The translations under genes were made by a program, and so were the position numbers. Below, in pieces: positions 1 to 31,723 of a stretch of DNA of 31,723 nt (its first letter is position 1; each line of letters opens with the position of its first letter). The notes under the pieces are model-generated. The model had not been told where the DNA came from. It was given only the letters and a program-made list of their open reading frames with translations, and did not search any database. The DNA comes from a virus (Duplodnaviria > Caudoviricetes): IMG/VR virus record IMGVR_UViG_3300033076_001041, positions 1-31,723 of that record; one strand, written 5' to 3'.

Positions 1-11
1 CATCTAAATCG

Positions 12-18
12 TATTTAT
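12..18 (+). promoter_or_regulatory. TATTTAT motif (putative phage late-type promoter) upstream of polB
   Basis: The same 7-mer lies on the coding strand in most non-overlapping gene junctions of this window. Confidence 0.5.
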
Positions 19-79
19 TAGGTAAGGGAAATCACAAATATTTTGTGAGCATAATAACCCAAACTTAAATTATACAAAT

Positions 80-2980
80 ATGGTTCCACAAGAAGAAATT
101 GAACGCTTTTTACACGGCGAAGACGACGAGAAATATATTGTCGCATTAGAATACGATTACAAATCAGATAAAATATTTAAAGTAATACAAGACCCAATCA
201 AAGGTAAGCTTTTGAGAATGGATACGTTTATTCCATTTGCTTGGGTAGGAGACCTTAAAGATAAAAACTTCTATAAGGGTAACAAAGACTTTCAAAAGAA
301 GGCGATGTCTGAAAACGGCATTATCATAGAAAAATTAGAAGACCACGGAGACGAAAGATTAAAAAATGGATTGACTTATTTAGTCAAAACAACAAAATCA
401 TATTCAAATCTTGTAAACTTTTTTAAGGGTGGAGGTTTAGATCCTTGGGGTAGAGATAACTCAGACTCAATTACCATTATGTCTCCCGTTGAGCAATACC
501 TCATCCAAAAAAGTAAAAGACTATTCAAAGGGTTTGATGAATACGATGAAATTCATAGGTTTGTATTCGATATCGAGACCACAGGTTTAGACCCCAAAAC
601 AAGTAAAATATTCTTAATAGGGATGAAAGACAATCGTGGTTTTATAAAATTATTATCGGCACAAAATGAAGATGAAGAAAGACAAATGATAATTGAGTTT
701 TTTGAAACCATAGATAAGTTAAAACCTTCTCTTGTTGGTGGGTACAACTCGGCATTCTTTGACTTCCCATTTATTTTAAAACGGGCCGAAATATTAAAGT
801 TAAATATTAAAAAAATTGCAAAAACTTTAAATCCTGATTATTCTTTAAAACAAAAAGATGGGATTTTAAAATTAGCAAATGAAATGGAGCCTTACGTCCA
901 AACTCAAATGTGGGGTTACAACATCATTGATATTGCACACGCAGTTCGTAGAGCTCAGGCAATTAACTCAGACATTAAAAGTTGGTCATTGAAGTACATT
1001 ACCAAATTTATTGAGGCTGAAAAAGAAAATCGTGTTTACGTTGAGGGGGATAAGATTGGTAAAATCTATTTTGATAACGAAAACTATTGGATGAATAAAG
1101 AAAACGGTAACTACAAAAAGGTTGGGGTTAACGAAAAAATAGATGAGATTTGTTCAAGAAGAGATGATGTTTATAAACAAATTACGGGTTCAAAAATTAT
1201 TGAGGACTATCTTGACGATGACTTGTATGAAACGATGGTTGTTGATGAACAGTTTAATCAAGCAAACTTTCTACTCTCAAAGTTGGTACCGACAACATAT
1301 GAAAGACTTTCAACTATGGGTACTGCAACTTTATGGAAAATGATTATGTGTGCTTGGTCATACAAAAACAATTTGGCGTTACCTAAAAAGAAAGAAAAAC
1401 GTAAATTTACAGGAGGACTTTCTCGTTTGGTACAAGTTGGGTATTCAAGAAACGTATTAAAACTTGACTACTCTTCACTATATCCATCCATTCAGTTGGT
1501 ACATGATGTATTCCCTGCTTGTGATGTTACAGGGGCGATGAAGAGTATGTTAAAGTATTTCCGCGATACTCGTATTAAATATAAAAACTTGGCAGGGGAA
1601 TATAAATCAATAGATTTAAAAGCATCAATTTCATACGATAGAAAACAGTTACCGATTAAAATCTTTATCAATGCGTTCTTTGGTTCCTTATCGGCACCAC
1701 ACGTATTTCCTTGGGGCGATATCGATATGGGTGAACAGATTACTTGTACGGGTAGACAGTATCTTCGTCAGATGATTATGTACTTTATGAAACGTGGATA
1801 CGTTCCGTTGGTGATGGACACGGATGGTGTAAACTTTGAAACTCCTCAAGATAGAGAAAACTATAAGTATATAGGTAAAGGACTTAATGGTTTGGTTAAA
1901 GAGGGTAAAGAGTATGTAGGTGCGGAAGCCGATGTTGCTGAGTACAACGATTTGTTTATGAGAAACGAAATGGGTCTTGATATTGACGGTGTGTGGCCGG
2001 CAACAATTAACGTGGCTCGTAAAAACTACGCACTTCTTACAGATAAAGGTAAAGTTAAACTAACAGGTAACTCGATTAAATCTAAAAAACTTCAAACCTA
2101 TGTTGCTGAGTTTTTGGATAAAGGGTTAAGAATGTTACTTGATGGTAAGGGAGGTGAGTTCTTAGATTTTTACTACGAATATGTTAGTAAAATTTATAAT
2201 AAAGAAATCCCATTAGCTAAGATGGCAAACAAGGCTCGTGTTAAACAATCAATCGATGATTACAAGGTTCACGTTACAAAAACAACAAAGTCGGGAAGTT
2301 TGATGTCTAGACAAGCTCATATGGAACTTTTGATTAATGCTGGTAAAACACCAGGTTTAGGTGATACGATTTATTATGTAAATAATGGTGAAAAGAAATC
2401 ACACGGTGATGTTCAGAAAAAAACCACAAAGATGACTAAAAAACAAATCGAGGAGTACACAAAAATACACGGAGCGGTACCACCTGAAATGTTATCAAAA
2501 AGTGAAATAATTTTAAATTGTTATTTAATTGATGAAAAAGAGATTGAAAATAACCCTGACTTATTAGGAGATTATAATGTATCAAGAGCACTGGCAGCAT
2601 TCAATAAAAGAATAGAACCATTACTTGTTGTATATAGTCCTGATATTAGAAAGGATATATTAATTGAGGATCCAAACGACCAACCAATATTTACTAAATC
2701 ACAAACAGAGTTAGGTAGAGGATACCCAATGAAAGAGAAAGACCAAGATAATTTAGATGAGGTATTAACACTATCAGATATGGAAATTAATTTTTGGCAA
2801 TCGGTAGGTATCGACCCTTACTATATGTATATTGATGATACTATCAATTTAGTGGACGACAATAGAGTTAACCATAACAGAGTGTTAATGGATAAAGTCA
2901 CTAAGATATCTAAAGTAGATGAAGACGAATTTTATGAATTTGATGTAGATGGGGACTTAATATCTTTAGTGTTCGATTAA
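80..2980 (+). CDS. polB: Family B DNA polymerase with 3'-5' exonuclease domain
   Basis: ExoI FVFDIETTG, ExoII GGYNSAFFDFPFI, ExoIII-like DYLDDDL, motif A LDYSSLYPS, motif B KIFINAFFG, motif C MDTDG, KNYA downstream; 966-aa uninterrupted ORF. Confidence 0.97.
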   Translation: MVPQEEIERFLHGEDDEKYIVALEYDYKSDKIFKVIQDPIKGKLLRMDTFIPFAWVGDLKDKNFYKGNKDFQKKAMSENGIIIEKLEDHGDERLKNGLTYLVKTTKSYSNLVNFFKGGGLDPWGRDNSDSITIMSPVEQYLIQKSKRLFKGFDEYDEIHRFVFDIETTGLDPKTSKIFLIGMKDNRGFIKLLSAQNEDEERQMIIEFFETIDKLKPSLVGGYNSAFFDFPFILKRAEILKLNIKKIAKTLNPDYSLKQKDGILKLANEMEPYVQTQMWGYNIIDIAHAVRRAQAINSDIKSWSLKYITKFIEAEKENRVYVEGDKIGKIYFDNENYWMNKENGNYKKVGVNEKIDEICSRRDDVYKQITGSKIIEDYLDDDLYETMVVDEQFNQANFLLSKLVPTTYERLSTMGTATLWKMIMCAWSYKNNLALPKKKEKRKFTGGLSRLVQVGYSRNVLKLDYSSLYPSIQLVHDVFPACDVTGAMKSMLKYFRDTRIKYKNLAGEYKSIDLKASISYDRKQLPIKIFINAFFGSLSAPHVFPWGDIDMGEQITCTGRQYLRQMIMYFMKRGYVPLVMDTDGVNFETPQDRENYKYIGKGLNGLVKEGKEYVGAEADVAEYNDLFMRNEMGLDIDGVWPATINVARKNYALLTDKGKVKLTGNSIKSKKLQTYVAEFLDKGLRMLLDGKGGEFLDFYYEYVSKIYNKEIPLAKMANKARVKQSIDDYKVHVTKTTKSGSLMSRQAHMELLINAGKTPGLGDTIYYVNNGEKKSHGDVQKKTTKMTKKQIEEYTKIHGAVPPEMLSKSEIILNCYLIDEKEIENNPDLLGDYNVSRALAAFNKRIEPLLVVYSPDIRKDILIEDPNDQPIFTKSQTELGRGYPMKEKDQDNLDEVLTLSDMEINFWQSVGIDPYYMYIDDTINLVDDNRVNHNRVLMDKVTKISKVDEDEFYEFDVDGDLISLVFD

Positions 2981-3309
2981 GAATTTTTTAAACCGTCGGA
3001 GGATAAAATATACCAGTATTCTCCGACTTTTCTAAACTCAACACAAGAACCCTTACCAAGTTCAACTTCACTAAATTCCTCATCAATTAAAAAATCACTT
3101 TTTACTAAAACATTTGTCAAAGATTTAACCACAACGTGGTCAGTAGATTTAGAATTTAAAAATAATTCACAAAAATCAACATCTTTAACTACAATAACCG
3201 ATTCGCCATTTGTTGTGTACGTTGGGTTTGTTATTACCGCCAATTCTGAAGTATTAACTTCAAACCCATTTATGATTTTTTTTGATGATACACTCTTAAA
3301 TATACCCAT
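2977..3309 (-). CDS. Hypothetical 110-aa beta-rich protein, possibly a small virion/tail-fibre-like module
   Basis: ORF directly downstream of the neck gene. Pattern VVVK...LIDE...VEL..G..VEF...GEYWYI resembles small beta modules of phage fibre proteins (inference). Its stop overlaps the polB stop in TTAA. Confidence 0.75.
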   Translation of the reverse strand: MGIFKSVSSKKIINGFEVNTSELAVITNPTYTTNGESVIVVKDVDFCELFLNSKSTDHVVVKSLTNVLVKSDFLIDEEFSEVELGKGSCVEFRKVGEYWYILSSDGLKNS

Positions 3310-3316
3310 ATAAAAA

Positions 3317-4435
3317 TTATATTACATTATATGGACTTGTAAATGCTCTGAATTTTAACGCTGTATTCATATCCGTGGCCATTTTACCCTTAATCTCCCA
3401 TTGTTTTTCTGGACGTAACCTTTCCAATCTCATTTTAAGTTCTTCCCACAACATAGATTTTTCATCTTTGGCTTCCGTTTGTAAACTTTGGTATTCTAGT
3501 GTTAATTCGGAATCGGGGGTTTTTAAATTACCTGAGTATTTACCTCTTACTCTTGCTAAAGTTTCTTTACAATATGCGGTAAACCATCTTCTAACCCATG
3601 CTTGTGCGGGAGAATTAAGTTCTTCCCATCTTGTTTCATCAATTGGGACATCCGAAGGTAAACGTACAATATCAGGATTTTTTGCTAAACAATCTTCTCT
3701 ATCAAATGTATCATAATACCAATACCAAACTCGATAGTCGTGTCTTTTCATATTACCAAAATCAAACTTACCGCCAGGAACATTCATTAAATGTAACGCC
3801 TTTTTACCTTCAGGTAATGCGGTTACCCTATAAGTTAAGTCTCCCGTTATGATTCTTCTTTTAATGTTAATATCAGACATTCTTAAAAGAATATCAAATG
3901 CCGGTGTTACGAAATAGTTACCCGTTGTCCCCATTTGTGAGAATCCAGCACCACCACCAAGACCAATACCACCGAATCCGCCGAATCCACCCATAAATGG
4001 ATCGAAATATGCAGCATCTAATTCTGAACGACTAAACCACAATAATTCATTTAATTCTCTACCTGCAGGTATTTCGTATATTTGTTGGTGTGGGATTAAG
4101 TCTATATAGTCTTTTTTAAGGACATAATCTCCCCCAGCCTGTAAACCAACAATTTTAGAATATGCGTAAGTATATTGGGTTTCCCAATCCAAACTTCTAG
4201 TGGTGAATGCCCTTGTAACCGATTGTTCGTCCAAATTAAGACCATACAAAGATGCCCATTGACTTTCAATTAACCAATCGTTTACGTGTTGTGAGTAATC
4301 TTCTATTGACAATTCTAATAACGAATCAAGCATTTCGTCCTCTAATTCAACAGAACGTAATGGCGCACCCAAAAGATTTTTAATTCTCTTATAAAGTTTA
4401 CTTCTTTGAGGTTCTTGTATAATTGATGTAGGCAT
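3317..4435 (-). CDS. Neck / head-tail adaptor protein (T4 gp13-like)
   Basis: N-terminal LYKRIKNLLGAPLRSVELEDEMLD and C-terminal WVRRWFTAYCKETLARVRGKY...EAKDEKSMLWEEL match the gp13-family patterns (LG.P...VE; WV..Y..A..K.......K). Confidence 0.8.
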   Translation of the reverse strand: MPTSIIQEPQRSKLYKRIKNLLGAPLRSVELEDEMLDSLLELSIEDYSQHVNDWLIESQWASLYGLNLDEQSVTRAFTTRSLDWETQYTYAYSKIVGLQAGGDYVLKKDYIDLIPHQQIYEIPAGRELNELLWFSRSELDAAYFDPFMGGFGGFGGIGLGGGAGFSQMGTTGNYFVTPAFDILLRMSDINIKRRIITGDLTYRVTALPEGKKALHLMNVPGGKFDFGNMKRHDYRVWYWYYDTFDREDCLAKNPDIVRLPSDVPIDETRWEELNSPAQAWVRRWFTAYCKETLARVRGKYSGNLKTPDSELTLEYQSLQTEAKDEKSMLWEELKMRLERLRPEKQWEIKGKMATDMNTALKFRAFTSPYNVI

Positions 4436-4451
4436 AAGATAATTTTATTAT

Positions 4452-4458
4452 ATAAATA
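4452..4458 (-). promoter_or_regulatory. TATTTAT motif upstream of the neck gene
   Basis: ataaata on the + strand, 16 nt from the ATG at 4435. Confidence 0.6.
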
Positions 4459-4460
4459 TC

Positions 4461-5570
4461 TTATTTAGTTGAAATACTTTCGTTAAGTTTCTTTTTTGTT
4501 TGGTTAATGTATGTGTCGGACACAAAATCCCAATTAACTACTTTCCAAAAATTATGAATGTATTTATCCCTTTCATTTTTGTATTTTAAATAATATGCGT
4601 GCTCCCACAAATCTAAACCAAGTAACGGGTAACCCCCGTTTTTTTCAGTATCCATTAACGGATTGTCTTGATTAGATGTGGTTATTATTTTTAAAGTATT
4701 TTTCTTAGTCAGAACCAACCAAACCCATCCAGAACCAAATCTTGTTTTAGCCTCTTCTTCAAACTTTTCTTTAAATTTATCAAAGGAACCAAACGATTTA
4801 CTTATTTTTGAAAGTAACGGGTCTTTTAATTTTTGTGGTTTTGGGGATAACATCTTCCAAAAAAGTGCGTGGTTAAACGCCCCACCACCATTATTTTTTA
4901 CCTTAGTGTTATATTTTGATATTTTTTTAATTATATTCTCTAAGTCTAAGTCAGGGCCTTTAAACTTTTCAATCTCGACATTTAACTTCTCAACGTACCC
5001 TTTATAGTGTTTAGTATAGTGGGTCTTCATTGTTTCTTTATCAATAAACGTTTCTAATGAATCAAACTCGTAAGGTAGTTTTTCTATACTAATTTTTTTA
5101 ATCTCATTTATTAGATTTTCCTTAATAATAGAATTTTCATTTAGTTGTCCCTCTATCTCATTTATTTTTTTTTGAAAATTTTTATAGATTATACCCTCTA
5201 AATCTTTATTCTTTTTTTCAAATTTTTTAACGTCTTTTCCTGCAATAGAATTGGCATCGTTTTCGTTTCTACTCCCGATATCAGATTCTTTGTCTCTTTT
5301 TAAAACTGTTCTTTGGTGTTCGTGAGCCCATTCGTGGGATAAGGTTCTTAATATATCACGATTTAATCTATCTTTAATTAATATTTTTAATTTGTCTGTG
5401 TTTGTTCTAGAACCCGTGGTCATAGTTCCTAATCTTGTGTTAGTAAACACAATATCAACATCCTTTTTAAGTGGGTGTGTTTTTTTTAAAAAATTAATAT
5501 ATTGTTTTATTAATTTTTCTTGTTCGACTGATGGTGTGTATCCACCTCTATAAATGATATTTACCTTCAT
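4461..5570 (-). CDS. sodA: Fe/Mn superoxide dismutase (Mn-type signature) with an N-terminal HEXXH zincin-like domain
   Basis: LPYEFDSLE, THYTKHY..Y, NNGGGAFNH, FGSGWVWL, NQDNP and DLWEHAYY supply all four metal ligands; GGG and NQD are Mn-type signatures. The N-terminal ~130 aa carry LRTLSHEWAHEHQ...ENDAN. Confidence 0.93.
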   Translation of the reverse strand: MKVNIIYRGGYTPSVEQEKLIKQYINFLKKTHPLKKDVDIVFTNTRLGTMTTGSRTNTDKLKILIKDRLNRDILRTLSHEWAHEHQRTVLKRDKESDIGSRNENDANSIAGKDVKKFEKKNKDLEGIIYKNFQKKINEIEGQLNENSIIKENLINEIKKISIEKLPYEFDSLETFIDKETMKTHYTKHYKGYVEKLNVEIEKFKGPDLDLENIIKKISKYNTKVKNNGGGAFNHALFWKMLSPKPQKLKDPLLSKISKSFGSFDKFKEKFEEEAKTRFGSGWVWLVLTKKNTLKIITTSNQDNPLMDTEKNGGYPLLGLDLWEHAYYLKYKNERDKYIHNFWKVVNWDFVSDTYINQTKKKLNESISTK

Positions 5571-5575
5571 AGTAA

Positions 5576-5582
5576 ATAAATA
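5576..5582 (-). promoter_or_regulatory. TATTTAT motif 5 nt before the SOD-fusion start codon
   Basis: The minus strand reads GATATTTATTTACT-ATG. Confidence 0.55.
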
Positions 5583-7346
5583 TCATCTGACACTAGAAAT
5601 CATATTTAACATTTCTTCTATTGAAGATGCGTCTTCCATAATATCATCACCCATTACTGTTGATATGATTTTTTTCTTTCTATTAAGGATGTCGTATATC
5701 ACCCCTTCTATAGTGTTTTCAAAAAGTGGATAATAAACTGATGTTGAGTTTTTTTGTCCGATTCTATGTGAACGATCTTCCGCTTGTGCGTGTTCGGCAG
5801 GAACAAAAGATAAATCATTCATAATAACAGCTTCCGCTGAAGTTAGAGTAATACCAACACCTGCAGCTTTTAAGTTACCAACAAACACTCTAATTTTATC
5901 ATTTTCTTGGAAGTCGTCAACCGACTTTTGACGATGAGGTTTTGAACAACTTCCATCTAAGTAAACTGCTTGTTTTCCAAAATGATTATATATTTCTTGT
6001 AAAGTGTCAGTAAAGTTTGTAAAAATAATTACTTTTTTCCCTTGTTCAATAATATTTTCAGCCAACTCGATTGTATTTTTTACTTTTTCTTGGGCAATTA
6101 CTTTTCTCACTTTCATTAATTTTCCGAACTGAATTGTAAGAGACGATGACTCCTCAGAATTATTGTCGTACCAATTAAAGTACTCACCCATAAGTTCTTC
6201 ATAATCTTTCGATTTTAGTCTCAAATAAACGGGGGTTATGATTTTATCAGGTAAATCCAAAACCTCATCTTTTAATCTTCGTAAAATGTGTGATTGAGTT
6301 CTCTCTCTTAGTTCATCTAAATTAGATGCTCCCGTCACGTTCCATACTTTTCTTTTCCCAACACTGAATTGAAACCCGTTACAATATCTTCTAGCGTAAG
6401 CCATCCAATTTGCCGCAACAGGACTCTCAACCAAACTTAAAAGATTGTAGTAATTCATTGGTCGAGAAGTCATAGGGGTTCCTGTTAATAACCAAACCCT
6501 ATCTACCTTATCACAAATATCGTTAACAATTTTTGTTCTTTGTGCTTGTGGATTTGATATCATATGAGCTTCGTCCATAATGACCAAATCAAAATTGTTT
6601 TTTAAAATTATTGAGTCGTCTTTCTTTTTTGGGTCGTGAAAGTTTTTTAAAATATCATAGTTGATAATTACAAAATCGTGTTCACTTGAAAACTTTTTAC
6701 CTTCGGAAATGTAAACAGACCTATCAGAATAATTTTCAATCTCACGTTGCCAATTTATTTTTAAAGATGCAGGACAAACAATTAATATTTTTTTTGCACC
6801 TGTCTCAAGAGCAGATATAATGGTTGATGTAGTTTTCCCAAGTCCCATATCATCAGCCAAAATAAACTTTTTATTACCGACTAATTTTTGAATAGCCTCT
6901 TTTTGATGTTCCATTGGAAGTCTATGGTTATACTTTTCATAATCAACAATAACGTTTTTTACTTCATTATCTTTTATAAGTGCCGATTTTGGCATCCAAA
7001 AGTCGTGAATAGTTTCACCACTAAATACTTTTCCCCAAATATGATACGACTTATCCTTTTCAACCAAAAGTTTTTCAACATATATTTCTGTTGGTTCTTT
7101 AGTGTACATTTTATCTTCCATCATTTTTTTACCAAAGTACGCATCAAGTTTTACCCATTTTTTTGCAACCTTTGGTGTTCTATTGTGAAAGTTTATAATA
7201 TATTCTGCTTGTGTTCTTGTCGGAGTAAAAGACTTACTATTTTGTCTTTTGTGTTTTAAATTTAGGATATAATTGTTCGATCCTTCATAATTATCTAATA
7301 TCTGAAGGGATCTCGTTTCGGGAGTTTTTGAAATTATTTCTTCCAT
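5583..7346 (-). CDS. SNF2-family (SMARCAL1/HARP-like) SF2 helicase/translocase
   Basis: Q-motif HQKEAI, Walker A ADDMGLGKT, IVCPASLKINW, DEAH, LTGTP, GVGITLT, QAEDRSHRIGQ. Confidence 0.93.
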   Translation of the reverse strand: MEEIISKTPETRSLQILDNYEGSNNYILNLKHKRQNSKSFTPTRTQAEYIINFHNRTPKVAKKWVKLDAYFGKKMMEDKMYTKEPTEIYVEKLLVEKDKSYHIWGKVFSGETIHDFWMPKSALIKDNEVKNVIVDYEKYNHRLPMEHQKEAIQKLVGNKKFILADDMGLGKTTSTIISALETGAKKILIVCPASLKINWQREIENYSDRSVYISEGKKFSSEHDFVIINYDILKNFHDPKKKDDSIILKNNFDLVIMDEAHMISNPQAQRTKIVNDICDKVDRVWLLTGTPMTSRPMNYYNLLSLVESPVAANWMAYARRYCNGFQFSVGKRKVWNVTGASNLDELRERTQSHILRRLKDEVLDLPDKIITPVYLRLKSKDYEELMGEYFNWYDNNSEESSSLTIQFGKLMKVRKVIAQEKVKNTIELAENIIEQGKKVIIFTNFTDTLQEIYNHFGKQAVYLDGSCSKPHRQKSVDDFQENDKIRVFVGNLKAAGVGITLTSAEAVIMNDLSFVPAEHAQAEDRSHRIGQKNSTSVYYPLFENTIEGVIYDILNRKKKIISTVMGDDIMEDASSIEEMLNMISSVR

Positions 7347-7359
7347 TGTATTTAATTAA

Positions 7360-7387
7360 AAAATAGTAAATAATAATAAAAAATCAA
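7360..7387 (-). promoter_or_regulatory. Sigma70-like promoter of the helicase gene (TTGATT-N16-TATTTT)
   Basis: Same spacing and similar boxes as at 14371-14398 and 31244-31271. Confidence 0.45.
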
Positions 7388-7393
7388 TTAAAC

Positions 7394-7400
7394 TATTTAT
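7394..7400 (+). promoter_or_regulatory. TATTTAT motif 4 nt before the ATG at 7405
   Basis: AAC-TATTTAT-ATGT-ATG. Confidence 0.55.
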
Positions 7401-7404
7401 ATGT

Positions 7405-7920
7405 ATGGCAGATAATAGAGTACCAATCACAAGATTAAATAAGTTTTTTTCTGAACAAGACTTTGATTTAGATATCGAAATGGGTTCTGAATGGCTACAC
7501 GGGGATATGAACTTCACCTTAGTGTTATATCGAGTAGATAAACAATCAACAGATGTTGACAGAGTTTATGGTGAAACATTAGAGGACGGTGTGAGATTTT
7601 TATCTCCTGTTGAATTTAAAGGGTATGTTCAAATAGAGGCTCCGACCAATTCAGATTACGGTGCATCAAAATTAGCCCAAATGGAGCCTGGAAATTTAAA
7701 AGTGGGAGTATACCAATCACAGTTGGATGAGTTAGGTATTGATATTGAATATGGGGATTATATCGGATATTATGAGACCGAAGATAAGGTTAGATACTAT
7801 TCGGTTGTAAATGATGGTAGGGTTTATACGGACAATAAACACACATATGGTGGATACAAAAGATTTTATAGATCAATTATTGCGTCTCCCGTTAATGAAA
7901 ACGAATTTAAAGGAATATAA
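7405..7920 (+). CDS. Probable head-closure/neck protein (T4 gp14-like)
   Basis: VLYRVD......VYGE and ELGIDIEYGDYI.Y......YYSV patterns typical of head-tail joining proteins; lies directly before the tail terminator and sheath; TAATG-coupled to the next gene. Confidence 0.6.
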   Translation: MADNRVPITRLNKFFSEQDFDLDIEMGSEWLHGDMNFTLVLYRVDKQSTDVDRVYGETLEDGVRFLSPVEFKGYVQIEAPTNSDYGASKLAQMEPGNLKVGVYQSQLDELGIDIEYGDYIGYYETEDKVRYYSVVNDGRVYTDNKHTYGGYKRFYRSIIASPVNENEFKGI

Positions 7921-9149
7921 TGGCGTTACCTAAAAAAGTTAAAAAATATTTACCACTTATACCTGAAAAGGTTGGTAGGGAAAGACGACAAGAAATGTTG
8001 GACTATATTACTGATGATGGTACGTATCTACCTAAAGGGGTTTTGCATGCAGACCTTGATGGTGGAGTATTGGATTTTGTAAAAAACGATATAAAGATGG
8101 TATCTGCAGGAAAGAATGTACCTGTTGTTGATAAAATCATAACAAATCAAAATTGGGCACAATTTACAACTACTTGGGACTTTAAAGACTTAGATAAAAA
8201 TATAAAATTACCCTTTATTACTACTGTAAGACAACCTGAAGTAAAATACGGAACATTTCAAGGAGGATTAGCTAATATACCTAACAGAAGACATTTTTTT
8301 TACTATACTGTACCTACTTGGGATGGTGATAGAAAGGGTGCTGATGTTTATAAAATACCACAACCAATACCCGTAGATATAAAATACAATATTAAACTTT
8401 TTTGTAATAGAATGAGTGAACTTAACGAGTTTAATAAAATTATGATGCAAAGTTTTACTTCAAAACAATCATACGTAAACATTAAAGGTCACTATATGCC
8501 ATTACACTTAGAGGAAGTCTCAGATGAATCGGCTAAGGAAATTGAAAAAAGAAAGTATTATATTGCAAATTATACAATTTTATTAAAAGGTTTTATATTA
8601 GACGAAGAAGAATTCCAAGTGAGCCCTGCAATATCAAGATATGTTACTATGTTTGAGGTTGACGTTTTAAATAAAAACCGTAAGGTTAACCCACAACCAC
8701 CAAGACCTGACAGTTTTGATTTAGATCTATTATTTGTTTCGGGTGTTACTGAATTGAATGAGGTTTTTAGATATACTGCAGATATAACAATTAATGGAAC
8801 GACTAATTTAATTAATTGTTATGAAACCACCTATTCATCAATAACAAATAATACTTTGTCTTATATTAATTGTAGTGGTGATACGACTGTTACATTTACA
8901 AACGTTGGGGATTCGGGTACTATATGCGTCAAATCCTCAACTTTACCGTCCTTTGTTAACACAACTGGAGGAGTATTTAGTGAAGGGGGTTCTTGTGCTT
9001 CAAGTTATTCTGTTTTTATTAATAATAATTATTTGGGTGACAATGTCCCAAAAATACAAATTAACGATGGGGATACTTTAAAAATTATTGTATATAAAGA
9101 TGACCTAACCCAAAACTCAATTATAAAAACTAAAGCGGTTTTGGTTTAA
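7920..9149 (+). CDS. Probable tail terminator / sheath stabiliser (T4 gp15-like) with a C-terminal beta domain
   Basis: KLPFIT..R, PIPVDIKYNIKL...MSELNEFNKI and YTILLKGFI resemble gp15-family motifs; lies immediately upstream of the sheath. Confidence 0.65.
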   Translation: MALPKKVKKYLPLIPEKVGRERRQEMLDYITDDGTYLPKGVLHADLDGGVLDFVKNDIKMVSAGKNVPVVDKIITNQNWAQFTTTWDFKDLDKNIKLPFITTVRQPEVKYGTFQGGLANIPNRRHFFYYTVPTWDGDRKGADVYKIPQPIPVDIKYNIKLFCNRMSELNEFNKIMMQSFTSKQSYVNIKGHYMPLHLEEVSDESAKEIEKRKYYIANYTILLKGFILDEEEFQVSPAISRYVTMFEVDVLNKNRKVNPQPPRPDSFDLDLLFVSGVTELNEVFRYTADITINGTTNLINCYETTYSSITNNTLSYINCSGDTTVTFTNVGDSGTICVKSSTLPSFVNTTGGVFSEGGSCASSYSVFINNNYLGDNVPKIQINDGDTLKIIVYKDDLTQNSIIKTKAVLV

Positions 9150-9299
9150 TCATTCTCCGTAAATATCTTTTTCTTTTTGACACGTTTTACGAATTAAATT
9201 TTCTAAAAATTTATATAACTTAAACCCTTTCTCTTCGCAGTAGGTTTTTAATAATTCGTGAGTCTCTTCTGAAATCTTTATATTTTTAATTTTTTTCAT
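9150..9299 (-). CDS. Small ribbon-helix-helix DNA-binding protein, 49 aa (not in ORF track)
   Basis: Manual translation MKKIKNIKISEETHELLKTYCEEKGFKLYKFLENLIRKTCQKEKDIYGE: beta strand KNIKIS, helix, G-turn, second helix. Has its own TATTTAT at 9307-9313 and its stop abuts the upstream gene's stop. Confidence 0.8.
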   Translation of the reverse strand: MKKIKNIKISEETHELLKTYCEEKGFKLYKFLENLIRKTCQKEKDIYGE

Positions 9300-9306
9300 A
9301 TATAGA

Positions 9307-9313
9307 ATAAATA
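9307..9313 (-). promoter_or_regulatory. TATTTAT motif upstream of the RHH gene
   Basis: ataaata on the + strand, 7 nt from the ATG at 9299. Confidence 0.55.
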
Positions 9314-9315
9314 TT

Positions 9316-9337
9316 AAAAGGTAGAAAAAAGGTAGAA
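9316..9337. repeat. Perfect 11-bp tandem direct repeat AAAAGGTAGAA x2, candidate operator
   Basis: Read directly; lies between the divergent RHH and sheath genes. Confidence 0.7.
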
Positions 9338-9397
9338 TTTTTTCATACTCTTTATTTTTTAATCAAAAACACGATAGATTTTTGCATAATGATGAGG

Positions 9398-9404
9398 TAT
9401 TTAT
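9398..9404 (+). promoter_or_regulatory. TATTTAT motif upstream of the tail sheath gene
   Basis: GG-TATTTAT-ATATAAAA followed by an A-rich leader. Confidence 0.6.
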
Positions 9405-9440
9405 ATATAAAATAAAAGTTTAAAATAAAAAAGATTTAAA

Positions 9441-12400
9441 ATGGCATCATCTAACAAAGTATTCGTATCGCCTGGAGTTTATACTTCAGAAAGAGACTTA
9501 ACATTTGTTGCACAAAGTGTGGGTGTAACTACATTGGGTATTGCTGGTGAAACCTTACAGGGACCGGCTTTTGAACCAATCTTTATAACAAACTTCGACG
9601 AGTACCAAGTTTATTTTGGTGGAACAAGTCCTGAAAAGTTTGTTAACACACAAATCCCTAAATATGAAACATCGTATATTGCTAAAGCATACTTACAACA
9701 ATCAAATCAATTGTTTGTTACAAGAGTACTTGGTCTTTCAGGTTACGACGCTGGGCCATCTTGGTCTGTTGTTACAATGGGTAACGTTGACCCTGCAACT
9801 ATTTCCAATACAGGAAACACAACAGGAACGTTTACGTTTACAGGAGTAACAGGAACAAGTTCTAGTATCTCATTAGTTGGTTTACCAACCGCGATATCAT
9901 CATTGTTAACTAACACTTACACTAATTTTGATAATTCAACATCAACATTACAGTTGGATATCCAAGCGTACATTAGTAATCAAATTGCGTTATATTCACA
10001 AGGTTCTGTATCGTCAGGTACGACTGCTCAGTTTTGGGGTAGTGTAACTAATAGTGTTATTACAGGTGTTACAGCATCTTCAGTAAACACTGTAACAGCA
10101 TATACTGAAACATACGGCGTTAGTGATGTAAATATTGCAAACAACACATTATCAGCAACGACTAACGACCCTTGGTTCTATTCACAATTTACTTACTCAA
10201 AACCTTCAGGTGTTGGTAAATATTATGGTTTTGGATTTGGTATATCTTTAGACGGTATAGTTACGGGAGCAACTGCAGGGACTTATTCAGGTGTTTGTAA
10301 TTACGGTATAACTAGTTACTCAGGTTCGCCTTATAGTACTTACGACGATTTAGTTGTGGCAACATTAAGATCAAGAGGTATTTCAACATACTCATCAACA
10401 AACCACGGACCGTCTTTTGAAGTTTCGGGAATGTCAATGGCAACATTAATTACAACAGGAAATTATACTTCCGTTAATACAAATCCGTTTGAAACGTTTT
10501 TAATTACGGGTACTACAACAGACGGAGATAGTTTTAGTTTTGAAACATCTCTTTCAACTACCGACACTCAATATATGTCGAAAGTATTTGGTAGAAGTAA
10601 TTTCGGGAAAGATAGAACTCAGGTACCATTATTTGTTGAGGAAGCGTATCCGGCATTATTAACTACAGGTTATAGAGCAAATAAAATTAGAGGTATTTAT
10701 CAAGATTTTGTTACTTTACCTGGAGTTACCGATACAACAGCAAATGATTATAACGATACTATTGCGTTTTACTTAGAACAATACCAAACTCCTGAGACAC
10801 CATTTATCGTATCAGAACTTAGAGGTAGTAAAGTTTATAACTTATTTAAAGCTAAACTTATTTCTGACGGTAACGCAGCAAATAGATTAGTTAAAATATC
10901 AGTGGCAAATATGTCGTTTAATAATTTAACATTCGACTTATTTGTTAGAGATTTCTACGATACTGACCAAAATGTTAGAGTTTTAGAAAGTTTCACAAAT
11001 TGTTCTATGGATCCATCACAAAATAACTACGTAGCAAATAAAGTAGGTACGGCTAATGGTGAATACCAAGTTAAGTCTAAATTTATTATGTTGGAAATGA
11101 GTGATGATGCACCGATAGACGCATTACCTTGTGGATTTGCAGGATATACATCAAGAGAGTATTTGTCATCAACACCACCATTTGTGGCATACAAAACAAA
11201 ATATTTACAACCAGGTGACGTAATTTATAACCCACCATTTGGTTCATCAAGTGGTGTAGATAACCCTGTTATTTCTAACGGTGAAAATCCAAGAAGAGCA
11301 TACTTAGGTATTTCAAACATTACAGGTGTTGATTACGATTTCTTTGAATATAAAGGTAAACAATTACCTGCAAACCTTGGTACAGACACTACAGGTTCAC
11401 AATGGGCTTACACAACTAAAGGTTTCCATATGGATAGTGGGGCTACTATTGTAACTATGATAGATGTATTGACTTCAGCAACAACTACAGCTTATGAAGT
11501 GGGTGTTGGGTCATTTAGAAGTGAACCTACAGATAGTGATAACCCATATTATAGATTAAACACTCGTAAATTTACATTATTACCTTATGGTGGTTTTGAT
11601 GGTTGGGACATCTATAGAGAATACAGAACTAATGGTGACTCTTACGCTTTAGGTCAGACAGGATATAAGTTTGGTGCACAAGCATCAATCACATACCCAA
11701 CGGCTTCAGGATGGGGAGCGTTCAAACAAATCTCAGGACCTAACCAAGAAACTTGGGCAAATACTGACTACTATGCATACTTATGGGGACAACAATCATT
11801 TGGTAACCCTGAGGCGGTTAATATAAATGTATTTACAACACCTGGTATTGATTATGTAAATAACTCAAACCTTGTTGAAACTGCAATTGATATGGTAGAA
11901 ACTGATAGAGCGGATTCGATTTATATCACAACCACTCCTGACTTTAATATGTTCTTACCAACATATAATGATATTGAGGAAGGATTAATTTACCCTCAAC
12001 AGGCGGTTGATAACTTAGAAAATACCGGTATAGACTCTAACTACACCGCAACTTATTACCCTTGGGTTTTAACAAGAGATAGTGTGAATAATACACAAAT
12101 TTATCTTCCACCAACGGCAGAAGTAACTAAAAACTTGGCGTTAACAGATAACATCGCATTCCCTTGGTTCGCATCAGCGGGTTACACAAGAGGTATCGTA
12201 AACGCAATTAAAGCACGTAAGAAGTTAACACAAGAAGATAGAGACACTCTTTACAAAGGTAGAATCAACCCAATTGCAACCTTCTCTGATGTTGGTACAG
12301 TAATTTGGGGTAATAAAACTCTACAAATTAGAGAGTCTGCACTTGATAGAATCAACGTAAGAAGATTGTTGTTACAAGCACGTAAGTTGATTTCGGCAGT

Positions 12401-12656
12401 GGCGGTTAGATTATTGTTTGAACAAAACGACGATAAAGTAAGACAACAATTTTTAGATTCAGTAAACCCAATCTTGGATTCGATTAGAAGAGATAGAGGT
12501 TTGATTGACTTTAGAGTAACGGTTTCTAACACACCTGAAGATTTAGATTCAAATACTTTAACAGGTAAAATCTTCTTGAAGCCAACAAGAGCGTTAGAAT
12601 ACATAGACATCGAGTTTGTTATTACACCAACAGGAGCATCATTCGATGATGTATAA
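9441..12656 (+). CDS. Contractile tail sheath protein (T4 gp18-like)
   Basis: N-terminal FVSPGVYTSERD and GPAFEP; C-terminal YYPWV, PWFASAGYTRG, RDTLYKGRINPI, WGNKTL, RINVRRLL, LFEQND, PTRALEYIDIEF. Confidence 0.97.
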   Translation: MASSNKVFVSPGVYTSERDLTFVAQSVGVTTLGIAGETLQGPAFEPIFITNFDEYQVYFGGTSPEKFVNTQIPKYETSYIAKAYLQQSNQLFVTRVLGLSGYDAGPSWSVVTMGNVDPATISNTGNTTGTFTFTGVTGTSSSISLVGLPTAISSLLTNTYTNFDNSTSTLQLDIQAYISNQIALYSQGSVSSGTTAQFWGSVTNSVITGVTASSVNTVTAYTETYGVSDVNIANNTLSATTNDPWFYSQFTYSKPSGVGKYYGFGFGISLDGIVTGATAGTYSGVCNYGITSYSGSPYSTYDDLVVATLRSRGISTYSSTNHGPSFEVSGMSMATLITTGNYTSVNTNPFETFLITGTTTDGDSFSFETSLSTTDTQYMSKVFGRSNFGKDRTQVPLFVEEAYPALLTTGYRANKIRGIYQDFVTLPGVTDTTANDYNDTIAFYLEQYQTPETPFIVSELRGSKVYNLFKAKLISDGNAANRLVKISVANMSFNNLTFDLFVRDFYDTDQNVRVLESFTNCSMDPSQNNYVANKVGTANGEYQVKSKFIMLEMSDDAPIDALPCGFAGYTSREYLSSTPPFVAYKTKYLQPGDVIYNPPFGSSSGVDNPVISNGENPRRAYLGISNITGVDYDFFEYKGKQLPANLGTDTTGSQWAYTTKGFHMDSGATIVTMIDVLTSATTTAYEVGVGSFRSEPTDSDNPYYRLNTRKFTLLPYGGFDGWDIYREYRTNGDSYALGQTGYKFGAQASITYPTASGWGAFKQISGPNQETWANTDYYAYLWGQQSFGNPEAVNINVFTTPGIDYVNNSNLVETAIDMVETDRADSIYITTTPDFNMFLPTYNDIEEGLIYPQQAVDNLENTGIDSNYTATYYPWVLTRDSVNNTQIYLPPTAEVTKNLALTDNIAFPWFASAGYTRGIVNAIKARKKLTQEDRDTLYKGRINPIATFSDVGTVIWGNKTLQIRESALDRINVRRLLLQARKLISAVAVRLLFEQNDDKVRQQFLDSVNPILDSIRRDRGLIDFRVTVSNTPEDLDSNTLTGKIFLKPTRALEYIDIEFVITPTGASFDDV

Positions 12657-12666
12657 ATAAAAAATA

Positions 12667-12696
12667 AATGGGGAGTTTAGAAATATTCTCCCCATT
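12667..12696 (+). terminator. Hairpin after the sheath gene (probable terminator or mRNA stabiliser)
   Basis: 9-bp perfect stem AATGGGGAG/CTCCCCATT with a 12-nt loop; weak U-tail. Confidence 0.6.
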
Positions 12697-12699
12697 ATA

Positions 12700-12706
12700 T
12701 ATTTAT
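12700..12706 (+). promoter_or_regulatory. TATTTAT motif upstream of the 45-aa ORF and HAD gene
   Basis: Directly after the hairpin, 13 nt before the ATG at 12720. Confidence 0.6.
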
Positions 12707-12719
12707 AAAATAAAAAGTT

Positions 12720-12857
12720 ATGAAAATAGAAAAAAAATTAATTAAAGAATCTTTAGGTGATTTTAAAAAAAGTCCTAAAACGTTTTCACAAAAAAAACAA
12801 AACATTATCATAACTGAACAACAGTTAGAAAAACTTTTAGCGAAACTACAAAAATAA
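12720..12857 (+). CDS. Small basic 45-aa protein (not in ORF track)
   Basis: Manual translation MKIEKKLIKESLGDFKKSPKTFSQKKQNIIITEQQLEKLLAKLQK; follows TATTTAT and its TAA overlaps the next ATG (TAATG). Confidence 0.75.
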   Translation: MKIEKKLIKESLGDFKKSPKTFSQKKQNIIITEQQLEKLLAKLQK

Positions 12858-13720
12858 TGAATAGATATTCTAAACACATTAGAGAGGGTATTGATGATTC
12901 TGGTAATCCAGATTCTAAGTACTACGCCTTTGATTGGGACGATAATTTAATGTTTATGCCAACTAAAATTGTTGTTTTATCAGAAAACGACGAAGAGGTA
13001 GGTATGGGTACCGAAGACTTTGCTGAACACAGACATCAGATAGGGGTTGAACCTTTCAATTATAAAGGAACAACGATTATTAATTATGCTCCCGATCCGT
13101 TCAGGTATTTTGGGGTTGAGGGGGATAAAAGATTTATTATCGATGCAATGACTGCGCCTTTAGGTCCGTCTTGGAATGACTTTGTGGAATGTATTAACGG
13201 AGGGTCAATTTTTGCTATAATCACCGCTAGAGGTCACACACCAAGTACATTAAAAGAAGGGGTTAAAAATTTAATAGTCGCTAATAAAAACGGTATTAAC
13301 AGTAAAACTCTTATTGAAAATCTTAAAAAGTATGAGTCTTTAATGAAAAAAAATATTAGAGAACAAGATGAGACAATAAATTTTGAGTATGATAATAGTG
13401 ATTTAATAGAAAGATATTTAGAAAGATGTCTATTTGAACCTGTTAGTTATGGTGCGGGTAGTGCAAAAAATCCTGAACAAGGTAAAATCGATGCTATGAG
13501 AAACTTCATTTCTTATTGTAAGAAAGTGGCGAATGAGATAATACACGTTCCTGGTAAATTTAAAAATGATGTTGCGAACAACGAAATAATCCCAATAATT
13601 GGTTTTTCAGATGACGATCCTAGAAATATTGATAAAATGAAAGATTTTTTAGATAAAGAATATGAAGAAAATCCAGTAAGAATGTATTTAACTAAAGGAG
13701 GAGATAAAAAAGAAATATAA
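12857..13720 (+). CDS. HAD-superfamily phosphatase (PNKP/RNA-repair-like)
   Basis: Motif I YAFDWDDN, motif II FAIITARGH, motif III Lys in EQGKIDA, motif IV IGFSDDD. Confidence 0.75.
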   Translation: MNRYSKHIREGIDDSGNPDSKYYAFDWDDNLMFMPTKIVVLSENDEEVGMGTEDFAEHRHQIGVEPFNYKGTTIINYAPDPFRYFGVEGDKRFIIDAMTAPLGPSWNDFVECINGGSIFAIITARGHTPSTLKEGVKNLIVANKNGINSKTLIENLKKYESLMKKNIREQDETINFEYDNSDLIERYLERCLFEPVSYGAGSAKNPEQGKIDAMRNFISYCKKVANEIIHVPGKFKNDVANNEIIPIIGFSDDDPRNIDKMKDFLDKEYEENPVRMYLTKGGDKKEI

Positions 13721-13792
13721 TATTTATTGGGTCTAGTATAAGGATATTTCTAAAATAGATGAAAGTAAATAGAAAAAAAATAAACCAATAGA

Positions 13793-13799
13793 TATTTAT
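13793..13799 (+). promoter_or_regulatory. TATTTAT motif upstream of the tail tube gene (a second copy at 13721-13727)
   Basis: GA-TATTTAT-AAAA followed by an A-rich leader. Confidence 0.6.
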
Positions 13800-13830
13800 A
13801 AAATAAATAAAACAAATTAAAAAATAAGAT

Positions 13831-14319
13831 ATGGCTGATTTATTAATGAAAATGCCCTTTCAGTACGAACCTAAAAAGAAAAATAGGTTTATTCTGTCTT
13901 TCCCTTCAGCTTTAGGGATTAACTCTTGGTACGTTGAGTCAACTTCAAGACCGAGTGTAGATGTTAAAGAAGTTGAGATTCCATTCTTAAACACTTCTAC
14001 TTACGTTGCTGGTCGTTTTACTTGGGGTACTATTGACGTTACTTTCCGTGACCCAATCGGTCCTTCAGCATCTCAAGCATTAATGGAGTGGGTACGTTTA
14101 TGTGCTGAATCTGTTACAGGTCGTATGGGTTATGCTGCTGGATACAAAAAAGATGTGGACTTAGAAATGTTAGACCCAACAGGAGTTGCTGTTGAAAAGT
14201 GGATACTACAAGGTGTGTTTTTAACTAAGGTTGATTTTGATTCATTATCTTATAGTGAAGATGGCCTTGTAACGGTTAAAGCAACAATGAGACCTGATAG
14301 ATGTATTTTGGTATACTAA
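13831..14319 (+). CDS. Tail tube protein (T4 gp19-like)
   Basis: 162 aa; EPKKKNRF, RPSV....VEIPFLN...YVAGR..W..I.VT.RD, EW, LDPTG...EKW.L.G.F; follows the sheath. Confidence 0.92.
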   Translation: MADLLMKMPFQYEPKKKNRFILSFPSALGINSWYVESTSRPSVDVKEVEIPFLNTSTYVAGRFTWGTIDVTFRDPIGPSASQALMEWVRLCAESVTGRMGYAAGYKKDVDLEMLDPTGVAVEKWILQGVFLTKVDFDSLSYSEDGLVTVKATMRPDRCILVY

Positions 14320-14343
14320 TCAAATAACAAATATAACAATATT

Positions 14344-14369
14344 AACCCTACTATTAAGTGGGGTTTTTT
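14344..14369 (+). terminator. Intrinsic terminator after the tail tube gene
   Basis: Stem AACCCTACT/AGTGGGGTT (one G-U pair), 4-nt loop, T-run. Confidence 0.8.
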
Positions 14370-14370
14370 G

Positions 14371-14398
14371 TTTACTATAGACAAAAACAATTTATTTT
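14371..14398 (+). promoter_or_regulatory. Sigma70-like promoter of the chaperone gene (TTTACT-N16-TATTTT)
   Basis: Immediately after the terminator; this intergenic region has no TATTTAT; same spacing as the helicase and SSB sites. Confidence 0.45.
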
Positions 14399-14415
14399 TT
14401 AAATAAAACTATATT

Positions 14416-15174
14416 ATGGATCAATCTACAGTTTATGGACAAATGGATTTTAATTTACCACACGATGTGGTTTCCTTACCTTCTAAGGGAAAATTCTATT
14501 TACCAAAAAAAGAAAGTTTAAAAGTCGGGTTTTTAACCGCATCAGATGAAAATATTTTAATGTCCCAAAATAACTCCAAAGAAGGGATTATTTATACATT
14601 ACTTAAAAATAAAATATACGAGCCAGGATTTAGTATTGACCAACTATTAGATGTCGATATTCAGGCAATATTAATCTTTTTAAGAAATACTGCATTTGGT
14701 AACGAATTTAATTATAAACTAAAAGACCCAAAAACGGGTAATGATTTTGAAGTCACTATTGTAATTGATGAGTTAAAATATATTGAACCTTTTCACGAAC
14801 CTGATGCTGAGGGGTTGTTTGAATTACAATTACCTAAGTCAAGTAAAAAAATCAAAGTTAAACTATTGAGTTTAGGTGAAACAAGAGAGATTGATAAAAT
14901 CATAGAAAAGTACCCAAAAGGTATGGTAGCACCAACAATTACTAAAAAGTTAGAATACCAAATTGTAGAAATTGATGGTAATCGAAGTAAAGAGGGTATT
15001 GCTACGTTTGTGAAAAGTATGCCTATTTCTGATTCTAAACTTATTAGAAAATTTGTTTCTGAATGTGAACCAGGTATTGACCTTAAACAAGAAGTAGTGG
15101 CCCCGTCCGGAGAAAAAGTAACGTTTGACGTGACTTTTGGGGTCGACTTTTTTCGTCCTTTCTTCTCAATATAA
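14416..15174 (+). CDS. Tail/baseplate-hub assembly chaperone (T4 gp26/gp51-like)
   Basis: VSLPSKGKFY, LTASDENIL, D..AILIFLR..AFG, a duplicated LPKS half, C-terminal GVDFFRP; lies between the tube and tape-measure genes. Confidence 0.75.
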   Translation: MDQSTVYGQMDFNLPHDVVSLPSKGKFYLPKKESLKVGFLTASDENILMSQNNSKEGIIYTLLKNKIYEPGFSIDQLLDVDIQAILIFLRNTAFGNEFNYKLKDPKTGNDFEVTIVIDELKYIEPFHEPDAEGLFELQLPKSSKKIKVKLLSLGETREIDKIIEKYPKGMVAPTITKKLEYQIVEIDGNRSKEGIATFVKSMPISDSKLIRKFVSECEPGIDLKQEVVAPSGEKVTFDVTFGVDFFRPFFSI

Positions 15175-15307
15175 GCAGATATTATTGGATGAGTTTTTTT
15201 ATTTAACAAAACTTGGTGGTTTTAATTATCGAGACTTACTAATAATGCCAACTTTTGAACGTAAGTACTTTATGAAAAAACTTGTTGACTATCACGAAAA
15301 AAAATAA
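15149..15307 (+). CDS. +1-frame C-terminal extension of the chaperone (probable frameshift product, GT-like; not in ORF track)
   Basis: Frame open from 15134 to TAA 15305-15307: FFVLSSQYKQILLDEFFYLTKLGGFNYRDLLIMPTFERKYFMKKLVDYHEKK. The MP.FER.Y motif resembles short gp51-like/GT chaperone tails; first ATG is only 20 codons before the stop. Confidence 0.7.
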   Translation, partial: FFVLSSQYKQILLDEFFYLTKLGGFNYRDLLIMPTFERKYFMKKLVDYHEKK

Positions 15308-15314
15308 ACCATTC

Positions 15315-15326
15315 TATTTATAAATA
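15315..15326 (+). promoter_or_regulatory. TATTTAT motif (within the palindrome TATTTATAAATA) upstream of the tape-measure gene
   Basis: Read directly; the 7-mer ends 14 nt before the ATG at 15336. Confidence 0.6.
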
Positions 15327-15335
15327 AAAGAAAAT

Positions 15336-17303
15336 ATGCTTTGGTTATTTTTTCAAAATGAGGCTGAAACAACAGGTAAGGAATCTGAGGCAGCAAAAAC
15401 CACAAGAGGGACAGGTGCTATTAAACAATTAGAGGAATTAAAAACCGCTTTTAAGGATTTTGTTGCTGGTACGGACGTAAGTACAATTTTCGCTAACATT
15501 AACTCCCAACTAACCACAATGGAGGATTCCGCAATGGCCCTACAAAGGTCTATGGGTGGAGTTGTTGTTGGTGCCGAAGATTTTAGAGAAAGACTAACAG
15601 ATGCGTTTAAAGAGACACAATCAATAGGTGGGTCATTTCAAGATGCTGCGGATGCTGTAGGTGGAATTGCCACTGAAATGGGGAGAGTTGTTAATCCAAG
15701 TAAGGAAGTCACAACATTAATGATTGAGTTTTCTAAGGCAACCGGAGTTTCTTCAAAAGAAACGGGGCAAATGGTTGCACAATTTGCAACATTTGGTGGA
15801 ACACAAAAAGAGGCGATTACTGACATATCATTACTTGGTGCTGAAGCAAGAAAATCAGGTTTGGCTGCAAAATCATTCACACAAGAAGTTGCAAAAAATT
15901 TAAAACAAGCAAGTTTATATGGGTTTGAAAAAGGAGTTGAAGGTATACAAAAAATTGTAAAACAAACACAACTTCTTAGAACAAGTATGGAGAAGTTACA
16001 AATTAAAGAAATTGGTACTTCTTTATTGGATCCTGAAAAGGCGTTAGAAGCGGCATCAAGTATGCAAATGTTAGGTGGTTCTGTCGGAGCATTGGCTGAC
16101 CCATTTCAGTTACTATATATGGGTCAAAAAGATATGGCCAAACTAACTGATGAAATTTTAAATATGTCAAAGGCTACTTTTACCTTTGATAAAGAAACGG
16201 GAACGTTTGGTCAAACTACCGAAGATATGTATCTTTTACGAGCACAAGTTGAAGCGTTAGGTGGTAATTATGAAGAAACCGCAAATGCTGGTAAAGAATT
16301 GGCTAAACAAGATTTTATTAAAGGTAAAATTGGTAAAGGGTTTAGTGAAGATGAACAAAATTTAATCGCAGGACTTTCTCAAATTGGTAAAGGTGGTGAA
16401 GTAACGATAGATTTTCCCGGATTTTCAAAAGGGGTTGTTAGTTTACAAGAAGCAATGGCTGACCCGACATTCGCAGAAGAATTAAAAAAATACCAAGAAA
16501 AGGCTGCAATGAGTGATAAAGAACTGGCTGAGGAACAATTATCGGTTGCTGAAAAACAGGCAATAGATATTAACCAAATTAAAAATGCTGTAATTTTAGG
16601 AATGGACTCAACAAAAAGAAACGAACTTTTGTCCGCAATAAAAAAATCAGATAACGCCTCTTTTGAATTATTTAAAACAACAACAGAAACTTTGGCGCCA
16701 GTAACAAGAGAGGGAAATCTTACCGCACAAAACGCAGTTGCTGACAGTTTAGAACTAGTTAAAAAAACACTACCAACAGCGGGTGAACTGAAGGGGATGA
16801 TGGACACATATATAAACAATACTAAAAATAATTCCGGCGGAGAAGAAGAAGGTGGTGGTGGTGGTGGTGACAACCAAGAAGTTGATATTGAAGGAACCGA
16901 TCCATTTGGTGGTGGTGGAGACAACCAAGAAGTAATTTTTGATGCACAGTTTAAAGGTGGTAAAAACACTATGATAAGTGCCGAAGGTAAATTGTACCAA
17001 CCACTACCTAATGACCAAATAGCCGTAGGGACAAGATTGTTGGACACCTTAAATCAAGGTCAAGTAGGGTTAGATTTAATTGCCGCCTTATCTAATGTTA
17101 AACAAAGTAGTTCCACTCAATCAACAAACGTGAGTGGCAAAGTAGAATTTGGTGAAATAAGAGTAAAAATAGACGCACCTTCAGGCGTTGACATCGCAAT
17201 GTTAGAAAAATCATTAAACAGTAAACAATTTACCGATAAAATAATGGGAATAGTTGCAAATCAGAAATCATACTATCAAAATCAAGCAACACTTGAAGGT
17301 TAA
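15336..17303 (+). CDS. Tape measure protein
   Basis: 655 aa, Ala/Gly/Gln/Met-rich helical character; follows the tube and chaperone; DPEKALE.A..MQMLGG...LADPF.L.Y segment. Confidence 0.75.
   Translation: MLWLFFQNEAETTGKESEAAKTTRGTGAIKQLEELKTAFKDFVAGTDVSTIFANINSQLTTMEDSAMALQRSMGGVVVGAEDFRERLTDAFKETQSIGGSFQDAADAVGGIATEMGRVVNPSKEVTTLMIEFSKATGVSSKETGQMVAQFATFGGTQKEAITDISLLGAEARKSGLAAKSFTQEVAKNLKQASLYGFEKGVEGIQKIVKQTQLLRTSMEKLQIKEIGTSLLDPEKALEAASSMQMLGGSVGALADPFQLLYMGQKDMAKLTDEILNMSKATFTFDKETGTFGQTTEDMYLLRAQVEALGGNYEETANAGKELAKQDFIKGKIGKGFSEDEQNLIAGLSQIGKGGEVTIDFPGFSKGVVSLQEAMADPTFAEELKKYQEKAAMSDKELAEEQLSVAEKQAIDINQIKNAVILGMDSTKRNELLSAIKKSDNASFELFKTTTETLAPVTREGNLTAQNAVADSLELVKKTLPTAGELKGMMDTYINNTKNNSGGEEEGGGGGGDNQEVDIEGTDPFGGGGDNQEVIFDAQFKGGKNTMISAEGKLYQPLPNDQIAVGTRLLDTLNQGQVGLDLIAALSNVKQSSSTQSTNVSGKVEFGEIRVKIDAPSGVDIAMLEKSLNSKQFTDKIMGIVANQKSYYQNQATLEG
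16857..16933 (+). repeat. 26-nt direct repeat (GGGGDNQEV x2) in the tape-measure acidic/Gly linker
   Basis: 16857-16882 and 16908-16933, 25/26 identical, 51-nt period. Confidence 0.9.
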
Positions 17304-17319
17304 AAAATATATTTTAATC

Positions 17320-17326
17320 TATTTAT
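17320..17326 (+). promoter_or_regulatory. TATTTAT motif upstream of the baseplate operon
   Basis: ATC-TATTTAT-TAAT, 15 nt before the ATG at 17342. Confidence 0.6.
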
Positions 17327-17341
17327 TAATAAAAATAACGA

Positions 17342-20300
17342 ATGGAAAGCCCATTATCATTTGACTCTACTGAAAACTTTAGAAAAAAGTTACTTTTACG
17401 TAACTTAAAACCATATAATGTTGATGGTTCATTTAGTAGTAATTACGTACCTGCAAATTCAGAATTTAATATTATTGATTATTCTATTATTGATTCACCT
17501 TCGGTTGAAAGTATTGGTAATGTGCAGGAACCATTACTATACAAACAAAACAAATATGGGCCACAAGGACAAAACTCAACCTACGGAGATTTTGTAAATA
17601 TAAACGTAAATTTAAATACACAAACAAATTTTGGTGAATATGATTTTACCGACTCTATTAACAGTAAGTTAGAAGTTATTGGAAACAATCAAGAAAATTT
17701 ACTTTTTGTAAAAAATCTTTACGGACCAACACAATTTGGTACATCATACGGTGATACCGTACAAATTAATAATACGTTATTTACCACAACTAATTTAGGT
17801 GTTTATGGGTATCCACAGACTGTAGGGTCTAAATTAGAAACTATTGGTGATATAAAAGAAAACGATTTAATTGTTAAAAACGTTTATAAACCAAACATTC
17901 TAAATGGTTTTGGTGATACTGTTTGGTACATCAATAACGACTTAACAATATCCACAAACGGATCTGGTGAATATAATATAGGTGATACTTTAAATAGTAA
18001 CCTATTTCAAATAGGTAACAACCAAGAAGTACAACTAAGAGTAAAAAACAAATACACACCCGAAGGTGGAAATGATTATGGGAATACTAGGTACAGTATT
18101 AACAACGATTTAATTTTAGGATCTAATCAAGGAGAGTATAATTATGACGATACTATATCTAACGAATTAGAAAATAAAGGTATTGCTATACGACCTACAT
18201 TATTTACAAATAATGAGTATAGACCTGAAAACGGACAAAGTGAGTTTGTTGTCCAACCGTTTAATATATTAAAAAATATTATAATTGGTTCGGGTAATTA
18301 TAACTACGCCGACAGTATAGGTAGTGATTTAGAGGTAAATGGTAAAGTAATGAGACCTGACCTTATAGTTGTTAACCAATACGGACCACAAACATTATTT
18401 AAAGATTCTGTAAACATTAATCAAAACTTACAGACAAATTCTAATGAAGGTGAGTATGGTTATCCCGACTCAATCAATAGTCCTTTAGAAGTAATTGGTG
18501 AACAAAATTTAGACCAACTAATTCTTAACAGTTATAGACCTGAAACTGATTTTTTAAACCCGGTAACTCCAAACATTAATTTACCAAAAGTTCCTAATAA
18601 AGGGATATATGATTACAATGACACAATAAACAGTGAATTAGAAATTGTAGGAACTTCAAAAGAAGAACAAGCATACGGTAAAAACAAATATGTAACAGGT
18701 ACAGGAACATATGAAGTATTAACAATAGATGACCTACAAATTAAAACTGTAGGAACCCCATACGCTAACGGATTAAAAACTTTAGGATTTGTATACTCAA
18801 CATACTCACCTATCACCATATTAACTAGCGACGACCCAAAAGGTTCAAATGGTAGTCTATCACAAGACTCTGATTTGGCGACTATTGGCGCAAAACAACT
18901 ACAAAAAGAATTTAAAAGTAGAGTTGCGTTAGAGTTATTACAACAGACAGTTAGTAGGGTAAACGCATTAACATCGTCCATAGATCCTGACAGTGGTGAA
19001 GTTTCCGTTAAACCTAATTTAGACCCGTTCAATGCGGTTGGAATTATTAGTGGAAATATCCCTGTACTTGCACGTAATTTTAAAATTACATCTCCAAGTG
19101 GACTATTAGGTAAAACTGTAGATTTTGCAGCAAGATTATCAGGATTGTATTCACCATACTCAATAATACCTGGTGAGTACTTTGATTACCCAAATAAAAG
19201 ACTTTTAAATCAATTAATTGAGAACCCAATAAAACCGTTGGTTAGTGGTGCGTTTAATGGAATTAGAAAACTAATTGGACAAAATTCAAAAATATCTTCT
19301 GAATTATTTTTAGCGAACACTTCAGAGGCGACTAAAAGCCTATTGTATGAACAATTATTTTATAACGAGTATAGACCCGATTATAAATTTAATGGTGAAG
19401 TAGGTTTAAATTTATTTTCACCTAAGGCTAATTATTATGTTGGTACAAAAAAGAGTAGTATAACCGATTTGGTTTCTCCTGTTAGTGAACAAGCAAAAGA
19501 TAAAAACGGAGACCCAAATGGTGGGCCGGTATTAAGTTATAGTAATATTGGGAAAGAATACGAGGGAAGTAAGATTACTGAACTATATAGTGGATTTAAA
19601 ACTAAATCTTATTTTGATGGTATCAACGGAGTTCAAGGTGGAATTACTTGGATGTCAACTGATAACTACGTTAAAAAGTACCAATTTGTTGGGCCTGAAG
19701 GAAAAACAGTAAATACTCTAGGTCAAAATTTAGGTGTAGATACTTCATTTTACAGTAGTAAAGTCTTTGGAGGTCAATTTGATGTAACACAATCATTCAA
19801 TAACGAATTTACACCTGGGTCAATATTAGATGTAACACAAAAATTAATTGATGCAGGCAATAACTCATCATATAAGTTAGAACACGTAGGTAACGCAATA
19901 AATCAAATATCAAAGGTCTTTAATGATGGGTATGTTGAAATGACTAAAGGGTCGAGAGTTGTAAAATATACAACAAAAACATCTAGCCCCGCATCAACAG
20001 GAGGTAATAATGTTGTTGGATATGAATATTGTCGATTGTTTACTAAAGACAGACCTTATATGACATACGATGAATTACAAAAAACTGAGGGTAATATAAG
20101 AAAATATACTAACTCAGTTTTAGATAATACATTTAATTTAAATATTGCACCGACAAGAGGTAACGAATCAACAAATATCCAAGGAGGTAAAGTAAAAAAA
20201 TATATGTTCTCATTAGAAAATTTGGCTTGGAGAACATCAAATAAACCTGGATACACATATGAGGATTTACCTGATTGTGAGAAAGGGCCTAATGGGGGGA

Positions 20301-23300
20301 GAATTATGTGGTTCCCACCATATGATTTATCATATGACGAATCTGTAACAACAAGTTGGACAGACCACAACTTTTTAGGTAGAACAGAACCTATTTATAC
20401 TTTTTCAAATTCATCTAGAAAGGGTAATGTAAGTTTTAAAATTGTTGTCGATAATCCTTCTATCACTAACTTATTGGTTGAGAAAGAACTTGAAAAGGTT
20501 GATAACGCTGAAACAACTAAAGTTATTGACTCATTTTTTGCGGGATGTTTAAAATATGATATATATGATTTAGCAAAACGATATAGACAATTCACACTTA
20601 AAGATATATTTGACACTATAAGTTATTTAGATGATGAAGAGATTGAAAAATTAATACCTGAACTTCCTAAAGAAGTTGCTGAAAATGAAATAGTGGTTAA
20701 TGATATTAAACCCGCACCATCGGGTGTTACTGCAACAACCGCAGTTACTGAGTTTAATCTTATTGAACCTACAATGTATTTTGAAAACGATTATCCTGAC
20801 CCAAAAACTTATTTAACAGTATCTACAAAAAACTATGGAGACTTATTTGCGGCATATAAGGGTAGAAAAACCATTTATGAAAATGCCGCAATGGACAAAA
20901 TTATAAAATATAACGACAATAAATACGTTGATTACTCATCAACCATTACGTCGTTACCTAACTATAGTACTCAAGAATGGTTAACTGAATATATTGATAC
21001 TAGAAAGAATTCTTTAGGTGAATTTTTTGATTATGCTGAAGTAGAATTTAAACAACTACAATCCTTTTTAACTGAGGTTGCTAAATCATTAAAACAAGGA
21101 GACCAAATTACTTTCTCACTTATAGGTTCGGCATCGGCAATTGCTGAAGACACATATAATGTGAGCCTTTCTACTCGAAGAATTAGTTCGGTTTTACAAT
21201 ACATAAATCAATTTAATTATGAAGGTGAAAAATTAGAAAAATATATTAAAAGTAAAAAATTAATTATTAAGGAATTACCTAAAGGTGAAAATGAACTAAT
21301 ACAAGACCCTAAATATAAATTTATAAATTGTAGTAATGAATTTTTAAATATTAATGTTGAGGGTATAAAGTCTATTAATGCGATGGCTTGTAGACGTGTT
21401 AGAGTTGCGGATATTGTAAGAACCGCAGCGGCAACTAACAACAACCCACCGGCAAACGAGGAAGAAAAAAGAAAAGAAGACGAGGGTACGTTACCAATTA
21501 AAAACCAATCTGAATTCGATAGTCCACCACAAAATAAATTTGTAAAAGTTATTGAAAAGAAACGTGTACAAAAGAAAAGAACTGAGGTTAGATCTGATTT
21601 AACTAAAAGATTATTAAGAAAACTATTAACAGAATGTAACTATTTTGATTTAGTTAGACAAAGTGATCCTATGATATATGACGGTATTAGAGAAAAAATA
21701 AAACATTTCCACCCAGCATTTCACTCAATGACACCTGAAGGGCTAAACGCAAGATTAGTTTTCTTACAACAATGTATGAGACCTGGAGACACAATACCAA
21801 CAATTAGTGAAACTGATAGTAGTGGTCAAGTTCCTGTGTATAATGATGTGACTAATAGTGTGTTTGGTGCACCACCAATATGTGTATTAAGGGTTGGTGA
21901 CTTTTTCCATACAAAAATTGCTATAGACTCGTTAACATTAAAATATGATGAGGTACCATTTGATTTAAACCCTGAAGGTATCGGAGTTCAACCGATGATA
22001 GCAACTGTTAGTCTTGGTTTTAGTTTTATCGGTGGACACGGTTTAGCAGAACCAATCGCTAAACTACAAAACGCACTTTCGTTTAATTATTATGCTAATA
22101 CTGAAATGTATGATGAGAGGGCGGAAGCGACTGAAGACGTGACTTCTAAATATGATGCCGAAATTTTAAAAAGTATTAAAGACGAAATAGGTGTTGTTGA
22201 CGGAGCAAATAGGCCGTTAAGTAATGATGGTGGAGTAACAATAGGAACAATTACAAGTAATCTATTAGATACCGATACGGGAGTAATTACAGGAGATATT
22301 AATTATAAAGATATAATGAAAGACTTAACGGTTAAAACCAAGTCTTATACTAATACCGTTATAACTGCATTAAGTAAAGTTAATACTAAGTATGCTTTAG
22401 GTGGGTTATCCATTTTAAATAAAGATAGAAAATTAACAAAAGGATATTTTAATTATTTAAGTGGAAACACTTCTAATGAAACGACAATATATGGTAAAAC
22501 TGAAAATATACAACCAAAAGTCGATACTTTATTTACAAAAATAAAAGAGGATATTGATAACGGTACTATATCTGTTTTGAAAAACTTAAGTTCACAAAAT
22601 TTTAAAGATTCTGATATTAGAAAAATTAAAAATAAATTGAAATCTATGGTTGATGAACTAAAGAGTACATATATATCAGATTTAGAAATTGCTAACAGTA
22701 CAATAGGTACAGATGAATTACCATTAATTAAGTTAATAGACCAATTAAATTACGTTGCAAATGCGACTGACGGATATATAAATCAAAGAGGTGGAACTGT
22801 AATTTACGGTATAACAGGTGGAACACCTGTGGATGTAAGTAGTGTTGGAGATGCGAATACCCTTGATGAATTAAAAACCGACTTTTTAAAAATTAAAAAT
22901 GACTTAAACGAGTTTAATAATAATTTGTCCGTAGATATACTATATAGTGGTAGTGCTTTTTCATATAATGATAATTTTGATTATGAGTTATATTTAACTA
23001 TCGATGGAGAACAACCAACACCTGAAGATAATAGATGTTATATGGTTTTTGGAAATTCAATTTTAACTGACCCAGTTAAATTTATATCATCAGTTATTGA
23101 ACCGGTTAAAAATACTTCTGTAGATATTGATTGGCAAACATATATATCAAAAAATGTCGGATGGGCATTTTATTTAGATACAACCAACGGAACATTTAAA
23201 AATGAAGCAGCACAAAAAGGGTTGTACCCGTCTTATAAAAAATCAAAAGATAGTACAGACGCACCATTTAAGTTGTTCGACGATTTATATTACAAAAACA

Positions 23301-23461
23301 AATTTACAAATTATATTCCATATAATTTAGAAAAAACAAGAAAAATGACATACAGTAAAATTTTAACACCAACTGACGACGAACAAAACAATTTAAAAGA
23401 TATATATAGCAACAGGAACTCTATATGGGATAAATTTAATCTAAAAAAATCATTAAACTAA
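17342..23461 (+). CDS. Giant baseplate / tube-initiator protein (gp48/gp54-like fold) with N-terminal repeats and an OmpA-like domain
   Basis: FPPYDLSYDES....W....FLGRTEPIYTF....R...SF and PPICVLRVGDF....I.IDSL...Y...P.D......QPMIATVSL are tube-initiator motifs; YFEND...IGSAS......N..LS.RR..SV...GE...CRRV is OmpA-like. Lies between the tape measure and LysM gene. Confidence 0.7.
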   Translation: MESPLSFDSTENFRKKLLLRNLKPYNVDGSFSSNYVPANSEFNIIDYSIIDSPSVESIGNVQEPLLYKQNKYGPQGQNSTYGDFVNINVNLNTQTNFGEYDFTDSINSKLEVIGNNQENLLFVKNLYGPTQFGTSYGDTVQINNTLFTTTNLGVYGYPQTVGSKLETIGDIKENDLIVKNVYKPNILNGFGDTVWYINNDLTISTNGSGEYNIGDTLNSNLFQIGNNQEVQLRVKNKYTPEGGNDYGNTRYSINNDLILGSNQGEYNYDDTISNELENKGIAIRPTLFTNNEYRPENGQSEFVVQPFNILKNIIIGSGNYNYADSIGSDLEVNGKVMRPDLIVVNQYGPQTLFKDSVNINQNLQTNSNEGEYGYPDSINSPLEVIGEQNLDQLILNSYRPETDFLNPVTPNINLPKVPNKGIYDYNDTINSELEIVGTSKEEQAYGKNKYVTGTGTYEVLTIDDLQIKTVGTPYANGLKTLGFVYSTYSPITILTSDDPKGSNGSLSQDSDLATIGAKQLQKEFKSRVALELLQQTVSRVNALTSSIDPDSGEVSVKPNLDPFNAVGIISGNIPVLARNFKITSPSGLLGKTVDFAARLSGLYSPYSIIPGEYFDYPNKRLLNQLIENPIKPLVSGAFNGIRKLIGQNSKISSELFLANTSEATKSLLYEQLFYNEYRPDYKFNGEVGLNLFSPKANYYVGTKKSSITDLVSPVSEQAKDKNGDPNGGPVLSYSNIGKEYEGSKITELYSGFKTKSYFDGINGVQGGITWMSTDNYVKKYQFVGPEGKTVNTLGQNLGVDTSFYSSKVFGGQFDVTQSFNNEFTPGSILDVTQKLIDAGNNSSYKLEHVGNAINQISKVFNDGYVEMTKGSRVVKYTTKTSSPASTGGNNVVGYEYCRLFTKDRPYMTYDELQKTEGNIRKYTNSVLDNTFNLNIAPTRGNESTNIQGGKVKKYMFSLENLAWRTSNKPGYTYEDLPDCEKGPNGGRIMWFPPYDLSYDESVTTSWTDHNFLGRTEPIYTFSNSSRKGNVSFKIVVDNPSITNLLVEKELEKVDNAETTKVIDSFFAGCLKYDIYDLAKRYRQFTLKDIFDTISYLDDEEIEKLIPELPKEVAENEIVVNDIKPAPSGVTATTAVTEFNLIEPTMYFENDYPDPKTYLTVSTKNYGDLFAAYKGRKTIYENAAMDKIIKYNDNKYVDYSSTITSLPNYSTQEWLTEYIDTRKNSLGEFFDYAEVEFKQLQSFLTEVAKSLKQGDQITFSLIGSASAIAEDTYNVSLSTRRISSVLQYINQFNYEGEKLEKYIKSKKLIIKELPKGENELIQDPKYKFINCSNEFLNINVEGIKSINAMACRRVRVADIVRTAAATNNNPPANEEEKRKEDEGTLPIKNQSEFDSPPQNKFVKVIEKKRVQKKRTEVRSDLTKRLLRKLLTECNYFDLVRQSDPMIYDGIREKIKHFHPAFHSMTPEGLNARLVFLQQCMRPGDTIPTISETDSSGQVPVYNDVTNSVFGAPPICVLRVGDFFHTKIAIDSLTLKYDEVPFDLNPEGIGVQPMIATVSLGFSFIGGHGLAEPIAKLQNALSFNYYANTEMYDERAEATEDVTSKYDAEILKSIKDEIGVVDGANRPLSNDGGVTIGTITSNLLDTDTGVITGDINYKDIMKDLTVKTKSYTNTVITALSKVNTKYALGGLSILNKDRKLTKGYFNYLSGNTSNETTIYGKTENIQPKVDTLFTKIKEDIDNGTISVLKNLSSQNFKDSDIRKIKNKLKSMVDELKSTYISDLEIANSTIGTDELPLIKLIDQLNYVANATDGYINQRGGTVIYGITGGTPVDVSSVGDANTLDELKTDFLKIKNDLNEFNNNLSVDILYSGSAFSYNDNFDYELYLTIDGEQPTPEDNRCYMVFGNSILTDPVKFISSVIEPVKNTSVDIDWQTYISKNVGWAFYLDTTNGTFKNEAAQKGLYPSYKKSKDSTDAPFKLFDDLYYKNKFTNYIPYNLEKTRKMTYSKILTPTDDEQNNLKDIYSNRNSIWDKFNLKKSLN
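17549..18682 (+). repeat. Seven tandem ~51-56-aa protein repeats
   Basis: Units start NKYGP, NLYGP, NVYKP, NKYTP, NEYRP, NQYGP, NSYRP; each contains an approximate G-x-Y-x-Y-x-D-[ST]-I-x-S-x-L-E-x-x-G. Confidence 0.9.
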
Positions 23462-23462
23462 T

Positions 23463-23780
23463 ATGGATTATTATAATAGATACGATAGTTTTTTATTAAA
23501 TGGTAACCAAACGGTGGTTCCCTTTTTAACTTTACCACAGAGGTCAAGTGACCAAAAATATATTTTTAGATCGAACCAAAGTAGGTTGGATAAAATTAGT
23601 TATGAAAAATACGGGACACCATACTTTGGATGGTTAATTCAAATGGCAAACCCATTATATGGAGGATTGGAAAGTGATATTCCTGACGGAACGATTTTAA
23701 TTATACCATTTCCGCTTGTTGCGGCATTGCAAGACTACAAATCTGCGTTAGATACACATATTTTTTATTATGGCAGGTAA
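23463..23780 (+). CDS. LysM-like baseplate wedge protein (gp53 / P2 gpX-like)
   Basis: RLDKISYEKYGTPYFGWLIQMANP......IPDGTILIIP. Confidence 0.85.
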   Translation: MDYYNRYDSFLLNGNQTVVPFLTLPQRSSDQKYIFRSNQSRLDKISYEKYGTPYFGWLIQMANPLYGGLESDIPDGTILIIPFPLVAALQDYKSALDTHIFYYGR

Positions 23781-26700
23781 ACAAACTAAAAACGTTTTTA
23801 TTGAAACGCAATATGATAACATAGTACTCATTAACCCAAACCAACTTGCGGATAGTGACGGAAAGGCGACGAGTAGATTAGTTGACCACGAAGATATGGT
23901 ATACTATGCGAATTTAGAAACATTTATAATACCAAGAACTAAACTAGCAATCGGTGAAAATTTTGACAATAGTGTTTTAAATACAACAATTGCTAGTTTA
24001 AATACTGACCCCGATTTAAAAATAAATTTTTTACAACCAAAAGGTAAAAAGGCCTTTGATACAAGTTGGTCAGACCAATTAACAGGTAAAGACTCAAGAC
24101 AAGGGTCATCATCAAACCAAAAGTTTGAAAACCTAACAACTATTAACGGCAAACAAACCTACGTTAATACCGTTAAAAATTACGAAGACACCCAACTTTT
24201 AGGAATTAAAAGTATTGATGTTACTGTTAAATCGACTGGTGTACCTTCGGTAAAAATTGAGATGGTCGACGTTCAAGGAAAGATGTTATTTGAACAAGGA
24301 GAAAACTCAATATACTCAGTATTTTTTAATTTTCCGTATCCGTTATTTTATTTAACGTTAAAAGGTTATTACGGTAAGGCGATAAGATACCGTTTATCTT
24401 TACTTAGTTTTAATGCAAGGTTTGATGCTGACTCAGGTAACTTTAATATATCTTTAGAGTTAATTGGTAAGTTCACTGCGTTATTATTTGATACACCATT
24501 GGCGTATGGTAGGACGGCACCGAAAATGTTTAAAACTCAGGCTTATTTAAAACCAAACGCACAATCTGGAAATGTAACGGTTGTTGAAACAACAAAAGGT
24601 AAAATTAAATTAGATGAGGTATATGAAATTTATAAAAAGAAAAAATTAATACCTGAAAATTTTCCACACTATAGCTTAGATAGTTTTTTAACTGCGATAT
24701 CAAACTACGAAACAAAATTATTGGAGAGTGTTAAAAAAGGAGACTTTAATGTTTTAAATGACATACAAAGATTTAGAGAAGTGCTAAACGATTTAAAGGA
24801 AACCATATATACTAATGCTTTAAAAAATTATTTAGATTCTGCAGTTTATTACGTTTACGGTGGTAAAATATATTATCCGTTTAAAAAAGATATTTCACTT
24901 CAAGACAGAGAAAAATATAAAACATTAACAGAAGAAAGAATAAAATACTTTGTTAATGAGTTAAAAAATAACAATACTTTTGGTGAAAATAAATCATATA
25001 AAAAATCAGATGGAACAACAATTCCTACTGAAATTGACGTGTGGAGTAAAATACGAAACTCATCTATAGTAATAAAACCATTCCCTTTAGATGAGTGGTT
25101 AGAAAGTGATATTGATTTAAATAACACTAGATATTATAGGACAGGACAAAAATTAGATTTATCAACCCAAGAAGGTCAGGATAAACTTAAAAAATTTAAA
25201 GAGGATGAGTTAGCGTTAAAACCTGGTAAAGTATACGATTTAATAACAAATGAATTCATTGACGACTCAACTGAAATGTATTTCTATGGAGATAAAAATT
25301 TAAATGATGGTACGTATGTACCAAATAGTTTTTTAAACGTAATTGAAGATGCATTAAAACAGTTAGACGTTAAAGAAGAACAAATAGATGACGACCTATC
25401 AAAAATTTTGGCTGATAGAGTTGTAAAAGGTGATGGTGGACTTGGGTTTACCCCAACAATACGAAACGTCTTTGCAATATTATTTGCGGGAGTCGATGCG
25501 TTTTATCGATTAATGGAAGACACACACCAACAGGCTTGGGATGTAAGAACAAATAAAACAAGATTATTATCGGTAATACCACCTGAAAAAAACTTTTCAG
25601 TAGAAGGGTTAGATAGTATACAAACTTCTACGGGAGAATTAAATGACCAAAATATTGTATATCCTTGGCCTTTATATTTTGATAAACAAAAACAAAAAGA
25701 TGGGAGGGAGTTGTATACTATACAATATCCTGGTGACCCTAAAATTATAAATAAAACTAAAGGGTGGAATACAGAAGTATGGCCTGAAGTTTATTTTGTA
25801 GAGGAATACATTAGTGGGTCACTAACAAAGGAAACGATAACCAATAGTAATATCTTTAATAATCCAAAAAGTGATACGTCGTTGGTAAGTCCTAACGCTA
25901 CGTTTTTCCCATTTACAACACTACCATACCAAGATGTGGATTCTGTATCTGTACTTTATGAGATGATAGAAAGGTCAATAATTAACTCAAACTTTAATAG
26001 GTTAAATTATGATGTTGCGGTTAAAAAACAAGTAGATAAACTTTTTGCCGATTTTGAAGGTCAAAATGTTGTATCAACAATATCATCAAGTTTAGAATTA
26101 CAGAACCTACTTAGAGAATATAAATTTACATTACCTACGTTTATTAATTATTTAAAAAAAATATCAAATAACGGGTCAGGTAAAAGTTGGTTAACATACG
26201 ACCAGGGGTTATTCAATAACCAATATATAATTAATGCTTTAAACGAACAAAAAGAGGTATATAGTTTTGATACGATTAGTAATCGTTCTATAAATATTAA
26301 TGCGGATAGTCCACTAACTAAAAACTTAAAAAGTTATTTAGAAAGTACCGAGACATCAACTAATGATATCTTAGATACCTTCCCACTTAATAATTTAAAT
26401 TGGTTAAAAAATAACGTATCAAATGGACAATCATTAAATACCTTAAGTGATTTTTATGATACCACAAAAACGTTTATTTATTTGGATGATAAGAAAACAA
26501 TTGCAAGATTAGACCAAACTGAAACCACAACTAATATTGGGCCTTTCACTAATAAGTACGGATTTTCAAACCAACAACAATTATATATAACAAACGCAAA
26601 TAATAATACAAAACTTAATAGTCGTTCCACCGTTAAAGGATTTTATGATACAAGAAAATTAAAAGACTTATATTTTACAGAGTCGTATATAGATTATGGT

Positions 26701-29700
26701 AACTCGTATTCAGGTAATGTTGGGTCAAACATACAAACGACATCAATGTTGAACACCCCATATTTTATAAATGCATTATTAAAAGGTGTTGATGGTGAGA
26801 CAAATAAAGAAGACAACCCATACGTTTCTTTAGGTTATCTGTATTTAAATTCATTACCACTTATAACGACCAAAGAAAGATTAAAAACGTTCACTACCGA
26901 AGGTGCACCAACTGATTTAGATTTTTTGGCATCAACCTTTAAAAAATATTCATCTATACACCAAATGCCGTATGCTTGGGTTTTAAAATACGGATCAATT
27001 TGGCATAGATATAAAAAATATACCACAACAAATGTGGATATATTAGATGATGTATGGAAAGATTTTGACTATGTATATAATTACGACCCAATAACCTCCG
27101 CATCAACAAAACCATATGTAATACCAAACTACACGGGAGGGCAACAAACAGTTTATCTACAATATACACAACCTTTATTAATGTCTACTGGTAGTACCTT
27201 AGACATTATAACTACAGGATTTTACCCAAGACTTATTAATAATGTGTACAAATTTTTTAATAAAAAAGATTTATTCACAGGATATACGCAAGACGCATAT
27301 TTTAAAGCATTTAATGATTATAAATTTAAATTTGCTAAAAATAATATTGCTAGCAGTAATTTAGTTTTTGGTTTTGACCCACAAACCCCTAATAGGTCTT
27401 TGTTAAAAACAAACTATTACCATTACTTGGACGGACAAAACTCAAATACAAATAGTAGTTCATATTTATTATTCCCATCTATGGGTGGTATTAATTTTGA
27501 CCAATCAATCTATGAATGTACAAATAATACAAATATTTTAACAAAAGAACTGAACAATAACAAATCTGTGCATAACGGGGCGATTAGGTCTTTATGGGGA
27601 GCATCACACTTTGGATATTTTGATAATAGTTTAATAAAAAAACCGTTACCAAACGAATACTTAAAAGTAATTAATGTTAATACTCCCGAACAAAATTCGT
27701 TTGATTTAACAAATACACAATCAACATATTCACAAATTGATGAGATATTGTCCGTGTTTAACACCGATTTATTAGATAAGTTTGAAAGTGAGTTTTTAAC
27801 GTTTTGTAATTACCAACCAACAGCAGAAAGTTTATCACTAAAAGGTGAGATTACCCAACCATCATATTCTGATACTAATAAAATTACTAACTTAAAAAAT
27901 AGAAGACTTTATAACCAAATAGGTTCGTTATTTTATATTGCTAAAACGGGGATAAATTTATTAAATGAAAATACTGATGGGATAGAATTAGGGTCTAAAC
28001 AAATAACGTCTTTCTTATCATCCGTTTCCGACTTTTTAAAATTTGATTGTGTTATAAAAAACTCAAACCCAGGTAATTACGACAGAAGAATCTTTGAATC
28101 GTTCATAACTAATCCGACAATTTTAAATCCAATAAGTTATAGTGGAGAACCATATATTAAAAACACATTACCAACAAGTGCTCAAACAATTTCGTTATTA
28201 TTAAGTGAGTCACAAAACAAAGATGCGTGGAACGCACTAAAAACATATGTGGGATACTCAAACGAAGATAAATTAAAATATACAGATTCTGGTAGCTCAA
28301 TCACCGACTTTTTTGTTGATATGGATATTGAGTTTACGGAGACAAACGTTAAAACACTTTATCAATTGATTAAAATGTACGCAACATTAAAAGCGGAAAA
28401 CGTTGATTTTGATAAAGTTGAGTTCAAAACTCAAATCACTAATTTAGTTAAGTCACAAGAATCATTTAAAGAAAAAATGTTAAATCAAACATTTTCATAT
28501 ATTAATAAAAATACTCCTGAAGTTAAACTTGAAAGTCAGTCACAAATTGCCAAAAGTGCTATAAGTAGTGACGCAACTAAATTGACGACATATAACACAT
28601 TAAAGGCATTTAATGATAAGTGGGTTGCAGGGTCTGACCTTAAAACAAGAACATTGTTTGAAGATTTTCTTTTTATGGATAGAGCAAATAGTGATTTAGG
28701 AGATACGTTTGTGATTGATATACAACAGGTAAAAACAAGAATAGAAGCAAACCCAAATCAAAATATGATGCAATTAGTTAGTTGGATTTTAAAAGACAAC
28801 TACTTTATGTTCTTTGCGATGCCGGCATACATAAACTTTTATGGTATACAACAGTTAACAGGAGATAATACACCTAAAGAAGATATAACAATAGGTAATG
28901 ATTTATTCGGTACACATTTAAATGTCGATTACTTAAACTCAAGTCCTAAGTTTTTATGTTTATATATGGGAAATCCTTCGGAATGGCCAAAACCAAAAGA
29001 GAATTCGTTTATCAGATTTGGGGATGATAGTTTTGATTTAAGAATATCCGATAACCCACTAAGGGTGTCAGACCCAAATAGGGATTACGGTAAAAATAAT
29101 AAGGTTGTTGGATTTGCGGTGGACTTTGGTATCCAAAATCAAAACATATTTAAAAATTTAGATTTAGATATGTCTGAGAAAAAGAATACTGCGGAAACTT
29201 TTAAAATATTCGCTCAATTAGGTGATTCAGTTTCGGGGGATAAAGTCGCTCAAGAATCTGTATCAATGTATAGTACCTATAAAACTAGGTCGTATACTTG
29301 TGGGGTAGAATCGATGGGTAATGTTATGATACAACCTACAATGTACTTTGCTTTAAGACACGTACCACTTTTTTATGGGCCATATTGGATAAACGAAGTG
29401 ACACATAGTGTTAACCAAACAGATTTTACGACTAAGTTTACCGGTATAAGAACACCAAAATATTCACTACCAACAATTGATAATTTAGTTGCATCAGTAA
29501 ATAAAAGTATTCTTAAAAACTTTAAAGCAAAACAAAATTCTGTAAAACCAAACGAAGAATCGGAAAAAGAAAAAACATTAGAAATTGATCCGGAACCTGT
29601 AAAAATTGGTTATATGTCAGCATGTACTAGTACGACGGCATTCCCTACTATACCGTTTGAAGATTTAAGGTCAGACAAGTTAAGTGTTAATGAAATGGCG

Positions 29701-30222
29701 ACAATTATTAAAACAAAAACTAATCTTATTGAAATTAGGACACTACTTACCGGTTTGGCATCCACAAGGTCAATAAACGTGGTGAAAGATAGTATTGTTC
29801 AAACAAGTAACAATAACTACTACCAAATTTTAACTAATAAGACATACGGAGCCAATTTAAATACTCAAATAACTAGTCAATCTTGTGCATCTATAAATGG
29901 AATACAAGTACCAATAGCATCGTTTAACAGTTTCAGTACAAGTACCGACTTTGTTAATTCATATTTTTCTGCAATGAAACCTATGATTGATGAATTGGTT
30001 AAAATTAACCCTAATACCGAGATATCAAAATCGTATGGAGAGGCGTTAACTCAGTTAGTTTATACGACTTGGGACACAACAAAAGGGTATGGTGAAAACG
30101 TTACGATACAACAAATAAAAGATATTACATTAAAAGATAAGACTGACGGAGTTTTTACCGTATACGATTCGTATGTTAGTATATTTAAAACATATTACGA
30201 ATATTATTTGGCAAATCCGTAA
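23770..30222 (+). CDS. Giant baseplate hub protein (gp27 / GpD / VgrG-like) with large insertions
   Basis: N-terminal barrel GIKSIDV......P.VKIEMVD..G...F...L.LKGYYG; C-terminal SMGNVMIQPTMYF.L..VP.F.GPY.I.EVTHSV....FTTKFTG.R is typical of hub last barrels; follows the LysM gene. Confidence 0.65.
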   Translation: MAGKQTKNVFIETQYDNIVLINPNQLADSDGKATSRLVDHEDMVYYANLETFIIPRTKLAIGENFDNSVLNTTIASLNTDPDLKINFLQPKGKKAFDTSWSDQLTGKDSRQGSSSNQKFENLTTINGKQTYVNTVKNYEDTQLLGIKSIDVTVKSTGVPSVKIEMVDVQGKMLFEQGENSIYSVFFNFPYPLFYLTLKGYYGKAIRYRLSLLSFNARFDADSGNFNISLELIGKFTALLFDTPLAYGRTAPKMFKTQAYLKPNAQSGNVTVVETTKGKIKLDEVYEIYKKKKLIPENFPHYSLDSFLTAISNYETKLLESVKKGDFNVLNDIQRFREVLNDLKETIYTNALKNYLDSAVYYVYGGKIYYPFKKDISLQDREKYKTLTEERIKYFVNELKNNNTFGENKSYKKSDGTTIPTEIDVWSKIRNSSIVIKPFPLDEWLESDIDLNNTRYYRTGQKLDLSTQEGQDKLKKFKEDELALKPGKVYDLITNEFIDDSTEMYFYGDKNLNDGTYVPNSFLNVIEDALKQLDVKEEQIDDDLSKILADRVVKGDGGLGFTPTIRNVFAILFAGVDAFYRLMEDTHQQAWDVRTNKTRLLSVIPPEKNFSVEGLDSIQTSTGELNDQNIVYPWPLYFDKQKQKDGRELYTIQYPGDPKIINKTKGWNTEVWPEVYFVEEYISGSLTKETITNSNIFNNPKSDTSLVSPNATFFPFTTLPYQDVDSVSVLYEMIERSIINSNFNRLNYDVAVKKQVDKLFADFEGQNVVSTISSSLELQNLLREYKFTLPTFINYLKKISNNGSGKSWLTYDQGLFNNQYIINALNEQKEVYSFDTISNRSININADSPLTKNLKSYLESTETSTNDILDTFPLNNLNWLKNNVSNGQSLNTLSDFYDTTKTFIYLDDKKTIARLDQTETTTNIGPFTNKYGFSNQQQLYITNANNNTKLNSRSTVKGFYDTRKLKDLYFTESYIDYGNSYSGNVGSNIQTTSMLNTPYFINALLKGVDGETNKEDNPYVSLGYLYLNSLPLITTKERLKTFTTEGAPTDLDFLASTFKKYSSIHQMPYAWVLKYGSIWHRYKKYTTTNVDILDDVWKDFDYVYNYDPITSASTKPYVIPNYTGGQQTVYLQYTQPLLMSTGSTLDIITTGFYPRLINNVYKFFNKKDLFTGYTQDAYFKAFNDYKFKFAKNNIASSNLVFGFDPQTPNRSLLKTNYYHYLDGQNSNTNSSSYLLFPSMGGINFDQSIYECTNNTNILTKELNNNKSVHNGAIRSLWGASHFGYFDNSLIKKPLPNEYLKVINVNTPEQNSFDLTNTQSTYSQIDEILSVFNTDLLDKFESEFLTFCNYQPTAESLSLKGEITQPSYSDTNKITNLKNRRLYNQIGSLFYIAKTGINLLNENTDGIELGSKQITSFLSSVSDFLKFDCVIKNSNPGNYDRRIFESFITNPTILNPISYSGEPYIKNTLPTSAQTISLLLSESQNKDAWNALKTYVGYSNEDKLKYTDSGSSITDFFVDMDIEFTETNVKTLYQLIKMYATLKAENVDFDKVEFKTQITNLVKSQESFKEKMLNQTFSYINKNTPEVKLESQSQIAKSAISSDATKLTTYNTLKAFNDKWVAGSDLKTRTLFEDFLFMDRANSDLGDTFVIDIQQVKTRIEANPNQNMMQLVSWILKDNYFMFFAMPAYINFYGIQQLTGDNTPKEDITIGNDLFGTHLNVDYLNSSPKFLCLYMGNPSEWPKPKENSFIRFGDDSFDLRISDNPLRVSDPNRDYGKNNKVVGFAVDFGIQNQNIFKNLDLDMSEKKNTAETFKIFAQLGDSVSGDKVAQESVSMYSTYKTRSYTCGVESMGNVMIQPTMYFALRHVPLFYGPYWINEVTHSVNQTDFTTKFTGIRTPKYSLPTIDNLVASVNKSILKNFKAKQNSVKPNEESEKEKTLEIDPEPVKIGYMSACTSTTAFPTIPFEDLRSDKLSVNEMATIIKTKTNLIEIRTLLTGLASTRSINVVKDSIVQTSNNNYYQILTNKTYGANLNTQITSQSCASINGIQVPIASFNSFSTSTDFVNSYFSAMKPMIDELVKINPNTEISKSYGEALTQLVYTTWDTTKGYGENVTIQQIKDITLKDKTDGVFTVYDSYVSIFKTYYEYYLANP

Positions 30223-30230
30223 TAACTATA

Positions 30231-30237
30231 TATTTAT
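30231..30237 (+). promoter_or_regulatory. TATTTAT motif upstream of the 74-aa and 231-aa genes
   Basis: Read directly, 15 nt before the ATG at 30253. Confidence 0.6.
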
Positions 30238-30252
30238 ATATAAAATAAAAAT

Positions 30253-30477
30253 ATGAACGTTAAAAATTTATTAGACGATTATCTTAGAAAAGATACTCGT
30301 GTTACTGAAAAACAAGTAGAGAACGGTTACAAAGAAGTATGTGATTTAGACACTGGGGATTGTTATACTATTAGAATGAAAGATGGTTTAATTGAAAGAG
30401 TTGATAACACAATGAAAACAAATAGAACACTTAGAGTTGAAACACCTACGGGAGTTAAAACATTATTAAACGGGTAA
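30253..30477 (+). CDS. Hypothetical 74-aa protein (C-x6-C)
   Basis: ORF with promoter motif and A-rich leader; EVCDLDTGDCY. Confidence 0.8.
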   Translation: MNVKNLLDDYLRKDTRVTEKQVENGYKEVCDLDTGDCYTIRMKDGLIERVDNTMKTNRTLRVETPTGVKTLLNG

Positions 30478-30492
30478 TAAAAAAATTAAAAA

Positions 30493-31188
30493 ATGAGTTT
30501 AGATAAAAAAATTATTGAAGAATTAAGAAGATTTAATCAAATCAATAAATATGTTTTAAATGAACAAGGTGTTCCACCACCTCCGGGTGAAGATCCAGCG
30601 GCAGCACCAGGTGCGGTTCCACCACCTCCGGGTGAAGATCCTGCTCTTGGAACAACCCCACCACCACCTCCGGGAGAAGAGCCGGCAGCGGGTGCAGAAC
30701 CTGCTGCAACTGAAGTACCTGAACCTGTTGATGTTGAAAACGATCCCGATGTTGAAGAAATAGGTAAAGAAGGTGAAGGAGAAGGTGACGATGAAGAAGT
30801 TGAAGAGATTGATATTACAGACCTTGTAACATCACAACAAGAGATGAAAGACAAACAAGATGAAATAATGGATAACTTGTTTGGGAAACTTGACGACCTA
30901 CAAAGTAAAATATCAACTATGGACGATATTATGGCTAAAATAGAAAGTTTAGAGAATAAATTTGATAGATATAGAGAAAAAACTCCTGAAGAAAAACTAA
31001 TGTTGCGTTCTTTAGATTCTTATCCGTATAATCAAAAATTGACCGATTTTTTTGATGATAAAAAAGAAGAGATGGAAGAGGCTGGTAAAAATGAATACGT
31101 ATTAACTTCTGATGAGGTAGAAAATTTTTCACCTAACGAGATTAAAAAAACCTTTAATAGATATTCAGGAGAAGATGAAAATATGTAA
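30493..31188 (+). CDS. Pro-rich, acidic, coiled-coil protein, possibly prohead core/scaffold-like
   Basis: N-terminal KIIEELRRF..INKYVLNEQ, PPPPGE repeats, acidic linker, heptad coiled coil. Function is inferred. Confidence 0.7.
   Translation: MSLDKKIIEELRRFNQINKYVLNEQGVPPPPGEDPAAAPGAVPPPPGEDPALGTTPPPPPGEEPAAGAEPAATEVPEPVDVENDPDVEEIGKEGEGEGDDEEVEEIDITDLVTSQQEMKDKQDEIMDNLFGKLDDLQSKISTMDDIMAKIESLENKFDRYREKTPEEKLMLRSLDSYPYNQKLTDFFDDKKEEMEEAGKNEYVLTSDEVENFSPNEIKKTFNRYSGEDENM
30571..30683 (+). repeat. Three PPPGE[DE]PA repeats
   Basis: gttccaccacctccgggtgaagatcc is identical at 30571-30596 and 30616-30641; a third, variant copy starts at 30661. Confidence 0.9.
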
Positions 31189-31210
31189 TTAAATAGGTTT
31201 TAATAATATT

Positions 31211-31241
31211 AAAAAAGGGTGTCTTGAGATACCCTTTTTTT
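31211..31241 (+). terminator. Intrinsic, probably bidirectional, terminator
   Basis: AAAAAAGGGTGTC-TTGA-GATACCCTTTTTTT. Confidence 0.88.
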
Positions 31242-31243
31242 AT

Positions 31244-31271
31244 TTGACATTTTAGAAAAATCACTTATAAT
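31244..31271 (+). promoter_or_regulatory. Consensus sigma70-type promoter TTGACA-N16-TATAAT for the SSB gene
   Basis: Perfect -35 (31244-31249) and -10 (31266-31271) hexamers directly after the terminator. Confidence 0.75.
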
Positions 31272-31310
31272 TGTTATAGATAAAAGAGTATAAATTAAAA
31301 ACAAAAATCT

Positions 31311-31723
31311 ATGGCAAATTCAATTGACGCAGTACTAGCACAGTACGAAAAGAACTCAACACCGAGTTCACAAAAACAAAACATTTCACAAGAAGACAGA
31401 TTGAAAAGATACTTTTCAGCAATTCTTCAAAAGAATGAAAAATCGGCACAAAGACGAATCCGTATCCTACCAACAAAAGATGGTTCATCACCATTTGTCG
31501 AAGTTTGGTACCACGAAATGCAAATTAACGGACAATGGGTTAAGTTGTATGATCCTGAAAAAAATGACAACGAACGTTCCCCACTTACAGAAGTTTATAA
31601 CGAACTTATCGCCACAGGGAAAAAAGAAGATAAAGATTTGGCATCTCAATACCGTTCACGTTTATTTTACATCGTAAAAGTTATTGATCGTGATAACGAA
31701 CAAGACGGAGTTAAGTTTTGGAG
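31311..31723 (+). CDS. Single-stranded DNA-binding protein (T4 gp32-like), truncated by the window end (not in ORF track)
   Basis: Manual translation MANSIDAVLAQYEK...RIRILPTKDGSSPFVEVWYHE...LASQYRSRLFYIVKVIDRDNEQDGVKFW; IR.LP, PF....H and V.DR.....GVK.W are gp32-like; no stop before the edge. Confidence 0.85.
   Translation, partial: MANSIDAVLAQYEKNSTPSSQKQNISQEDRLKRYFSAILQKNEKSAQRRIRILPTKDGSSPFVEVWYHEMQINGQWVKLYDPEKNDNERSPLTEVYNELIATGKKEDKDLASQYRSRLFYIVKVIDRDNEQDGVKFW

What the first reader, a model, noticed from the sequence alone, without database searches (positions are those of the whole stretch)
15134..15307. Probable programmed +1 (or -2) frameshift at UUU_UUU_CGU making a G/GT-like tail chaperone pair
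Seen: the chaperone gene ends GAC TTT TTT CGT CCT TTC TTC TCA ATA TAA. The +1 frame opens after TGA 15131-15133 and runs to TAA 15307, filling the gap up to the tape-measure promoter with a protein-like 50 aa (VLSSQYKQILLDEFFYL...MPTFERKYFM...). It has no ATG near its start, and the 41-nt overlap contains the T6 run. Established: long-tailed phages make G and GT chaperones by frameshifting between the tube and tape-measure genes (lambda and P2 -1, Mu -2), and UUU_CGN is a known +1 shift site in eukaryotic viruses (influenza PA-X, amalgaviruses). Inference: tRNA-Phe re-pairs from UUU to UUC, giving a 296-aa product beside the 252-aa one (297 aa if -2). This would tie gp26/gp51-like proteins to the G/GT mechanism with an unusual shift direction.
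Basis: partly seen in the sequence, partly recalled or inferred. Interest (0 to 1): 0.85.

Follow-up and report, generated by a model that had tools for sequence, protein, structure and literature searches.

The report
Hairpin-primed +1 frameshift in tail chaperone
A tail-assembly gene of this large uncultured phage very likely makes a short and a long protein because some ribosomes slip forward one base on a strictly conserved run of U's, and a conserved RNA hairpin just before the run is predicted to push them, which would be a natural case of a trick the papers read here show only in designed test constructs.

Summary
Observation confirmed. The 252-aa gp26-family gene and a start-less +1 ORF form a G/GT-type tail-chaperone pair. 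TTT TTT CGN is invariant in 73 of 73 distinct close loci (window included) and 56 of 56 further ones, although CGN is about 14% of Arg codons. Direction is very likely +1: all 78 distant +1-frame loci keep in-frame UUU_Y, 13 cannot re-pair at -2, and three natural fused proteins fit the +1 register. Upstream hairpins stimulate +1 slips in designed 70S constructs (PMC6321510), so it is likely the stimulator. Other members of the family shift -1 on T_TTT_TTY; +1 members avoid that 5' T. The core is known: frameshifting in T4-like chaperone genes (Vladimirov 2022, not readable here) and a proposed +1 at TTT-CGN in halovirus chaperone genes (PMC7230728). This scan found the +1 version before on other DNA (e1-5362972). 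No reads or proteins were tested. New variant of a known kind; interest 0.55.

The parts
13831..14319 (+). Tail tube gene (upstream landmark)
   Evidence: phrog_4542 E 1.4e-27; PF06841 E 2.8e-4, below its cut-off
14416..15174 (+). TAC-N / G: gp26-family tail assembly chaperone, 252 aa
   Evidence: PF12322 33.1 bits against cut-off 24.5; phrog_150 E 7.5e-14; model pLDDT 83; best structural matches 3KLU, 2OB9, 3FGX at Z 6.0/5.8/5.8
15098..15145 (+). Conserved 5' hairpin: outer stem 15098-15105 with 15138-15145, inner stem 15115-15119 with 15133-15137 (extending to 15120/15132 in relatives), 9-nt 5' bulge 15106-15114. Predicted +1 stimulator
   Evidence: Rare codons fixed: GCC 66 of 66 Ala, CCG 68 of 73, GGA 73 of 73, GGG 73 of 73; fold -16.3 kcal/mol; covariation, replicated and tested on a tree
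15148..15154 (+). Shift site TTT TTT C (in-frame UUU_Y twice; either Phe codon gives the same +1 product)
15155..15307 (+). TAC-C / T domain: 50 codons in the +1 frame with no own start; the open frame runs 15134-15307
   Evidence: periodicity; conserved L2, S3, Y25, P32, R36; DUF6760 in 14 of 49 aligned members and phrog_634 in 4 of 49, while the window's own copy matches neither
15160..15165 (+). Near-invariant TTC TTC. Explained by +1-frame Ser-Ser coding; could also pair with the bulge GGAGAA (15109-15114). Unresolved
   Evidence: helix 98.6% paired but no change on both sides
15315..15322 (+). TATTTATA motif, putative late promoter of the next gene (inferred)
   Evidence: TATTTAT also lies just upstream of other structural genes (7394, 9398, 13793, 17320) and in gaps at 12700 and 30231; similar motif in L001, L006, L008
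15336..17303 (+). Probable tape measure gene, 655 aa (by position only)
   Evidence: No PHROG or Pfam hit; the same slot is annotated tape measure in immuto, HSE3 and LIS04

Best explanation
The gp26-family gene and the overlapping start-less +1 reading frame are a conserved G/GT-type tail-chaperone pair, and a small share of ribosomes very likely slips +1 on UUU_UUU_C to make a 296-aa long form beside the 252-aa short form, a slip predicted to be pushed by a conserved hairpin that would refold just behind the ribosome. Shown: the site, the frame, the coding signature of the second frame, codon-level conservation, covariation of the hairpin, and the chaperone-like fold. Inferred: peptidyl-tRNA-Phe in the P site re-pairs from UUU to UUC (or UUU to UUU at the first Phe codon; same product) while the A site waits. 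The hairpin, unwound during decoding, would re-form next to the E site, favour forward movement and block backward movement. By analogy with lambda gpG/gpGT (about 30:1; PMC5009743 passages), the short form would coat the tape measure and the long form would link it to the tube subunit. Odds: +1 ribosomal slip 0.85; hairpin acting as stimulator, given that, about 0.55. The host is unknown, possibly Bacteroidota (about 0.55), whose ribosomes ignore Shine-Dalgarno sequences (PMC10798248 abstract); that would make a hairpin a natural substitute for the internal SD of prfB-type slips.
For: Site: 73 of 73 and 56 of 56 distinct close loci read TTT TTT CGN. Distant loci were fetched with queries cut before the junction: of 80 distinct, 78 have TAC-C in +1 (77 by the script's rule, L193 by eye), all with in-frame UUU_Y. 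Thirteen of these cannot re-pair tRNA-Phe at -2 (10 TTC TTT T, 2 GCT TTT T, 1 TTT CTA; at least three lineages), nor can cultured HSE3, GXN1 or immuto. An ungapped +1 junction profile from 135 loci lands on the true junction of three natural fused proteins (P0243, P0384, P0395; scores 34.6/23.2/17.9); the -2 profile lands elsewhere (-0.5/14.6/-1.9). The base before TTT TTT is never T: 0 of 60 against 31.5 expected, and 0 of 6 against 4.0. The five -1 members examined all have it. L105 and L109 lost in-frame UUU_Y and gained an ATG for TAC-C. Hairpin: the top covarying pair of 8646 column pairs is 15117/15135; covariation score 0.236 against 0.051-0.122 for slid controls; 11, 10 and 11 compensatory changes at three pairs on a 124-sequence tree against 0-5 in 34 control pairs; mean Z -2.44 against synonymous controls, and -0.16 to +0.15 in three other windows of the gene. 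Literature: UUU_Y is +1-prone in bacteria (PMC5009743 passage); a designed upstream hairpin gave about 60% of the SD-driven +1 activity in an E. coli 70S system (PMC6321510, sections 2.1 and 3.1).
Against: No protein, ribosome or read data. In this clade alone U6-C fits +1 and -2 equally; direction rests on homologues. Pairwise alignments of the window's products to the fused proteins barely differ (+1 ahead by 1-3 points). In-frame UUU_Y is common (84 of 344 TTT codons in 11 window genes), so it is not sufficient alone. The window's hairpin is not unusually stable against dinucleotide shuffles (z -0.92), and RNAalifold kept only the outer 6 pairs, none with a change on both sides. The hairpin is not family-wide: distant +1 loci average Z -0.93 to -1.21; immuto, HSE3 and LIS04 score +0.27 to +0.54; two -1 members (XacN1, LR756511) score about -1.9 to -2.0. 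[quoted passage not shown] Related loci are not independent, and the two close sets may sample the same populations. A TTG in the +1 frame just 5' of the site exists in 57 of 73 close loci.
Confidence: 0.85

Rival explanations
1. Hairpin-driven transcriptional slippage: RNA polymerase drops one U at the T6 run when the nascent hairpin forms at the edge of the hybrid, and normal translation then reads the +1 frame. The protein would be identical to the +1 product.
For: The stem ends 8-10 nt before the end of the U6 run, about one hybrid length. The Roseiflexus IS630 T5C5 site deletes one base with such a 5' stem-loop (PMC5009743 passages).
Against: Context-free slippage needs about 9 T. Homologous +1 sites have T runs as short as 3-5 but always keep UUU_Y in the reading frame, which matters to a ribosome and not to a polymerase. 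No terminator-like site is called here.
Confidence: 0.06
2. -2 ribosomal frameshift on U6, as in phage Mu gpGT, giving 297 aa.
For: U6 allows perfect -2 re-pairing of tRNA-Phe, and 64 of the 77 script-called distant +1-frame loci also allow it. Mu is a -2 precedent in the same gene type (PMC3498833 passage).
Against: 13 distant loci and 3 cultured phages cannot re-pair at -2; three fused proteins fit the +1 register; upstream hairpins oppose backward slips (PMC3639245 and PMC6321510 abstracts).
Confidence: 0.04
3. TAC-C is a separate small gene started at TTG 15137, TTG 15185 or by re-initiation.
For: TTG at the 15137 position in 57 of 73 close loci; 66 of 73 have some upstream start codon in frame. 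L105 and L109 show that a separate TAC-C gene can exist.
Against: That TTG is a by-product of TTT GGG, sits in the hairpin stem and is absent or blocked in 16 of 73. Seven close and 37 of 78 distant loci have no upstream start at all. The 15185 position is TTA in 29 of 73 and TTG in 6, and starting there would lose the conserved L-S-S-x-Y stretch. It does not explain the invariant TTT TTT CG.
Confidence: 0.04
4. Assembly error or a broken gene: one homopolymer indel splits a single ORF.
For: The split lies at a homopolymer, and fused forms exist in the protein collection.
Against: The same framing in 73 + 56 close and 78 distant distinct loci and in five more named phage records.
Confidence: 0.01

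Closest known systems
Lambda gpG/gpGT and the conserved tail-assembly-chaperone frameshift (PMC5009743, passages read)
   Same: Short and frameshift-extended chaperone from one gene between tube and tape measure; chaperone-like fold (2OB9, Z 5.8).
   Different: +1 rather than -1; no X_XXY_YYZ heptamer, and the T that would make one is avoided; 5' hairpin; TAC-N is about 250 aa of the gp26 family.
TAC genes of T4-like phages, gp26/gp51 (Vladimirov, Gautam and Davidson 2022, PMID 34826709; paper not held, only its title and a citing passage in PMC12846349 seen)
   Same: Same family (PF12322); poly-T slip at the end of TAC-N; the C-domain weakly matches phrog_634.
   Different: The citing passage describes the poly-T signals as -1. 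Whether the paper reports +1 members or hairpins could not be checked. That T4 itself uses two genes (26 and 51) is recalled and echoed by earlier scan notes.
HF1-group haloviruses and HSTV-2 chaperone genes (PMC7230728 passage; PMC5009743 passage)
   Same: +1 frame between tube and tape measure, proposed at TTT-CGN, also untested.
   Different: Archaeal host; the passage names no stimulator and no test of +1 against -2; homology of the proteins was not tested here.
Influenza PA-X UCC_UUU_CGU +1 site (PMC3498833, passages)
   Same: UUU_CGU with UUU-to-UUC re-pairing.
   Different: Eukaryotic ribosome. Here the 5' codon is UUU, and CGN is replaced by UGG in most distant relatives, so the match is clade-specific.
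Upstream refolding hairpins (SARS-CoV attenuator; PMC3639245 abstract; PMC6321510 abstract and two sections)
   Same: Stem ending beside the E site; opposes -1 and promotes +1 in yeast and in 70S.
   Different: There +1 stimulation was shown in designed constructs at a stop-codon site; here a natural, covarying, bulged hairpin precedes a sense-codon site. No Rfam match.

Membership tests
G/GT tail assembly chaperone frameshift | Lies between tail tube and tape measure genes | tested here: met
   Tube by PHROG E 1.4e-27. The downstream 655-aa gene has no family hit and is assigned by synteny with immuto, HSE3 and LIS04
G/GT tail assembly chaperone frameshift | Second overlapping ORF, coding, without a conserved start | tested here: met
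G/GT tail assembly chaperone frameshift | Slip site conserved at nucleotide level near the end of G | tested here: met
G/GT tail assembly chaperone frameshift | TAC-N fold | tested here: inconclusive
   Top three of 48,161 chains: 3KLU Z 6.0 (rmsd 3.1, 82 aligned), 2OB9 HK97 chaperone Z 5.8 (3.2, 80), 3FGX Z 5.8 (4.0, 89); next 4.2. Foldseek 2OB9 E 0.71, probability 0.54. Z under 8 is modest. That 3KLU and 3FGX are TACs is recalled, not from a call
G/GT tail assembly chaperone frameshift | Fusion protein made at a few percent and needed for tails | not testable with these tools
   No expression data
Lambda-type -1 site | X_XXY_YYZ heptamer and second ORF in the -1 frame | tested here: not met
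   Second ORF is +1; 5' T in 0 of 66 eligible loci
T4 gp26 family (PF12322) | Score above the gathering cut-off | tested here: met
   33.1 against 24.5 bits; BFVD matches to baseplate hub / gp26 proteins
T4 gp51 C-terminal domain | Sequence match of TAC-C | tested here: inconclusive
   phrog_634 in 4 of 49 members (best E 0.0022), DUF6760 in 14 of 49 (best E 1.2e-5); the window's copy hits neither
UUU_CGN +1 class (PA-X) | In-frame UUU followed by CGN | tested here: met
   All 129 distinct close junctions; not in the distant set
UUU_CGN +1 class (PA-X) | UCC codon 5' of the shift codon | tested here: not met
   The codon before is UUU (or GAR/GAC for the first Phe)
Upstream-hairpin +1 stimulators | Stem conserved and ending next to the E site | tested here: met
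Upstream-hairpin +1 stimulators | Base pairing required for shifting | not testable with these tools
   Needs a reporter

The most novel reading that the evidence does not exclude
A widespread clade of large phages uses a naturally selected, co-translationally refolding 5' hairpin to drive a +1 slip at a sense codon, standing in for the internal Shine-Dalgarno in SD-blind hosts; and within one gp26 family the same U run is switched between +1 and -1 by a single 5' base plus a 5' versus 3' structure.
Probability: 0.4. Interest if true: 0.72.

Novelty: new variant of a known kind. Interest (0 to 1): 0.55.

Why it matters
Bacterial +1 slips at sense codons have few defined stimulators. This locus offers an evolutionarily tuned cassette with natural compensatory variants, testable in a reporter. 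It also gives a family in which -1, +1, fused and split solutions coexist on one homologous site, so the rule that sets shift direction can be tested. Cultured members (Flavobacterium phage immuto, Bacillus phages SP-15 and HSE3) allow direct protein tests. In practice, annotations show a 'baseplate hub' plus a truncated or missing small ORF where a fused chaperone is likely.

Tried and rejected
No sequencing reads were examined, so RNA-level slippage and the base count in reads remain open. Vladimirov 2022 was not held; how far it already covers +1 members is open. Nine literature searches listed no paper on a +1 slip or 5' hairpin in gp26-family genes; the library lacks most subscription papers and no supplements were opened. 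A recalled analogy with the Mu -2 site could not be confirmed: no listed paper held the motif. Pseudoknot between the bulge and TTC TTC: complementary but no covariation, and the ribosome would cover one arm; left unresolved. Internal SD just 5' of the site: GAG is enriched (35 of 67 against 16%) but GAA/GAC are common, and GGGG is explained by the stem; not adopted. A conserved 3' stimulator: window folds gave z 0.00 and -0.69; rejected. Rfam: no match. Foldseek PDB: nothing at E <= 0.001. A scan for loci of fused protein P0395 found none, so the three fusions lack DNA context and could be assembly artefacts, though their junctions no longer read FF. The multiple-alignment print failed and was replaced. 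Rows dropped before counts: L010 (truncated) and 17 duplicates in set 1; 5 truncated and 18 duplicates in the distant set; 25 of 81 in set 2 as repeats; L286 (fragment) not analysed. Each locus scan returned only its best 80. Host not established: one hit in a Flavobacteriaceae MAG and one fragment in a Polynucleobacter MAG.

Full report
Observation. The sequence is as described: the 252-codon gene at 14416-15174 ends with TTT TTT CGT at 15148-15156, and the +1 frame is open from 15134 to 15307. Conceptual products are 296 aa (+1) and 297 aa (-2). The gene follows the sheath and tube genes and precedes a 655-aa ORF. The window is a 31.7-kb linear virus record, about 10% complete by CheckV; relatives lie on contigs of up to about 300 kb.

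What the proteins are. The short product is a gp26-family protein (PF12322 above cut-off; phrog_150). Its model (pLDDT 83) matches baseplate-hub/gp26 models in BFVD. Among 48,161 solved chains the best three are 3KLU, 2OB9 (HK97 tail assembly chaperone) and 3FGX at Z 5.8-6.0, a modest match. The +1 ORF is coding by third-position variation. Of 49 aligned copies, 14 match DUF6760 and 4 match phrog_634; the window's copy matches neither. Cultured phages show the same order, with the last gene annotated tape measure in three.

The site is selected at nucleotide level. Of 90 IMG/VR loci one was truncated; with the window, 73 are distinct. All read TTT TTT CGN, although CGN is about 14% of Arg codons in these genes and AGA 79%. 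A metagenome scan plus one genome contig gave 56 further distinct junctions, all the same. The scans selected partly on FFRPFF, so only codon choice is an unbiased test; 119 of the best 120 proteins end the same way without that filter. Part of the codon fixing (CCT TTC TTC) is explained by coding of Leu-Ser-Ser in the +1 frame, which itself shows that the +1 frame is read from the U run onward. No start codon is conserved.

Direction. In this clade U6-C permits +1 and -2. To separate them I fetched 101 distant loci with queries cut before the junction, plus two named records; 80 are distinct and complete. Seventy-eight have TAC-C in +1 (77 by rule, L193 by eye), all with in-frame UUU_Y, and 13 cannot re-pair tRNA-Phe at -2. 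These 13 fall in about three lineages. Among ten further named phage records, five are +1 (immuto, HSE3, GXN1, SP-15, LIS04; the first three exclude -2) and five are -1, each with T_TTT_TTY. In +1 loci the base before TTT TTT is never T (0 of 60, 31.5 expected; 0 of 6, 4.0 expected). Three natural fused proteins fit an ungapped +1 junction profile and not the -2 one, though pairwise scores alone are nearly tied. The two remaining distant loci lost UUU_Y and gained an ATG. The conserved unit is therefore UUU_Y; CGN is clade-specific (73 of 78 distant +1 loci have TGG).

Rare codons are fixed 16 to 13 codons and 3 codons before the site (GCC, CCG, GGA, GGG). They form a stem, 15098-15105 with 15138-15145, with an inner stem and a 9-nt bulge. 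The strongest covarying pair of 8646 is in the inner stem. The structure beats all slid controls on pairing and covariation score, replicates in the second set, and shows 11, 10 and 11 compensatory changes at three pairs on a 124-sequence tree, against 0-5 for 34 control pairs. Against it: the window's fold is ordinary against dinucleotide shuffles (z -0.92), RNAalifold keeps only the outer stem, distant +1 loci show a weaker trend, three cultured +1 members show none, and two -1 members also score low upstream. The hairpin is well supported in this clade; its function is inferred.

Mechanism. I commit to a +1 ribosomal slip by peptidyl-tRNA-Phe at UUU_Y (0.85). UUU_Y is reported as +1-prone in bacteria (PMC5009743, passages). 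Refolding hairpins beside the E site oppose -1 and promote +1 in yeast (PMC3639245, abstract) and in an E. coli 70S system, at about 60% of an internal SD, but only at a stop-codon site without RF2 (PMC6321510, abstract and sections 2.1 and 3.1). I give the hairpin about 0.55 of being the stimulator. The same geometry fits stem-loop-driven polymerase slippage (Roseiflexus IS630), kept at 0.06 because homologous T runs shrink to 3-5 bases while staying in frame. The host is unknown; SD-less leaders, a Flavobacteriaceae MAG hit and the immuto homologue hint at Bacteroidota, whose ribosomes ignore SD sequences (PMC10798248, abstract).

What is known. G/GT frameshifts occur as -1, -2 or +1 in different phages, with HSTV-2 very likely +1 (PMC5009743 passages). 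HF1-group haloviruses have a proposed +1 at TTT-CGN in the chaperone gene (PMC7230728, passage). Vladimirov 2022 identifies TAC genes in T4-like phages; I saw only its title and a citing passage that mentions poly-T frameshift signals (PMC12846349), since the paper is not held. PA-X is the tested UUU_CGU case (PMC3498833, passages). Passages of PMC12859696, PMC10885494, PMC12484599 and PMC11526630 added nothing on direction. Nine searches listed no paper on a +1 slip or 5' hairpin in this family; no supplements were opened. This scan noted a +1 version in another genome (e1-5362972) and -1 versions in marine T4-like phages; these notes are leads, not support.

Verdict. Real, and a new variant of a known kind. 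The frameshift itself is expected biology. The evidence for direction, the covarying 5' hairpin and the +1/-1 switch within one family are what a recoding specialist would want to test. Interest 0.55.

Noticed in passing
L105 and L109, just after the TAC-N stop: The pair has split: in-frame UUU_Y is lost and TAC-C has its own ATG with a new N-terminal segment.
   Followed up: partly
P0243, P0384, P0395: Natural single-ORF TAC-NC proteins (285-324 aa), possibly gp51-like second genes; no DNA context found.
   Followed up: partly
L196, L199, L200, L201, L203: Jumbo phages XacN1, LR756511, BF17, PA5oct and Xoo-sp13 have TAC-C in the -1 frame on T_TTT_TTY (four by profile match, PA5oct by eye). 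Predicted 3' folds are -10 to -22 kcal/mol, against -5 to -13 in seven +1 members.
   Followed up: partly
window 15106-15114: The hairpin's 5' bulge (TCN GGA GA) is fixed at codon level (GGA 73 of 73, Ser never AGY) without a covarying partner; a protein-binding or tertiary contact is possible. Unexplained.
   Followed up: partly
window 7394, 9398, 12700, 13793, 15315, 17320, 30231: TATTTAT motif in gaps before structural genes, a putative late promoter; 15 matches in the window in all.
   Followed up: no
window 14344-14375: Terminator-like hairpin between the tube and chaperone genes; SP-15 has one annotated in the same slot. It would lower chaperone and downstream expression.
   Followed up: no
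window gene starts: A/T-rich leaders without an obvious Shine-Dalgarno at the 12 starts listed, a hint at a Bacteroidota host.
   Followed up: partly
window 4461-5570 (-): ORF whose C-terminal part looks like an Fe/Mn superoxide dismutase with a long extra N-terminal region (read by eye).
   Followed up: no
P0272, P0279 and similar: A group of mostly 350-500-aa gp26 relatives ends without the FF-x-P motif; their loci were not fetched and may show another way to make the long form.
   Followed up: no
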